A stretch of DNA of 63,999 nucleotides, counting the filler, from Dimargaris cristalligena (Eukaryota), in assembly GCA_003614675.1 (NCBI GenBank). It is 9 parts of 9 records of this genome, joined end to end, with 100 filler letters (N's around TTAATTAATTAA, not from the genome) between each part and the next. Parts side by side here need not be neighbours in the genome. Positions count along the whole stretch, not along the records: positions 36,604 to 43,782 come from ML003444.1; 8 more parts are not named here. The stretch is one strand, 5' to 3'. Numbering within the stretch: the first letter of the stretch is position 1; each line of letters begins with the position of its first letter. Of this stretch, positions 1 to 63,999 are shown one piece after another. Position numbers and translations under genes: made by a program. The notes beneath the pieces are model-generated. The model was not told the DNA's origin. It made no database searches and saw nothing but the letters and a program-made list of their open reading frames with translations.

Positions 1-1186
1 AGGAAATCACAGATTCATCAGGAAGGCGGGGGGGAAAGTAGACACAAACCAGTTGGTAAGGGCCCACTTGTAGCCCCAGGCAATACTGAGAGGGGAGAGA
101 CAGGGGCGAAAGTAAGGAAGGTCTAGAGGGTATATAGTCGGGACCAATTGCGATACAACAGAGACTCGACAAAGAACAACTAAAATAAGAGATGAGCGGA
201 GTAGAATTAGTGGCGCGAATAAATGGGTGAAGGAGTGAAAACGAGGTACCTCAGGGCCAAGCTATAGTACAGGGTGGTAAAGCGGGAACAACACAAAGAA
301 GACGAAGGACTTTTGGGTGGGATGGGAGAGGAAAGAAGTAAAACAAACCCAGCTCAGGTCAGAACAGAGCAAAGTAGAGTAGAGGTAAGTGGAGCTTAGA
401 GGGGCTCGCTTCCTCCTCTTTCCTGTAAACGTAGTAGTGTAGTGGTGGTTCCTTGCTGCTCTTCCCCAACCCTTTCCTTTGAGTTGAGTACCCACAAAGG
501 CTGGGGCTTGTCCACATCCTGTGTAACTCGTAAGGAGGGCCCAGTGACCTCCCACCCCTTTCACTTGTACACCCTAACCTCAGGCCGCAAAGCATCTCAG
601 GAAAACGGCTCCACCAGAAATAAATGATTATGAAAGCAAAGGTGCGCAATGGGGAGTCGCCTCCACACAGCCAACGGTGGTATCCTTCTTCTCCGTCATC
701 TAACCGACCGTTAATTATCTATCTATCGACAACGCCTATGATTCGGTCTTCTAATCCAGGGGGTCTCTCTTTTAATGGACTATTTATTCCCTATTATACT
801 AGCGAACCCTCACTGCCTACACGCCCTTTTTACTGCTTCCCATTATATACACCGTGGTTGGAAACCCCATTTATCATCATCCCATGACGACGGGGCTATA
901 TTATTCATATTGGCATTACGGTGATTAGCAAAATGAAAGGCCATGCACTGACGATACTCGATTTATTGGTGACAAATACTACACAGAGGGGGGGATATAG
1001 GGCGATAATAGGAGGGGTGGGTTTAAGGGGGGAAAAAGAACGAGGTACGATAGTGAATGCTTTTTAGGTAGGGGGGAGATTATAGTCAATCTAACTCACC
1101 CCCACGATTAAAAAAAGGCGATCAAAGCAGATCAAAGAGGGGGGGATATATAATCGCCCCTTGAGGAAAGAAGGCGATCAGTTAGT

Positions 1187-2248
<1,062 letters not shown>

Positions 2249-2486
2249 TTAAAGGATAGGATGGGAAAGGAAGAGAGCGAGGGGGATGTGTGTGATGAGT
2301 ATATATCAGGCCATAAGGGGGGGGGGCGTAGGCGTTTATATAAGCCGCTAAGGAAGCACAGAGAAGGGAAAGGAAGGCGGGGGGAGAAACTTGCCCAGTG
2401 GACGGAGTGAATCCTGCGTTGGCTGGTTGGGGAGGAGGGAAGATAGAGGAGGGGAGTGAGACCGGCTTGCTACTCTACTATCTAAC

Positions 2487-2507
2487 TGTGTGTGTGTGTG
2501 TGTGTGT
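2487..2507. repeat. (TG)n microsatellite
   Basis: About 10 TG units directly visible. Confidence 0.9.
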
Positions 2508-3098
2508 ACGCGCGCGCATTCAGCGCCGAGTTAGTAAAACAGGTGTGTTTGCCATGCCATAGTATTAATAATAGCCCTCCTCGATACTACATTATACTAT
2601 ACTATCCTATACTATATTGGCCCCTGGGGAAATGCCATTTCGGCTGGTATAATCCAGGCCAATCAATGCATGCATATATTCCTGGATGCTCCGCGGTGGA
2701 TCACACACACACGCCATACCAACTTTAAGCGCCTCTTGGGCTTGCTTGCTTGATCCATTATCCATCAACCGTAGTTCCATCACAGCTGGGAGAATTGGGA
2801 GTTCTTTATTGGTGTAGAAATCCCTTCCCTAATGAGTCTACCCCAACCCACCACTACTCTCTATATCCATCTTTCACACGTCATGGGACTTCAGTACACT
2901 GGCGGACTGTTACGAGTAGGGTTGTACACCCCCCCTCCCTCGTAGGCCCGGAAGCCGCAGCCCCCCTCAACGGACTGACTTTGGCCGGGTCAGGCCGGTG
3001 TTTGTACTCCCCAGCCAGGTCGCTTCGTTTTGTTACGGGTCCGTAGTTCCCGCCCGTTCACTTCCGCCGAAGGCAACCCATTCTACTCCTTTGCCACA

Positions 3099-5004
3099 AT
3101 GTCCGAACCCCTCATGAGCCAGACCAGCTCCGACGAGGACGAGCAGAAGCAGTTCCTGGTCATCCTGTCCGCCTTTCTGTTCTACCGCACCAATGCCCTG
3201 CACCGTTACCACCGCCAGAAGCTGATTGAGTTTGACCGCCAGCCCGCCCATATCCAGAGGTACCTGCGCGAGGCCGGCTACCTGGTCAAGCTGCTGGCCG
3301 TGGAGCAGGGCATCCGTGCCAACACCCGCTTCCTCAACCAGGTGGCCCGTGAGCAGAATATCCTCGCCTTCCCCGACCCCGACCCTTCCTCCACCTCTTC
3401 CACCTCTCCGTCCGCTGACGCTTCGCCAGACGCCTGGATAGACCACACCCTTCGGCCCGCCGCTACCGCGTGCCCCATGACCGCCCAGGTGTATGCCCTG
3501 TTGCGCCGCAACCAGCGCGACGGACTGCCCCCCGTGCCCGAGTTCCATATGGAGAAACTCCGCAGCACCCTCAAGCAAGTCGTCCGGGAGTGGAGTGCCG
3601 AAGGCGCGGCCGAGCGGCGTGCCTCCTACGGCGTAATCGTCGAGGCATTGGAGGCCTTCTTCGCCGACCGCACCGACCGAGCAGCGATCCGGGTCTTAGT
3701 TCCCGGCGCCGGGCTGGGCCGCCTGCCTTTCGAAATTGCCAGTCGGGGCTTTAGCTGCCAGGGCAATGAATTTTCCATCTTCATGTTGTACGTGTCCTAC
3801 TTCTTCCTCAATCGCGTCGAGCGAGTGGACCAGTTCACCCTCTACCCCTACGTACACTCCTTTTCCAACTGCCCGGCCCAGTCCGACCAGCTACGGCCGG
3901 TATCTGTTCCTGATGTCCTACCCACCAGTGCGATCCCCGTCGGCGTCGAATACGCCGTAGCCGCCGGTGATTTCTTCGAAGTTTACGGTGCCGATCCGAA
4001 CGAGCACGGTAAGTCCTCTGCCCTAATGAAGTTTGTGAATATCCATCCTAACATTTATTTTTAATCTAACGCCGATCCCGCTATTAACACTTGCCCCTTC
4101 CGTATTTAACCGCCTTCCCGGACCCAGCCGCGTGGGATTGCGTCGTAACCTGCTTTTTCGTGGATGCAACACCCAATGTCGTCACATGTATGGAAATTAT
4201 CCACACCCTTCTGAAGCCTGGCGGTATTTGGATTAATCTTGGTAAGTGTGATGCACATCTTCCTACCCTCTAACCTTCCAAAACCCATAGGGTTCTACCC
4301 CCGGATTCCCTTGCCTCGTAGAGAGGTGTATGTGCTCATTAGCTTAATCAATCTTAATGCCCCCCCTTATATTCGACCCATAGGCCCACTGCTGTACCAC
4401 TATGAGAATATGGTCAACGAATCCTCCATTGAATTAACCCTCGATGAGGTGAAGTCCGTTGCCCGAGCCATTGGCTTCACCCTGGTGGTAAGTACTCCCT
4501 CCCCTCCCCTTCCTCTTCTTTTCATTATTATTATTATTAATGTGGCCCAGTCTGCTGGGGCGGTTTTTAGTAATTACACCAATTTCCCGGCACCCCTCTC
4601 CCGGGGTGACGCTGATCCACTGAACCTCAACGTATCTTCAGTTCACCTACAACTAGGGGCCACGCTCAGGCCTGGTGGACATGGCCTAATCCTCTAAATT
4701 ACTCACCCCAGGAACTAGGGGAAATTTGGGTATGATCACCTTACCCCTGGTCGGAATCACCAATATTGTTACTCTCTCCTCCCCTTCTCTGGCGTGGCAA
4801 CGTGACTAATTAATGCCAAACTCCTCTATTCACTCTGTTGATACACGTGGGCTCCACCGCCTCTCCTCTCTTTAGAACGAGCAAATGGTGCCCGCCATGT
4901 ACACCAACAACCCACGCGCAATGCTTCAGTACACCTACCAGTGTGCGTTCTTCACGGCCACAAAAGCCCTTCCTTTATCGAAAAACCCCAGCCAGCCACA
5001 GTAA
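3099..5004 (+). CDS. CARNMT1: Carnosine N-methyltransferase (N2227-like). Exons 3099-4008, 4128-4241, 4384-4487, 4876-5004
   Basis: Motifs LKQVVREWS, VLVPGAGLGRL, QGNEFS, WDCVVTCFFVD, GGIWINLGPLLYHY and YTNNPRAMLQYTY. The GTAAGT...YAG introns join the exons in frame. Confidence 0.92.
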
Positions 5005-5483
5005 GTGGCAGGCCCCCCTTTTCTCTTATTCTCTTCCACCGACCGCCTTTTGCCTTTTACCTATCCTCCCCGGTTGCATCGCCTGGTCCACACTCACTTC
5101 AAAAGGTCCTTCCATTGGTATTCCTTACTGAGATGTGTGTATTTGCATCTGCTGGGGTTCCCAGTTCCTCATCATTCGTTAGAACAGTGTATTATCAAGA
5201 ACAAATCACCCACTAAATCCCCTTTCACACGACGGTTTGCGTGCAGCGGGGTTTGCCGAGCCGCGGTTAACACCGGGAACTGGTACAGGTGAACGTTTAA
5301 AATTGTGTAGTCACTTTCTCATATAAACTAAAAATAACACCAAAAGCCACCCCATCACATCCCAAGCGATCTTTCCGGGCGAGGGACAGCGTGGGTACGG
5401 ATGCCCATAAAAAATAGGGGAGGAAGTAAACTGCAAAAGTAAAATGTTGGGGATAATAATAGAGACCGGGCTGGGAACCGAGT

Positions 5484-7247
5484 CTACAGAAACTGACGGA
5501 TGAAACACCGCCGGTGTTGCATAATAGTACCCGTAAAGTCCTCCGTCTCGATAGTAGCCTTGCTGGGTCGGAGCAAAATGGTGGCCATCAGCAGGGACAG
5601 CTTTTCTTTGGCAATCTCGGTATCCATCGCATGGAGGGTGACCTCCTTAATAAACGACACCAGGAACACAAATACATTTAAATTGGCCCGCGGTAGTGAG
5701 TCGAGCACCTGGAATACAATGGCATTCTCTACCGTGTCATTGCCCAGATGGTCAACCGGCGGGCCGTTGGGGTAGGCCGTTGTATCGTAACCCGAGGCGG
5801 TCCCTCGGGCGTCGGCCTCCAATAGCACTCGGCCCCCGGCCTCGACGCAGCGCTCAAAGTAACCAAAGGGGATGATCGGTTCCGGGAGGTACTTAAGCAG
5901 GCGGACCAGCGTGTCGGCTACGGAGTAGATGCCGCTGAATCGATCGTCGTCTTCGTCCTCCTCGGCCCCGTTGCCGGGGCGGGCGGTGGCCTCTTCCTGG
6001 TCTTCGGAGGGCTTCCCGGCCGGTGGCAATAGTAGTGCCATGTCGAACTCGTCGCCGGTATCTAAGCAGTTCCTAATGTAATTGACCAGCGACTGTTTGC
6101 CATCAATGAAAAACAAATTGGGCACGGATAATCCATAGCGGTCCAGGAAGTCAATCAGCCGCCAGATCTCTTTGGGAACGCTGTATTGGGCCTCTTCCCC
6201 AAGGGCCTGGACCTCTTCCAGGGTCATACGACGAATGGGTTTAGGCAGCCGGGCTAGCACGTCGAGGCTCGTCCCAAAACAAGTCGGCAGGTAATTGCCT
6301 TGTATACTAATAAAGTAATCCTTGCCGTTTTCGAGGTGCAGGATCAGAATATCCCGAAGTTCCTCCTGGCTCGTGTTTAGAGTGGGGGCACTGATGTTGG
6401 TGACCACAATGTCGAAGTGGATGGTAATTTGACAACCTAGGCATTCAGAGGTTCAAGGTTAGGCAAATACCGATAAAAAACGAAGTAAAAATAAGATTTT
6501 ATCTTAGCTCAGGGAGTCGATTAGAGTGTATGCAGGTCGGTCAAGCGGTTGGATGCCTGGTTCCAACGACGAGTCCATAGTGTCTGTGGGGACAGCCCCC
6601 TCTTTCCTGGTCTTGTATACACGTATGCAACAAAATAAAAGTTGTAAATTACCTGGCAGCACCGTTCCAGTAGGGGGATTAACGTACAACCACGGTCGAC
6701 AAAACTCGGTATCATCGAGTTTGGGAATAAACCGGAACTGAGCGGGTACCCGCCCGGTATTCGTGAGGGTCACCGAGCGACTGACCGATTTCTCGTACTC
6801 CACGGGGCCAAAATCGAGCTGGGTATCGGATATCCGGGCGGTGGGCAAACAGTCGTTTTCAAACTTATCCAACTCGCGGAGTAGCTGGGAGTAGATGGCG
6901 GCCTGCTCATCCCGCCGAATGGTTTTAATTCGGAGGCGGAACAGGCTGCTGACGGGCTTGTGGTCGCTCAATGCGAGCTCCATATGACTTTGGTAGTTCG
7001 TGGGATTAATGAAATCGGACCCGTAGGGGGTCCACCACAGGATGCGATCGCACCAGGCCGGGATACGCTTAGGGTCGTACTCATGGGTGCCAATCTCAAA
7101 TTTATAGGTCGGTGCGAAACGGATTGGGCGCTCCTGGAAGCCGGTAAAGGCCTTGAGGTTCATCTTTTGGATGTTGAGTTGGTCGAAATCCAAAAGGTAC
7201 TTAAATTCTTTGTTATCGAGTAGTGTGCGGATCTTGGCCTCGGAAAG
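5484..7247 (-). CDS. OCRL: OCRL/INPP5B-type inositol polyphosphate 5-phosphatase with ASH and RhoGAP-like domains. 5' end truncated by the contig end; intron 6437-6652
   Basis: 5-phosphatase motifs FAPTYKF, RIPAWCDRILW and SDHKPV. ASH region (LTNTGRVPAQFRF, DILILHLENGKDYFI). RhoGAP-like SVPKEIWRL...LPEPIIP. Confidence 0.92.
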
Positions 7248-7347
7248 NNNNNNNNNNNNNNNNNNNNNNNNNNNNNNNNNNNNNNNNNNNNTTAATTAAT
7301 TAANNNNNNNNNNNNNNNNNNNNNNNNNNNNNNNNNNNNNNNNNNNN
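7248..7347. other. Artificial contig linker; identical linkers at 14593-14692, 21931-22030, 29221-29320, 36504-36603, 43783-43882, 51060-51159 and 58334-58433
   Basis: 44 N + TTAATTAATTAA (stops in all six frames) + 44 N. The segments fall steadily in length: 7247, 7245, 7238, 7190, 7183, 7179, 7177, 7174. Confidence 0.99.
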
Positions 7348-7623
7348 TAAATAACTGGGCCCCTCTGGGACTGGTTCAGTTCCTTAGCTTATTTCTTACC
7401 CCTAGAGTTACCTCAATAAACTCCTTATACACTCACCCATTGTATTAGCCAGTAAGTATGCCCACTGCATGTCCCTTGCATTGGCCTGCACTCATCCCTT
7501 ATTGGTTAGTACTAATCCCTCCCTAACACTAGTAGCCCACTTGGCCAAGCCTAAGCCCTGCCTACCATTAGAAGCCTATTCTTAGGACTCTTGATGGAAT
7601 AAGTGTAGTTAACCTGGGTGACA
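7348..7623 (+). mobile_element. 3' half of a Gypsy-family LTR (family A), cut by the contig start
   Basis: Aligns to the 3' half of 16956-17538 (AAATAACTGG...CAATAAACTC...GGACTCTTGATGGA) and ends GGTGACA. Confidence 0.85.
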
Positions 7624-10194
7624 TCCAGTTTTGGGATTTTCTAACATTGCCTATTTTATACTTCCCACTCATTATAGGAATTGTCAGGGTCAGCTATTGC
7701 TCATGCATCACTTGAGTGGGGCATTTAGTTTATCAGTTTACGTGAAGGGATTGGTTTGGGGGCATTTGTCTTGGTTCATGGTTATGGTAGTCTATAGGTC
7801 TCACTCTTATATATCCCCTGTTGGCCTATCTCGATTTTCTAGTATATTATATTTTGGCAAAACCATTGGTATTACGTAACTTCAGATTACCAATAAAGTG
7901 GACATTCTGGTAGGAAAAGGTGCTGCCCATATGCCATCCCTTACTCCAAAGGAACCTGGCTGAGCATCATTTTGCCACCTAACCCAGCCAAAGGAGGCAC
8001 TTAAATATATTGAATTATTATGGGAATGGCCTTTAAATGTAGGTATTGTTTTCGTATATATTTTCCAATGATTTTTACCTATTAAAGACACCTCCTATTT
8101 ATCTTAAATACATGCACTACGCTTGTAATACAATTACCTTTCACTACACCAAATATTTACAGTCCCAAAATTTAAACTAACTGAAATACACATATTTTTC
8201 TCCAAATCATTCATATTTAGATTTTCTCAATAGACTGCGTACCAGGCCATATTACGCTGCCAAATGTGTAATGAAGCTACTGAAAGGGCCAGACACAATA
8301 TTGTGGGAGCCCCCAACTCTGCTGAAATCTTAGGTTTATAATAGATGCTCATCTCCAGACAATTTCATAGGGATTATATTAATGGCTCATCGTCCAGTTT
8401 CCAATATACTCAGACGCCTTTAACTTGAACCATTTTTGATTTTCTTCCGATTTACTCTCTCTATTCCTTGCATCACTTAAAAATATATTCTCCCAGGTGT
8501 CCCACTTTAACACAATCTCGTTAGTTTGGCTGAACTGCGGTCTCCAATTAGTTACTAGTGCCCGGTATTATATGACTAGCCGCAGTGTCCATTTGATTAA
8601 CTTCTCACAGATTATGCACCAACTAACTGGAAGGAATCCAGTGGTGCTGGAATCGATTGATAAGCCACATTAAACCGCCATATATTTTCTGGTTTTATAT
8701 CTTGGATACGCTTTGTAAGGTGCACTTGGAAAGTACCCTCATAACACCATGGCAAGCGGTGTTTCTAGTAATATTCGGTCGGCGCCGCCGCCCATAGCGC
8801 CTCTTCCTCCACCAAACTAGCCCGGGAAAATTCTCAGGAACACAAAACCAGCCATCGGGAATAGCTGTGAAACTACTCAGTTTATCGATAGTCTCGGAGA
8901 AGCGATGGGCGGGAACGAAGGCTTAGACCTACTAAGCACCCTCTCCACGAACATTCGAATACATACAATTGACCTTATTTCTATCCTGGACCCTAAAATG
9001 GGAGTAGTGGTTGCGTGTAAATATATAGAATAGTGTGACGAACCCCATATTGGATGGTTGTAGAGCTCACCACTACGTTTCACGAAAAATAACATTTTGT
9101 TGAAGAGCTCATTGTATCATCGAGTTTAGGAGTGTCTTTAGAAAGATGTCTTGACGGCAGCCTGGCTTGACTGGGCTGTGGTGTGATAAAAACCACTAGC
9201 GGTGCATTATCTGCTGATAAAGGATTGGCTTAGGGGATAGCTTCAAGAACCTGGTATTATGTTAATGTGGTAAAAAGTGGCACTGATTAGTGCCCCGTAG
9301 GAGGGCATATGGCCGAAATGGACCGCATGGGTTTAGGCAGCCACGAAGAGATGCTGGGTTAGTTTCTAGAAAGTGGCAAAAACTAGTGACCAACTAATTG
9401 CGGGCGTTGGTATAGCATATCCTAAAATAGTAAATAGGTCCCGTTACCAATTGTCATTTGGGTTTTTGAAAATCAAAGGGTGTATTTCCCGGTTTACTTA
9501 AAAATAAGCAGAGTGCAACGGTTAGTCCGAAATATTGCCGCTACATCCTTAGCGGTGGCATTGGTTGTACCATCCACCGGATCACTGCCACCAAGTGTAT
9601 CCGTCAACGCCTCCTTATCCCCCTAATTACCTAGTCCAATTATTACTGAAATATTTCCCGAAGTATCCCTTTGACTAATCAATTTGACCTGTATTTGTCC
9701 CCGCGAATCGTCATACCTCATCGACTTGGCTTATACAGCCTGGGCAGATACCTATGACATCAGCCCATATTAAACCCGTTTCCCTTGGGCATGAAGTGCT
9801 TCGCCACCAGCCCGGAGTATTCAAAAATGGGCGATTAACATGGGCTGGGTTTGAAGTCCTATGCTCTGTAAAATTTAGAATATGTAGGCCAAAAGGAATC
9901 ACCGCTATCCTCCAAAGTATGTCATGTTATGTATTTCACTTGGGTATAAAAGACACCACTGCGGCCTTCCTCCTATGGGCAAATACCAATACTATCCATT
10001 ATTTAACACGCCCTACTTTAACATATCGATGATCAAGACCCAGCACTTGCGTGAGTATACTTTTATAATTTTGTTTAGGTTATTATTTGGTTGAATTTAA
10101 CCAATCCCGTTTATCCACTATATATTTACCCTATAAATCTCTACTATTCAGTTCCCTTAACTGCACTAGTCAACTTTCTAGTTATCCAACCAGT

Positions 10195-12255
10195 ATGATT
10201 GGCCACCGCCGAATTACCGTTCTGGGTTTGTTGCTGCTCAAACTCAACATCGCCCAGGCCTTTTCCTTTGACGAGGACACGGGCCGCACCATCAGTTTTG
10301 GCCCCGAATTGGGATACCGCCACTACGACACCTCCGTGCAGGAATCCGGCATTTCGACCGATACCAACGATCCGCTCGAGATTGCCCGTGAATTTGTGCT
10401 CAACAAGTTCGGACTCCAATCCGAGGACTATGTGGTGCGTGACGTGTACCAAACTCAGGTTCCCCCAGTGCACCACGTCTACCTGCGCCAACGAATTAGC
10501 GGCCTGGAAGTAGCCAATGCCAACATGAACATTAACATTGATGGGGAAAACCGCATCATCTCATTTGGCTCGTCTTTTATATTCCCTCCCTCCGAGAATG
10601 AAAATGACGAGGAAGACGATGAAAATGACGAGGAAGACGATGAAAATGACGAAGAGCCCTCGGTTCCCCAACCCACCGAAGATGGGAAGGGAGAAGAGAA
10701 GTCCCCGGGCGAGTCCCAGACCCCGCCCACCAAGCGTCGTAACAGCGCCCCTGGTAGTCAAAGACCCCAACTCTACCGTCGTGAACCTGTTCTGGCCCCC
10801 ACGGATGCTGTCGTTCGTTTGGCCCAGTTTATGAGAACCCCGATTCAAAACCCCGACCAGATTGTGGAACTAATGTTCGAAAATCTGGATGGCGAGGGAC
10901 CGGCCATGGTGCTACAGGACGTGGATATATCCACCGACGGAGATGTCCCGGTGGGTATGAGTTTCATTGCTACTGATGGCGGGGAGTTGGTACAGACGTA
11001 CAGTATTGTTTTGCAGACGGACCAGGCTTGGGTCCATGCCTTTGTGGATACCCAGGGTGGTAATGTGGTGGCCCTCAATAGTTGGACCGCCCACGCCCAG
11101 TACCGCGTCTTTCCTCTGGGGGCCAATGACCCAGAGGCTGACCAGCGTCAGTTAGTAGATAGCCAAAGTCTCGCCCCCGGTTTCTCGGCCACCTGGCACA
11201 GCATGGCTAACGGTACCACCTTCACCGACACTCAAGGTAACAACGTCCACGCCCAGGCCGACCCAACCGGCCGTGGAGACTGGTTGAACCTCCCCCGGCC
11301 CCAGGGAAACAAAGACCTCCAGTTCGACTTTCCCTTGGATCTAACGCAGGCCCCCAGTGCTTACAGTGACGCCGCCATCACCAACCTGTTCTACTGGAAC
11401 AATATCATCCACGATATCTTTTATAGCTACGGCTTCAACGAAGTGGCTGGTAACTTTCAGACCAGTAATGGTGACAAGGGCGGTCGGGGCGGTGACGCCG
11501 TGGTCGCCAATGGTCAGAATGGCGCCGGGACCAACAATGCCGACTTTGCCACTCCCCCCGATGGCATCCGCCCCCGTATGCGTATGTACCTCTGGACAGT
11601 AACTAACCCTCAACGCGACGGGGACTTGGAGAGCGATATTATCATCCACGAGTACGGCCACGGTATTTCCAACCGACTTACCGGCGGCCCTGCCAATGCC
11701 AACTGTCTAGGCTGGGGCGAGTCCGGTGGTATGGGGGAAGGCTGGAGCGACTTCTTCTCCGTTGTTTTCCGCATGAAGGCCACCCACACCGCCAGCGATA
11801 ATATGCTCTTGGGCGAGTATGTCATGGCCGGCCGGGGTATTCGCCGCTACCCCTACTCGATCAATCAGGGAACGAATCCATTCAGTTATGCTTCCCTCAA
11901 TAGCATTAGTACTTATGATCCCCACACCATCGGCACCGTATGGGCCTCCATTCTGTACGAACTCTACTGGAATCTCCTGGAAACCCTTCCCTTCCAGCCG
12001 GACTTGTACTCAGCCTCGCCCAATCATGGCAACACCCTGGCCCTCTTGCTTGTGGTGACCGGGCTTAAACTACAGCCCTGTCGACCCACGTTCGTAACGG
12101 CTCGCAATGCCATTGTGCAGGCCGAGGAGCTGCTGACCCATGGTCAGAATAAATGTGCTGTGTGGCGGGCGTTCGCCAAGCGGGGGCTGGGCATTGATGC
12201 AGCTCGTAATGGTTCTCGCTATGTGGATGGCTTTGCCGTTCCTGAAGGCTGTTAG
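10195..12255 (+). CDS. Secreted fungalysin (peptidase M36) with FTP propeptide
   Basis: Hydrophobic N-terminus, FTP motif HHVYLRQRISGLEVAN, YGFNEVAGNFQ, zinc motif HEYGHG, third ligand GMGEGWSD and WRAFAKRGLG. First ATG at 10195; TATAAAA at about 9945. Confidence 0.97.
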   Translation: MIGHRRITVLGLLLLKLNIAQAFSFDEDTGRTISFGPELGYRHYDTSVQESGISTDTNDPLEIAREFVLNKFGLQSEDYVVRDVYQTQVPPVHHVYLRQRISGLEVANANMNINIDGENRIISFGSSFIFPPSENENDEEDDENDEEDDENDEEPSVPQPTEDGKGEEKSPGESQTPPTKRRNSAPGSQRPQLYRREPVLAPTDAVVRLAQFMRTPIQNPDQIVELMFENLDGEGPAMVLQDVDISTDGDVPVGMSFIATDGGELVQTYSIVLQTDQAWVHAFVDTQGGNVVALNSWTAHAQYRVFPLGANDPEADQRQLVDSQSLAPGFSATWHSMANGTTFTDTQGNNVHAQADPTGRGDWLNLPRPQGNKDLQFDFPLDLTQAPSAYSDAAITNLFYWNNIIHDIFYSYGFNEVAGNFQTSNGDKGGRGGDAVVANGQNGAGTNNADFATPPDGIRPRMRMYLWTVTNPQRDGDLESDIIIHEYGHGISNRLTGGPANANCLGWGESGGMGEGWSDFFSVVFRMKATHTASDNMLLGEYVMAGRGIRRYPYSINQGTNPFSYASLNSISTYDPHTIGTVWASILYELYWNLLETLPFQPDLYSASPNHGNTLALLLVVTGLKLQPCRPTFVTARNAIVQAEELLTHGQNKCAVWRAFAKRGLGIDAARNGSRYVDGFAVPEGC
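10600..10652 (+). repeat. 21-bp coding tandem repeat (ENDEEDD x2.5) in the fungalysin propeptide
   Basis: GAAAATGACGAGGAAGACGAT occurs twice plus a partial third copy. Confidence 0.9.
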
Positions 12256-13902
12256 TGGTAGTCGGTTCCATAAATAGTCACATCCACTGAAGTCTACTAT
12301 TGTTAATTGAAACATACGATGTATTGCAGGAGGTAATGTATATATCTCGAGGATGATACCACTGGACAGTATTGGCGCTACAGTATAACCGTGCAGCCAC
12401 CTATTCCTTTTTACCATGCTGTTGACTAACATCTTTAACACTGACATTGGTTACCCTTTTTATTAACCACTAATTGTCCCGGGCCTTGTTCCCTGGTATG
12501 AACTTCTGACTATTGGAATAAGACATTTAATCAAAACAAATCTACCTAAAGCAAATCATCACGAAATATAAAAGTATTGATATGTTTATTAGGGAACACC
12601 ATTAGTCAACCATAGTAAATGCGATTTAGAGTCTATTGGATTAATGCCCCATAATCTGGTCAAACTATTGAAGGTTTTTCCAATCGTTAAGTGTCTACCA
12701 AACTAAAGGATATATATATTCACTGATTCCTTGTTCGGGACAAGTAAATCACCTAACCCGGCATACTTACAGCATGCAGGGGATAGGCCTAATTACCCTG
12801 GACCAAAACCTCGAAATATCCACCCGGGGTTACAAAATAAGGTAGCCTAGCGAATTAGTATTGGATATTTGGCCCATGGGCTCAACTCGATAGTAATATG
12901 AGAAATGCATCCTAGGCCAATCTGGAGTGTTGCGGGCTAGTTGCAGCCTCTGTAAACTTCTTGTCACTTATAATGTGGGAAAAACTCAGCAATGCGAGTA
13001 ATTAAATGCAACCCTCAATAGACACCCACCACCACCACCACCACCACCGTGATTTAGTTACCCATCTATCCATACAAACTATTGGTGGGTTGCATACATT
13101 TAACTTCGCCATTTGTTTTTAGTATACCCGAAGTTGAGGGAAAGTAGGAAGAGGCATCCAGATGATACCATTTTAATTAGGCAGGATATGATGAATGGAT
13201 AAAGGGTATTGGATAATTAGCCACGAGATGGGGGTTCATATTAATTAGGTTATGCTTAATTGCCTATCACAGGACACCTGTCAATGACGCCTATCTTCTG
13301 TCTTTAACTGGTAATAAAACGTGTGGTGGAGAGGGGTAGAGCAGGTTGTTAGTTTTACATTGTAGGATTATACCGAGTGGAGGCTGACTCCCCTACTGTA
13401 CCCCCTGCACATCACCTACCATTGGATCATGTCAACTCAAATCACCAACATATGTATTTTTTCATATAATTCCCAATATAGCAGAGTGTACATGCAAACC
13501 GAATACCAAATACCTCCTCCTCAATGAACCTTATTATTACTCCCCTTATTCTAACAATCCAGCTATCATGAGATACAGCCCATAATGGTAATTGATTTAT
13601 CCAGTTTTTAGAGTAATGTGAGGGTGCTACAAATCACACTTTATAAGTATAATTCTTGAGGACTGAGCTGTCTGCACAAGATCTTACAATAATGGACCCA
13701 AAACATTCTCAGTTGGCACAATACCTAAGTGTCTCCCACCCAACCTGGCTTACCATTTTTAAAGTTGATCAATTTAATAATTTAGATTTTTATTCACCTC
13801 TGGGATAGAACCTGTGAGCCCAACTATTTATAAATATATATCAATTATAAAGAACTGAAATCAAATCCTTGAAAACTGAACTTTATTTGAAAAAATAGAT
13901 GA

Positions 13903-14452
13903 TGTTGGCCCACCTAATCCTCTCTAAATATGGGAATAGCTGATTGTCCTGTCTGATCTTGCCTTATTATGCCTTATTACTCTCCCCTTGCTATATAATC
14001 CACTATGACCAGGCCCCAATGCTTCTCATGCAATACTCCAACAGCTGATCCAATATTCCTTCTCTCTTAGTTGAGTCTTCTGGATGCAAGCCCCCTGGCT
14101 GAGGCCCTGCCCCTCACCTCTTCTTTAGTCATCCCATTGCTCTCAAGGACCCCTTGTTATGAGTAGTCCCCACATATAAATAACTGGCCCCTCTGGGACC
14201 AGTTCAGTTCCTCAGCTTATTCCTTACCCCCATAGTTTACCTCAATAAACTCACTATACACTCACCCATTATATTAGCCAGTAGGTGTGCCCACTGCATA
14301 TCCCTTACATTAGCCTACACTCACCCTTTATTGGCTAGTACCATGCCCCTCCCTAATGCTAATAACCTGCTTGACCAAGCCTAAGCCTGCCTACCATTAG
14401 AAGCCTATCCCCAGGACTCTTGATGGATTAAGAGTGGTTAACCCAAGTGACA
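13903..14452 (+). mobile_element. Solo LTR, family A, with 5-bp target-site duplication GATGA
   Basis: Ends TGTTGG...GTGACA. GATGA at 13898-13902 and 14453-14457. Homologous to 16956-17538. Confidence 0.85.
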
Positions 14453-15309
14453 GATGATAAGAAGGGAAAGGTGATGATAGACTTACTGTTCCAAGTGGTG
14501 GCAGTAAGGGGGAGGATTTATACTTGAAAGGGGAAGCCTAAATGAAAAGATAGATGAATAATAGAGAAAGGGAGGGAAGATCCCAGAATATTNNNNNNNN
14601 NNNNNNNNNNNNNNNNNNNNNNNNNNNNNNNNNNNNTTAATTAATTAANNNNNNNNNNNNNNNNNNNNNNNNNNNNNNNNNNNNNNNNNNNNTGCTCTTT
14701 CCAACCTATTTACGACCATAGTTTAGCCAGTAGGTCAAGTTTTTTCCCCATTTTTTAGGTTTTTTTTATGACTTACGATTATTACAGTATTACTCTTAGC
14801 TATAGTTATGTAGTTTGGTCATTTTTTCATATATATACCTTAGTAGCATCCCCTCAGTTGAAGGGACAAGTTAGTTTTGAGATAAATGAATAAATATCTG
14901 TTTTAACTTCACCCGACGAAATTGACGATTACCCTTCACGCAGTTTTACTTTGATTATTATTATCACCAGTTCTATTTTACTTTATTAGTTTCATCTATT
15001 CAGTTCGAAGCCTCAGTATTCTCGAGTACGAAATTGATTACACTGTTTGATTATAACATTTTTTTTGATAACGTTTTTTTTATTTTGACTTTAACAACTG
15101 ACAACGCAAGACAACGACATACGATGCAATGGACGACCCAAAACTCAGCGGCGACTTCCCCAAGGCCACCTCGGTCTCGACCCCCCCAAACCCAGCAAAG
15201 CCCAACGTTCCGCACTATATGACGAAATACGGCGAGCCATCTAGCAGAAAGAAACCGGAGGTTCCCCCTCCTGCCAACCCTCCCAAAGGCACGCCAGTGG
15301 AGTCCCTCA

Positions 15310-16955
15310 AATCATTGGCAACACACCACCCACAGGCTATCCTACCTGCCTAAGCCACCCTGGGCTCAGCAGGATATGACCTAGCTTGTGTTACCCCATT
15401 TAGCCTCACCCCACACCAGTGCACCAAAGTAGCCACTGGGTGGGCCCTCTAAATGGAGCCCCCAATGGTAGCACTTATAAAGGAATGGTGCTCACTTGGA
15501 CTACATTGTGTGGCCATCTAAGGTGGAGTCATTGATGCTGATTTCCATGGGGAAATCCAGGTGCTTATACACAACCTCATGGCAGAGCCCCTCCACTTCA
15601 GGACTGGTAATCACATTGTACAACTTATTTTCCAACAATGTGAATCCCCCCTCCTCCTGGAGATGGCCACACTGAACAAAATCAAACATAGTATCACAGG
15701 ATTTGGCTCTACTAGTACCCAACCTATGGTCCTAGTGGCCACAGTCCCCCCAGTCCAGATGTTATAAGACCAAATAGCTGACCCAGATGTCAAGGACTTG
15801 TGAGATGGAATGGAAGATCATACCCTTTGCAGATTCTGTAGAAAAAACCAGACATTTGTAATTGACAAACAACTACTATACTAATAGGGCCCTGGCAGAC
15901 AGAACCACCTAGTGCTACCCAAGTCCAACAAGCAGCCCCAAAGCAGGCCACCTGGGAGCTGAAACAGTACTACATCACCTCTGCCAGACCATTTATTAGC
16001 CATCCATAAATAAGAACATTAAGGAACACGTCCACAGCTGCAAGACCTGCTAATGCTACTAACAGGCCCCACAGCCCCTGGCCCAACTTGTCACCCCCCT
16101 TACTGGCCCCTTAGACCACCCTGGGATTGATATCATTGACCCATTTAATACCACCCAGAACAGCAATAAGTTCATCATAGCTACCATTGACTATTTTACC
16201 CACTGGCCCATTGCATGCACTATCCTAAGCATCACAGCCCAAGCTGTCATCCAGTTCCTCATTGAAGATGTAATTAGTGTCCACGGCTGTCCCAGGATCC
16301 TGATCTCCAACTGAGGTAAGTAATTTACAGCAAGCATCCCCAGGCAGACCCTGTGCCTCTTAGGGGTAGACCACCAGATGGCCATCCCTTACCACCCCCA
16401 GAGTAATGGAGTCATCAAGCAACTCAACAGCATACTCAAGCATATGATTACAAAATACTCCTCTGGAGACAGCCCCCAATGGGACCAACATTTGGCTCTC
16501 CATCTGTTTGCCTACCACACAGCTCATATCCAAGTTATTGCTAATAAGCTGTTTTACTTAATGTATAGCTAAGACCCCCGTATGCCCATTGATGTGGCTC
16601 TAAACACTGACCCTGATGCCCTCTGAGCCTCTACTGGATCCACCTACATCAACAAACTCCACAACTGACTCAGTGAGGCTTACCAGCAAGTTCATCATAA
16701 GCCAAGCCCCAAACCCATGGACCCCACACAGTACCACATTGGGGACTAAGTCTTAGTTAGGGTTCCCTATGGGCCCCTGTCCCTACAAGCCCCCTTCAAA
16801 GGTCCAGTTTCAATTGAAGGCATCCACAGTAGTAATACATATACCATCACCCCCACTATTCACAATAAATACCTCCAGCAAGAAAAAGTATTTGGAAACC
16901 AGATCATTCCATTTATCAAAGGCCTCAAGGATGAGGCTACAGTAGGAGAGGGTCA
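15310..16955 (+). pseudogene. Degenerate Ty3/Gypsy pol remnant: dUTPase (about 15310-15715) followed by integrase (about 15940-16900)
   Basis: dUTPase motifs SAGYDL, GGVIDADFHGEI, QLIF and GFGST. Integrase motifs HVHSCKTC, IDYFTHW, HGCPRILISN*GK*F and PYHPQSNG. Many in-frame stops. Purine tract AGTAGGAGAGGG just before the LTR. Confidence 0.9.
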
Positions 16956-17538
16956 TGTCAGCCCTTCTAATCTGACTTAATCTGGACATAATAATGGACC
17001 ATCCATATTAGGCCTTATAGTACTATATTTACCTTCCCATAGTCACCCCTGGCAGTATGGGATCATCCTATATCATATAACCTTTCCCTTTCTGGACCTC
17101 AGAGTTCCATCAATCACTCCCAGGCTGATCTAACAACTCTTCCAGTTTCCAGCTGAGTCTTCCATGCCCTTATACCATCCAGTTAGCTAGTTTATCCATC
17201 AGTAGCCTTAGTAATATTTTCCCCCAGGGACCTCCCTTTAGAGTTGTCCCCTGCATATATATAACTGGCCCCCACTGGGACCAGTTAGATTCCTTAGCTT
17301 ATGATTCCCCTTTAGTTTACCCTAATAAACTCTCTATATACTCACTCCCATTATACTAACTAGTAAGTATGCCCCACCTGCATGTCCCTTGCATAGCTGA
17401 CCACATAAGCCTTTATTAGTTAGTATCATCCCTGTACCTAATGCTAGTAGCCTGCTTGGCCAAGTCTGAGCCCTGCCTACTGTTAGAAGCCTATCCTTAG
17501 GACTATTGATGGACTAATAGTGGATAACCCAGGTAACA
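16956..17538 (+). mobile_element. 3' LTR of the dUTPase-Gypsy element (family A, about 583 bp)
   Basis: TGTCA...TAACA termini directly after the polypurine tract. Internal TATATATAA and AATAAA. Several other copies occur in the window. Confidence 0.9.
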
Positions 17539-20500
17539 CCCCTATTAATATCTCCATCCTCCCTTTATTTTGTCACTACTGCACCCCTTAATTTTCACTG
17601 ACAATATTGAACTCTATTCCTGTCCCCTCCAACTCTGCAAGCCTCCCATCATCTCCCACCAGGGAACCATTCACCATGTCTTTAGGCTGCACTAATAAAG
17701 AGGCCACTGTCTCTTCAAGAATCCCAAAGGCCAATAGTAATAGGCCAGAGATCCTAGGTAGTACATATGCATACATCCCAACTGAAAATAGTTGTATTAT
17801 TAAACTAGTATAGTAAGTTTTAAATAGGTATGCTAAGGTTTATTAATACATTTAGGTAAGGTGGTAAGTGGGTTACAGAGATAGTATAGGTTGTGGACAA
17901 ATGGGGACAATAGTCATCTGGAGGACATTGTTATACTGAGCTGCCCTTCCTTCTATATCAGAGATTGAGGTATCTGAGTAGTCAGTGAGGCTAAGCAGGT
18001 ATCTCTTTTATCATTGGGGTGGAACTATCACCCTAGCTCAACTGCAGGAGTTGGCTCTGAGTTTACCATGGCAATAGTACCAGTCCTGTCTTCTCCAGGG
18101 TGTGCCTCAATTTCAGTAGTTGTTATCCTGGCCACAGGTCTACTGCCAGAGGGTGCTTGGGTACTGCTAGGTGCCTTGGCAGCCCCTCTATTAACAATAT
18201 CAGTCACTATAATCACTCCTAGACTATATAATATTCCATATGTGCTCTTAATATAACCCATAATGTAAACTTAAAAAACTCTATACTAAAAACCCCGGCA
18301 AGCCACAATAGCATACACAAGTCATTGGTATCAATAGCTTGGCTAACCATTTAAAGAGTAATTATTAGGCACTACTAAGACCAGGGTGTGTGTATTGGGG
18401 CCAATTAAATTACCTGTTGTTATTATAATCGTACAATATACCTTCTATATTGTTTGAAACATCAATATATCAGGGCCTACATTTAACTACTCCAATTTTA
18501 ATATTTGGAATGTTTGAAGTGATTATAAATGGGAAACGTAAAATCCATTGTGGCATCCCCCATCAATTTGGATGGGTGCTTTGAAATCAAGTGTCACATT
18601 GCATAAAAGGGAAAAATTAACCACTCCCAGATGTTTATACTGGGGAACATTCTAGTTTCCGTGATAAAAAAACGTCCTTTGGTTTTATGATACATTCTTA
18701 TAACCTGTGGTAACCCCTAATCTACCCAAACTTGGCCTGCTGGGGCCGTTCCTTGAAGAAATAATGGAATTGGCATTGTACTTAGACATTTACAAGACTT
18801 AGGGGGTGAGAAAAAAGGATGCCATACCAGCTAGACAATGTAAGCGTGGGATACATGAAAGAAAGGGTTCAAAACTGGGAATATAAGACCACTTTAGCAA
18901 AAGGATGAAGATGAAAATATTGTTGTACCCTGTTTTTAATTAGTTGGAAAAATCAATGGGAATAACCGAAGTGTCATTGACTACTATAGGAAAAGATATT
19001 ATTATTCATGGAGTGAATGCTTCTCCAAATGGGCGGGAAGTATCATTGTTGGCAAAAGGGTCGCCACCTTTAGGGAAAATATTAGGACCTGCCATTGGGA
19101 TTCGTAAAACCACCGTGGCAGCAGTCTTTGCCATGACATTAAATTGAAATTGGAAGGGAGGACATAATATAATGAAAAGCCGACTAGAAAATCATGTTAT
19201 GTCGGGCATTGTTAAAGGTTAACTTCAACAATGCATACTGATGTGTTTTTCTTGCAAGTGAAACCCCTATTCCCTAGCCAATACATCTGTTTTTGATGGG
19301 TCGGGGGTTGTACCCCTGGAAATATATAAATACGCCTGTTCCTTGCCCCCAAAGTTTTCGAATACACATTTAAAGCCATATACCAATTGAATATGGCTTT
19401 CAATATAATTAAAATTAAGGGCAAGAATCGGCCCAGTAGGGATTACCCTACGGCCGATCCCAGGGCCCCAATTGTGAAACCCATCCATTGGGTTTTGCAA
19501 AAGGTAAGCAGTTTATATTATATATATATATATATTGTTTATATTTTTACTACTAGTGCGGTCATGCAACCTTTTTATACTGCTCCATTGGCGACTATTA
19601 CACTGTCATTTGGCGGTTGGAATAATAAATGCTAATACTACAGTTGCTGAAAGAGTGGATGAAAGGAGGACTGGGGTGGTGGCTATTTGCTTCCGAGTAG
19701 TTATGCTGGTTCTTTCTCTCACTGCTACTATAGCCATGTACAGGCTTCCAATAAGTTTATCATTAAAAGGCAGTGGTTACATTCTAATACATAATAAATT
19801 CTAACAACTATATCTTGACTTCTACTATTTTAAATATTGCATATCTCTCCCTGTTTAGATCAAGAACGCCCTAAGGTCTCGCAAGTAACCAACCTAATAG
19901 TGCAACAACGACGTCCCCCCCTTCCCGGCTCTTTTCCCTCCAGAACCCAGCTACCACTAACATAGGTTCCCTGAAGATGCTATCTGCCTTTCTTTAAGTC
20001 TACTCCCACTACTATCATTGCTGTTGCTTTATCTCTTTTCCCTATCCATTGACAAAGGCTGCCTTTCCATTCAATGACACCAACTACCACCCGTCACTCC
20101 CTTCAAGTCATTGGAAATCAACACCCCCCTGCTGCTGTTAATACTGGAACGACAAGGGTATCCAACATTGATTAAACAGTCCAGAGGGCTAGTTCTAAGA
20201 ATGGGACAGAGCTTCTCACAGACGAACAGCTCTCCAATGAAGGAAGACCCGGAAATACTGCCAGGGCCAACCCTGACATGCCCACCCAAAACCTGTCGCC
20301 ATGTGCTTATTCCCAGGCCATCGGTAGCGAGATATTTGGCCCTACCCCCGGACCGGATCAGGGTAAAGAGCCCCCCCATGTAAATGACAAGAGCGTGACG
20401 TTTTAAGTCCCTTGTCTAATGTACATAACATTATTGATGTGTCTCTCTGCGTCCCTTTAATTATTACTTAGCAGTTCGAGTCATCACTGCCTTGCATTCT

Positions 20501-21590
20501 TCCGCGGTATCCCAACTTTACCACAATGTACCACAATTACATCCCGGCCCCAACAACTACCCCAATCCTTTATAAATGAACATCATCGGTGGACGTGGAA
20601 AAATAACAATCATTGTCATCTTCGACAACTCACACCATCACCTTTCTAGCTCTTTTAATTGCTTACTTATTTTTATCTCTCTTATCTACACACCTCGAAT
20701 AAATATTTAACTTAACACCAACATTAACGCTGAACAAAGTGAGGTTTTCTCTTAACTCCTATATCATTACAAGGAGCATCCACCCGCCCTCCTCTCGGCT
20801 TGGGTGCTTAATACTCTATTATAAAAGGAAGGGCCTGTAGGCATTCGAGTAGCCTTAGATGACTATGGTCCTACTGGTTTTCTACTATTTGCACATTCAC
20901 TACATACATACAATTCCCTACTACTATATGCTTCAATAAAACGTCACACTAGATACTCAATATTTGTTATTAGCTTATACGCTTGCTGACTTGTTCATTA
21001 ACATTATTTACATGTGTTTAGAAGACCACAATGTGATCTAAGAGAACCTTGGGTCAGTAGTGAAGGTGTGTAGAGTAGGCCTTCAAGTATTAACTGGGAA
21101 GGCTAGTATATGACTCCCATAATAAACACATACCCAATGGAGTAGCAACAAAGGCAATTGAGCTGGCATCAATAGGGCAGGCTGCTCTGCAACCAGGGGT
21201 ATATAACAATATTTCCAATAAATTTTAGTTTTAAAAAATCATATGTGGCCCTTAAAAATCAGAAAATGGTGTCCCTATTGCCAACTGGCCATAAGCACCA
21301 AATCTGGTATGATGGCAATATCAGGTCAAATTAAATTATTTAATTTAAGGTGAGCTGTTTCAAGAAAAAAAAAGACCAAACAGCAGACCTGGATGGCCAG
21401 TTTGGGGGGGGGGGGTGTTATAGTTCCTGATGTGGATAGTTGAACCCCTTAACCAATTCCTAAAACAACACAAAGTGATTTCCAAAGTGTAACTCAGTTT
21501 GAATACCCCAACCTGACCCCAGATGATGCAATGGGATGGACTAATTTGGTATCATGATGACAGTTTTAATTCATGAACTTCTAAAGCAGT

Positions 21591-21930
21591 TGTGGTGAAT
21601 TTACCACATTTTCACCTAATTTTATTTTTTATCTATTTTTTGCACTTATTGGAAGTATGCCCCTGATAAGTGAATGAGTACCTGCCCCTGACCAGACTAT
21701 ATCCCTGCATTCACACTGCCCCTGGCCCAACTGCACCCCTGTTCAAAAAATAGTTAAAAATAGCTTTCCCTCTTTCCCTTCTATTGTTTCATATTGAATT
21801 TATTGGTTACCCAAGTATTACCTATCCTTTGTGATAACTAATATTATTATCTGGGAACTCCCCTCTCTTTCCCTCTACTTAGTCATCCAATATTCTGGGA
21901 CCTTCTCTCACTTTCTCGATTATTCATCTA
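21591..21930. repeat. Unclassified dispersed repeat (family D); related pieces at 29321-29437 and about 14551-14592, both reverse
   Basis: 21591-21700 aligns to the reverse complement of 29321-29437. 21889-21930 aligns to the reverse complement of 14551-14592. All three lie at contig ends. Confidence 0.75.
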
Positions 21931-22030
21931 NNNNNNNNNNNNNNNNNNNNNNNNNNNNNNNNNNNNNNNNNNNNTTAATTAATTAANNNNNNNNNNNNNN
22001 NNNNNNNNNNNNNNNNNNNNNNNNNNNNNN

Positions 22031-22241
22031 TAGCATGGCCTCCTAGGAATCTCATTTTTCACTGCATGTGCCTGCCAAATCAGGTATGTGCTCATAGCTC
22101 CTCAGCACCACGTTCGATCGAGACGAGCAGTAGCTCATTCGAACCAGCACGGAAAGATGCACCAGAATCCACACTGACATTTCGAGCAGCGTGGCATCCT
22201 AGGAATCTCATTTTTCACTGCATGTGCCTGCCAAATCAGGT
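22031..22241 (+). repeat. Left terminal repeat of C4 (156-bp tandem unit); 22031-22227 is the inverted copy of 29024-29220
   Basis: TCCTAGGAATCTCATTTTTCACTGCATGTGCCTGCCAAATCAGGT starts at both 22041 and 22197. 197-bp inverted match to the right end with one mismatch. Confidence 0.95.
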
Positions 22242-22405
22242 GGTGCGCCGCAGTAATCGCAATGACTGCACAGTGCCAGATGGCCGATGGACGCATCGGT
22301 GAAGATGAGCGGCTGGCCGGGACAGGTCGACCTAGTAAAGCATTGATATAAGCAACTACTACTAATGATGATTGCTACTGCTGCTGCTGCTGTGCAATGA
22401 TGCCA

Positions 22406-22990
22406 TTACCAATGATGCGCGGCAGCCCCGTGCGTAGAAGGCGCGTGCGATTCGTGGTGCTGATGCGTGGCTGTATCGTCCGAGAATGGATGGTGCAGCA
22501 GCTGCTCCTCCTCCATATCCGCCATAAACATATCACTCGGCTGGCTGCTGGACTGCAGTTCCTGCTGTATGTCCGCCTCCATGTTGAGTGCCCTGTCCAG
22601 CGAGCCATGCTCGTCGATGAGCTCGTCGCTGACGCCCATGGAGCGACGAAGGGCGCGCTGGTGCTTCAGCTCCCACTGGAAGTAGTCCTCCTCCAAGTCG
22701 GCCTGTGCCAGCTACATTGTTGCGCGGCAGCAGTGAGCTATGGCTGTGGACGAGCAGCGGCGCTTGCTACTTACAAAATCGCCGGTATACTGCCGCTCGC
22801 GCTGGCCATGGATGTGGGTGTGGCGTGCGGCGCGTGCCTGCTGCACCGAATAGTCGCGCTGGCGCTGGCGCCATAGTGCGTGAATGTCGGCCTGACTACG
22901 GCCGTGATGCTGCTGCAGCGGTGCGTGCAAGTAGCGCGGCCTGCAGGTAGACGTCCGCGCAGGCAATGTATCGTCACTCTGGCTGGACAT
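22406..22990 (-). CDS. Hypothetical 173-aa protein; exons 22990-22775 and 22711-22406. Weak resemblance to the RPA-interacting protein N-terminus
   Basis: A GTAAGT...TAG intron (22712-22774, phase 0) joins two ORFs in frame. The RPAIN resemblance (W-R-Q-R...R-AAR) is only suggestive. Confidence 0.65.
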
Positions 22991-23138
22991 GCTGCAACAA
23001 TGGCACGGAGAAATAGCAATAGCAAATAAAAGAAAAACAACACATGGTGTGTGCACATCTGTAGTGATCATACACAGAATGAATCATCGCACACGCGGAT
23101 GATGCTGCGAATAATAATAATAATCCTAGTGGCTCCTA

Positions 23139-24192
23139 TCATCCAGGAAGCCCTTTATGTCTATGGCATGTGGCTGTAGAAGGGCCAAAGAACGTCTGCG
23201 CATTCTGCCAAGTGCGCGCCTTGATCTGCTCGATGGTCAGCGAGGTGGAGGCGAGCTCGCTGACGAGCTGGCACACTTGCTCCATCAGCGCGTCGACCTG
23301 TCCCACTTCGTGGATGTCCGACTCAAGCAGCAAGCGCTCCATCGGCACCTCGCGCAGCCACAGCTGCGTCTTCCTGCGGCAGCGGCCATTGATCACCGCC
23401 GAGATGCTAAAGTAGAAGCGAGGCACGCGGCACACGCGATCCTCGGCGGCATGGTGCGGCGATGCGCGCGCAAGCTGCGTCTCCAGGCGTAGCAGACGCT
23501 TCACCGTGTCGGCCGATCCCGTGTAGGAGTGCAACATGATGTGCGTCGGCCAGCGGGTGGCGTGCCTGGCCCGCTCGAGCAGATAGTCGACGAGGGCGCC
23601 CTGATGCTGCACGCAATGAATCGACACGGGTCGGGCGAGCTCGGCGGCCAGCTCGAACTGCGCGGCAAACGCCTCCTGCTGGCGCGTCTGGTCGTAGCGC
23701 TCGCCGGTCTCCTTGTCGCGCGCCACCTTGTCGAGACCTGCGGCGCAGTGGGCACGATGAGGATGAGCTGCACCGCACTGCACCATCGCTTCACCTACCA
23801 ATCTCCCCTACAATGGCCTCGGGACAGTCGGCGAGATAGGCGCGCAGCATAGGCAGCCACCACAGGCCGGACTCGCCGCTACGTGGGGCGGGCGGCGACG
23901 CATCCTGTTCGGCATACCACGGATGAAGTCCAAAGGCCGGCTGGATCTTGTGCGGATATTGCTGGGCGAGGCGGCGCACCGCGGGCCAGTCACGGGGACG
24001 TGTGCCCATCAGGCAGAGTCGGCGTGTCTGCAGCTCGTCCACCAGGGGATACTGCTCGGGTGCGTCGTCGACGATGTGGCAATGCGCGTCGTAGAGGGCG
24101 CCGATCTGCGCTGTGGCATCCTCGACGGATTGGCCTGTGTCAGGGCGGCCGTGTGTCGGCAGAGGCGACGGCGGTGACGACGACTGTGACAT
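23139..24192 (-). CDS. TatD-family metal-dependent DNase (Scn1-like); intron 23738-23798
   Basis: DAHCH, FGLHPW, spliced VGEIGLDK, PVSIHCV, MLHSYTGS and LLLESD motifs. Confidence 0.92.
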
Positions 24193-24647
24193 CGAAAGAG
24201 CGGGAATGCGAGAGCAAGCGAGGCAGCAATGGCCGTCAGGATGCTGCTCTTCTTAAACAGGTTTTAATCTTCTGGCGCGGCTAAAGGGCAAGGGAAAACA
24301 AATGGGCAAGTGGGGCCATGGCCTAAAGGGCGAATTGCCGCCATATGTCTCGTCGTCGCACGATACCGGTTAGCAAGGGGCGCGCAGACAGCAGCAGCAG
24401 CAGCAGCTTGCGTGTCTCTAAAAGCACCGACTTTGCCGTGTCATGTCATGTCGCGCGCGCGCGCACCAATCCACGACGAGCAATGCACGAATAAAAGCCC
24501 GTTGCAACGGATGGCGCCAGCTACCATCCGCCACATCCGCCTTGCTCGTTCATAGTCGTCGTCGTCGTAGTCGTAGTCGTCGCTGCTGCTTCATTCTGTA
24601 TACATTTTCTGCTGCCGTATATTTAGTGCACATCCATTGTTGTCGAT

Positions 24648-25672
24648 ATGTTGATCTCGTCTGTGAGCCTGTCCGCCATCCTTCATGGCACGCTCTTCAC
24701 CTTTGGCTTCCAGGAGGCGCCGCTGACCGCGTTCCATTCGGGGCCGCAGCACTCGCCCTACGCCATGGTGCTGCTGCCTGGCCTCAACGAAGGCCCGATG
24801 GCGCTGCCCTGGACGACGCGGATCGCCGATGCAATCGCCCAGCGAGGATGGTCGACCGTGCAGCCGACGCTCTCCGCGTCCTTCTCGGGCTTTGGCATGA
24901 GCAGCCTGGAGCACGACACATGGGAGCTGGACATGCTGATGGATCATCTCGTGAAGCTGGGCAAGAAGCACATCATGCTGGTTGGCCACTCGACAGGCAA
25001 GTGACCGTCGCCGCGCTCTTCTGCATGGCAGACACACTTATGCTTACCGCCTGCATTGCCGCTTTATTATGACCATCCACAGGCAGCCAGCAATCGCTCC
25101 ACTATGCGCGCTTTGGCAAGAACCGTGCACCGCTCGTGGGCTGCGTGCTGCAGGCAGCCATGTCCGATCGCGAATGGTACGTCTCGGCCGAGCCAAACCA
25201 TCAGAAGTGGATTGCCCTCGCGCGCAGCATGGCCGCGAAGAACCAGTCGGAGGAGATGATGCCGCGCGACGCCTACTCCTTCGGACCCGTGACCGTCCGT
25301 CGATTCCTCTCGCTCGCCGATAAAAAGTAAGCAGCCGCGCATGGACGTGTGGGCGCACATACTCATGCACCGTGCAATGCCGCTAGTGGCACGGACGATA
25401 TGTTCTCCTCGGATTTGACGCTCGAGCAGCGCAAGGCCATCTACGCCCCCGTCCAGGTGAAGCTCGCCATGATCCTGTCGGGCAACGACGAGTACCGGCC
25501 GATGACCGTGCAGTCGGAGCTGCTGCTCGAGAACGCGCGCACCGCCTATCCTCGATTCACCGTGCTAAAGACCATTCCAGGGGTGGACCACGCCGTCACT
25601 CCTGTTGGCGGACAGATTGAGCTTGTCAACACAATCCTTTCATTTATGGACACGCTCGACATTCCAAAATAA
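24648..25672 (+). CDS. DUF1749/UPF0613 alpha/beta hydrolase; introns about 24997-25082 and 25327-25386; start codon uncertain
   Basis: LLPGL, SFSGFGMSSL, GHSTG nucleophile elbow, LQAAMSDRE, DDMFSSDL and IPGVDH motifs. Confidence 0.88.
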
Positions 25673-26102
25673 ACAGCGCTGCCTTCCTAGCTTTATTAGT
25701 AGTAGATATGACATTGTGCTGGGCTACGACGGGCCATTGCCATACGATATACAGCATCATCATCATTCATCGCGGCTGTTGCCGTTGTCGTTTCAGTGGC
25801 GGAGGCGGACTGCGTGCCATGCGTGTTGGGTTGATGTCGGGGCGGCATTTTGGCCTATCCACGCTGGTCGCCGCCCATAACCAATCAGATCCGCTCGCCG
25901 TCGGTGTGCTCTTATTGACTGTCGAAGCGTGAGGGCGTGCCGTTCAAGTTCATCACATCTCTGCTTCTTCCCTGCCTGTCCTCGTCCATCCAACGCGTGC
26001 CTCATCTCTCCTTTTATTGTTATTGCCATTGCCACTGTGTCTGCGTGTTTAATACAACCTCCACTATTCGTTACTGCCGCACTGTTATACTGATTCTACA
26101 TC

Positions 26103-27679
26103 ATGGCTGAACCAAAGCAGGTAGATACACATAACGATGTATTGTTGGCGCTGGCCATCCGCGGCGGCAAGACGAGCTCACACACACGCGCACACGCCGG
26201 CTACTTACTTGCAGGTGACCCTGAACGGCTATGTCGGCTTCGACACTATCACCAGCCAGATTGAGAAGAAGCTATTGAAGCGCGGCTTCCAGCTTAATGT
26301 CATACTTGTCGGTGGGTGGCGCCTGCCTTCTCCTCCTCCTCCTCCTCTTTCATGGCTGTGCTCCATCTAACGGCGTCCTGTGTTGCCGCGATGCAGGCGA
26401 GACCGGCCTCGGCAAGTCGACCCTCGTGAACACGCTCTTTGCCGCCCATCTGATCGACACGAAGGGCCGTCATTCGGCGGAGGATGCGTCGCGGCAAACC
26501 GTGGAGATCCAGACGGTGTCGCATGGTAAGCCACGCATTGCCGCCTGCCATGCCTGCTGCCACGATCGTCCAGTTAACCCGCGACGCGATGAACGCGCGC
26601 GCAGTAATCAACGAGAACGGCGTCAAGCTGCGACTGGCCATTGTCGATACCCCTGGCTATGGCGATCAAGTCAACAATGACAACTGGTGAGCAGTGGCTC
26701 GTAGGGAGAGAGAGAGAGGGCCGCGCATGTCCATGTGCACTCATCCTCTCCTTACTGTCTAGCTGGGATCCCATCATCAAATACATCAAGGACCAGCACG
26801 CCGTGTATCTGCGCAAAGAGCTAACCGCGACGCGTGAACGCTACGTGCAGGACACGCGTATTCACTGCTGTCTCTTCTTCATTGCGCCCACTGGCCATGC
26901 GTATGTATACATATCCATCCATCTGCGTGTGTGTGCGTGTGTGCATGGCATGAGACGCTCACCGGCTGGTTGCCCGCATAGACTGAAGCCCATTGACATC
27001 CAAGTGCTCAAGAAGCTAAGCGAGGTCGTCAATGTCGTGCCGGTCATTGCGAAATCCGACTCGATGACGCTCGAGGAGCGTGCCGCGTTCAAGGCGCGCG
27101 TAAGTCCGGCCACGCTTGCTTATGCCCACGCGACCACGGTGGCGATGGTGGCTAATGTCGGCCGATAGATCAAGGAAGAGCTGGCATTCCACGACATCCA
27201 GCTGTATCCGTACGAGAGCGAGGAGGACGACGAGACGGAGTGCGAGCTGAACCGTGCGATCAAGGAGCGTATACCCTTCGCCGTCGTTGGCTCCGAGAAG
27301 AACATCGTCGTCGATGGCAAGGAAGTGCGCGGCCGTCGCAATCGATGGGGCGTCATCAACGGTGGGCCATACGTCCATAGGATGACGGCTCGTTGGCTAA
27401 CGCTTCTATGATCATCGCAGTGGAGGACGAGACGCACTGTGAATTCGTGCACCTGCGCAACTTCCTTACCCGCTCGCACCTGCAGGATCTCATTGAGACG
27501 ACCGCGCACATCCACTACGAGGCATTCCGTACGAAGCAGCTGCTGGCACTCAAGGAAGCGCAACAGCAGCAGCAGCAGCAGCGTGGCAATCCAGCGGGTG
27601 GTGGTACGGATCATATGCACATAACAGTGTATGATATGCACGCCATACTAACTACTGCCTCCATTGCATAGCTGCCTAA
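26103..27679 (+). CDS. CDC10: Septin, Cdc10/AspD-like, with about 8 short introns
   Basis: YVGFDTITSQIEKKLLKRGF, GETGLGKST, DTPGYGD, VIAKSD and GRRNRWG motifs; no C-terminal coiled coil. Probable final micro-exon 27672-27679. Confidence 0.9.
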
Positions 27680-28242
27680 TCACTCCCTCCCTCTCTACTC
27701 GTACATGGACGGATGGATGCATCTCCTACTAGATGGACAAGCGACGCGGTATACTCGTCCTTACCCGCAGTAACATGTGTCCATGCTTCTCCTCCTCCTT
27801 CTTATCCTCCTAATCTGCCACGGCTATTATCGTGGATTCATTGTCTAAACGTATTCTCCATTAAATATACGTGTCCTCGAGTATAGCTGTTATCAATTGG
27901 TATGTACATGTATTATCATGCCATCTAATACTTCCTGTTGCCTTTATGATCAATGTGTGTGCTACACTGTAAACAAGTATAGTGGCATGCCTGCTGCAGC
28001 TTATTGGTAGATGCTAATTCTAGTATCGTCTATCAATGGGCACTTTAACATTACACAACACACATACAGTAAACAGAATCATTACAGTCTTTCTAATGTA
28101 TGTATTGATAGTGCAGCTTTTATGTGTATGAAGTTACTTGTAGACAGTTCTATGTGTTAGACATGAAATGTAATGGCTGAAGCATAGGCTACTAGTGGTG
28201 GCCATTGCGCCACCTACACATGTACATAAAAGTACACAGTAA

Positions 28243-28500
28243 TACGCTCATAGCTGCTCGGCTACATGTCCGATCGCGACGAGCAATAACTCGTTCGAAC
28301 CAGCATGCAAAGATGCACCAGAATCCATTCTAGCATCATACACTGTATATCATATTGGAAATGCACTATTGCGCCACACATGTACATACATAATAAACGA
28401 ATGCTTTATTGGTCAATGCTCAGGATCATACTCGATCACAATGAATGTCAGCTTGCCGTGATCAGCTAGGCAAGATGCACCAGATTCCACTCTAACAGCA
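28243..28500 (+). repeat. Two degenerate internal copies of the C4 terminal repeat unit
   Basis: GCTCATAGCT...TTCGAACCAGCA...AAAGATGCACCAGAATCCA at about 28243-28330. AAGATGCACCAGATTCCAC at about 28472-28490. Confidence 0.7.
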
Positions 28501-29023
28501 CACACAGTACATTATCATGGCGATGCGCCATTGCATTGCAATGAACTGATTGCTGTCGGTTGCATCTGGCATCCTCGTTCCTGCCCGCCCATTCTACATG
28601 CCACTGTCGGCACACATTCACCGCACCATGTCTCTCGCACTGAAGCCCATATCCTCAGTTGCTTGTCAAGGCGGCCACTGCATAATACATCCATTACTAC
28701 TATTATCATCCAATAAAGCACTGCTTGTTCATCGATACACAATGACATGCACACTGAACAAAAAGCGCTATCATGGGCATATCTTTCTGTGCTCAATAAT
28801 AGTAGTAATAGCGATATTAATGAAGGTGATGGTTGGTATAGAAATAAACAGTGCGTACCAACTTAGATACTGAAGCTAATGTGAACAAACAAGTAGAAGG
28901 CATTATTGTTGGCTTCATGTACTATGTGCAATAAAGAGCTGGTTGCACATGCCATGAAATGAGCAAAAGAACGAGCGAAGGAGTGCTTTATATGTAAAGG
29001 ACTGATTACACGCGTAGCAGCAT

Positions 29024-29220
29024 GCACATGCAGTGAAAAATGCGATTCCTAGGATGCCACGCTGCTCGAAATGTCAGTGTGGATTCTGGTGCATCTTTCC
29101 GTGCTGGTTCGAATGAGCTACTGCTCGTCTCGATCGAACGTGGTGCTGAGGAGCTATGAGCACATACCTGATTTGGCAGGCACATGCAGTGAAAAATGAG
29201 ATTCCTAGGAGGCCATGCTA
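29024..29220 (-). repeat. Right terminal inverted repeat of C4
   Basis: Reverse complement of 22031-22227. Confidence 0.95.
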
Positions 29221-29582
29221 NNNNNNNNNNNNNNNNNNNNNNNNNNNNNNNNNNNNNNNNNNNNTTAATTAATTAANNNNNNNNNNNNNNNNNNNNNNNN
29301 NNNNNNNNNNNNNNNNNNNNCATACTCGTCAGGGGCAGGGGCAGGGGCTCATTCACTCGTCAGGGGCGTACTTCCGATAAGTGCGAAAAATAGATAAAAA
29401 ATAAAAGTAGGTAAAAAATGTAGTAAGTTCACCATACTGGGAATAGGTGCCACCAAAGTTTGTGGTTCTTGGGGAGGCAGCACAACATTATATTATGATG
29501 GGTATTGGATATTATTAAGCTTTAGTGATTTCACCAATAATATACCTCATAACCATTAATCAAATCACCTCCTTTTTACTAT

Positions 29583-30167
29583 TGTCATCCCTCCTAATCT
29601 GACCTAATCCTGACTTAACCATTGTCTGTCCTTATTAGGCCTTATAGCACCATATTAACCCTCCCATAGTTACCCCCAGTACTATGGGATCATCATCTAT
29701 TTTATAACCCTTCTCCTTCTGACCCCCAATGCTTCACACAAAATACTCCACCAGCTGATCCAAATGACTCTTCTGGTTCCCATGAGAGTCTTCCAGATAT
29801 AAAGCTGTCTGGTCAGATTCCTTATCTACCTATACCTTAGTCTTAGTAGCATTTCCCTTGTGACCTCCCTCTAGAGCTGTTCCTGTGTATATATAACTGG
29901 GCCCCACTGGGACTGGTTTAATTCTTTAGCTTATTCATGCCCCCTAGTTTACCCCAATAAACTCTATATATGCTCACTCCCTCACACTAACTAGTAAGTG
30001 TGCCTGCTGCATGTCCCTTGCTTTTACTTGCACTTGTCCTTTATTGGTTAGTACTATGCCCCTATCCTAATACTAGTAGCCTGCTTAGCCAAGCCTAAGC
30101 CCTACCTACCATTAGAAGCCTATCCTTGGGACTCTTGATGGATAAAGAGTGGTTAACCCAGGCAACA
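29583..30167 (+). mobile_element. LTR, family A, abutting a Copia pol remnant
   Basis: TGTCA...GCAACA termini; full-length homology to 16956-17538. Confidence 0.88.
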
Positions 30168-30865
30168 CTACCAACTCTAATTTTGATACAGAGGACATCC
30201 CTTTTGCCAACTTAGTTGGAAGCCTCATGTATCTAGTAAACTCAATAAGGCCTGACATAGCCTACACTGTCAACAGGTTAAGTGCATTCAACTTTGGGCT
30301 AACCCCTGAGTACTGGCAAGCTGTGAAACACATTTTAAGGTACCTAAAAGGAATAAAAAATAGTGGACTTACCTTTAAAACAAGTGACAAACTGTAACTA
30401 GAGGGGGCCACTGATAGTGACTGGGCAAACAGCTCCACTGACAGGAAGTCAATTACTAGGTCTGTTTTTATTTTGGCTGGTTCACTAATTAATTGGACAT
30501 CAAAGAAACAAAAGATCATTGCCATGTCCACTGCTGAAGCCAAGTACATCACCCTATCCAAAGCCATTAAAGAAGCAATCTGGTTAAAGGCATCACTGGA
30601 ATTCCTAGGGGAAACTGCACCTACTGTGACCATTGATTGTGACACCACAGCCAGCATCACTATGGTGACCAATCCAGGAAACCATAGTCAAACTAAACAT
30701 ATAGATATTCATTACCACTTTATTCATGATTATATTGAAAAAGGAGTAGTAAAACTAAACAAGGTAGTAAGTGAAAAACAAAGGGAGGACTTCCTAACTA
30801 AAGCCCTTGGTTTACCAGCCTTTTCTTACTGTTTACAGCTCTTTAGATGGGACAATAATAAATGA
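30168..30865 (+). pseudogene. Ty1/Copia reverse transcriptase C-terminus and RNase H, with one in-frame stop
   Basis: LVGSLMYL...RPDIAYTV, KHILRYLKG, TDSDWA...DRKS, STAEAKY, TKHIDIHYHFI and DFLTK. TAA at 30395-30397. Confidence 0.93.
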
Positions 30866-30963
30866 AAGGGGAATGTTGGAAATTCATTTCCCCCATCCAA
30901 CTGATTCCGTCTCTGTGATTGGCTCGTCCTATACTCAGGACTATATTCTAGCCTTTACTATAT

Positions 30964-31099
30964 GGGTGAAATTCAAACCAGGTGTATAGGGGTTTACATA
31001 ATACATGCATGGGTGAATATATGTAAGAATAGCTTTTAGCCAGTAATATTGGTCTCATCCAATGGATTTTTCGTTATATAGCCTGAATGAACTTCTCTC
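30964..31099 (-). mobile_element. MITE (family C), inserted in the Copia LTR
   Basis: Imperfect terminal inverted repeats, ATAT on both sides, homologous to 33474-33608. Confidence 0.85.
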
Positions 31100-31150
31100 A
31101 TATCCTTCTTTACCCAGGACTTTGTCCTAATCATTATAACTGCTATTATC

Positions 31151-31464
31151 ATTGATAGATGCCATCAACGTTTTGTTATTTATTGGCAATGCTTATTACG
31201 CCAATTGGATAAGTCCACTGTCTGCAATAACCGAAAAGCCGTTGTACACAAGTGTAAAGAATACAGCAGAGACAAATTTTGATAGTAAAAATAGAATAAA
31301 CTAATAGGGTCGGATGGTAGGAAGGAATAGAAGAAGGAGAAAGATAGAGAAACAAATTTTCGCATGGAAATTTTTCCTTTCTACTTCGGGGAAAGTAATA
31401 TTTTTACGGGAAAATTTTTCTTTCCCCTCTATTAACATAATGCGTTTTTTAAAAACAAATTATC
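31151..31464. mobile_element. Unclassified insertion of about 310 bp (family E); partial second copy at 50737-50974
   Basis: Absent from the other LTR copy. ATTATC occurs at both junctions. About 240 bp are shared with 50737-50974. Confidence 0.75.
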
Positions 31465-31762
31465 TAACTCAATAAAACTTACCACGGGAATCTAGCCTTA
31501 CCCCTTGCGGCTCTTTCTCTCTTCTTTAAATCTTTTTAGTTGTATCTGAAGGCACTTGCGTTTACCATCAAATCTATATTTCCAATACCCTATACCTATA
31601 TTCTTCAAAGAGGTTTAAAACTATAAATGCAGGGCACACTGCCTATCTTCAGTTGATCGCAACCCTCACCACAGACCCACTCTCCTATTCCTACATACCT
31701 TTTTCGGTTCTAGTCATTCCCTTTCCGCACCCCCAATTTATCGTAAGCTATATTTGAACACG

Positions 31763-33347
31763 ATGAAACTCGCCTTTACTGTCCACCTGGCTTCCATCTT
31801 TGCGCTAGCTTTCCAGCATGCTGGAGCTATACCTACAGATGGCGGCACCTCCGAACACATGCCTAGCGATAAATTCAACGCGCTTCCTACCGAATTGAAG
31901 AGAATGATAGCTTTATACCTCGACGGGTATGCGCAAATGCAAATGAGCACGGTCAGTAGGGCATGGCGCGAAAATATTCAAGTGACGACTTGCAAAGCTG
32001 TAAGTTAACTTTGGACCCACTATGACACAGTTCCGTCTTTATGTACATGATCAAATAGTCCTAGCATTTACAATCAGGCTTCAGCATTAATGATAAAAAA
32101 TACATTAGACATTGATGATCCGATGTGAGGTAAGGGGTCGTTTCGTCTATGTGTTAAAACTTTAATCGGGGCTTGACATCTAATCTAAGCCGCTTCTTTT
32201 TTACAATATCCATTGCTGTTCCTGATTTATTTTGGGGCATTGATTTATCTATTAACCGTCACCGATATGACAGGCGCCGCTTTTGGCTAGGGGTTTGGTT
32301 CAAAAAATCCAGGAGCCGCCCACTACCGAGGCTCAAACTAGAGGCAATTCTGCAACGGATATCACTAAGGGCCAAAGCATCGCCCACGATGTGATGAATC
32401 TTACCAAGCACGCGACTATAGTGGCCTTTAAAGAGTTCATGCAGTCCAATACCCATTCCATTACTTGGATGAACCGCCACGCCGTATTATCTGCTACCCA
32501 AATTGGCCAAGTTGGGCCCACTCGGATGCTACTGGTTGAGCCACTCACCAAGGATTTATTGCAAGTCAACTTCCCAATATTTACCCTGGCCGAGAATCTC
32601 ACCACCGAGGAATTTACCAAATTCTTGGCGACCTTGTTTGGCTACGAGTACGTGATTGAGGTTGGTAAATCGATTGCAGATCTCTTTCCCGAGCCTTGCC
32701 AACGAGTTGCTCAGAATAATATCGCGGAGGCTTTGCCGTACATGTACCGTATGGTCCTGTCCCATGTAACATGGTACTTGTACACGCATACCAGTTTCGA
32801 TAAAGTACAGAAGTACTTCGAAAGCTCCTTGGCCCCCCGAAATGCCCTACAAGTCAATTCCCAAATGAATTCACGTCCCCTGCAGGCCCGTCTTGGTGCC
32901 ATCCTGGCCGCAAGTAGGTTTGCCGAAGCTCCCCAAGTGGCCACAGTCACCGATAGCAAGACTCAGGCCGTCATCCAAGCTGAGATTGCGTATTTCTGGA
33001 ATCAAGTCAACCGGGAAGAAGAATTTATGGATCCTATGGGGGAGGGCTACCTAGAGTTCGGTGATGTATTCCTGCCATGCTTGCGCCGGTACAACTTAAT
33101 TAGGGCTCACACTTTCTTCAACCAAAATGCCGGAAGCCTAGGTCTGGTTGCTGAAGATCTCCGCAATGAAGATGGTCTCCTGTTATCAGATATTGGGGAC
33201 TTTGAAATGGAGGGACTTTGTCAGGACGTTTTGTTTGACCTTAAGCAATTCAGACTAAATGATACTGAAGGCTTTGGGTTCACGGTTGTCGAACCTCTGC
33301 TCTGGAAGGCCAATGTCATCCAATATACATTTAGTGCCATGGAATGA
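31763..33347 (+). CDS. Putative secreted F-box protein, about 436 aa; exons 31763-31999 and 32274-33347
   Basis: Signal-like MKLAFTVHLASIFALAFQHAGA, then F-box-like FNALPTELKRMIALYLDGYAQMQMSTVSRAWR. Phase-0 GTAAGT...CAG intron. TATAAAT at 31622. Confidence 0.78.
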
Positions 33348-33473
33348 ATCTGGGGGTAGCCTCATTCTGCATTCCCTATTCGGCTGTAAACCTGGGCTAT
33401 GCATCTCTAAAAATACTTTGGAATGGCGCCATGCTTTATTATATATTTATCTTATTTTGTGATAAATATATAT

Positions 33474-33608
33474 GGGAAAGGTTCAACCAGGCTGTATAAC
33501 GATAAATCAGTTGGACGAGGCAAAAACTATTAGTTAATAATGGGTCTCTCATATTTTTCCCATGCGCGTATCATCCAAAACCTTATACAGCTGCACTGAA
33601 TTCCACCC
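33474..33608 (+). mobile_element. MITE (family C)
   Basis: ATAT-GGGAAAGGTTCAACC...GAATTCCACCC-ATAT. Confidence 0.85.
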
Positions 33609-36452
33609 ATATGTATAGAAGAGCAAGTCTCCAGGACTACCGTTGTTAATGTCGAAGACTTGTACTAAATGGGGTACCTTTAATAATATTTATATGGATT
33701 AACTAATCGGACAAATTTTCAGTAGGTTCATGCATTTTTCTAGAATATAAACGATGGAGCCCTGTATACTATATTTAATATGTGTTGTCATATTAACAAA
33801 ATATATAAATGCAATATAGGTACAATTGGCGCTTGGCCTATTACAAAGAAAGGACGTCATTAGAAGGATATACTATGCTACAGCATATCTAATAAACGCT
33901 TATTTACTGACTACGATACCATTATCTTAGAAAATGGCTACCCCAAAAAACATACAAATTACACATACCTACCGTTGGGTTTGTTAAGAATGAGTTTGAG
34001 CGAGTGTAGATGTGTTTAGAAAGGCCAGTTTTATTGTTAGCGGCCCTAGTAGGTATGGATATTAAAGTAGCGAATGTAGATAATGAAGGATATTGTATAG
34101 GAGCAATAATCATCTGAGGACCCGTCTCTGGGATAGCCAACTGTTCCTTTTATACTGGGGTAATTCAAGAACCAGCTAGGCGCATATAGACTTGAACGGT
34201 ACTCACTGGATGGTTCGTATTATCCATGCGGCCTGGATAGGCCCGTCAGTACCCTTGTAGAGTCTCCAAGGTGTACTGGGGATAGAGGTAGAGTGGATAC
34301 CATTAGTGGCCTGGTTGGATGTTTGAATATATATATTGTCTGACTGGTGCTGGGTACCCCCAGTGCTACAGTATTTACAGGTTCACAGAGGCAGTCTTAC
34401 ACGGGTATACTATACCTTCCCTCCCCAAAAAGACTAGGCCAATATCAGCTGAAATAAGGACCTAGCTATGTAACTAAGCTAGTAGCGGCAACTATTATCT
34501 ATTTTACTTGAGAAAAATGCCTTGGAATGCAATACCCGGAAAAAGGGCTATCAGTATTGTCTATTCCTTACTGCCATGCAGAGACTAAATAGCTAGTCGG
34601 CCACTCCCAACCACCCTTTAATAATGGATTTTCGATGTTTGTTGGGCCATTTTAAGGTATCGTTAGTAGTAATAGACCATACCCTCTTCTGTGCGTATAG
34701 TTTGAACTGATATGCCAAGATGCTGCAATGATATCCCACCACCTGGATCAAATAGTGCATAATAAGTCAGAGGTTCCAAAAGGTAGTAGCCAGTCTTAAA
34801 TATACTGCCTTGATTTCGTAGTCACTGTCAACTTGGGGCCATGTTATAGGCTATATAAAGAAGCCCCAAGTAGGGTAGGCAACTCCATTGAATTGCGAGT
34901 AAATTATTTGGCTTGTACCATTGGTAAAGAAATCCATTGAAAACTGACAGAAGGTACATACAATATGGATATCTTCATTGGTAATGAACATACTGAAGTG
35001 CTTCATAGAGCGGTTGCCTCAATAAAAAATCTAATTTTGCACCATTAATTTTTGATTTGGCTATCTTCAAAGTCCCCATTATGGCTCATATTCGTTACTT
35101 GGAGGTAAAGTGTGGAGTAATAGGCTACAATAGATGTTTGTATTGTTGGTTGATACCTCTCCTCCCTGGTGAAGGATGTGCTGCATCATTGGATGCATCC
35201 CATGTCCAATATCTGTTTTTTCCTTCAGTAAGCACTTTGAACAGTAAACACTGTGCAGAGCTCTTCCAGAGTGCAAGTCAATATAAAAATTGAGCAGCAG
35301 CAAATGCAGAACCATAATGCACAGTAGATGCATCATACTAATATATTTTTGAAACAATAGGCATTTCCATTACATTTGTAGACTCAGCTTACTCTCCAGC
35401 ATTACTATCCCCTATTTTCAAATTATAGCTGTATTGTCCAGAGCAGTATAAATACTTCAGAATTGGGCCTTTCATTTACACCCCTTCGTCATACCACCCA
35501 CCTACCTACTTGTGAGTGCTATTTCCCAATCTCTAGCCAGATACAGCCTCTGCCAAATTGTAAGCCCACCAGCCCTTTTGATTTCTCTATCAATTCACAT
35601 ACTCACCAATCCCTTCCCCCTTCCAATAAATCTCAAGTAAGGAATCTAGCACCAATTACCTTACTACACTAACCAAAGTCACATTCCCTCTGACATGACT
35701 GGCACCCTGATACATAGTAACTAAATCTCTTATTCATGTGTAGCATTTTTTTTCAATCAATATACTAATATGTGATGAGAACCATGTTGACTCACATTCC
35801 TAACTACATGAGCTCTACCACTTCTTCTTGTGCTTGTCAAGTTACTTCTGCCAAACCTCTTGCTCCAAAGGTAATTGCATCAACCTTCTTTTAATACTAC
35901 TCATGGCTATATTATTATACCCTACCCATTTGGCTATACATTGGTTATTGCCTATTTTTTTTTAACCCAATATCTCATATAGTTCACTTAAGCTACCAGG
36001 GGCCAGAGCCAACAAATTAAGTGTGGGGTTGCAGTTGCTAATGCTGGCCAGTCAGTGGCCCATAGCCGGGGTAATTTCAATAAAAAACACCACTCCCACA
36101 CTATCAAAAAACCCCAGGCTAATGTGCCAAAGCTGAAGCCAAAGACTAATATCTTGGTTACTGTTATACCTACAGCTAGAGCAGGGACCAGCCCTGGCCA
36201 CTGCAGCAACCCAGCCTCCCTGGATTCCATTGAAATAACTGGGGCTATAACCCCAGAAGTGCCAATGGCAGACTAGAGTGGGTTATATACATACATTAGT
36301 GTTAATAACAATATATATAGTCCCTTACTCAACCTTATCAGAGAATACTAATAGGCCAAATGAAAGTGTGCTAGCTGTACTCATTGATTCCTTGGTTTAT
36401 TAGTTTTTAACTCTTATTCACTAGCCATATACTACATATTGCTTATATATAT

Positions 36453-36503
36453 GGGAGAAGTTCAATCAAGCTATATAACGATTTGGATGAAAGTTCCAAT
36501 TGA
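36453..36503 (+). mobile_element. Family C terminus at the contig end
   Basis: ATAT-GGGAGAAGTTCAATC... The stretch 36449-36503 is the exact reverse complement of 58434-58488. Confidence 0.75.
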
Positions 36504-36603
36504 NNNNNNNNNNNNNNNNNNNNNNNNNNNNNNNNNNNNNNNNNNNNTTAATTAATTAANNNNNNNNNNNNNNNNNNNNNNNNNNNNNNNNNNNNNNNNN
36601 NNN

Positions 36604-36796
36604 GGGCTTCCATGGGAATTGGAAGGCACTAAGATCACCTACAAGTGATTAGTGCGAACTCCGGGAGGCCTGGCCGGTTAAGGGGATATCAATGATGTTC
36701 GGCCTTGTTAGGGCCGGGGGGTACAATATGGTGCTATACGGCCTGATATGATGGCAGTCATATCGGTTGGATTAGGACAGATTAGGAGGGGCGACA
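36604..36796 (-). mobile_element. 5' part of a family-A-related LTR that retains its CpGs
   Basis: Reverse complement starts TGTCGCCCCTCCTAATCTG and includes AGGCCGTATAGCACCATATT, matching the LTR starts at 29583 and 16956. Confidence 0.75.
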
Positions 36797-38681
36797 CACT
36801 GTGAATATATTTAGCTGACATTCATTCCACCACTCAGCCGGACTGCTTGCAAACCTCCTTTATATATATATATATATATGTATAGGAATGGTCACCACTA
36901 AGAGTTCCGGGTCATACATCCCCATAAAGATTGGCTAGTATGCTAAAGGGAGGGGCCGGTGGATAGATGGGGCAGCCGAAGCCCCTATTTGCCAAAGCCT
37001 CCCATGATTGCACACAAACACTCATTCACTATCTCAAGTCCAAATACTACGCAAAGTAAAAGAAACCTGGCCTTCCGACGAATAACTAGTTAATGGTTTT
37101 TAAAACCCGGGTGTATTTCCTACCACATTCTGTATACAAGTGCATGGTTGCATCTCTTACCAATAATGTGAGGAAAGGTCACATTTACCACTGGATACTC
37201 TGCCCGTAGGTGGAGCTAGTCCACTAGTTAGCCAATATAATGGCCGCACAAGTAATTTAACCCGCCGGTGCTTTTATTGAACTTAAACTGCAGTTCATAA
37301 TAGGGCATGTGTAGTAGTGGCTAGTCATAGGGAAGTTGCCTTCATAGTCAGTTGGGGAGGGGAGTGCCAGGGGACCGTGAAATAGATCATTCTCGTTACA
37401 ACTTAAACCACTAAAATTTGATTATCGGGGGTGATGCTCATCACTAATAAATACCGTCTTTACTTGACACTAATGCTTGCCACCTTATCCCACCACCAGT
37501 ATACACCGGCTGGATAGTGAGGAGGCCCAATTGAATAAAGCAGAACCAAGGGAGCCTTGTCAATAAAAATCGCCCACTATGGCCTCCCCCGGTGCATTGT
37601 GGTAATCCTTGAACGGTTTTCTCATTTACCGTTATTCCTTAACATGTCCCCTTTTTGCCCCCTTTCAATGGACATCGGGGTAGTCTTTTTGCATAAACGG
37701 ATTTTGTAAAAAAAAAAACACATATTATACGCTTTTTCCCTGTAGGAGGCTGGTATCGTGAACAACGCAGCTGATGTAGTAAAACATGCCTCTATTATTT
37801 GCGACAGAAAGTGTAGAGACCGTTTGTATGAATTTCAATAAAAATCTACAGTTATGTTTATCCAATGCCCCTTGCATTTCAACTAACAGTTACTAAAATG
37901 AGCCAGGATGCTCCCAAACATCTGGAGGCGACTATTCACAGTGGGGCGCTTGACTGGGATTGGTACGAGTGACAAGCCTTGCTATTTTATTAGATGCTGC
38001 CCGATTAAATGGGTTGGTATGTAGGCCGTGTTACCATTGGTAAACTGGGATAGCCGACCATTGCTGAGCAGAGAAATGGAGAAAGAATTATACATTACAT
38101 CCCTTATAAATTGTCGAGATTCATCACGGATATCTTTGTATCATGATAAAACAAACCAGCGACCCACTGCTTACTTCATTTTCGAGATATCAGATATACC
38201 CTCGAACAGGCTACTACTCATGCCCTTAGGACGTGATAAATGGCCCCCCATCTGTCAGGAAGAGCCACTTGCTGGTTGGTAGAGTGGGTACTTTGGCCAT
38301 ATAACCGACATCGTCGAGCGGTAAAGTGGGGGAACCCGCACACCCCCAACCACAGTGTCATATGTTTATTGATATTGGTGTACCTTTTGAAGCGCGTGAC
38401 TTAATCAGCCATATTGTATCCGCCAGACTATAATCCATTAGTGTGATGGACAAAACCGAATGCCAATATATGGAAAAGAAGAGCCCAACCTGTCTAATCA
38501 AGAATTAACCCTTTAATGGGAAGCCCGGCTCGACTGTAAAAAGTAAAATCGGTACACAGGGGGACTGGGCTTTTTCAGAAAATATGGAGGATCTCTCCAG
38601 CTAACCCCATTCGCGTACCAGCAAATGTTTGATAAGACGGGATTGGGTATCATATAAATTTAAGGGCTGGGTCGTTCTATT

Positions 38682-41600
38682 TTAGCGGGGGGCTTCGTAG
38701 GTCCGTGAGCAGGGATTGGATCCGCACAGATGATGCCACCAAGCCGTACTGCTATTCCCTTTAACCGGGCAAAGACAGAGCGGGCATATGACAGCCGGAA
38801 TGGGTTTCATAACTTCCTCGTGTAAATATGTTAAGTATACACCAAGTAATATAGTGCAGAAACGACCATTAGTATTATGTCTTTGCGCTTCTATCTAGTA
38901 AGCATCATGAGAAGCACCGTGGTTCGTTGGGAAAGGGCAAATCGGTTTAACATAAACAAGGCTAACAAGGCCGTTAAATCGCACATTTGTAAATTACCTG
39001 GGCACTCACGGACTGTTCGCTTCTTACTACTCGTCCAGTGGTCCTCGGTCACTACCAAGCGGCAACCGGGGCATCGAACAAGAAGATCGGCATGTCGGCA
39101 TTCCGTCTCGCAGTGCCGTTTTAAATGGGAAACCTCAATCGACTAGTCCACGTAAACAGGAATTCGGGTATTTAAAAGTTGGTGATGATTAGTGCTAAAC
39201 AGATACCATAGATGGGTTACGAGCTGAAATGAATAATGTGTATTGGGAAGATATAATACGACGCGGTTTATGACATTCCCCATGAACTGACAAACTAATA
39301 CCCTGAATAAGAGCATACTGAAGCATGTATAAGTTCCTGACCACAACCCAACCTTAAGTAGGTGGTATGTAAACCGACTGAACTTACTGTTTGGCAAGCG
39401 GGGCAACAGGTAAAATAGGGACATTCCCGTTGGAAATGCCGATCGAAAAAGGGGTCCGTTTGAAAGGAATCGATCCGTGTGCAGAACGGACATACCCGAT
39501 CCCTGGTTAGGATTGATATGCAAAATGACGAGCATTCGATAATAATTAGAACACAAAGGGAGGTGAGGGGTAGGCTTAAATGGAGATTATACTCATTAGC
39601 CAAGAATACAGCGACTGTGTATTTTATGGCGGCTTAGTGGTGAGTAATACGGTTGCCCGGATGTTATCAAAAAGCCACAGTGAGCAACATTTCCGGGTGG
39701 TACTTCAGAATCCCAGAAAAAATTAGTGACTTACACAGAATCTGGTTGATGGGGCGTCACATTGGCCTTATGAGGCAAGTTGGGGACTGTTGGTATACCG
39801 CATAGTTGAATGATCGATAGCATTGGCCACTCGAGTCATAGATTTAAAGAAATTAGTCCTGGACGATTTGCTATTTGGGGCAAATATCGATAAACCTAGA
39901 CATAATCGACTGGGTATCATAAAATGTACATAATTATATATATATATATAATTCCAACTATAAACATACCTGGTGGAGTTGATCGGGAGGATATGTGATT
40001 AGAAGTATACAGTAATTGCTGAACGGGCGGGGTGAGTGAATGTTGATGTGAGCGATCCATTCGTGAGCGACGTGGAGTTTTTTGTCTTGGGGCTTGTACA
40101 GTGGATATGAGGGGCGGGGTTTGGGCCGATACACGACATGGGGTAGCAGGAGTTATCCCTGTAGTATAGGTCGCCCCAGGCGAGTCGTAGTGTTTCGGCG
40201 GTGCCCAATTGACATGCCTAGTATCCACCGAACTACTCTGGCTCTGGTCCCGGGAATGGCCAATGATGGTTTTGTCAGGCGACAATGGCAACGACAGCGA
40301 CAGCAATGGCGACATCGATAATGGCGACGACCATTGGCCCTGGACCGATTGGACATACTGGCGAAATAAAGTCCGCACTATTATTGGGTTAATATGGACC
40401 AGGTATTCTTGTAAAATCTCCCAGGGGATCCAGTTCGAACATTGAACCACCAGGTCCACCGAGCGGTTACGAACTACGGTGTGTGGGTGGCCCAATAGGT
40501 ACCGGAAAAACCGCAGTAGGGGCCGGTCACCCGACTCCGAAATCAGCAGTTTGAGAACCGAACGTCGTCGTCGCTGGCGTAGTGGATGTCGTTGGGCATC
40601 GGGACGGTCTGTTAGCCAAGGAAGAAGGGTTCGTCGGACGAGCGATAGGTAAAGGGTGGCGATTTTGTGGGGCGCAGGCGGCTGGTCCAGAATCGTTTTC
40701 AGAACCTCCTGAAGTATGACCGGGCTATCCACTTGAAGGTAAGTACTAGCCAAGCGGGACAAAATAGCCGCCCCATCCAATGAGTTGGAGGGTTCGGATG
40801 GATTCAAGTGAGATTTCGGATGTTTTGCTGGGCTATTGTCCGCGGTGGAGGCGCATGCGTAGTGGGGTAGGTGGCGGAGTAGGAGAGACACGTATCCCAC
40901 CCATACCATCACCAGATCCAACATGCGTGCCTCCGAGACCAGGGTATAATTGACAAGGTTATAGAGGATAGACAGGGTGATTCGGCTTAGACGAGCGCGA
41001 CGGTCAGGGAAGAAATGGGCCGCCAGGAGAGTCATCAGTTTATCCAAGAACTCCGTGTCGTTGAAATCAGGTGATAGTCCTATATCGGCGAAACGGAACC
41101 TGTTATGCCGACTCTGGGGGTTTGAATTGCAGTGATGTTCAACGGCCTCCAAAAGGGTCTGTGCGGCTTCCACCTTGGCGCCAAACGATAAGGGCCGGGC
41201 CAACTGATCGGATGGGTTGGTGGATGAATTCGCGGCGCGAATAACGGAACTGGGAATGGTGATGCTGACGGAATCTGGTATTTTCAAGGGGTGTGGTGGG
41301 TTTACTACCGGGGTTGCCATTTTTTTTTGTTTGACCTGGGGCGGAGACCGCGGTCTTTCCTCAGGCTCCAAACCTGCCAAAATATCGTCTATGGAAGCAT
41401 GGGAGGGAGTGGGGGAGTGGGCAAACGAGCGCCAAGTTGGCAGAGACGACATGGCAAATGATACACCATCTGGGTCCTCGTAGGCCAACCGAGTCGCGTT
41501 GGATAGTTGCGGTGACGCAGGTGGCGGTGAAGTCGATGGAGGCTCTAAATCGGAATGAGTCACAGTTTTCGGGAAACCGCCGGCTATCAAATCACCGCCG

Positions 41601-42413
41601 GCCTGGGGCGAGGCCGGAAAATCCGACCATGGATGCGGCGCAATCATAGTCCCGGCGGGCGATTCCTTCGTCTCCCAGACTGGGTCGGGTGCTAGAGTAC
41701 TTGTAAGGGAAGCGAACGATTCATCCGGGCCTAGGAAATCGATACCAACCAGAGTTACCTGTTGGTAGGTGTTGTGTGGGTTGGTGTAACAGCCAGGGAT
41801 GGAAAGCGTGATGGAATCGGCCCACGTATCTAGGGCGACGGTCTTTCGCTGCATTTTGCTGAACGCATGGACACGGGGGTCCTGAAAAGTTATCAGTCCA
41901 ACGTCGGATGTATAGTAGCTCTCGGGACCCGGGGTCTCCGTCGATGCAATCGATGTCGAGGCATCGGGGGACGCGTGGGGCAGCCGAAGAAAGGTAGTAA
42001 CACACACGACCTGCGGCGTGCGGCTGGCGTGGACGGTGATTCGGAGACGGGAGATATAACGGGTACCGTCAGCAAACTTGATGTTGTAGAGCACCGGGTA
42101 ACGGCACCGTCTGGTGATAAGGGTCCAAAATATCCAAAAGCAAATGCACCAGCAGTCGATGGGCGAAAGAATGAGCGAGGGTAGAAAACGTGTGGGCCTG
42201 GTATCAGTTCGGTTCGTTTTACCGCCATAGGTGCCCTGGCAGGTTGTATTGTAATGAAGTACACTCCCCAGTAGACCTGGTACAGTATTCAACTGGCACT
42301 CTGGGGGACTTTGGTGAGGGTCGCTCATGCTCAAGCTACTTCGACTACCAGTACCTATTAGACGTCCACAAATAACCCCCCAACTGCGGAGTGGGGGTTC
42401 GATGGGACCGCAT
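38682..42413 (-). CDS. CEP104: CEP104/FAP256-like protein (N-terminal jelly-roll, helical/TOG-like region, C2HC zinc-finger array). Exons about 42413-42355, 42110-39970, uncertain exon(s) 39900-39600, 39502-39388, 39142-38998, 38812-38682; 5' end uncertain
   Basis: Spliced N-terminus WTSNRRCRYP...ISRLRITVH...QRKTV...NPHNTYQQVTLVGIDFLG matches the CEP104 N-domain signature. C-terminal CPFC..DRHFQRECPYFTCCPAC, LKRHCETEC..RCPGC and CPLC..AWWHHL..C match its zinc-finger array. Confidence 0.82.
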
Positions 42414-43732
42414 GGCCAGCGTAGCTTCGCTATACTTTTAGCGGCCAGTAATGGGCGTTTGTAAGTGGAAATGGAAATTTGAAGTTAGAAGAGAGTTTAG
42501 GCATATGGGCTGGGTAAAACAGAAAACCAAACAACAGTGGGGAATTACAGTATGCTTGGGTTGGTTTTTGGATGCAATAGTTGTCTTCCGTAGGACCAAC
42601 CACTTCGCCGCAAAAAGGGGCGCCAGTCGTCTAGGTACAGTTCATTGGCCAATTCTCAAGATAAGTAAACAAGCTGTGTGTGTGATTGCACTCGGCGCAA
42701 CCAGTTCTTTTAATATATCACCAGATAAATAATTGAAATGGCTTTACTTGTGATTAGCTGGATCCAGTATATTCTACTATAGTATGGTTCAGTTAAATGG
42801 CCGTTGGATAAATCTACGAGAGGTGGTGAATTGCGCCAGATTGCTAGAGTGGGCCACCAGACTAAACGACGGGTGGATTGACTAGCCCTACGCGGTGATC
42901 CCAAGGGGCCCAGTACCTGGCGACATGTCTTTTCCTGAGAAATAGGATGATGGGCTAATGCAAATAGTATGAACCTGGGTATCTTCTTCATCAATAGCAG
43001 TGGATGATGGGCCCCTTGAGTATATATCCAGAAGGGGACTGAAATGCCGGAGGTGGTTCTTCACATACCCTCACTTGTATTTACCCCAATCTGGCCTCAC
43101 GAGGGTGCAATGCCAAACAGTTGCCAGGGGTTTTGTTCTTCTTTTGCTGTTCATTTCTACATTGTCTAACCGCAAAGCTCTTTAATTAGCTAGGCAGTTC
43201 CCATTAGAAGGCACAGTCGTGTCCCACAGTAATTGGTGACGAGGGCCTATTAACGCGACTGTGCTTTTTAATGGGAACCCATGTCTCCTTAATAAAGGAA
43301 TCACCAAGGAGACCCGTAGTTCAAATATGACCATGAGGTTTGAAAATGCTACCACTTGGCCAGAATGGTGCTTCACGGGGCCAATGGCCGGCGTCCAGCA
43401 TCACCTGATACATTAGCCAGTCCGCCTGTGTATTAAAGTCAGTGCGGTCTTTGTTGAAGCCAATCCCTCCTCTCCCCAGCATGTATTAAGAAGGATTGCC
43501 GGGTTGGGGGAGTTGTATACGCATTAGCTAGTTCGGCTGGGGTTCTACATCCCCCTCCCTAGTCCAGTGGGCGGAGTTATATAACCACCCGGGTTTCCCG
43601 CCATCCGGCCTCTTCGTCTTTCACCTGTTTCCCCCTATTTTACTTCCGGTATTCCTTTACCACCCCTTTACCCCCGTTTTAATCTTCGTCGGTTGTTCCC
43701 CATAACTCGAACACCTTCTCTCGTTAGTCAAC

Positions 43733-43782
43733 ATGCGTGAATGTATCTCGGTCCACGTTGGTCAGGCCGGTGTCCAGATTGG
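43733..43782 (+). CDS. Alpha-tubulin, first 16-17 codons (truncated by the contig end)
   Basis: Encodes MRECISVHVGQAGVQIG. TATATAA at about 43579 and a pyrimidine-rich leader. Confidence 0.93.
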
Positions 43783-43882
43783 NNNNNNNNNNNNNNNNNN
43801 NNNNNNNNNNNNNNNNNNNNNNNNNNTTAATTAATTAANNNNNNNNNNNNNNNNNNNNNNNNNNNNNNNNNNNNNNNNNNNN

Positions 43883-45297
43883 TTGTTTGAAATACAAACT
43901 TCACAATTAAAATAATCAGAAAGAGAATTTTGGTCAACATTTATGATGCCATTTTTAGCAGCCTGCTTGAGGGTATCGAAATTAATATGGCCAAGAGAAT
44001 AATGGACCTCCAAAAGGGAAGGAGGTTTAGGAATTTCAATAGCTAAATTTGCCATTGAAGTATGAGGATATTTAACTGAAAAAGGGTATGAAGAGTGTAT
44101 TTTGTTGACTTGGAGAAGGGGAGTATTCCCCTCTTGAATGGTACAATGGCCTTGATGGAAGGTGAATTTAATTCCCCTCTCATCACTGGCTGGTACAGAA
44201 AGTAGATTATAACCCAAAGTGGGGCAGTGGCCCACATTATATAGGGTTAATCAGCGAGTATTATTGGATGGATCTAGGATGTCAAGCTTGACTGTCCCAT
44301 AACCCAAGATTGATAACTCTTTTCCATCTGCCAATATTAATTGGCGAGTTTCTTGTACATAATTATCAAATAAAGTATGATCAGGGCAATAGTGGTAGGA
44401 TGCACCCGAGTCAATAAACCAAGTTGACTTCGGATATTTGCCATCCTTCACTTTGAGTGCATGTTCAGGAATTTTAACTACTAGCTGGGCTTGTTCAGCC
44501 TGGCTTTCCTTTTTCCCTTTATGCAGGGGGTTTCGAAAACATTCATCAGTGGAGTGTCCACTAGTTTTATGAATAGCACAGTATGAGGTATCACCCTCTT
44601 TTTGTGTGTTTTTAACCCCCTTACTCTTACCCTTCTTACCTTTAAACTTGCCCGGGTTAGTTTTTACAGTCATGGCAGACTCGAACATTGTTTTTGGTGT
44701 CGCCTCCCGATTGGCCAGGAATTGTTCTGCCTCGATAAATGATTGAACTACACTGTCGAAAACAAAAGAGTCCAGGTCCCGGGTATGCTATTGGCTGACT
44801 GTCAGGTGGAATCTTTCATCCACTGCCTGTAGGAACAAGAGAGTCAGTCTCTGGTCACCCGTAAGGTCATACTTCTTGAGTTCCGCGTCGAGAGATTGAA
44901 TCTTCATGGCCAGTTGACGGATGGATTGATTCCCCTGATGGATTCGATACAACTCAGAGTATAGAGTTAGGACCTTGGCTGTAGGTGGTTTGGCAAAGCG
45001 ATTCACCATTGTCTTCCAGATTTCCTTGGCCGTTAGTTCGCCATCGAGGGAGTCCACGTACTGGTCATTCATGGATGCACGGAGCACAAATGAAGCCATT
45101 CGATCATCCTTCAGGTACTGCTTGTTTAAGGCTTTCCCTTTAGGGTCGTCAGTGGTGGTTGGTTTGTAACCATCTTCTACAATCTCCCAAAGATCGGATG
45201 ATTGCAGGTATAGGCGCATAGATAGGGCCCAAGCAGTATAGTTATCACTATCAAACTGACGGGGTTGGATGTTAAGTTTAGAAAGTTTAGAACTCAT
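43883..45297 (-). pseudogene. Ty1/Copia gag-protease-preintegrase frame with two in-frame stops, truncated by the contig start
   Basis: NYTAWALSMRLYLQSSDLW gag start, zinc knuckle CAIHKTSGHSTDEC, protease WFIDSGAS, NLLSV, and HYSLGH...CEVC. Stops TAG at 44788-44790 and TGA at 44251-44253 without frameshift. Confidence 0.93.
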
Positions 45298-45477
45298 TGT
45301 AAGAGTAGGTTGTAAGGTAGATTGATACTTGAAAGGGATGGATGTATGAATGGATGGATGGTTAGATAAATGAATTTCAAAATGAAATGTAGATAGATGA
45401 GTATCCAGTATGGTAGATGGATAGTAAATGAATATTGTGATTGAGGTATAAACGATTAGTTTATTTGAAACACACCA

Positions 45478-45489
45478 GGGCTCATAACC
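45478..45489 (-). promoter_or_regulatory. Copia primer-binding site GGTTATGAGCCC
   Basis: Directly 3' of the 5' LTR; resembles the GGTTATGGGCCC internal initiator tRNA-Met PBS of copia-type elements. Confidence 0.8.
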
Positions 45490-45749
45490 TATTGGAAATA
45501 TAAGTTTGATGGTAAATGCAAGTGCCTTCAGATATAACTAAAACAATTCAAAGAAGAGAGAAAGAACCGCAAGGGGCAAAGCTAGATGCCCATGGTTGGT
45601 TTTATTGAATTGGATAATAGCAGTAATAACGATTAGGACGAAGTTCCAGTTATAGGATGATGTAGTAACAGCTATAGTAAAGTCCCAAGTATAGGATGAG
45701 CCAATCACAGAGATGGAATCAGTGGGACGGGGGAAATGAATTTCCAACA
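45490..45749 (-). mobile_element. Copia 5' LTR (family B, 260 bp)
   Basis: TGTTGGAAAT...TTCCAATA on the minus strand, followed by the PBS and gag. Confidence 0.9.
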
Positions 45750-47615
45750 TTTCTCGCCATAACTTCCGATATTTGACATGTTTAATGCCCCCACCACCGG
45801 AACTATTTATGTCCAAAAATATGTCACTGCATGTCTATTATTCTCTCCTGTTTCTGGCTAAATCCGCTAGCATATTTAGTTAACCATTGTCCTTTTATTT
45901 GAACCTCTTCATATACACCCATTCGATTACATTTTTCAATGAAACTAAACCACCTAGAGGCACTCACTGTCCTCCAGCTAGATTCTTCCCCTCCATTCAG
46001 TTTTAATGATACTCCTACAGTATTTCCAACAAAAGAAAGGCAAAACTGTTTTGCATATCCTTAAACCTAGTACTTCCAAGGTGTATCTATCTGGTGCTGC
46101 ATATATAGATTTCAACCCCCCCCCCTCCCTTCATTTCAGGCAAAACTAGAATTAACCAACATTTTGCCAGCAAAACTGTATGGCTACTAACGTAAGGGAC
46201 CCAAAATGGCTCTACACTTGATTGGAATACATGATATCTAATCCGACAACAGAGAGTACAGGGAAGAAGGGAGGGGGGGATTACAGACTATAAAGTTGGG
46301 AGACAACGGGTATGCGATAGCCAATTGATGCTATTCACACACCCATTCACAGTGGTTCCACGAATTCTAGTTATCCAAAGCGAAGAGCCCATGCCAATAT
46401 CCTGTGGAATAATCGGCTGAGGTAGACTGGACTAATGGGAGGAGGGGCCATCCTGCAATTAATTTCCAGCCCCAGACATCATTAGCATCCCATAATGAGT
46501 GGTGGCGCCCGTAGTTAATGAATTGTGGCGAAACGGGACCGCTGTCCGACTGGGGCCCTATCTCTTTTTTCTCTCTTTCAAGTACCCGCACTAGTATACA
46601 TGGGTTACATGGCTATTCTCAATTTACCTTTTAATAGTTTAGGAGTCGCCTGGCTAACGGTACCACATACCCTTATTCGTGTGAATAGCACCACTAGCCA
46701 AGCAACTAGGTTGACGAGCTCTAATAATACCTGTACTTTTATGTTGGTGGAGATTATGTGGCAATTGAAAGGCCACCCTTTATTCTACAGTGACTTGTAT
46801 GGCTTTTGGTCTTTTCCGCTTAAAAAATGACTGTGAGCCTGGATACACTTGTGTCACATGTGTCCCTAAATCACCCAGGGGAGATAGACACCGGGTGCTT
46901 CTCTGTTGGATTCTATCGTAGTGCATTTTTTATTGCAACGAGTAACAGGAGCAAAGAGATTTCTAAAATTATAATATGTGGAATGGGGGAGGCTGATGAA
47001 GTTGTATACTCTCAAGTTATATTGATGGAGCCCACATTCCTCCCTATTTCAGATCTACCAATCGACGCAAAAGACCGGGAATAATGGGTAGTACAGGGAT
47101 GGGTCCACCCATCATTTCTCTCCGTTGCAACCCTATCAATGTGCAAGGGTGTATAACCATACTGGACACCAAAAGGCCGTGAGCCAATGGGCTAAACCTT
47201 CACCCTGGATAGTGTAGGCACTGGATAGCTTTATTCGCAGCCCGCATTTGGTCGCTGGTGCAACGGGTTGGTGTGAAGGAATATGCGTAGTTAAAGCACT
47301 ATAATCGAACATCCTCCGTTCAAAAATAGAATTACAAAGGCCAGTGGTTAAGTGGCCATTTCCCCCGTTAGAGCACCCACCACCCGTAGCGGATTCAAGG
47401 CTGGATAACATCCGGACATTTGCTTATAAATACCGGTCTTCTCCCCCCTCATTTGTGGTAACTACACCCGCCTTACCTTCTTTCAACTGGACTTCCCTTG
47501 AAATAACCCCCTGCCCACTTCAGACTCTATACGCCTCCCCTTCAATTGCACCTTTCTATCCGCTGTTCTCCGCCCGAATAAGCACCCTCCAAGCCACCCG
47601 TTCGAATTTATCGCG

Positions 47616-49283
47616 ATGAAATCCGTGTGTTATTCCGTCACCCTAGTGGGTATGATTGTCGCTCACTGTGCCGTCGCTCAGCCCCATCCCACCACCGGGA
47701 CTCCCATGCTAGAATCAATTGGACAGGCATCGGGTCCCAGACCCAAGGATAGCAACACAGGGTACCCAATTGGTTCCGGCGACCCAGGGGTACTTCAGAA
47801 TACCGTGTTTGGTGGAGTCAGCGGCGAGTACAACGACGGGCTACTGGCCAGCCAACTCGAGAAACCTGAAACTCCCGACCAAACTCAGATGGGGAAGCCC
47901 TTCAAGCTGTTCGCCAAGGACTCCCCGCAGGAAATTCTCAATACAGTAGGTAGGTACCTCAACCCGCTGGAATCCGCCAAGGTTGCCTACGTATCTCAAA
48001 CGGCTCAAAAAATGGCCCTCAGCAGCAAGCGCTTTAAAAAAGCTGAGCATGTAAGTTTAATAACATTATTTTTTCAATGTAGCCCAATAGCGAAGACGGA
48101 CGTATTCCCTGGTATTCATCAGCATAGTATTAGCTACTGTCATTGATCATACCATTTCCCTCACCCAAGATACTCGCTTTACTATAAACTAACCATAGCC
48201 ATTCCCAAGCCATTACTATATTCATTATCCATATCCTGTCGCCATTATTCGATTCGGATTGTCTAGATCGCGAAAGTGGTCGTCCCGCTGCTAGAATCAC
48301 TGGGCAAACCCAATACCCAGAAATCTGACGAAAGATTAACCCGTGCCGAAGAGGATGTCATTATCTGGGATTTTGTGAGTGCTGAGCTTACCAATACTAT
48401 GTTCCAGCAGCTCTATCATCAGCTCGCCAACAATGGAATCACACCGGATGGCAGACCCTCTCCTCTTGACGACCAGGACACGATTGATAATCAGAGGGCT
48501 ATTTTGGAACTACCCGGACTGGTGCCAGCACTAAAAAAGATCTACGACGACTGGTGCTATGTGCGTTTTGATGAAAAATCTAGGCAAGAACTAGTTGAGA
48601 CATTCCCGCTGGTTGGATTTGCCCTCAGTCACAATGCTGGGCAACTCTGGGAGGTTACCAAAAGGTTAATCAAACTGTTCACTCCGAAACGCAAAGAGCT
48701 AACAGCACCATTCAGTAATGTGTTTCCATTCGATGGAGAGCTCCTAACCGAACACCTTCACTGGGATATGAGTAGTACCAAGGATCCTATGGTATTTTAT
48801 TCCATCATCGCCGAAATCACCGGCGCCTTGGCTGCCGGTATGCAATTTGACAAACTCGGTGAATATATTACCGAAATTCGAAACCACAGATTCAATGCAA
48901 CTAGCATGTATGATTTCTTGCGACTGATGGCCCTGGAATTCAACCTGGCTGGGCTTGTGGACTGGGCTATTGATGCATTTAATTTCAATACATCCCATGC
49001 AATCAGGTGTTCCGAATATTTGGGTTTCCGCCGGGCTTACAAGACGCTCACCGACGAATATGGCCAGCCACAGCCAGAAATCCGATCCGATCTTAGCGAT
49101 TGCGTGAACTGGTATGGTTCAATGGGTATGCTCCATCTAAGCCCCAGTCCCAATTATAAAGATGACACGCATCCCTCGATATCCTTTCGGGTACTCCGGT
49201 CTACCCTGCCTGAATATCACACAATCCCCAAGTCGGCCTTCGAGGACCAAACTGTGGTCGAGAAGTTGATTAAAGGCACATAA
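47616..49283 (+). CDS. Second putative secreted F-box-like protein, about 483 aa; exons 47616-48050 and 48267-49283
   Basis: Signal-like MKSVCYSVTLVGMIVAHCAVA. F-box-like FAKDSPQEILNTVGRYLNPLESAKVAYVSQTAQKMA. Phase-0 GTAAGT...TAG intron. TATAAAT at about 47425. Confidence 0.72.
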
Positions 49284-50054
49284 TGTTAGACGAATCGAAC
49301 CTTGAAACCTGCTAGTTTGGGCCTAGGTCCTCCCCTCTCTCTTTGCTATTACATACCCAAAGTCCGTTTGTGAGGCCGCCTATCATAAGCGCTTCTTATT
49401 TAGTATGGCCAGCTTTAGTTTGGTAGCGCATCCTATCAACCACCCTTCACCTGAAAACTTCATCTATGCCCGTCCTTTATCAATTAGTAGCCTGGTAATC
49501 GTATTAGTTAGTATTTCAAACCTACCCAGCCATTACTTAGTAGTTGCTATTCCCTTTTTGGTAAATTTCTGGCTGGTCTTTTATTATATATATATATATA
49601 TATACCTAGCCATCGAGGTAAAACATAAAAATAAAGTATTACCCCTGTTGGCTATATATACTGAATAGTTTACGGGGCATGCTCATAGTGCAAATTGACT
49701 TTTAGCAGGCTGTAATGCTGGGGATTCAGTATACCTTGGTTGAGTTTATACTTCATAATAGAAATAGCCTTAGATAAGTTTAGCATTATAGGTTATTCGG
49801 AGCTCCTTTATAACCGAATAAACATTCTAAGTTATTTAAAATTGCCGATACATTGTCAAGATAAAGCACCGAATTAAGGGATATTGATGATATATTCTTA
49901 CAAAAAAGAAGCAGGCCAACATCCCCACACCCTAATCGTAGAGAGTAGAGATGTTGAATATCTGAAGAGCGTTGGTGAAAGGATTATCCTGGTGAAACAG
50001 TCTGGGTGGGGGTGGATGGCCGTATTTAATGATAAATGGAGAGCAAGCCCAAAT

Positions 50055-50426
50055 TTAGTACGGCAAGTCAGGCTTAGCCTTCACCTTCTCGGCCTTTTTA
50101 GCCATTTTCCAATTAGCGATGGTTTGGGGCATGTCGTCCAAGGCGGCCTGGATCTTAGCCTGGCGCTGGGGTTTCGTCAAATCGGCCTTGCGGCCCTTGT
50201 GGCGTCGGAGGCGTAGTGGTTTAGCGGACACCACCGGAGGCATACCGATCGACTGGGCATCGACGCCCCGGTAGAGGCAGGCCTTGCGCAGATCGGCTTG
50301 TTGGCGCAGACTCAGTTTGGAGGACCGCCAGAAACCATTGACGAATTGGGCTTTGAAATCCTGGGGAAGCCAGGTCTTTTCGACCTTGGCGAGTAGTTGG
50401 GCGGAAAACCGGCGGATAGTGGCCAT
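50055..50426 (-). CDS. MRPL25: Mitochondrial ribosomal protein mL59 (yeast MrpL25-like)
   Basis: GFWRSSKLSLRQQADLRK, HKG and ALDDMPQTIANWK motifs; basic 123-aa protein. Confidence 0.85.
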   Translation of the reverse strand: MATIRRFSAQLLAKVEKTWLPQDFKAQFVNGFWRSSKLSLRQQADLRKACLYRGVDAQSIGMPPVVSAKPLRLRRHKGRKADLTKPQRQAKIQAALDDMPQTIANWKMAKKAEKVKAKPDLPY

Positions 50427-50736
50427 GGCTAGGAGGGGGAAATTTCACAAGAAGAACAAAAGGACTAAACCGCGGGGGTGGAATGGAATGGAAGACAAGG
50501 AAAGAGGTGTCTAGGCAATTTCTAACCCTTTACCCGGTTCTGTGTATGCGTGAATCACCGCAGGCTTGGTATGATATTTTCCCGCCTACTTGATTTTTTT
50601 CGATTACTCTCAAACTAATTGTCCCACTAGAATCTGGTGTGGACGCATTCGGGAGTTTAATGCAAATGAAGGCCCAACTAGGGTGTAGACTGGAACTATG
50701 ATAGGAATATTGGGGGAGGTACCAGATGATATTATC

Positions 50737-50974
50737 GTTGATAGATGCCGTTGATGTTTTGTTATTTATTAGTGATACTTATTTCACACAATGGACAAGT
50801 CCACGGTCTATAATAGCCGAAAAGTTGTCGTGCACCAGTGTAAAGAACACGGCAGAGACAAATTTTGATAGTAAAAATAGAATAAACTAATAGGGTCGGA
50901 TGGTAGGAAGGAATAAAAGAAGGAGAAAAATAGAGAAACAGATTTTCACATGGAAATTTTTCCTTTCTACTTCG
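50737..50974. repeat. Partial copy of family E
   Basis: Aligns to 31151-31388, differing mostly by C/T and G/A transitions. Confidence 0.8.
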
Positions 50975-52352
50975 TGGTGTTGTGGCCGGGCCTGCTTAAT
51001 CTCTAATAGCATATCCCAGCCAAACTATTTTTAGTTTAGAAAAGATGAAGAACATCACTNNNNNNNNNNNNNNNNNNNNNNNNNNNNNNNNNNNNNNNNN
51101 NNNTTAATTAATTAANNNNNNNNNNNNNNNNNNNNNNNNNNNNNNNNNNNNNNNNNNNNCCCCCCGTTTGGCCCAGATGGATACCATCTCTACTTGTTCG
51201 TTTTCGAGTAAGCACCCATTTTCTTTACTACCCGCATTTGTTTTGGAAGCTATTTTCCCCAAAGAAGCTCCAAATTATCGCTGTCAATGGGAAGTTTGGG
51301 CCTTGTACACTTTAGTATTCCGTTTTATGATAAAAGCAGCACCATCTACTCCTCCAAGGCCCGCCCACGTGCATTGGTGTAAATATTATATTAGTCAATC
51401 ACGTAACTATCGCACTTGAGTCCATTGGATAGGCACCTACTTGATTGGGCGTACCTGTTAACCTAGACTAATTAGCCAGGAGGGAATGTCAATTTATATG
51501 ACCTTGCCTTACTATAAGTTACTAAATAATATGGGTGTGTAAAGAGACTTGCATAAATGCTAGAAATATGGTGTCAGTTCTTAGGGTAATATAAGGACAA
51601 TGTCTACACAGATCTGGGATGTCGAAGTAGACAGTTGCTATAGGAATCAGGTTTCTTAAAGGATAACCATTAGCTACTTGGCAGAATAGATAAGAAATGT
51701 GTTAATTGCGTCCCTCTTAATCGTGGGGAATTGAGGAAGTCACTCCCAGGCAATTCATCGTCTTGGTCTAAGGCCTACTTGGTAAACCTGACATTCTGGC
51801 CTGTTCAGTGCGGTCCCCATATGGGGCAGCCCTACTACTATATCCTATTGTAAAACAAACTTTTGTTACCAACTATAATCCTAACAGTTAAGTATGTTAT
51901 TCATAACTTTCAGTTAACATTTTCAGTACTGAATTACTTGATTTTTGTATTGAGACTCTTCCGCCGTTTTGTAAGATGTAGTGACATTTATCCACTTTCA
52001 TGGTTTTTCGCTTTGCATCCAAAGTTACGCCAATACCATACGATAATTAGTGTATTATACTGCTAGTGACGAATATTTAGAGCCATCCGTATTCTCCTCG
52101 CTCTCCTATTAGCATTTATGCATTTATAATGGTCATTGCTGGATGTAGACATTCGCCCATTTAGCCTTGACAACTACACTCGCACAGTCATGGGGTGAAG
52201 ACAGTGGTAGTATTCAGATAAATGAAAAAGTCCTTCTAGGGCTGATAAGCCAAACGAGTCAGCCAAAAATAGTCTATAGTGGCTTATATTAGACTATCTC
52301 GAACTTCTGGTGATAGGCTAAAAAAATTCAATAGTATCATACTTGACTATAT

Positions 52353-52488
52353 GGGAGAGGTTCAACCAAGCTGTGCAACGAAAAATCCGTTGGATGAAGT
52401 GAATATCACTGGTTAAAAATAAATCTCCCGTATATTACCCCATACATGTATCATTTAAAACCCTATACAGCTGGGCCGCATTTCACCC
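52353..52488 (+). mobile_element. MITE (family C)
   Basis: ATAT-GGGAGAGGTTCAACC...ATTTCACCC-ATAT. Confidence 0.85.
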
Positions 52489-53200
52489 ATATGGTTGGGG
52501 TGGCACCGGGCCAATCAATGGACACCTGTGGTTGTGAAATAGGGAAACATCGGCAACGAGGGAAAGGGCATTGGGTGGACCCATAGGTCCACAAGTCGAA
52601 CCATATATTATCCTGTAACAGCCGTCTCAACCACCAGCAACTGTGGCTTAGTTCTACGTCCTTCCGGGTATTATGGGAGAGAAGGGGGTTGGAGCAATCT
52701 GCTATAGGACTTCCAGGGATAGATGCCAGATGAAGTGCATTCACAAGGTGATGGCTATATTTTTGTAATATTGCCACCCAACCAATATATGTACCCGAGC
52801 ACACCATGTACCCCCATATAAGACTTGGTGAAGGTACTCTCATACTTTAGTGTTACCGATCTACGCCTAATAATTGACCTGGGAGTGAAGAGAATATAGC
52901 GAATTGGCCCTTTGGAACTATTCAATTCATTAAAAATCCAGGGAGAACAGGCGGATTTCTCTTTTTGAGGTGTATAAATAGACATAGCTTCGCCCCCCGT
53001 ATTCAACGGCCATCTACTCCATCATCCACTACACCTGGGATACACCGTGAACAACTTTATTGCCCGCAAATTATTCGCCACATTAGTTCTTCGCCTCCAA
53101 CTACTTCACCGCACTATTCCTTTTTTTCTTGACAGGAACTCCCGCCCGCCCAACTTAGCTGTCTTTACTTTTATACCCTCCACTGTCTACCCTTAGCAAA

Positions 53201-53941
53201 ATGCGTCTCTTTGGAGTAACTTCCCTGCTCATCCTGGGCGCCCTCGCCCTCAGCCATGCCGCCGACCAGGACAATCACGATATCAACTTGAATGACTTCG
53301 TCAATGCCAGAAGCCCTGAAATTGGATACGAAGATGCCATTACGGATCTGATCCAAGGCCCCTTTTTTAGGGAAGCGACCTGGCAAGAAACTTCCGAGTA
53401 CCTTGGAGGGCTTAACGGGAATGAGCTGACCATGTACATTGGTTTACTCGAACACTATATGGACGACGAGGAAGTTGAACGAGCCCACTTCAATGAACAG
53501 GAAACATCCCTTGACTATATTGTTGGAGGTCACCACGAAGATTCGGTGGTCAACACAGCACGCTACCGGGCCGAGGCCAGTGGTTCTGGCTCGGGAAGTA
53601 GTAACCGCTCGGCCCAGACACTCCGACCTCTCGCTCCCAAAACATCGCACGGAATCCCCGCCGATGTGCAAGCATGGGTTGGCCATATGCAGCCCATCTA
53701 TGAGCAAATGAAGAAGGATTTGAATCATCGCTTCGACTGTCCGGTATGTAAAAAAGAATTTACTCAGCGCTATGCTCGCGATCGTCATCTGCGCATTCAC
53801 ACAGGTGAAAAACCTTATGGTTGCGATCAGTGTGGTAAAGGATTCGCGCGTAAAGATAAACTAAATTTGCATCAATTGAAAGACAAAAACTGCAGTCAAG
53901 GCGCAAACTGCCCCCCCGGCAATGAATCACACAAGCTATAA
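53201..53941 (+). CDS. Protein with signal peptide, acidic region and two tandem C2H2/C2HC zinc fingers (246 aa, intronless)
   Basis: MRLFGVTSLLILGALALSHA-AD N-terminus. CPVCKKEFTQRYARDRHLRIH, linker TGEKPY, then CDQCGKGFARKDKLNLHQLKDKNC. TATAAAT at about 52973. Confidence 0.88.
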   Translation: MRLFGVTSLLILGALALSHAADQDNHDINLNDFVNARSPEIGYEDAITDLIQGPFFREATWQETSEYLGGLNGNELTMYIGLLEHYMDDEEVERAHFNEQETSLDYIVGGHHEDSVVNTARYRAEASGSGSGSSNRSAQTLRPLAPKTSHGIPADVQAWVGHMQPIYEQMKKDLNHRFDCPVCKKEFTQRYARDRHLRIHTGEKPYGCDQCGKGFARKDKLNLHQLKDKNCSQGANCPPGNESHKL

Positions 53942-54271
53942 GTAGGTAAAGCCAGTTGAGGTGTCTTATCACTTTCAGGCAGTTTTGCTGACCGTAACCA
54001 GTGCGATTTTTTGGTCCTACTACCTCTTGTTCAAGCCAACCTTTCCTTTAAAATGATTTTGTTAAACAAGCTAAATTGTGTTTTGGATTTGACCATTAAA
54101 TGTAGAACTGGATAATACATAGCCACATTGTAATTGTGACTAGTGTATACTACACTAATTGAATAAATGGATTATTGAAATATAAGTTTATCTTGTAATT
54201 ATTTTGACTAGGCCCATTACCTTTGCTACATCTTTAATTTTTCTTAATTTATACTAACACATTTTCTACAG

Positions 54272-54576
54272 TGTCACTCATACTAACTAACTCCAATCTA
54301 GCCCAGTTAGCCTGTAACTATATAAAGCCATATTATGCCATACTACCCTTCCCTTAGCCATATATAGTACTATAGGAATATTATATATTATTATATCTCC
54401 TTTCCAACCCAAGGCTCTGCCTTCCCACTACTCACTTAAGGGTTAACCCTATGACTCTTCCAGTGACTATTAGGGTTTTTAGATACCAGTATCCTTTTAT
54501 CTTAGTAGTATTCCTCATAGGATGCTCCCTCTAGAGCCATCTCTATATATAAATTATGGGGTTCTATTATGGCCAA
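54272..54576 (+). mobile_element. Older, more decayed family-A-like LTR fragment
   Basis: Starts TGTCAC. Contains the CCCTCTAGAG...TATATATAA segment shared with family A; cut by the younger LTR. Confidence 0.55.
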
Positions 54577-55159
54577 TGTCAGACCTTCTAATCTAACTTA
54601 ATCCAGACACTATACTATCCATCCCCATTAGGCCTTATAGTACCATATTAACCTTCCCATGGTCACCCCTAGTACTATGGGATAACCCTATATCATATAA
54701 CTATTCCCCTTCCAGACTCCTTAGTTTGCACTAATTACTCCTGTGCTGATCTGATGACCCTTCTGGTTCCCAATAGAGTCTTCCAAGTCCTCATGGCCAT
54801 CTGGTTGGCCTATTTATCTTACCTTAATCTTGGTAGTACCTTCTACTGGGGACCTCCCTTTAGAGTCATCCCCTGCATATATATAACCAACCCCCATTGG
54901 GACCGGTTCAATTCCTTAGCTTATTCTGACCCCCTAGTTTATCCCAATAAACCCTATATATGCTCACTCCCCTTATACCAACTAGTAAGTGTGCCCACTG
55001 CATAACCCTTATATGTACCTACATCCAGTAACCTTTACTAGTTAGTATTATGCCCTTACCTAATGCTAGGACCCACTTGGCCAAGTCTAAGCCTCATCCA
55101 CCATTAGAAGCCTATCCTTGGGACTCTTGATGGACTAAAAGGGGTTAACCCAGGTGATA
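54577..55159 (+). mobile_element. LTR, family A
   Basis: TGTCAG...GGTGATA termini; full-length homology to 16956-17538. Confidence 0.88.
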
Positions 55160-56516
55160 GGCCCCACTTGGCCTGCTTAGTTATAATATAGTCCAACTAA
55201 ACCACACCCATATGTAAGATTGGTCATAGGATATTGGTAAATCATATATAATAGTGCCAATAATTATGGTATTATCCTATAGGCTAAACTATAAAAAAAT
55301 AGCTCTAACCTACTATAGGTAAATATAATTAGATTTTATTAAATAATTATCCTTTGGGAACATCGGGTTATATGATGACGTCATATATTTATATCATGTC
55401 ACTTTTAATTTTTATTATCAGATCAGATGGGTCAAAATGTAGTGAATTTTTAGAAATATATCCCCATTGATGACCCTAGAAATAAAGGTATGTGCACTCA
55501 GACAAAAAAAAATCCAATGAACTGTCAGGGCAGTAGGTGATTGGATCATGAAGTTTTAATCCCGTGATTTGGGATAATCATAAATACTCATTGGCCAATG
55601 ACTAGGAGGGAAAGTCATGTGATAATGGGGAAATATCACCTGCTTTTGTATGACTGGTCACAGGTTCCTTCCACTTGCAGGGGGATACAGAATAAATCGT
55701 TAATAGATACTCCATATCCCATGCTACTTGACACCAAAGAGTTTATGATAACTCCCCATCCTTCTGGACCTATAGAAAGCAGCACCACCACTAGAGTTTA
55801 CTATCAGTTTATCTGATACTTACTTGGTATATACTTTACATTCATCCTTTGAGAATCTCTTCAACCATTCTTCTTTACTTGCTCCTTTATAAATCTGAAT
55901 TGAGTCTTTGTTCAACATTACCAGTAAGCCTTAACTAGGGTTTTCCAACTCCATTTTCTTCTCTGACCCTCCTATTTACACCCTCTACTTACTTACCAGT
56001 CACTCTTTAATTTTGACTTTATTGGACTGCCAGGCCTTAGTTCTGTCCATATCTCCTAAAGGTCTTTTAGGTGAAACCCCTTTTTCTTTTTGGAAAGCAT
56101 TCTTCGGTGACACAGCCCTTTTCCTAACCACAATTCGCTGTAGTCTTTTATTTTCAGGTCTTTGGCACCCCGAAGCTGAATCCATAGGCTTAACCCTAGA
56201 AGCCATTGAATAATCAGCGAGATTGACCCCCTCCCTCCATTTTCGTACTATATTCTTCTAGTGAATTTCTTTCCTTGTAAACTTCCCTTAGTCGAACTAC
56301 TACAGGCCACCGTTCCTCCTTGATTCCTGGACAGGTGGAAATATTCCTTCACTCCGCATTTATCATTGCTTTTCCAACACCGTCGCTCGTTTTAGCGGAT
56401 ACCCGCTCCTTCCAATTGTTCAGCGCTTTCCAATCGGCTCTTCTTAATTGGCGCGTACTTCTCAGGGTACACCTTGCACAGCCCCCAAACCAGGCTTTTC
56501 GCCAATCTTTTATACA

Positions 56517-58333
56517 ATGGTAAGTGTATCTATCGTCGAGTACCCTGCTTCTGGTGCGTCCTATTGCCTCGAATGCTGGGTACTTATCACTTTAACCACC
56601 GAGAGGTCGAATTGTCTTTCCGTTCACCATCGTCCTGGGGTGCTTGCTGTTTAATGTTTGCCCCTGTCTGGTCTTGAAAACTGGAGCTACCAAACCAACA
56701 TACATAGTAGGACATAGGGCTATCTGATTACTTGGTTCCATTGTTGCTCTTTTCATTCAAGTGACCGCCCAAAGCCACACTATACTCATTTTTCATAGTC
56801 ACCCCTCAGGCTAAGCATATTGAGTAAACAATTAATTCAAAAAACAAACAAATAATAACTAGCATCGTGTCTTTCTAATACCCTCCTATTTGATACCCCC
56901 TGCAACATCCCTACAGACAATGGTTGGCCCTGATTTAAAGACGGAACAAGTACTCTGGACGGAGCCGATACAGCTTCCCTACTCCCTCCAAGAAAATAAC
57001 CCGCTTCTACCAACCGCTAGTCTACCTATGGCTATGGATATCACTGACTCGTGTTCCTTACCTTTAGTTTCCTCCTCCCCGGCCGCGTCTCCAGCACCGA
57101 CCTTAGTCGCGAACCCAGTGGCCACTGTCGTTGATTATGTGTCCCCTACGAAGCCTCCTGAACACACCCCAGCGGCTACCGAAGCTGCCTCGGAGGAAGA
57201 AGAAGAGCTATATGAGGTCGAGAGTATTGTCAACCATCGGAGGGTGCGTGGGACCGTCGAATACCTTATTAAGTGGAAAGGGTACACCGAGGAGTGGAAT
57301 ACCTGGGAGCCTCGCAATAACCTGAACTGCACGGCTTTGGTCCGCCAGTACTATCGGTCCTTGAACAAGGCCTCAGCCCCGGCCAAGCCAACTTTTAAGA
57401 GTACTCTAGATAGGTTTTTGGCAAGCAACCCCACACCTACAACGACATATAGCCCATCGCTTCTAGCCTCAACACCCGTTACTCACCCGGAGCCAGTCCC
57501 GGTCCAACCTTCGGCCCCAACCCCAAAAGCCCAACCACCCGTGGTAGCCGACCCTTCCTGGCTACCTCTTAAACAGGAAATCCCCCAGAACCCCACAGCT
57601 GGGATTAGAAAGACCGCGGCCTCGACCAAGCGGGGCCAGCGCCTCCGTCGGGGGCTTCACTCCGAATCCATCGACGTGGTCCGGATGAAGCCCAACATTA
57701 GGCGGTTCCTGGATGCCGTCTCCCACGCCAAGGGGCCACCCATTTCCGTGGTTAACGAAGTGGACGACGACGGCCCACCACTGACGTTCACCTATATTGA
57801 CAAGTCCATCATCGGACCGACTATTACGCCCCCCGACCCAGGTACGGCCCTGGGATGCCAATGTCCCCATAACTGTGATGGCCTTTCGTCTACCCATGAC
57901 TGCCTGTGCACTTTCCACACGGATAGGCAATGTGCCTATGATTTGAATGGCCGACTCACTCTGGCCCCCGGGTTCCCCATCTACGAATGTAATTCCAAAT
58001 GCCGGTGCGGGCCTCGGTGTCCCAACAGGGTGATTCAAAAGGGGCCCCAAGTCAAGGTGGAAATCTTCAAGACCGTCAATAAAGGCTGGGGCGTACGGGC
58101 CCGCCAGGCCATCCCCAAGGGCACCTTTATCGCGGAATACGTTGGCGAAATCATTAATGCGGCGGAAGCTGATCGCCGGGCAGAGGTGTACGATGGCATC
58201 GGCATTACCTATCTTTTCGACCTGGACCACGAAGTCCCCGCCGAGCAGTCCCCTGAATACACCATTGATGCCTACCATTGCGGTAACTTTTCGCACTTCT
58301 TTAACCATTCGTGCGACCCTAACCTGGCCGTGT
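56517..58333 (+). CDS. clr4: Clr4/SUV39H histone H3K9 methyltransferase (chromodomain, pre-SET, SET), 3' truncated. Probable ATG-only first coding exon 56517-56519, main exon from 56917
   Basis: Chromodomain YEVESIVNHR...YLIKWKGY...NTWEP. Pre-SET cysteine cluster ECNSKCRC...CPNRVIQ. SET motifs KGWGV, YVGEII, YLFDLD and FFNHSCDPN. Confidence 0.95.
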
Positions 58334-58997
58334 NNNNNNNNNNNNNNNNNNNNNNNNNNNNNNNNNNNNNNNNNNNNTTAATTAATTAANNNNNNNNNNN
58401 NNNNNNNNNNNNNNNNNNNNNNNNNNNNNNNNNTCAATTGGAACTTTCATCCAAATCGTTATATAGCTTGATTGAACTTCTCCCATATTGATGGTAACGT
58501 TAACCAGATTCAATGGTATATATCTTAGGCATTTTTATCACGTGACCATTCTTCCCAGCCTTCTGCATCTAAAATAGCCTATTGCGGATGTAGGAGTTGG
58601 TCCAGGTATATTTTATCCAGTGGTAAGTCAGTCGCACAAAATGCCTGCTTGGTTAGGGAAAAAAAATATCGAGAAAATTGGTTGATGAACCAGTAGTAAT
58701 GATTGAAGCTCAGCGTTTGTAAAAAAAAGCCGTTACTTCGGTTATGTTCAACTATTGTACAGGTGGAATTTGTCCAGCTACGTTAGCTTTTCTTTCGAGT
58801 CATTCAGTGGGCCCTTTGCCAGTTATTCGACCGCAACTTTGCTGCCGTTCCTGTTCCTTTAGGAGTATCCTTGTTAACCCATTCTACTCGCCCCCCGTAT
58901 AGCTCACTGGTGGTGTACACGTCCATTCCCGATTTAAGTTACGAGGCCGATCTCCGAACCTAGTTGCCTTTTCCCTTTATTTTACTCATTATTCACC

Positions 58998-61900
58998 ATG
59001 GCCCAGGAAACGGCTACTGACCTTTATAATGTGAGCCTCTTCCAGCTCCAAATGGAGGAGCTTCTCAAAGAAGTGCGTCTGCCGTATGCCACATTTACTC
59101 CCCTCCAACACGCCCTTCAGCAACTTCGCGAGCTTTTCACCCAAATCGAAGCTCGTGCTGCCCAACCCATTCATGAGGCTGTTAGCGCATTCCCCGCCCA
59201 ATTCTCGGACCGCGTAGCCCTGCCATTTCCGCCCGGTCTGCCACTGCCGGAAGCCAAGTGGACGATGACCGTCAGCCCGCCGCAAAATTTAAATGTGGCC
59301 GGTAGTTTTGGTTTGCAGACCGCTGTATGGACGCACCAAGGCTTTAATGTCGATATGACGGTGGAGATGCCCGATTCTCTGTTCGATGCGCGGGATAATA
59401 ACCACCATATTTATTTCACCAAGCGGGCCTACTATTTGGGCGTGCTGGCGGCGGCCCTGATCAACCATGTTGACCCGACGTCCGGCCTGCCCTTGACCGA
59501 GCATTGGGACATTGGTTTCGCCTCTCTGCGTGGCGACCCCCGGCGTCCTATTCTAATCATCCGAGCCCGGCCCGACCAGTCTGAACTTGATTTCTCGGCG
59601 ACCCGCGCTACGATTCGCATTCTACCCGTGCTCTCCGCTCAGGCTATCCCCCACCGGCGACTCGAGCCTACGTTCAACAGTTTCCCGGGGATTATCAACC
59701 CGGCCGATTCCCCCGACGGGACCGCCAGTACCCCAATCTATAACTCCCTGATCCTCGAGGATGCCCTTATTACTTCCCACCTAGAGTACCTGTACAAAGT
59801 AGTGAGCGGCAGCTCCCACTTTAGCGATGCCTGTGCGCTGGCGAAGGTTTGGCTGAGCCAGCAGGGCTACCGTAGCGACAATGAGACGGCCCACCAATTT
59901 AACGGGTTTGTTTGGTCCATGCTATTAGCTTACCTGCTCAAGGCCGGCGGGTCTAAGAATAGTCGTGTGCTTTCCAACCAAATGACCGGCTACCAATTAT
60001 TCCGAGGTACTCTCAACTTTTTGGCTACCCATGACTTTGCGGATCAACCGCTAATCTTCCGCAAGGACGTACAGGCCCAGCTCAATGACCATCAAGCCGT
60101 GGCGGCTGCCCCCTATCTGTTTTTGGATCCTACGGGTAAACTCAACCTTCTCCGAATGGTGAGTCCCGCCGAAATGAATTACCTTCAGTACAAGGCCCGT
60201 CTAACAATGACCCACATGAGTGATTCCGAGGGCGACAATTTCGTGGCGCTATTCCTTCGCCCCCACACCGATCCCCTGCTTGCCTTTGATTACCACCTCA
60301 AGCTCCAGGATATCGTTACTTCCGATTTTCCTCTAAGTCATATTGACGCGGTCACCAAGGCGCCCCAGGTAAATGATACCGTCAACCGGCTGCAGGACCT
60401 TCTTGTGCGTGGCCTTACCGACCGGGTTCAGCTGATTACTATCATTCCGGCTGCTCAGGCCGCCTGGGCACTCAATAGGGTACCCCCTACCAAAACCGCT
60501 GTTTCGGCCACCGTAGGTCTGATTGTGGATCCCGTCAACTCCACCCGCCTGGTGGATCGGGGTCCGTCTCCCGAGGACGAAGAAGCCGCTCAGGCTTTCC
60601 GTAAGCTATGGGGTAAACGGGCTGAATTGCGTCGATTCCGTGACGGCACCATGCTCGAATCCACCGTATGGGAACGCCAGACTACCGACAGTCGGGCCCT
60701 AATTATTGTCGATATGGTCGCTTATTTATTTGGTCGCCATTGCCCTTCACTAGCCAAGGACCTGGACTACATTCCCGGCCGGCTTTATGCCACCATCCTG
60801 GCCGACCCCCACCGAATTGATATGCCCGGATTCCAGAACTCGTTTGCGGAACCGCTGCGGGCTTTTAATGACCTCGTTCAGCAGCTCAAGACCTTGTCCA
60901 AGTTGCCCTTATCCATTACCGACATTAATCCAGTGTCGGCGAATTTGCGTTACACGTCCCTGTTTCCCCCGGCTTCAGCGCTAAATGCCATGCATCTTCG
61001 TTCGAAAAGTCCGTCTAACGAACTGAATACCCACTTTTTGGAACCCATGGAGGCCAACCTAGTTTTGGCTGATTCAGTGCGTTGGCCCGCCGACTTGGTG
61101 ACCATCCAAGCCTTTAAACGGGTGTTTTTCGTGAAATTGCAGCGCTGTCTGGCCCAAGCCCGCCCAGCCCATGCCAGTGTCGTGGTGGCCCCCGAGTACG
61201 CGACCCACCAAAGCCCCATCCACCCTTACACCCACCTGGATATTATCACCGCTTCAGGGTTCCCCGTTCGACTGTGGCTCCATAGCCCCCAGGAGTTGGA
61301 GATGTTAGAGCAGCTGGCTTTGGATCCCCAACGCCCCCTCACCGTGGCCCCTCAGCTCGAACTCCGCCGGATATTTGCCGATTACGTTACGCAGTTTGTC
61401 CGTCGCCCGTGGCACCACGCCCGCATCCGCTACCTGTGCCAGAACCACCCATCGATGGCCCAAACCATCCGACTAGTGAAGCGCTGGACAGCCGCCCACC
61501 AATTAGGCCTCACCGCCACCACGTTACCCGAAGAGGCCCTGGAACTCATTGTGGCCCAGGTGTACTTGTGCCCCAGCCCCTGGTCAGCCCCCGGTAGCGG
61601 AGTGGCTGGCTTCTTCCGCACATTGCACTTGCTGGCCCACCATGACTGGAAACGGGAACCACTTATTGTGAACATAGAGGAGTCGATGGAACCCCACGTG
61701 CGTGACGAAATTATGACTGAATTCAAACTGAACCGGCAGTCGAGTTCGACCGCCCACCTGTCCGGCCAGGTCGAGGCCAGCGGCCCCGGCCGCAAGAAGC
61801 GATCGGCTCCCGAACCGACGGGCGTGCTGGCCCCCAAAGGGAATCTGATCCCCATGTATATTGCCACGGCCCAGGACACCCAAAGTCAGTGGTGGACCGC

Positions 61901-62549
61901 CGAACACCCGCAAAAGGTGGTCCTCAATCGGCTGGTTGCCTTGGCCCAGGCGTCTCTAGCGTGCGTAGCTGATTCCAATGACTCTACTAAGCAAATGACA
62001 GCCCAATGGGCTAGCCTGTTGACCCCCTCCCTTGACCATTTCGACCTACTCCTCCACTTGAACCCGAAGGTAATCACTCGGCGCTGGCAGCGTCTTGACC
62101 TGCCCGCCTTTGTCCACGTTAGCTGCCTCACTCCCGATCATTACCTAGAAAAGAACAAGGATGGTTTAACAAAAGCCCATGATACCTCCGCGGATTCGGT
62201 TGCCTCGCGTCTCAAGAAGGTCGGCCCCGTTGCCGTAAACACTATTGGATTCGACCCTGTGGCGATGTTCCTCCGGGACCTACAAGCTATTTATAAGGAT
62301 ACTTTGATGTTCTTTGCTGAACCCTATGGGTCTAATGTAGTTGGAGCCCTGTGGCTTCCCGGTGCTGCTAAAGAACGCCCGCTGCGGAGCGATTCGCAGT
62401 TAAACACTGTGCCCGTTTCCCGTCTATCGGACGAGCCATCCAAATCTTCTTCGGGCCAGGTTACCCTAAACGCCGACATTGTTATCACCGAAATCAAACG
62501 ACTAGGCGAGGGCGTCATTAAGAGCATTACAGTCCAGCGTCTTCCATAA
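58998..62549 (+). CDS. UTP22: Nrap protein / U3 snoRNA-associated Utp22 (NOL6), 1183 aa
   Basis: SLFQLQMEELL, VAGSF, DMTVEMP, YFTKRAYYL, FRKLWGKRAELRRFRDG, IRLVKRW and GFDPV motifs. Confidence 0.95.
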   Translation: MAQETATDLYNVSLFQLQMEELLKEVRLPYATFTPLQHALQQLRELFTQIEARAAQPIHEAVSAFPAQFSDRVALPFPPGLPLPEAKWTMTVSPPQNLNVAGSFGLQTAVWTHQGFNVDMTVEMPDSLFDARDNNHHIYFTKRAYYLGVLAAALINHVDPTSGLPLTEHWDIGFASLRGDPRRPILIIRARPDQSELDFSATRATIRILPVLSAQAIPHRRLEPTFNSFPGIINPADSPDGTASTPIYNSLILEDALITSHLEYLYKVVSGSSHFSDACALAKVWLSQQGYRSDNETAHQFNGFVWSMLLAYLLKAGGSKNSRVLSNQMTGYQLFRGTLNFLATHDFADQPLIFRKDVQAQLNDHQAVAAAPYLFLDPTGKLNLLRMVSPAEMNYLQYKARLTMTHMSDSEGDNFVALFLRPHTDPLLAFDYHLKLQDIVTSDFPLSHIDAVTKAPQVNDTVNRLQDLLVRGLTDRVQLITIIPAAQAAWALNRVPPTKTAVSATVGLIVDPVNSTRLVDRGPSPEDEEAAQAFRKLWGKRAELRRFRDGTMLESTVWERQTTDSRALIIVDMVAYLFGRHCPSLAKDLDYIPGRLYATILADPHRIDMPGFQNSFAEPLRAFNDLVQQLKTLSKLPLSITDINPVSANLRYTSLFPPASALNAMHLRSKSPSNELNTHFLEPMEANLVLADSVRWPADLVTIQAFKRVFFVKLQRCLAQARPAHASVVVAPEYATHQSPIHPYTHLDIITASGFPVRLWLHSPQELEMLEQLALDPQRPLTVAPQLELRRIFADYVTQFVRRPWHHARIRYLCQNHPSMAQTIRLVKRWTAAHQLGLTATTLPEEALELIVAQVYLCPSPWSAPGSGVAGFFRTLHLLAHHDWKREPLIVNIEESMEPHVRDEIMTEFKLNRQSSSTAHLSGQVEASGPGRKKRSAPEPTGVLAPKGNLIPMYIATAQDTQSQWWTAEHPQKVVLNRLVALAQASLACVADSNDSTKQMTAQWASLLTPSLDHFDLLLHLNPKVITRRWQRLDLPAFVHVSCLTPDHYLEKNKDGLTKAHDTSADSVASRLKKVGPVAVNTIGFDPVAMFLRDLQAIYKDTLMFFAEPYGSNVVGALWLPGAAKERPLRSDSQLNTVPVSRLSDEPSKSSSGQVTLNADIVITEIKRLGEGVIKSITVQRLP

Positions 62550-63364
62550 TAGATTTAAGCTCTAGTCCCTCTTCGTACCCTCGTCTAGAGATTGGCCAAG
62601 GTTTATCACTTTATATTTTTCAGTTTACTTCATTCTCGTTTTTACAGCCTTAATCATCTATGGTATAGAATTTATTTTGGTGCATTAAATTTATAGTACA
62701 CTTTGAAGCAATAGTGGTATGCTGATTATGTCTTCGCGATACTTATCAAGGCAAATATGTTGCAAATATGGCACCTTAAACACAAAATGCCGGGCCAGCA
62801 TGGTTCACTAGTAATGATGCTCATCTTGATATATGAAAGAGATGATGAGAGATACTCGTCAACTCGAAAAACTAGTTATAGGAATACAATTGCCTTGAAG
62901 ATGCCATGGCCCAAGGTACATTAGAATGCTAGGAAGGCTAAGGTTAAATTATACGGTCAATTGACAAATCAAAATTACCACCAGATGAAAAGCATTGAAA
63001 ATTTTACCAGGACATTTTATAAAATGGCATGCTCAATAATACCCAGTCCCGTAGTTAAAATAACTGACCACTTCATACATTCCAATGACACACTACAATT
63101 GTTAACGTGATCATTATATATCTAACAATGGCAAATTTGAACAATTTTAAAGATGGTAAGAAATCTGCCACTTCAGAGTTTTTTTTTAGAACTATATAGC
63201 TGATTAATAAAATATATCACAAAATAAAGCCATCAAGAATAACATTATAATATGTAGAGTAGTGCATCTAATTCTATACTATAACTTAAGTTGTATATAC
63301 CACTACCAGAAGACCATCCAAACTGAATGATGCCAAAAACCAATTTAAGTTCATCAGATAATAT

Positions 63365-63496
63365 GAGAGAGGTTCAACAGCTGTATAACAAAAAATCCAT
63401 TGGATGAAACAAATATTACTGGTTAAAAAAATCTCCTATATATTATCACATATATTTATCATTTAAAACCTTATACAGCTGGGTTGGATTTCACCC
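63365..63496 (+). mobile_element. MITE (family C)
   Basis: ATAT-GAGAGAGGTTCAAC...GGATTTCACCC-ATAT; CpG-decayed copy. Confidence 0.85.
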
Positions 63497-63999
63497 ATAT
63501 GCTGAAGGGCACCTTCAGTGGCCACAATAAATCTCTAACAATTATCAGCCATTATAGGAATTTTCTGTAAGTATTGTAATACATATATAAATAAAAAGCC
63601 TAAAAAAGTTACATATAGCCTGTTTGGCTTAGATGAAGTAGAGTTATATTTAAAGTGAATCTAAGGCAGGCAACCTTTTGGCCATAATTTGCCATCTATA
63701 GTGAATATAATAAAGGATAAATGGCTCAAAAACCCCCAAAAGCTATAAATAAAGGGGGAAAGGATATGGGGAGGACAATAAACAGACCCTGGGAAGAAAC
63801 CAGGCCCTTATGGCAACCTACCCAACTTAGCTGGACAGGAGTTATTGTTATTATCAGTAAGGTGGGGGGCCACAGGACAAGGTCACCACCAAGGTAGAAA
63901 AATAATAGTAACTAAACTAAACTAAGCAACTAGCCTAAATGGCTGGGGAAGGGGCAGGTAGCCTAGAGGCCAGGGAGGAGGTCCAGATGGTTCCAGAGT

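Follow-up and report, generated by a model that had tools for sequence, protein, structure and literature searches.

A two-exon gene of the mycoparasite Dimargaris cristalligena joining a signal-like N-terminus to an F-box-like motif: a candidate family of secreted F-box mimics

In the window, that is, the whole stretch of DNA analysed, which comprises 63,999 bases of Dimargaris cristalligena in nine pieces of about 7.2 kb separated by N44-TTAATTAATTAA-N44 spacers, positions 31763-33347 on the plus strand hold an intact two-exon gene. A sequence-only reading of the same DNA had described a signal-like N-terminus, a motif, a phase-0 intron and an exon 2 domain at this locus, and all four were recovered where it had placed them. 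The features concerned are as follows.

29321..36503, unstranded: contig that carries the gene, 7,183 bp long, delimited by N runs
29583..31587, unstranded: upstream flank composed of dispersed repeat fragments that also occur on other contigs in the window (blastn)
31763..31999, plus strand: exon 1 (P0001), 79 codons, starting at the first ATG in frame
31763..31828, plus strand: signal-peptide-like segment, residues 1-22, from direct reading of the exon 1 translation
31874..31978, plus strand: F-box-like motif, Pfam F-box-like match over residues 38-72, with its core at L41-R69
31952..31957, plus strand: alternative donor GTCAGT, used by the public model P0003, which removes 16 codons (VSRAWRENIQVTTCKA)
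32000..32273, plus strand: intron of 274 nt, phase 0 (GTAAGT ... TATTAAC ... ACAG)
32274..33347, plus strand: exon 2 (P0002), 357 codons and TGA, encoding a short linker and a family-specific all-alpha C-domain
33078..33080, plus strand: invariant cysteine codon TGC (C269 of P0002, residue 348 of the spliced protein), invariant in 6/6 sequences
33219..33221, plus strand: invariant cysteine codon TGT (C316 of P0002, residue 395 of the spliced protein), invariant in 6/6 sequences
33466..33613, unstranded: downstream dispersed repeat, beginning about 120 bp past the stop codon

At the level of gene structure, the open frame 31619-32008 has its first in-frame ATG at 31763, with A at position -3, and joining 31999 to 32274 gives a CDS of 1311 nt that encodes 436 aa with no internal stop. 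The intron proposed earlier at 32000-32273 is supported by its GTAAGT donor, its ACAG acceptor with a TATTAAC box 18 nt upstream, its phase 0 and its co-linearity with paralogs; it contains stops in all three frames, and its GC content is 37%, as against 49% in the CDS.

Comparison with related proteins places the gene in a family. A HMMER search over 1.84 billion representatives (E<=0.001) returned seven proteins, namely the gene itself, one repetitive artefact (P0009, excluded as a relative) and five real relatives (P0004-P0008) with E-values from 5e-23 to 1.2e-6 and 27-31% identity. The three named relatives, H4R33_003615, H4R33_006898 and BJ085DRAFT_33441, are all from D. cristalligena, the named members being filed under two locus-tag series of this species, and relatives from other fungi were absent among the 1.84 billion representatives; no paralog was found elsewhere in the window. 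Altogether, these searches support membership of a small, fast-diverging paralog family restricted to D. cristalligena. The build of signal, F-box-like motif and C-domain recurs in all three relatives that are complete at the N-terminus, each showing a signal-like segment followed by the pattern L[PS]xEL...(I/V)A...(R/A)xW(R/K), while the remaining two begin no earlier than the position matching the start of exon 2, and their first exon may have been missed. Calculated by region as the mean over all pairs of the four full-length proteins, identity reaches 42% in the signal segment, 36.5% in the F-box-like motif, 25% in the C-domain and 18-21% in the linkers. Conservation is thus highest in the signal and F-box-like segments, from which it follows that the N-terminal module is translated and under the strongest constraint.

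The paralogs also bear on the splice junction, for which the public annotation offers a different solution. The public D. cristalligena model H4R33_005733 (P0003), listed as a hypothetical protein, has 420 aa, 16 residues fewer than the 436-aa model, and differs from exon 2 by a single K/N exchange (99.7% protein identity); its donor lies 48 nt upstream of the GTAAGT at 32000. With this splice choice the VSRAWR half of the motif is lost and the Pfam F-box signal drops to E=0.21, which explains why the public protein stands without an F-box annotation; P0003 carries no precomputed Pfam domain. Paralog spacing decides between the two splice models, and distances between conserved motifs were compared in the spliced models and in P0006 and P0007. 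The 31999|32274 model has distances of 27 (L to W), 23 (W to (I/V)Q) and 83 (L to K(H/Q)(A/E)T), identical to those of P0007 (27, 23, 83) and nearly identical to those of P0006 (27, 23, 89), and the junction is co-linear with both paralogs free of gaps, whereas in P0003 the W is absent and the distance from L to K(H/Q)(A/E)T is 67. This comparison supports the 31999|32274 junction as a better fit to the paralogs than the public annotation. Hexamer counts of GTAAGT and GTCAGT within the window are both at expectation and favour neither donor. A possible extra exon at 32078-32129, with an AG acceptor and a GTAAGG donor, was set aside as unnecessary, the two-exon model already matching the paralog spacing; being 52 nt long, it would shift the frame if included.

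Dispersed repeats surround the gene on both sides (blastn within the window), the upstream flank showing 75-88% identity to six other places, and no second recognisable gene was found on contig 29321-36503. Inside the upstream flank lies an ORF at 30524-30865, which we take to resemble the tail of a copia-type pol and for which no Pfam match was obtained. Because the window consists of nine separate contigs, features beyond 29321-36503 are no proven neighbours of the gene: the M36 fungalysin, OCRL-like phosphatase, Nrap and SET/chromo methyltransferase genes on other contigs indicate a fungal genome, but arguments from neighbourhood, including the one from the M36 protease, were dropped.

A short, repeat-rich contig of 7.2 kb also invites the view that nothing functional is encoded here, the motif being a chance likeness, the frame a decaying or mis-modelled ORF of a repeat region, or the sequence a contaminant from the host fungus. 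Dimargaris is cultured together with its host, which makes contamination conceivable. Several observations nevertheless speak against this view and leave it very improbable: the 436-codon frame is intact, exon 2 recurs at 99.7% protein identity in a second assembly, 22 columns are invariant across the gene and its five diverged relatives, every named member is from D. cristalligena with two locus-tag series represented, and the 1.84 billion representatives yielded no relative from another fungus.

One major element of the predicted protein is its N-terminus. Residues 1-22 (MKLAFTVHLASIFALAFQHAGA) follow an n/h/c organisation, with MK, a hydrophobic stretch L3-F17 and QHAGA, then I23, and a putative cleavage site AGA|I places A at -3 and -1 before I23. 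From the translation, this segment reads as a cleavable signal peptide. All three relatives that are complete at the N-terminus have a counterpart, which ends in AHA|I (P0005), ALG|I (P0006) or AMG|I (P0007), and the hydrophobic cores of the family are 13-15 residues long and include S, T and H. A crude hydrophobicity score proved non-discriminating as a proxy for signal peptides, 25% of 44 control ORFs reaching the same value as the N-terminus, and was dropped for having failed this control. N-glycosylation sequons are not conserved across the family.

Also relevant to export are the cysteines. All five relatives have exactly two, both in invariant columns, and the corresponding residues of the present gene are C269 and C316 of P0002; the total is four in the 436-aa model and three in the public model P0003. 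The family thus displays the few, paired and conserved cysteines by which secreted proteins may be recognised. The invariant pair fits a disulfide-bonded exported protein, and it could also be a functional pair in a cytosolic protein.

A cytosolic location is central to a second reading, in which the product would be endogenous, an F-box protein serving the SCF of the parasite itself, either anchored in a membrane or started at M33 so that the F-box faces the cytosol, and the family would regulate the parasite's own proteins. Fungal F-box proteins are abundant, lineage-specific and fast-evolving, and a methionine lies between the signal segment and the motif in all four full-length proteins (M33 in the 436-aa protein), so that a cytosolic isoform is conceivable. 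Against a membrane anchor, however, cores of 13-15 residues containing S, T and H are short for a membrane helix, and a basic N-terminus with acidic residues after the core would, by the positive-inside rule, leave the F-box on the lumenal side. As for a start at M33, no part of the family is more conserved than the signal segment, which indicates that this segment is translated, and position -3 is A at ATG 31763 but C at the M33 codon; the reduction of the cysteines to an invariant pair likewise speaks against an endogenous role. On balance we consider the endogenous reading unlikely.

The F-box-like motif is the second element on which the interpretation depends. Its core, L41-R69 (LPTELKRMIALYLDGYAQMQMSTVSRAWR), begins beyond an acidic linker of 18 residues that follows the putative cleavage site. 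The F-box consensus runs L-P-x-E-L/I ... I ... L-D ... V-S/C-K/R-x-W-R, and with exon 1 as the sole Pfam query three models of the F-box clan cover residues 36-72: F-box-like (PF12937) at E=1.3e-4 (22.1 bits against a cut-off of 24.3), F-box_4 (PF15966) at E=2.2e-4 (21.5 bits against 32) and F-box (PF00646) at E=1.1e-3 (19.2 bits against 20.5). The match, which ends at profile position 35 of 47, is thus beyond chance statistically yet under every curated threshold. Consequently, the earlier description of a near-consensus F-box stands as far as spacing and significance go, with 12 consensus positions at exact spacing (L41, P42, E44, L45, I49, L53, D54, V64, S65, R66, W68 and R69), but not by the curated gathering scores of PF00646, PF12937 and PF15966. 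The Pfam comparison that had been proposed as a check of the motif is divided in the same way, since the beyond-chance score for exon 1 has no counterpart at E<1 in the paralogs P0005, P0006 and P0007, although the motif is present in them.

Other comparisons of the motif give a mixed picture. The distance from L to W is 27 in the 436-aa protein, P0006 and P0007 and 28 in P0005, and the consensus P is replaced by S in two of the three paralogs. An Atlas look-up of residues 30-79 gave neighbours of which the ten best that bear a family assignment all belong to the F-box family or clan, their scores of 0.84-0.89 being a lead only. A profile of the four N-terminal motifs found no F-box chain at E<=10 among 177,635 PDB sequences and returned two irrelevant matches (E about 2-3); exon 1 alone had no matches to PDB sequences at E<=10; and tblastn of exon 1 against plasmids gave five irrelevant matches only (E 3-5). 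In the AlphaFold model of paralog P0007, helices are drawn at 41-51 and 53-70, within a region (residues 1-79) where pLDDT is below 50. A search for Skp1 with PF01466 over one record and 14 control genomes produced no match.

These results bear most directly on a reading that accepts secretion but not Skp1 binding by the motif, whose conserved helices would serve instead, for instance, as a module for host entry or sorting or as a structural cap. The F-box likeness would then be convergent or vestigial, and the helices would cap a helical protein of the extracellular space or the haustorial interface. The RxLR and LFLAK motifs of other filamentous parasites occupy a similar position after the signal peptide, and the Skp1 partners of F-boxes are absent from the secretory pathway. 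Such a reading accommodates the lack of a Pfam F-box in all three motif-bearing paralogs, the failure of the family profile to match any F-box in the PDB, the loss of the consensus Pro in two of the three paralogs, and the conservation of the signal segment and the cysteine pair. It accounts poorly, however, for the exact spacing of 12 consensus positions and for an E-value of 1.3e-4 to Pfam F-box-like, which is still about 5e-4 when multiplied by four family members, and for the F-box identity of all the family-bearing Atlas neighbours, which remain a lead only. We regard a secreted protein with a motif that does not bind Skp1 as a serious though somewhat doubtful alternative.

Another key element is the C-domain. 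The earlier description of a domain of about 350 aa that could not be named is upheld: exon 2 comprises 357 aa, about 340 of which form a family-specific C-domain for which no Pfam family was found in any of the six members. Pfam gave just three single-member matches over the six members (E 0.065-0.12), and no LRR or ankyrin family at E<=10 in any of them; the C-domain profile had no matches among PDB sequences, and an Atlas look-up of the domain yielded no consistent family. An AlphaFold model from the six-row alignment (pLDDT 71.3, pTM 0.77) is almost all helix with a small C-terminal sheet. Foldseek returned no matches to this model at E<=0.001, the best, at 0.16, being a designed repeat protein, and VIA-align gave a best Z of 6.7 to helical-repeat proteins, for both the C-domain and the paralog models, with none at 8 or above; in helical proteins a Z this low reflects just a common arrangement and generic helical-repeat likeness. 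On these models, the C-domain is most aptly regarded as an alpha-solenoid-like scaffold peculiar to this family. Alpha-solenoids are a common protein-binding scaffold, and the predicted shape is compatible with a protein-binding role but does not in itself indicate one.

The biology of the organism provides the context in which these elements may act together. According to the accessible part of one source, the Dimargaritales are mycoparasites of Mucoromycota and some Ascomycota that form an appressorium and a biotrophic haustorium (PMC9866270). The supposition of a eukaryotic parasite is therefore correct, D. cristalligena being a haustorial parasite whose hosts are other fungi. In the leading reading, the protein would be a secreted F-box mimic that hijacks the host SCF, a proposal that we put first and hold tentatively. 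Its rank rests on three considerations: statistically, the motif of this member resembles an F-box, and it is under constraint in the family as a whole; the conserved hydrophobic cores are too short and polar for anchors; and haustorial parasites usually deliver cytoplasmic effectors by way of ordinary signal peptides. Also in its favour are the narrow distribution of the family, the invariant cysteine pair, the setting of the gene among dispersed repeats, the alpha-solenoid model of the C-domain and a eukaryotic precedent in SSGP-71. Against it count the sub-threshold Pfam scores, the lack of a Pfam F-box in the paralogs and of any F-box chain in the PDB comparisons, the low pLDDT over the motif of P0007, the unconserved sequons, the methionine ahead of the motif and the generic nature of the solenoid likeness.

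The mechanism proposed for this SCF-hijacking effector would proceed in several steps. The signal peptide would route the protein into the secretory pathway and out at the haustorial interface, away from Skp1 of the parasite itself; this sorting, we infer, would be how the parasite escapes damage to its own SCF. Once taken up by the host fungus, the protein could dock through its F-box-like helices on host Skp1, which is so highly conserved among fungi that an F-box of the parasite should fit it unchanged. With the helical C-domain acting as substrate receptor, host proteins would be ubiquitinated by the host SCF ligase and degraded, and the divergent paralogs may differ in target specificity. 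That Dimargaris exports a whole family of F-box mimics whose novel helical receptor domain marks host proteins for destruction is a conjecture that may well prove wrong.

Should the proposal hold, its implications would extend beyond this gene. Such a family of SCF-hijacking effectors would be a first for fungi and for attack by one fungus on another, and binding of the motif to Skp1 would mean that F-box mimicry as a means of SCF hijacking, documented in bacteria and in a gall midge, had also evolved in a fungus attacking fungi. Host and parasite with near-identical ubiquitin machinery would, moreover, pose the question of how self-intoxication is avoided, and the family would bring a new fold for substrate receptors and a tractable, non-hazardous study system to a field, the effector biology of early-diverging mycoparasites, that is essentially unknown. 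A further outcome is a correction of the public gene model, in which the motif is hidden by the choice of splice donor. In a literature search, no paper with the phrase 'secreted F-box' and none joining Dimargaris and F-box were retrieved, and one source points out that material connecting F-box domains with eukaryotic pathogenicity is lacking (PMC8146833). At present, the family is a well-formed candidate for a variant of a known strategy.

Among known systems, the closest in logic is the SSGP-71 family, with bacterial effectors next. The earlier statement, which named bacteria and viruses as sources of translocated F-box effectors, is incomplete, a eukaryotic precedent existing in the SSGP-71 proteins of the Hessian fly (Mayetiola destructor), which, in the portion of the source available, are reported to combine an F-box with LRRs and to interact with host Skp (PMC4617103). 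Differences from the present family concern the C-terminal part (LRR there, an all-alpha domain with no LRR match here), the partners (an insect on plants as opposed to a fungus on fungi) and Skp binding, which is reported there and putative here. The likeness lies in the expansion and divergence of a family within a eukaryotic parasite and in the order signal, F-box and C-terminal protein-binding domain; the SSGP-71 proteins presumably carry a signal peptide as well. No sequence kinship with SSGP-71 was found by HMMER among the 1.84 billion representatives.

Bacterial F-box effectors share the same proposed logic of turning the host SCF on a target chosen by the pathogen: in the accessible sections of the same source and in further abstracts, Ralstonia RipG/GALA, Agrobacterium VirF and Legionella AnkB and LegU1 are described as recruiting Skp1/SCF through an F-box within the host (PMC4617103). 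They are exported by type III or type IV secretion, in contrast to the eukaryotic signal-like peptide of the present protein, and their F-boxes are partnered by LRRs or ankyrins, whereas the F-box here is sub-threshold. On the comparisons made, with no LRR or ankyrin and no sequence link, kinship with SSGP-71, RipG/GALA, VirF and AnkB can be taken as excluded; as the only relatives are from Dimargaris, the resemblance to translocated effectors would be one of logic, not of descent.

Ordinary cytosolic or nuclear F-box proteins of fungi (PF00646, PF12937) complete the comparison. They resemble the present protein in an N-terminal segment of about 30-45 aa of the form LPxEL...I...LD...VSRxWR followed by a variable C-terminal domain, but they do so without a signal peptide, whereas the Dimargaris family keeps both a signal-like segment and an invariant cysteine pair.

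In the public model of this gene, P0003, exon 1 is spliced from 31952, a weaker donor site than the one at 32000 and 48 nt upstream of it. The resulting 420-aa protein lacks the conserved VSRAWR half of the F-box-like motif. Spacing in the paralogs argues for the 436-aa protein, spliced from 32000, rather than P0003.

Two further features recur within the gene family. Near the C-terminus of exon 2, at 33237-33290, lies a conserved block, (N/E/D)D.(E/D)GFG(F/I/M).V(V/I), which falls in the sole beta element of the predicted C-domain model and could be a functional site of the family. Additionally, all four full-length members carry a Met after the signal segment and ahead of the F-box-like motif (M33, 31859-31861, here, with equivalents in the N-terminally complete paralogs P0005, P0006 and P0007); on this post hoc observation, a cytosolic isoform lacking the signal might be possible.

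The gene is closely bordered on both sides by dispersed repeat fragments, which show 75-91% identity and recur on seven or more of the window's nine contigs.

Dispersed repeat fragments on the gene's contig, with matching sites on other contigs
29583-31587, dispersed repeat fragments
33466-33613, dispersed repeat fragment
36445-36482, dispersed repeat fragment

An ORF at 30524-30865 resembles, by eye, the end of a copia-type pol, and a Pfam search returned no match for it. The final 55 nt of the gene's contig (36449-36503) are identical, as reverse complement, to the initial 55 nt of the window's last contig (58434-58488; 100% identity), which looks, from the sequence, like an assembly-graph overlap within a dispersed repeat.

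The window comprises nine distinct contigs of ~7.2 kb each, joined by spacers with stops in all frames, and gene order across the spacer positions is therefore not biological.

Spacers (each N44-TTAATTAATTAA-N44)
7248-7347
14593-14692
21931-22030
29221-29320
36504-36603
43783-43882
51060-51159
58334-58433

Other contigs of the window carry genes or gene remnants that include the following.

Genes on other contigs
10069-12252, (+), M36 fungalysin that begins with a signal-like segment, MIGHRRITVLGLLLLKLNIAQA, and carries an FTP propeptide motif
44254-45537, (-), copia-type retroelement remnant with gag (Retrotran_gag_2, DUF4219) and a Pol beta-barrel domain
56863-58333, (+), Clr4/SUV39-type gene with chromo, Pre-SET and SET domains

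The Clr4/SUV39-type gene reaches its contig end and is therefore truncated in this assembly. The fungalysin (10069-12252) and the gene under study (31763-33347) lie on different contigs; M36 genes are reported to be more numerous in the Dimargaritales (PMC9866270).

Follow-up and report, generated by a model that had tools for sequence, protein, structure and literature searches.

CEP104, named FAP256 in Chlamydomonas and Tetrahymena, is located in animals and algae at the distal ends of centrioles and at ciliary tips (PMC10425847, PMC6406257), and one phylogenetic-profiling study names it, along with CABLES1, as conserved universally among ciliated species (PMC10425847). In the cited text on the human protein, the N-terminal domain is related to IFT25, XRCC1 and APC10, the TOG domain contacts tubulin through W448, V493 and R626, and the SxIP motif is described as not universal in the family, flies being without it (PMC5222566). 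A second point of reference is the spindle pole body of Coemansia reversa, a fungus of the same subphylum as the one analysed here, which is reported to contain a cylindrical centriole-like ring of nine microtubules whose composition is given there as unknown (PMC6070874).

Dimargaris cristalligena is a mould-parasitising, zygomycete-grade fungus of the order Dimargaritales, subphylum Kickxellomycotina, placed in the literature among the flagellum-less terrestrial fungi, a clade in which the flagellum is described as lost. A first reading, made from the sequence only, had taken this host to be apparently non-flagellated, in agreement with the literature; its remark that Dikarya lack centrioles is not directly applicable, as D. 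cristalligena lies outside Dikarya. Our literature search returned no report of CEP104 in a flagellum-less fungus.

The locus and its overall organisation

The gene analysed lies in the source record ML003444.1, which occupies positions 36,604-43,782 of the window, namely the whole stretch of 63,999 nucleotides under analysis; window positions are used throughout. On the minus strand, from 42413 to 38682, a multi-exon gene carries three globular CEP104 modules in the canonical order. Specifically, the predicted protein reads from a jelly-roll N domain through a single TOG-fold HEAT domain to a C2HC zinc-finger array, and the spliced model is 880 amino acids long, with a single stop positioned at the end. 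The large exon (exon 2) is open over 2.1 kb and contains NPHNTYQQVTLVGIDFLG. This sequence, the junction created by removing the intron 42354-42111 and the three small Cys/His exons were all found as the sequence-only reading had reported them, and its proposal of a CEP104 homologue with jelly-roll, TOG and zinc fingers in this order agrees with a CEP104_N match, a TOG fold and two CEP104_ZnF matches. The analysis supports the reading that the locus encodes a CEP104 homologue, intact but very divergent.

Table 1. Features of the CEP104-like gene, in window positions
Feature	Position	Strand	Description	Basis or remark
Proposed exon 1	42355..42413	-	ATG, 19 codons + 2 nt	Direct reading; donor GTACTG; putative
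Proposed intron 1	42111..42354	-	244 nt, GT...AG	GC 0.50
Exon 2, part 1	41705..42110	-	CEP104_N jelly-roll domain	Pfam PF21038 and AF2 model
Exon 2, part 2	41216..41704	-	Pro/Ser-rich linker 1	Composition; gapped against Tieghemiomyces
Exon 2, part 3	40322..41215	-	TOG-like HEAT-repeat domain, 298 aa	AF2 fold and structural search
Exon 2, part 4	39970..40321	-	Ser/Pro/Thr-rich linker 2	Frame open to GTATGT donor 39969
Inferred bridging exon 3	39735..39786	-	52 nt	Phases fit (1 in, 2 out); putative, without homology support
Exon 4	39388..39502	-	Finger 1 and first half of finger 2	CEP104_ZnF profile positions 1-35
Exon 5	38998..39142	-	Second half of finger 2 and finger 3	CEP104_ZnF profile positions 38-77
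Exon 6	38682..38812	-	Finger 4 and stop (TAA 38684-38682)	CPLC...HH...C pattern

The beginning of the exon-2 product (residues 2-127) matches the Pfam family PF21038 CEP104_N with an E value of 6.5e-10 and 39.6 bits, above the cut-off of 27.5; the UniRef name of one public model of the locus has already been taken from this domain. The corresponding AF2 model is all-beta (pLDDT 62.6) and, like that of the TOG region, was built on a two-sequence alignment, with pLDDT values of 63-69 for these models. Among 48,161 PDB chains, its best structural match was IFT25 (2yc2_A; Z 9.0, rmsd 2.5, 91 residues aligned), followed by IFT25 8ruy_R, 1xpw, CBM32 modules and the XRCC1 N domain (Z 7.0). Resemblance to the galactose-binding-like jelly rolls of IFT25, XRCC1-N and APC10 is confined to the fold; in sequence, the domain fits the CEP104_N profile. 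Profile and model together point to a CEP104-type jelly-roll at the N-terminus.

The model of the TOG region comprises 13 helices (pLDDT 69, pTM 0.68). In a VIA search of the same 48,161 PDB chains, ranks 1 to 10 were all TOG domains, as were 15 of the top 20. The best match was Stu2 TOG2 (4u3j_C, Z 15.3), with CLASP2 at Z 14.7, XMAP215 TOG4 at 13.7, Crescerin at 13.4 and the human Cep104 TOG (5lph_A) at rank 12 with Z 13.1 (rmsd 4.8, 225/260 aligned), scores to be read with the caution that helical repeats without kinship can reach Z 13-14. When the Foldseek candidate list was re-examined, TOG domains made up 18 of the top 20; Foldseek itself returned nothing for the TOG model at E<=0.001, the top entries (E 0.011) being designed repeat proteins. 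No Pfam family matched the 298-aa region at E<=10, CEP104_TOG included, and CEP104_TOG was likewise not retrieved with the whole large exon at E<=1. When the TOG alignment was used as a profile against the PDB, it gave weak matches only, to PP2A-A and Stu2/Alp14 (E 0.18-0.27). Dimargaris does not conserve the Trp that follows the first helix of the Tieghemiomyces protein, within its first HEAT loop, which is the one hint obtained as to the tubulin-contact residues. The modelled fold thus suggests a single central TOG domain, whose sequence appears to be devoid of the CEP104-specific TOG signature.

Linker 1 (model residues 151-320, a bin approximating its extent in Table 1) contains 17% Pro and 15% Ser, and its alignment with Tieghemiomyces is gapped and poorly conserved. 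The Pro content of the linkers is 15-17%, with longest Pro-free runs of 13 (linker 1) and 25 residues. Since both linkers are rich in Pro and Ser, coiled coils are unlikely; the linkers are probably disordered and, judged from composition, the two coiled-coil regions between domains appear to be missing. A regular-expression search of the spliced model found no SxIP after the fingers, the sole pattern matches being SSLP (residue 241) and TLLP (residue 514, within the TOG region), so that the predicted protein would lack a C-terminal SxIP for EB binding.

Concerning the zinc fingers, exon 4 matches the Pfam profile PF21039 CEP104_ZnF with E 1.7e-4 (22.2 bits) and exon 5 with E 6.1e-5 (23.6 bits). 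Individually both matches are under the cut-off of 27.4, yet they are collinear, in the correct order and in consecutive exons. The sole match of exon 4 in a PDB sequence search was the human Cep104 ZNF structure 5lpi (E 1.4), with which the finger 1 region aligns over 37 residues, ungapped and with every Cys/His in register. Against the PDB, phmmer with exon 5 gave weak eS27 zinc-ribbon matches only (E 0.2 and weaker); exon 6 alone showed no CEP104_ZnF match, the Pfam search giving a weak ADNP_N match only (E 0.11). Candidate zinc ligand sets can be assigned to all four fingers: fingers 1 and 2 are regular, finger 3 is irregular, with the unusual spacing C-x2-C-x7-H-x11-C, and finger 4 is without a profile match. 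The predicted splice model would therefore end in a four-C2HC array.

Conservation, probable retention and possible role

A phmmer search of 1.84e9 representative proteins gave three matches, namely two D. cristalligena models and one protein of Tieghemiomyces parasiticus, and reached no canonical CEP104. The Tieghemiomyces homologue, 27% identical and from the same family, is the sole relative retrieved outside D. cristalligena, which indicates that the gene is old in the order and fast-evolving. Its BLASTP alignments to the N domain (E 1e-9) and to the TOG region (E 3e-11) are separate and in the same order, and conservation is concentrated in these two folded domains. The large exon had no phmmer match in the PDB at E<=10; word-indexed sequence searches retrieved D. 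cristalligena models only or, for the query P0003, P0003 alone, and a metagenome scan with the two-sequence alignment yielded 245 pattern matches, none of them confirmed. ESM Atlas features point toward CEP104 clusters, which we take as a lead only. From the lack of matches in other zygomycetes we do not claim retention specific to Dimargaritales, since with a query this divergent phmmer misses even canonical CEP104.

All together, we consider it probable that the locus is a true, extremely divergent orthologue of CEP104/FAP256, derived from a flagellated fungal ancestor and kept in Dimargaritales after flagellum loss. CEP104 is among the genes most tightly tied to cilia, so an intact copy in a flagellum-less order needs a cilium-independent explanation, and its presence there may hint at a cilium-independent job for CEP104. 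In such a role, the predicted protein would still bind tubulin or microtubule ends through its TOG domain, the jelly-roll and finger modules could serve as docking sites, and the site of action would be non-ciliary microtubules, either at plus ends, in the spindle or the cytoplasm, or at the spindle pole body. The gene would thereby offer a natural test of CEP104 action on microtubules outside the cilium.

A more specific proposal is that the spindle pole body of Dimargaritales still contains a degenerate centriole-like ring of microtubules, as a remnant of the centriole, and that CEP104 caps or regulates the distal ends of these microtubules. The nine-microtubule ring reported in Coemansia reversa, within the same subphylum (PMC6070874), makes the connection with a centriole-like structure at the spindle pole, already drawn by the sequence-only reading, a reasonable one by analogy, and the position of animal and algal CEP104 at the distal ends of centrioles and the tips of cilia (PMC10425847, PMC6406257) fits with it. 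Against it, our literature search gave no Dimargaris ultrastructure, and phmmer found no homologue in the proteins of Coemansia or other Kickxellales, an absence that means little with so divergent a query. Considering both sides, we regard this proposal as unlikely. The narrower statement that a centriole-derived ring is retained in the Dimargaritales spindle pole body, with CEP104 as a surviving component capping microtubule ends without a cilium, appears more doubtful still; if true, it would give a first molecular handle on the fungal spindle pole body replacing the centriole. The ring of the Coemansia type bears on how spindle pole bodies replaced centrioles in fungi, and the gene is a candidate marker for this structure, as described from the spindle pole body of one fungus of the subphylum (PMC6070874).

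It is very unlikely, in our opinion, that the locus is a decaying leftover which serves no maintained function and whose open frames have survived by chance. Such decay would account for the extreme divergence, which places canonical CEP104 beyond the reach of phmmer, for the lack of coiled coils and SxIP, for the irregular finger 3 and for the weak coding scores in both linkers. It is hardly compatible with a large exon open over its entire length and a spliced model interrupted by no internal stop, with a pattern of conservation in which the folded domains are kept between Dimargaris and Tieghemiomyces and the gaps fall in the linkers, or with a full candidate zinc ligand set in which two fingers are regularly spaced. 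Therefore, the term relic used by the sequence-only reading is half right: it does not hold in the sense of a decaying remnant, since an intact gene with domains conserved across two genera argues for maintained function.

Splice choices and limits of the gene

In the predicted splice model, the minus-strand gene comprises five or six exons. Exons have a GC content of 0.51-0.56, compared to 0.33-0.41 in introns 2-5. Excision of intron 1 joins the ATG exon to the large exon; exon 1 would encode residues N-terminal of the Pfam match, which begins in exon 2 at profile position 6-8, leaving 5-7 CEP104_N positions upstream. The codon score of intron 1 in the exon-2 frame (-0.06 to -0.09) lies between those of the exon-2 domain parts (+0.19 to +0.53) and of introns 2-5 (-0.41 to -1.0), near that of linker 2 (-0.24 to -0.03), and the status of this intron is consequently ambiguous. 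Intron 1 is open in the exon-2 frame, so that the public model P0001, which starts inside it, reads through part of it. The model P0002, from the other D. cristalligena assembly, agrees with the product predicted here along the first 401 residues of exon 2, after which its gene model diverges.

At the other end of the large exon, the exon model of the sequence-only reading requires correction. A direct join from donor 39969 to the first finger exon was ruled out, as the former ends in phase 1 and the latter starts in phase 2; this mismatch calls for either the 52-nt bridging exon or the strong donor at 40358. The putative bridging exon is flanked by a CAG acceptor and by GTAAGT, the sole 6/6 donor in the scan. 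The alternative phase-2 donor at 40358 (GTATGT) would create an 856-nt intron and leave out the Ser/Pro-rich end of that exon, in which case linker 2 may be intronic; the residues immediately past this donor are conserved in Tieghemiomyces. Downstream, with the AAG acceptor at 38813, fingers 3 and 4 are 10 residues apart, counted from the last Cys of the former to the first Cys of the latter, and this acceptor was preferred because the spacing fits that of human 5lpi (11 residues, C92 and C104, numbering read off the alignment). The acceptor at 38891, which would put 26 extra residues between these fingers, is less likely.

The need for such a junction, by a putative small exon or a long intron, together with the fact that both public models (2/2) lack any finger exon and end upstream of the fingers, would suit two genes, with the jelly-roll/TOG frame and the zinc-finger exons belonging to separate transcripts. 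We find this highly improbable, as the frame is preserved, with GT-AG sites, whichever route is taken, and the matched finger profile is CEP104-specific, directly downstream and on the same strand. In addition, exon 4 is a stop-to-stop frame without Met and cannot start a gene, and the stop-to-stop frame of exon 5, which opens immediately past a TAG, likewise has no Met ahead of its fingers. Both public models also lack the first exon; being wrong at both ends, they would cause domain-based proteome surveys to miss the zinc fingers.

A foreign origin, by contamination or by horizontal acquisition of the gene from some ciliated eukaryote, could explain a patchy distribution in which only two Dimargaritales genera are seen, but is scarcely credible for a gene that shares its exon/intron GC contrast with a 64-kb window of ordinary fungal genes (fungalysin, septin, Nrap and a Clr4-like gene) and whose occurrence in two D. 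cristalligena assemblies and, at 27% identity, in a second genus implies long residence.

Comparison with CEP104/FAP256 and other TOG proteins

Compared to human CEP104 and to the FAP256 proteins of Chlamydomonas and Tetrahymena, the Dimargaris protein shares the module order (architecture as given in PMC5222566), whereas its sequence has diverged beyond phmmer reach of any canonical member. It differs also in its flagellum-less host, in having no Pfam CEP104_TOG match, in its irregular finger 3 and in having no SxIP past the fingers; its linkers are Pro/Ser-rich, while those of animal CEP104 hold coiled coils. With XMAP215/Stu2/Alp14, CLASP and Crescerin/TOGARAM1 it shares a TOG-sized HEAT array, and their Z scores are similar to or higher than that of the Cep104 TOG. 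These proteins, however, carry TOG arrays without a jelly-roll or a C2HC array, whereas the predicted Dimargaris protein has one TOG placed between CEP104-specific flanking domains.

Domain content of the encoded protein

Searching Pfam with the product of the large exon (exon 2) detected the CEP104_N family at residues 2-127 (E 6.5e-10, 39.6 bits, against a cut-off of 27.5 bits). The AF2 model of this domain is all-beta (pLDDT 62.6) and its best match among 48,161 PDB chains was IFT25 (2yc2_A; Z 9.0, rmsd 2.5, 91 residues), followed by a second IFT25 entry, human 1xpw, CBM32 modules and the XRCC1 N domain (Z 7.0). The N domain of human CEP104 is reported to retrieve IFT25, XRCC1 and APC10 (PMC5222566).

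For the central region of 298 residues, Pfam returned no match even at E<=10 and Foldseek, queried with the model (pLDDT 69, pTM 0.68, 13 helices), nothing at E<=0.001. An unbiased structural alignment to the same 48,161 chains placed TOG domains at all of ranks 1-10 and in 15 of the top 20 positions, and a re-examination of Foldseek's own list counted 18 of the top 20. Specifically, the matches included Stu2 TOG2 (Z 15.3), CLASP2 (14.7), Alp14 (14.6), XMAP215 TOG4 (13.7), Crescerin (13.4) and, at rank 12, the human Cep104 TOG (Z 13.1, rmsd 4.8, 225/260 residues), values that helical repeats easily reach. The TOG call therefore rests on TOG domains outranking the many other HEAT/ARM proteins and on full-domain coverage, and the modelled region looks like a TOG domain; W448, V493 and R626 are the tubulin-contact residues described for the TOG of human CEP104 (PMC5222566).

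Positions 1-35 of the CEP104-specific finger profile matched exon 4 (E 1.7e-4, 22.2 bits) and positions 38-77 matched exon 5 (E 6.1e-5, 23.6 bits), each below the CEP104_ZnF cut-off of 27.4 bits; exon 6 gave no CEP104_ZnF match in Pfam. Even so, the two matches are consecutive and collinear, and they lie immediately downstream of a CEP104_N gene. When exon 4 was compared with PDB sequences, the sole match was the human Cep104 zinc-finger array 5lpi, at a weak E of 1.4, in an ungapped alignment of 37 residues with all Cys and His in register. Judged from these sequence matches, the resemblance to CEP104 is more than chance.

Run in full against 1.84 billion representative proteins, HMMER gave three matches, none of them a canonical CEP104: the D. 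cristalligena models P0001 and P0002, and P0003, a hypothetical protein of Tieghemiomyces parasiticus, from the same family as D. cristalligena (E 1.9e-6, 27% identity). P0003 by itself has no match in Pfam; its N domain and helical C-terminal region align separately, in the same order, to our protein (BLASTP E 1e-9 and 3e-11), and the linker is gapped. Two aligned domains with a gapped linker indicate that selection acts on the domains and argue against the gene being dead. A metagenome scan found no relative and, the query being too divergent, the absence of matches in other zygomycetes carries no meaning.

Gene model and alternative splicing routes

The minus strand is dominated by an 855-codon stop-to-stop frame at 39917-42484. 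The sequence-only reading had proposed that removing intron 1 (GT...AG) joins an ATG exon to the large exon, and that three small downstream exons rebuild the zinc fingers. The first splice yields the junction sequence as quoted, the large exon contains NPHNTYQQVTLVGIDFLG, and the three Cys/His-rich exons are found downstream on the same strand, so the observation is correct at the coordinates given. These three exons cannot complete the model alone: the GTATGT donor closes the large exon in phase 1, whereas the first finger exon begins in phase 2, and three small exons are therefore insufficient. We infer all splice junctions of the gene model.

Features of the proposed model of the CEP104-like gene and candidate zinc ligands of the spliced product
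Feature	Position	Strand	Remarks
Exon 1	42413-42355	minus	begins with ATG
Intron 1	42354-42111	minus	GT...AG
Exon 2 (large exon)	from 42110	minus	GTATGT donor at 39969
Alternative donor in exon 2	40358	minus	GTATGT, phase 2, strong consensus
Exon 3 (bridging candidate)	39786-39735	minus	52 nt; CAG acceptor, GTAAGT donor
Exon 4	39502-39388	minus	small, Cys/His-rich
Exon 5	39142-38998	minus	small, Cys/His-rich
Exon 6	38812-38682	minus	small, Cys/His-rich; AAG acceptor 38813; TAA 38684-38682
Finger 1	C755/C758/H773/C778		regular
Finger 2	C784/C787/H799/C804		regular
Finger 3	C813/C816/H824/C836		His position unusual
Finger 4	C847/C850/H864 or H865/C872		

Two routes to the fingers are available. 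Inclusion of the bridging exon gives a single open frame of 880 codons. Alternatively, the donor within exon 2, located where the TOG region ends, would link that region straight to the fingers and skip the Ser/Pro-rich tail, which could give a shorter isoform. The codon score of this tail is weak (-0.24 to -0.03): the two folded domains score +0.19 to +0.53, and introns 2-5 score -0.41 to -1.0. Yet the Tieghemiomyces protein conserves the residues immediately past the alternative donor.

Intron 1 has a GC content of 0.50, compared with 0.33-0.41 in the other introns and 0.51-0.56 in the exons; it has no stop codon in the exon-2 frame, and P0001 translates part of it. Exon 2 opens directly with the Pfam match, which begins at profile position 6-8; a few profile positions must therefore be encoded further upstream, and this favours splicing of intron 1. 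With the chosen acceptor of the last intron, 10 residues separate the final Cys of finger 3 from the opening Cys of finger 4 (11 in 5lpi), while an alternative acceptor would add 26. The frames around exons 4 and 5 carry no Met ahead of the fingers, so these exons are internal. Across the window, GC is strongly bimodal (coding islands about 0.51-0.59, non-coding about 0.33-0.43), which aids exon/intron distinction by eye.

The hypothetical protein P0001 has 100% identity with the exon-2 product, which also matches P0002, named by UniRef for the CEP104 N domain. Both lack exon 1 and every finger exon: P0001 begins within the proposed intron 1 and has a tail of 5 residues at its end, and P0002 carries additional upstream exons that show no homology and departs from the window's frame beyond residue 401 of the exon-2 product. 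These public models (39917-43181, minus) are wrong at both ends. Directly upstream of the gene, at 44251-45537 (minus), lie Copia-type retrotransposon gag and Pol beta-barrel fragments.

Host, novelty and comparison with animal CEP104

D. cristalligena belongs to the Dimargaritales (Kickxellomycotina), described as haustorial mycoparasites (PMC6899921). Contamination is an unlikely source of the gene, since ordinary fungal genes lie on the contig (fungalysin, septin, TatD, Nrap, Clr4-like methyltransferase). The fungalysin, an M36 metalloprotease with FTP propeptide, lies at 10069-12255 (+), fungalysin counts in Dimargaritales being discussed in PMC9866270, and the chromo/pre-SET/SET methyltransferase of Clr4/SUV39 type at 56863-58389 (+). 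Two adjacent frames at 5484-7295 (minus) contain the last part of an inositol polyphosphate 5-phosphatase domain together with an OCRL-like ASH domain and a RhoGAP domain, an OCRL/INPP5B-type architecture whose ASH part weakly matches HYDIN/CFAP Ig-like profiles.

Homology as such is no novelty, since an automatic UniRef label already marks the N domain in one of the public models. The new elements are the complete architecture of three modules, a corrected gene model, the gene's conservation within Dimargaritales and its odd host. According to one study, CEP104 is universally conserved among ciliated species (PMC10425847). In the literature searched on CEP104 and centriolar proteins in fungi, Dimargaris and Kickxellomycotina we found no report of CEP104 in a flagellum-less fungus; pertinent entries may be present in the flagellar-toolkit tables of PMC8371127 and PMC10406608.

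Coemansia reversa, of the same subphylum, is described as having a spindle pole body ring with nine microtubules, of unknown composition (PMC6070874). The sequence-only reading, which saw a centriolar relic, is borne out for a CEP104 homologue kept without a flagellum and, overall, only partly supported; its idea that the protein may serve a centriole-like structure at the spindle pole is a hypothesis that deserves a test. Interest would climb sharply if a centriole-like structure or more centriole genes turned up in Dimargaritales.

Coiled coils are described in human CEP104 (PMC5222566), whereas in the Dimargaris protein they are unlikely because both linkers are rich in Pro (15-17%) and Ser (15-16%), with longest Pro-free runs of 13 and 25 residues. 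A pattern search of the spliced model found no SxIP motif after the fingers, with [ST]x[IL]P only at residues 241 and 514; the motif is reported missing in flies as well (PMC5222566). In conclusion, the gene is a divergent CEP104 family member that has probably lost the coiled coils, lacks the SxIP motif and persists in a fungal order without flagella.

For the reconstituted human system, a partner is reported for each part of CEP104: tubulin for the TOG domain, CSPP1 and CCDC66 for the jelly roll, TOGARAM1, Nek1 or CP110 for the fingers, and EB proteins for the SxIP motif; a few CEP104 dimers suffice to block growth of the plus end (PMC12170345, PMC5222566). With the three folded modules kept, the most economical reading of the Dimargaris protein is a scaffold that would bind tubulin or microtubule ends, probably working on non-ciliary microtubules.

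Follow-up and report, generated by a model that had tools for sequence, protein, structure and literature searches.

Secreted C2H2 zinc-finger proteins acting in host nuclei have been established in Magnaporthe oryzae, the fungus that causes rice blast, where MoHTR1, MoHTR2 and MoHTR3 are proven nuclear effectors of this kind. MoHTR1 and MoHTR2 were chosen by the joint presence of a signal peptide and a DNA-binding domain, are secreted, enter rice nuclei and bind promoters, and MoHTR3 displays a layout of signal peptide, predicted nuclear localization signal (NLS) and C-terminal C2H2 domain. TAL effectors and the Burkholderia/Mycetohabitans BAT proteins in Rhizopus microsporus are likewise DNA-binding proteins delivered by a parasite or symbiont to control its host, and the BATs show Mucoralean fungi as targets of DNA-binding effectors.

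Almost nothing is known about molecular host control by biotrophic mycoparasites of early-diverging fungi. Dimargaris cristalligena is such a biotrophic mycoparasite and has been cultured with Cokeromyces recurvatus as host; in the study of strain RSA 468 single-cell genomics was applied and spores were shipped. Our analysis concerns a locus of this species encoding a protein (P0001) that combines a signal-peptide-like N-terminus, an acidic N-terminal module (N-module) and C-terminal zinc fingers.

P0001 resembles MoHTR1-3 in having fewer than 300 aa, C-terminal C2H2 fingers and a lineage-restricted distribution, and its signal-peptide-like segment would correspond to their N-terminal signal peptide. 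The MoHTR effectors are experimentally proven and belong to an ascomycete parasite with a plant host, whereas P0001 is a candidate; MoHTR1 and MoHTR2 are likened to the single-finger GAGA factor, whereas P0001 has two TGEKP-linked fingers; and the predicted NLS of MoHTR3 has no evident counterpart in P0001. For the acidic N-module no relative was found outside D. cristalligena, and homology to the MoHTR proteins outside the fingers is unlikely because the N-terminal 175 aa have no match beyond the species. TAL effectors and BATs are bacterial, depend on type III secretion and read DNA through 33-35-aa repeats in place of zinc fingers, and they share neither sequence nor structural kinship with P0001. 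A TAL effector identity was rejected, as tandem repeats of this length with repeat-variable diresidues are absent from P0001.

TAL and oomycete effectors had been named as the functional models in the original prediction; MoHTR1/2/3 are the closer precedent. The novelty claimed at the same time holds for the interaction partners, as no protein effector from one fungus acting in the nucleus of another surfaced in the literature searched, and fails for the class of protein, since secreted C2H2 nuclear effectors are already established. If the proposed function is true, what is new would lie in the host being a fungus, in the early divergence of the lineage and in the orphan acidic N-module.

Gene model

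In the window (the whole stretch of DNA analysed, 63,999 nucleotides), N44-TTAATTAATTAA-N44 spacers link nine contigs with lengths of about 7.2 kb; P0001 lies on the one that occupies 51160..58333. The features bearing on the gene model are as follows.

53201..53941, plus strand: intronless ORF of P0001, 246 aa, stop codon counted in; ORF call and match to H4R33_005507
52973..52980, plus strand: TATA-like element TATAAATA (TATAAA at 52973), 228 nt 5' of the ATG, putative in function
54162..54167, plus strand: AATAAA, 221 nt 3' of the stop codon, putative in function
53744..53749, plus strand: GTATGT within finger 1, apparent splice donor of the NCBI model H4R33_005507

The reading of the window revealed a single uninterrupted ORF with 0 introns, bounded by an in-frame stop 14 codons 5' of its ATG, in agreement with the intronless gene originally described. 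The start codon carries an A at -3. No upstream ATG was found across the 394 nt 5' of it, nor any between the TATA-like element and 53201, and the TATA box noted earlier is present as TATAAA. The GC content of the ORF is 0.50, versus 0.42 and 0.39 in its flanks.

The NCBI model of the locus, H4R33_005507 of D. cristalligena, matches P0001 with 98.9 % identity across residues 1-183. Its final 9 codons lie from 54725 onward, inside a dispersed repeat, which implies an intron of ~980 nt and the deletion of both fingers. It was rejected as the better gene model, given a 9-codon last exon placed in a repeat ~980 nt away and the loss of fingers that the paralogs keep.

Domain layout and paralog family

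The protein is divided into the following parts.

53201..53260, plus strand: segment resembling a signal peptide, aa 1-20 (MR as n-region, L3-L17 as h-region, SHA as c-region; cleavage predicted at A20|A21), delimited by composition and family conservation
53261..53575, plus strand: acidic N-module, aa 21-125 (24 D/E, 5 K/R, pI 4.2), with no relative outside the species
53576..53731, plus strand: linker, aa 126-177 (SGSGSGS, LRPLAPK at residues 141-147, conserved VQAW, predicted helix 154-176)
53732..53800, plus strand: finger 1, aa 178-200 (C180, C183, H196, H200; contacts Q-1, Y2, A3, R6; PF00096 at 178-200)
53801..53818, plus strand: TGEKPY inter-finger linker, aa 201-206 (PF13465 at 194-217, E 1.3e-10)
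53816..53893, plus strand: finger 2, aa 206-231 (C208, C211, H224, fourth ligand probably C231 as H-x6-C; contacts R-1, D2, K3, L6; PF13894 at 206-227)
53894..53938, plus strand: C-terminal tail with the family-conserved NCPPxNE motif (C237)

Eight distinct loci, every one of D. cristalligena, make up the family of P0001, with a pairwise identity of at most 79 %. A phmmer search with aa 1-175 against 1,835,955,588 representative proteins returned 4 matches, all from D. cristalligena, and in profile searches with 7351 and 8000 candidates 7 and 1, respectively, were recovered, every one named D. cristalligena. Since the N-terminal 175 aa had no relative outside the species among these 1,835,955,588 representatives, no ortholog was found in a free-living relative; the same N-terminus in such an ortholog was what the original prediction had set against itself. 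Lineage restriction together with expansion is typical of effector families and is counted in favor of the proposed function.

P0001 shares 47-50 % identity with paralogs along the whole length, and tblastn found no further paralog within the window, only the self match. Five of the eight members are known only through the models of one annotation. Two independent D. cristalligena assemblies contain the family, and two members come from the assembly of strain RSA 468, for which single-cell genomics was used; this assigns the family to the parasite. Half of the family models (4/8) end or are fused ahead of the fingers, and the fingers are established in the four full-length members, all of which keep both of them, even the most remote one, at 30 % identity. 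The match of P0124 to P0126, at 57 % identity, extends as far as the last residue ahead of the fingers, after which P0124 diverges; this looks like a gene-model error and not like a different domain. On a conserved scaffold, contact position 3 in the four full-length members reads A/D/G/D for finger 1 and K/Y/V/N for finger 2, a pattern suggesting that finger specificity has diversified and counted here as support for the proposed function.

N-terminal segment and acidic module

The N-terminus of P0001 reads MRLFGVTSLLILGALALSHA|AD, with Arg2 followed by a 15-residue hydrophobic core, L3-L17, of mean Kyte-Doolittle value 2.37. The predicted cleavage site has small residues at -3 (S18) and -1 (A20) and is followed by acidic residues; the clean signal peptide first proposed corresponds to this signal-peptide-like segment. 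A second hydrophobic segment is lacking in P0001, the best 19-residue window outside aa 1-30 having a mean hydropathy of 0.30. A hydrophobic segment at the extreme N-terminus is normally captured by the signal recognition particle, and under the positive-inside rule the charge distribution of P0001 directs its C-terminus to the lumenal side. Two other readings of the segment were discarded. A membrane-tethered transcription factor of the SREBP or Spt23/Mga2 type is contradicted by the sole hydrophobic segment at aa 3-17, with a basic residue before and acidic residues after it and the fingers predicted to be lumenal, and a mitochondrial presequence was rejected on topology and composition.

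Conservation across the family points in the same direction. The original prediction had staked export on this part of the protein, and the hydrophobic N-terminus and its Met are retained in all eight members, with M1, G5, L9 and L12 invariant. The hydrophobic core reaches at least 2.0 (12-residue window) in 8/8 members, even in pairs only 25-33 % identical overall, and the n/h/c layout with a (-3,-1) site near residue 19-21 is found in 7/8. Between paralogs, 16/20 and 13/20 of the N-terminal residues are identical, versus about 50 % in the N-module. The N-terminal segment is the best-conserved part between several paralogs, which may reflect selection acting on it and is counted in favor of export. 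As 6 of 110 unrelated zinc-finger proteins used as control also pass the core criterion of at least 2.0, this hydrophobicity criterion is crude and not very specific for a single protein.

The very acidic region described earlier was recovered at aa 21-125, where 24 D/E are opposed to 5 K/R and the pI is 4.2, and LRPLAPK lies at the residues listed above. AlphaFold2, run with a 7-row family alignment, yielded a mean pLDDT of 41.6 with only the fingers near 60, and modelled the N-module as short helices with pLDDT below 50; at this mean pLDDT a folded N-module is left without structural support. In the ESM Atlas no usable match to aa 21-175 was found, and the whole protein retrieved generic zinc-finger clusters only.

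Zinc fingers and nuclear features

The Pfam families above curated cut-offs in P0001 were zinc fingers only (PF00096, PF13465, PF13894), zf-C2H2 with E 6.8e-9 and zf-H2C2_2 with E 1.3e-10. Finger 1 fits the canonical C-x2-C-x12-H-x3-5-H pattern. Finger 2 fails it, the second His being absent at the usual spacing and the next candidate ligand, C231, standing at x6; because H-x6-C replaces the second His, finger 2 is C2HC-like or degenerate and not a canonical Kruppel finger. P0003 also has no canonical second His in finger 2, and neither does P0004 at the usual spacing. Hence, the description of two Kruppel-type fingers with a TGEKPY linker applies to finger 1 and to the linker and has to be given up for finger 2, and the contact residues Q-1/A3/R6 and R-1/D2/K3 are as originally listed. 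Without its canonical second His, finger 2 may render two-finger DNA binding weak or atypical.

In comparison with classical C2H2 factors of the Kruppel/Zif268 type, P0001 has a canonical finger 1, a canonical TGEKPY linker and canonical helix contacts; the classical factors are nuclear and have no signal peptide, and finger 2 of P0001 ends in H-x6-C instead of H-x3-5-H. PDB sequences matching the fingers numbered 228 at E <= 0.001, the best of them being the DNA-bound classical fingers of ZFP568, Aart, PRDM9, CTCF and Zif268. N-glycosylation sequons are located at N230 and N241, within and after finger 2. Six cysteines would have to stay reduced and bind zinc after passage through the oxidising ER, which counts against a secreted finger function. 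A classical import signal of the K-K/R-x-K/R type was not seen by eye in the P0001 sequence. The mature protein has a mass of 25.5 kDa and would be small enough for passive entry into nuclei.

Proposed function and alternative explanations

The proteins of this family are credible candidates for proteins sent into a host nucleus. The original prediction of an exported factor that reprograms host transcription stands with regard to the architecture, namely a putative export signal, an acidic region and a two-finger module; everything beyond it has candidate status. The reading we prefer, which we consider possible rather than probable, is that P0001 is a secreted, host-nucleus-directed transcription factor of D. 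cristalligena acting on its Mucoralean host, with a G-rich binding site and an acidic activation domain. The signal peptide (aa 1-20), presumably cleaved, would take the pre-protein into the secretory pathway, and the mature 25.5 kDa protein would represent a minimal transcription factor consisting of the acidic, largely disordered or helical aa 21-125, the SG-rich linker and the basic C-terminal two-finger module. Secretion would take place at the parasite-host interface and be followed by uptake into the Mucoralean host cell and by nuclear entry, which the small size could permit without a strong import signal. In the host nucleus the two fingers might bind a short G-rich site, as derived from the canonical finger recognition code, and the acidic module might alter host transcription as an activation domain. 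As the paralogs differ at the finger residue reading the middle base of each triplet, we propose that they have different host sites, and the eight of them might each address their own.

In oomycete Crinklers and RXLR effectors, a signal peptide and a conserved N-terminal module precede a C-terminal functional domain whose action takes place in the host nucleus, and P0001 would resemble them in this respect; neither an RXLR nor an LFLAK motif was found when P0001 was read by eye. That the acidic module serves delivery is purely speculative. We regard as rather doubtful the broad scenario of an orphan eight-member family of secreted two-finger activators delivered to Mucoralean host nuclei, in which signal peptide and acidic module would serve uptake and activation, each paralog would have its own target, and the whole, independent of MoHTR, would be the first fungus-to-fungus transcription-factor effector.

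Fungal activators typically carry an acidic region ahead of C-terminal fingers, and the family might comprise ordinary endogenous transcription factors acting in Dimargaris nuclei, with the hydrophobic N-terminus serving as an interaction helix or being bypassed instead of directing export. This would be in line with the 6/110 control proteins passing the crude hydrophobicity criterion, with the housekeeping chromatin gene that adjoins P0001, and with the small number of validated cases among 20 predicted secreted DNA-binding-domain proteins of M. oryzae (PMC7672089). It is nevertheless an unlikely explanation: 7/8 members have the complete n/h/c arrangement together with a (-3,-1) site, the N-terminal segment is better conserved than the N-module, and relatives are absent from every other fungus searched, which is unusual for a core regulator. 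Moreover, a segment placed at the extreme N-terminus should encounter the signal recognition particle. The same signal-peptide features would equally suit a secreted or secretory-pathway protein without host-nuclear action, whose fingers bind extracellular or cell-wall nucleic acid, protein or metal, or whose acidic module is the active part with the fingers as accessories. The non-canonical finger 2, the additional conserved C231 and C237 (NCPPxNE), between which a disulfide might arise under the oxidising conditions of such a compartment, the lack of a visible classical import signal and the four family models annotated without fingers, possibly an N-module with variable C-termini, are compatible with this view. 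We consider it quite improbable in the face of finger 1, the TGEKP linker and contact residues of the DNA-reading type, the retention of the fingers in all four full-length members, down to 30 % identity, and the P0124/P0126 match, which ends just before the fingers in what looks like a gene-model error.

An artefact is very improbable, be it a pseudogene in decay, an ORF arisen by chance among repeats or a contig from the fungus that serves as host in co-culture, even though P0001 lies between dispersed repeats on a 7.2-kb contig, NCBI models the locus differently from the read-through ORF and Cokeromyces recurvatus is used to grow the parasite. The ORF is intact over its 246 codons and richer in GC than its flanks, conservation with paralogs extends over the whole protein, the family recurs in two independent D. 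cristalligena assemblies, and repeat families of the contig are common to five other contigs of the window; phmmer against the 1,835,955,588 representatives gave no Mucorales protein matching the N-module.

Should P0001 and its paralogs indeed be delivered into host nuclei, a plant pathogen and a mycoparasite would have evolved transcription-factor effectors independently of each other, and these small intronless proteins would offer a tractable entry point, leading from in vitro DNA specificity to the host genes that a mycoparasite must switch. Should they not be delivered, a species-restricted zinc-finger family with an export-type N-terminus as its most conserved feature would still be an oddity.

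Genomic surroundings

Three further features were recognized on the contig of P0001.

52349..52495, strand not assigned: dispersed repeat of ~147 nt, copied with 76-84 % on other contigs of the window (30957-31103, 33469-33613, 63361-63501)
54576..55160, strand not assigned: dispersed repeat of ~585 nt, with 75-77 % copies at 16955-17534, 29583-30162, 14161-14453 and 7360-7621
56863..58333, plus strand: Chromo + Pre-SET + SET gene (SUV39/Clr4-type histone methyltransferase; PF00385, PF05033, PF00856), truncated where the contig ends

Around P0001 neither terminal inverted repeats nor pairs of LTRs were found, and a long inverted repeat at 51060-51159 / 58334-58433 was dismissed as the artificial contig spacer. 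The earlier picture of a gene standing alone between a MITE and LTRs is not sustained: on this 7.2-kb contig the ORF is flanked by two dispersed repeats, and the SUV39-type gene begins ~2.9 kb downstream.

Genomic setting and gene model

The window consists of nine contigs of about 7.2 kb, arranged in descending length and joined by N44-TTAATTAATTAA-N44 spacers (7248-7347, 14593-14692, 21931-22030, 29221-29320, 36504-36603, 43783-43882, 51060-51159 and 58334-58433). Long-range context and "inverted repeats" spanning these joints are artificial, and the true genomic context of P0001, the ORF under study, is the contig 51160..58333 only. The original prediction that the gene sits alone between a MITE and LTRs was not supported, as the window is a set of joined contigs and the repeats could not be assigned to either class. 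The two dispersed repeat families are spread over six of the nine contigs, that of P0001 and five others.

Features around P0001, repeat copies and the next contig
52349-52495 and 54576-55160: dispersed repeats flanking P0001
7360-7621, 14161-14453, 16955-17534, 29583-30162, 30957-31103, 33469-33613 and 63361-63501: copies elsewhere in the window, 75-84 % identity
54162, + strand: AATAAA downstream of the P0001 stop
56863-58333, + strand: Chromo + Pre-SET + SET gene, SUV39/Clr4-type H3K9 methyltransferase, about 2.9 kb downstream of P0001 and cut by the contig end
58938-62549, + strand, next contig: open reading frame of 1203 aa carrying the full set of six Nrap domains, nucleolar RNA-associated protein of Nrap/Utp22 type

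As predicted, P0001 is a single intronless ORF (53201..53941, + strand) of 246 codons plus stop without interruption, and a putative TATA box (TATAAA) lies upstream at 52973. An in-frame stop is found 14 codons before the ATG, and the 394 nt preceding the start carry no other ATG, the nearest being at 52806. The GC content of the ORF is 0.50 versus 0.42 and 0.39 in the flanks. Third-position GC falls to 0.38 over the fingers and tail (53726-53941), compared with 0.55-0.70 for signal peptide, N-module and linker; a Lys-rich composition could account for this, as could a finger module of different origin.

The NCBI model of this locus, P0002 (H4R33_005507), is 98.9 % identical to P0001 over residues 1-183, departs from the ORF at GTATGT (53744) within finger 1, and takes its last nine codons from 54725 onward, within the downstream dispersed repeat. 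This model was rejected in favor of the intronless ORF, because three paralogs (P0003, P0004 and P0126) read uninterrupted through two fingers.

Protein architecture

P0001 begins with the anticipated signal-peptide-like N-terminus (MRLFGVTSLLILGALALSHA|AD; S18 at -3, A20 at -1), the hydrophobic core of which (L3-L17) has a mean Kyte-Doolittle value of 2.37. The proposed acidic stretch is likewise present (aa 21-125, the N-module; 24 D/E versus 5 K/R, pI 4.2), as is LRPLAPK (141-147), within a linker that also carries SGSGSGS, and the C-terminal 72 aa are basic (pI 9.3). The mature protein has a computed mass of 25.5 kDa. Judged from the sequence, the protein, with its acidic N-module and basic C-terminus, is laid out like a minimal acidic activator. 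AlphaFold2 prediction on a seven-row family alignment gave a mean pLDDT of 41.6, with only the fingers near 60 and the N-module modeled as short helices at pLDDT <50; this low-confidence model fits an acidic, largely disordered N-module. A search of the ESM Atlas with aa 21-175 returned no matches, and one with the whole protein retrieved generic finger clusters only.

The sole hydrophobic segment lies at the extreme N-terminus, preceded by a basic residue and followed by acidic ones. According to the positive-inside rule, such a charge pattern would place everything downstream of the segment in the ER lumen; a membrane-tethered transcription factor with cytosolic fingers is therefore disfavored.

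Of the two Kruppel-type fingers that had been described, finger 1 is canonical (C180 C183 H196 H200), whereas finger 2 (C208 C211 H224) is not: no His follows H224 at x3-5, and C231 is the next residue that could act as a ligand (H-x6-C). The canonical TGEKPY inter-finger linker (201-206) and the DNA-contact residues (Q-1/Y2/A3/R6 in finger 1, R-1/D2/K3/L6 in finger 2) were confirmed. Pfam matches above curated cut-offs comprise zf-C2H2 (E 6.8e-9), zf-H2C2_2 (E 1.3e-10) and zf-C2H2_4 (E 7.4e-7). A phmmer search of PDB returned 228 distinct sequences at E <= 0.001, the top matches being DNA-bound classical fingers (ZFP568, Aart, PRDM9, CTCF, ZBTB7A, Zif268). P0001 belongs to the classical C2H2 class by finger 1 and the linker; the ligands of finger 2 do not follow the canonical pattern.

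A species-restricted family with a conserved N-terminus

Of 803 candidates from a word-indexed protein search with P0001, 397 scored E <= 0.001. Among the 120 matches listed, three cover 74-98 % of P0001, all named Dimargaris cristalligena; the remaining 117 cover 15-54 %, that is, the finger region only, and those with names are mostly animal multi-finger proteins. With the finger-free N-terminal 175 aa, phmmer against 1,835,955,588 representative proteins gave four hits at E <= 0.001 and no match in Mucorales. When a profile of seven N-modules was run over 7351 candidates of comparable length, 7 proteins matched, and a further 8000 longer candidates yielded 1; all are named D. cristalligena.

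The family comprises eight distinct loci including P0001, with pairwise identity of at most 79 %. One group contains P0001, P0122, P0123, P0003 and P0004 (40-79 % identity) and the other P0124, P0125 and P0126 (44-57 %), with 25-35 % identity between groups. Two members derive from the RSA 468 assembly; the rest belong to H4R33, an independent annotation. Four of the eight (P0001, P0003, P0004 and P0126) are full length with two fingers. The shortened models P0122 (123 aa), P0123 (156 aa) and P0125 (175 aa), together with P0124, are read as probable gene-model errors. P0124 (BJ085DRAFT_35618; 1491 aa) joins the family signal peptide, acidic module and SG linker to a long multi-pass membrane protein with a PF01594 domain. 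Its 57 % identity to P0126 stops precisely at the residue preceding the fingers, with no match thereafter; the gene caller probably merged two genes here.

M1, G5, L9 and L12 are invariant in all eight members, the 12-residue hydrophobic maximum is 2.04-2.63 throughout, and a (-3,-1) site falls at residues 19-21 in seven. The first 20 residues are identical to P0001 at 16/20 positions in P0003 and 13/20 in P0004, versus about 50 % in the N-module. As a crude control, the same hydrophobicity threshold was reached by 6 of 110 unrelated zinc-finger proteins beginning with Met, taken from the word-indexed search. A hydrophobic N-terminus is too common to be trusted in one protein, but its recurrence in eight diverged paralogs is difficult to put down to chance. 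The finger scaffold is common to the four full-length members; contact position 3 varies in each (A/D/G/D in finger 1, K/Y/V/N in finger 2), and Arg predominates at positions -1 and 6.

Possible function and alternative explanations

D. cristalligena feeds through haustoria. Starting from the observed architecture, family and species restriction, we infer each step from cleavage onward: the signal peptide would be cleaved and the protein secreted where parasite and Mucoralean host meet, taken up and delivered to the host nucleus, where it may bind a short G-rich site and alter transcription, with paralogs addressing different sites. The G-rich target is suggested by Arg at -1 and 6, which specify such a site under the canonical recognition code. 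We hold this host-nucleus reading tentatively, at somewhat short of even chances. Counting against it, no classical import signal is visible in the sequence, six cysteines would need passage through the oxidising ER, N-glycosylation sequons are present at N230 and N241, three of the full-length members, out of four, lack the second His of finger 2 at the usual spacing, and a single annotation is the source for five of the eight paralogs.

That P0001 is an endogenous transcription factor with an N-terminus unused for export appears rather unlikely, weighing its activator-like layout together with the N-terminal conservation across the family. We also regard as doubtful, and a little more so, that the protein is secreted or resides in the secretory pathway while its fingers serve a purpose other than reading host DNA. 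An artefact, pseudogene or contaminant is highly improbable. In its available sections, the RSA 468 paper reports culture of D. cristalligena with Cokeromyces recurvatus, single-cell genomics and shipment of spores, and terms these fungi biotrophic mycoparasites, without using the word haustoria (PMC6784888). Host contamination as the source of the P0001 contig is unlikely, since single-cell genomics and shipped spores were used for RSA 468, the family appears in two independent annotations, the N-module has no Mucorales match, and the repeats are common to other contigs of the window.

Relation to known effectors

The closest known counterparts, by analogy of architecture, are the Magnaporthe oryzae MoHTR proteins. 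In the portions of the reports available, MoHTR1 and MoHTR2 were shown to be secreted, to reach the nuclei of rice and to bind immunity-gene promoters there (PMC7672089), and MoHTR3, which occurs only in M. oryzae, carries a signal peptide along with an NLS and has its C2H2 domain at the C-terminus (PMC10189765). The likeness is one on paper; no homology is claimed, and the P0001 N-module is an orphan. The secreted C2H2 nuclear effector is hence an already known kind. New would be a fungal host and an early-diverging mycoparasite, a two-finger TGEKP array with an orphan acidic N-module, and an eight-member expansion with diversified contact residues. Neither a fungus-to-fungus example nor mention of this family was found in the literature covered, which excluded supplementary tables, a possible place for it; the family is a good candidate and not an established finding. 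The likeness to TAL effectors is a functional analogy only. As described in the accessible parts of PMC10746252 and its preprint, TAL-like proteins of the Rhizopus endosymbiont show Mucoralean fungi to be among the targets of DNA-binding effectors.
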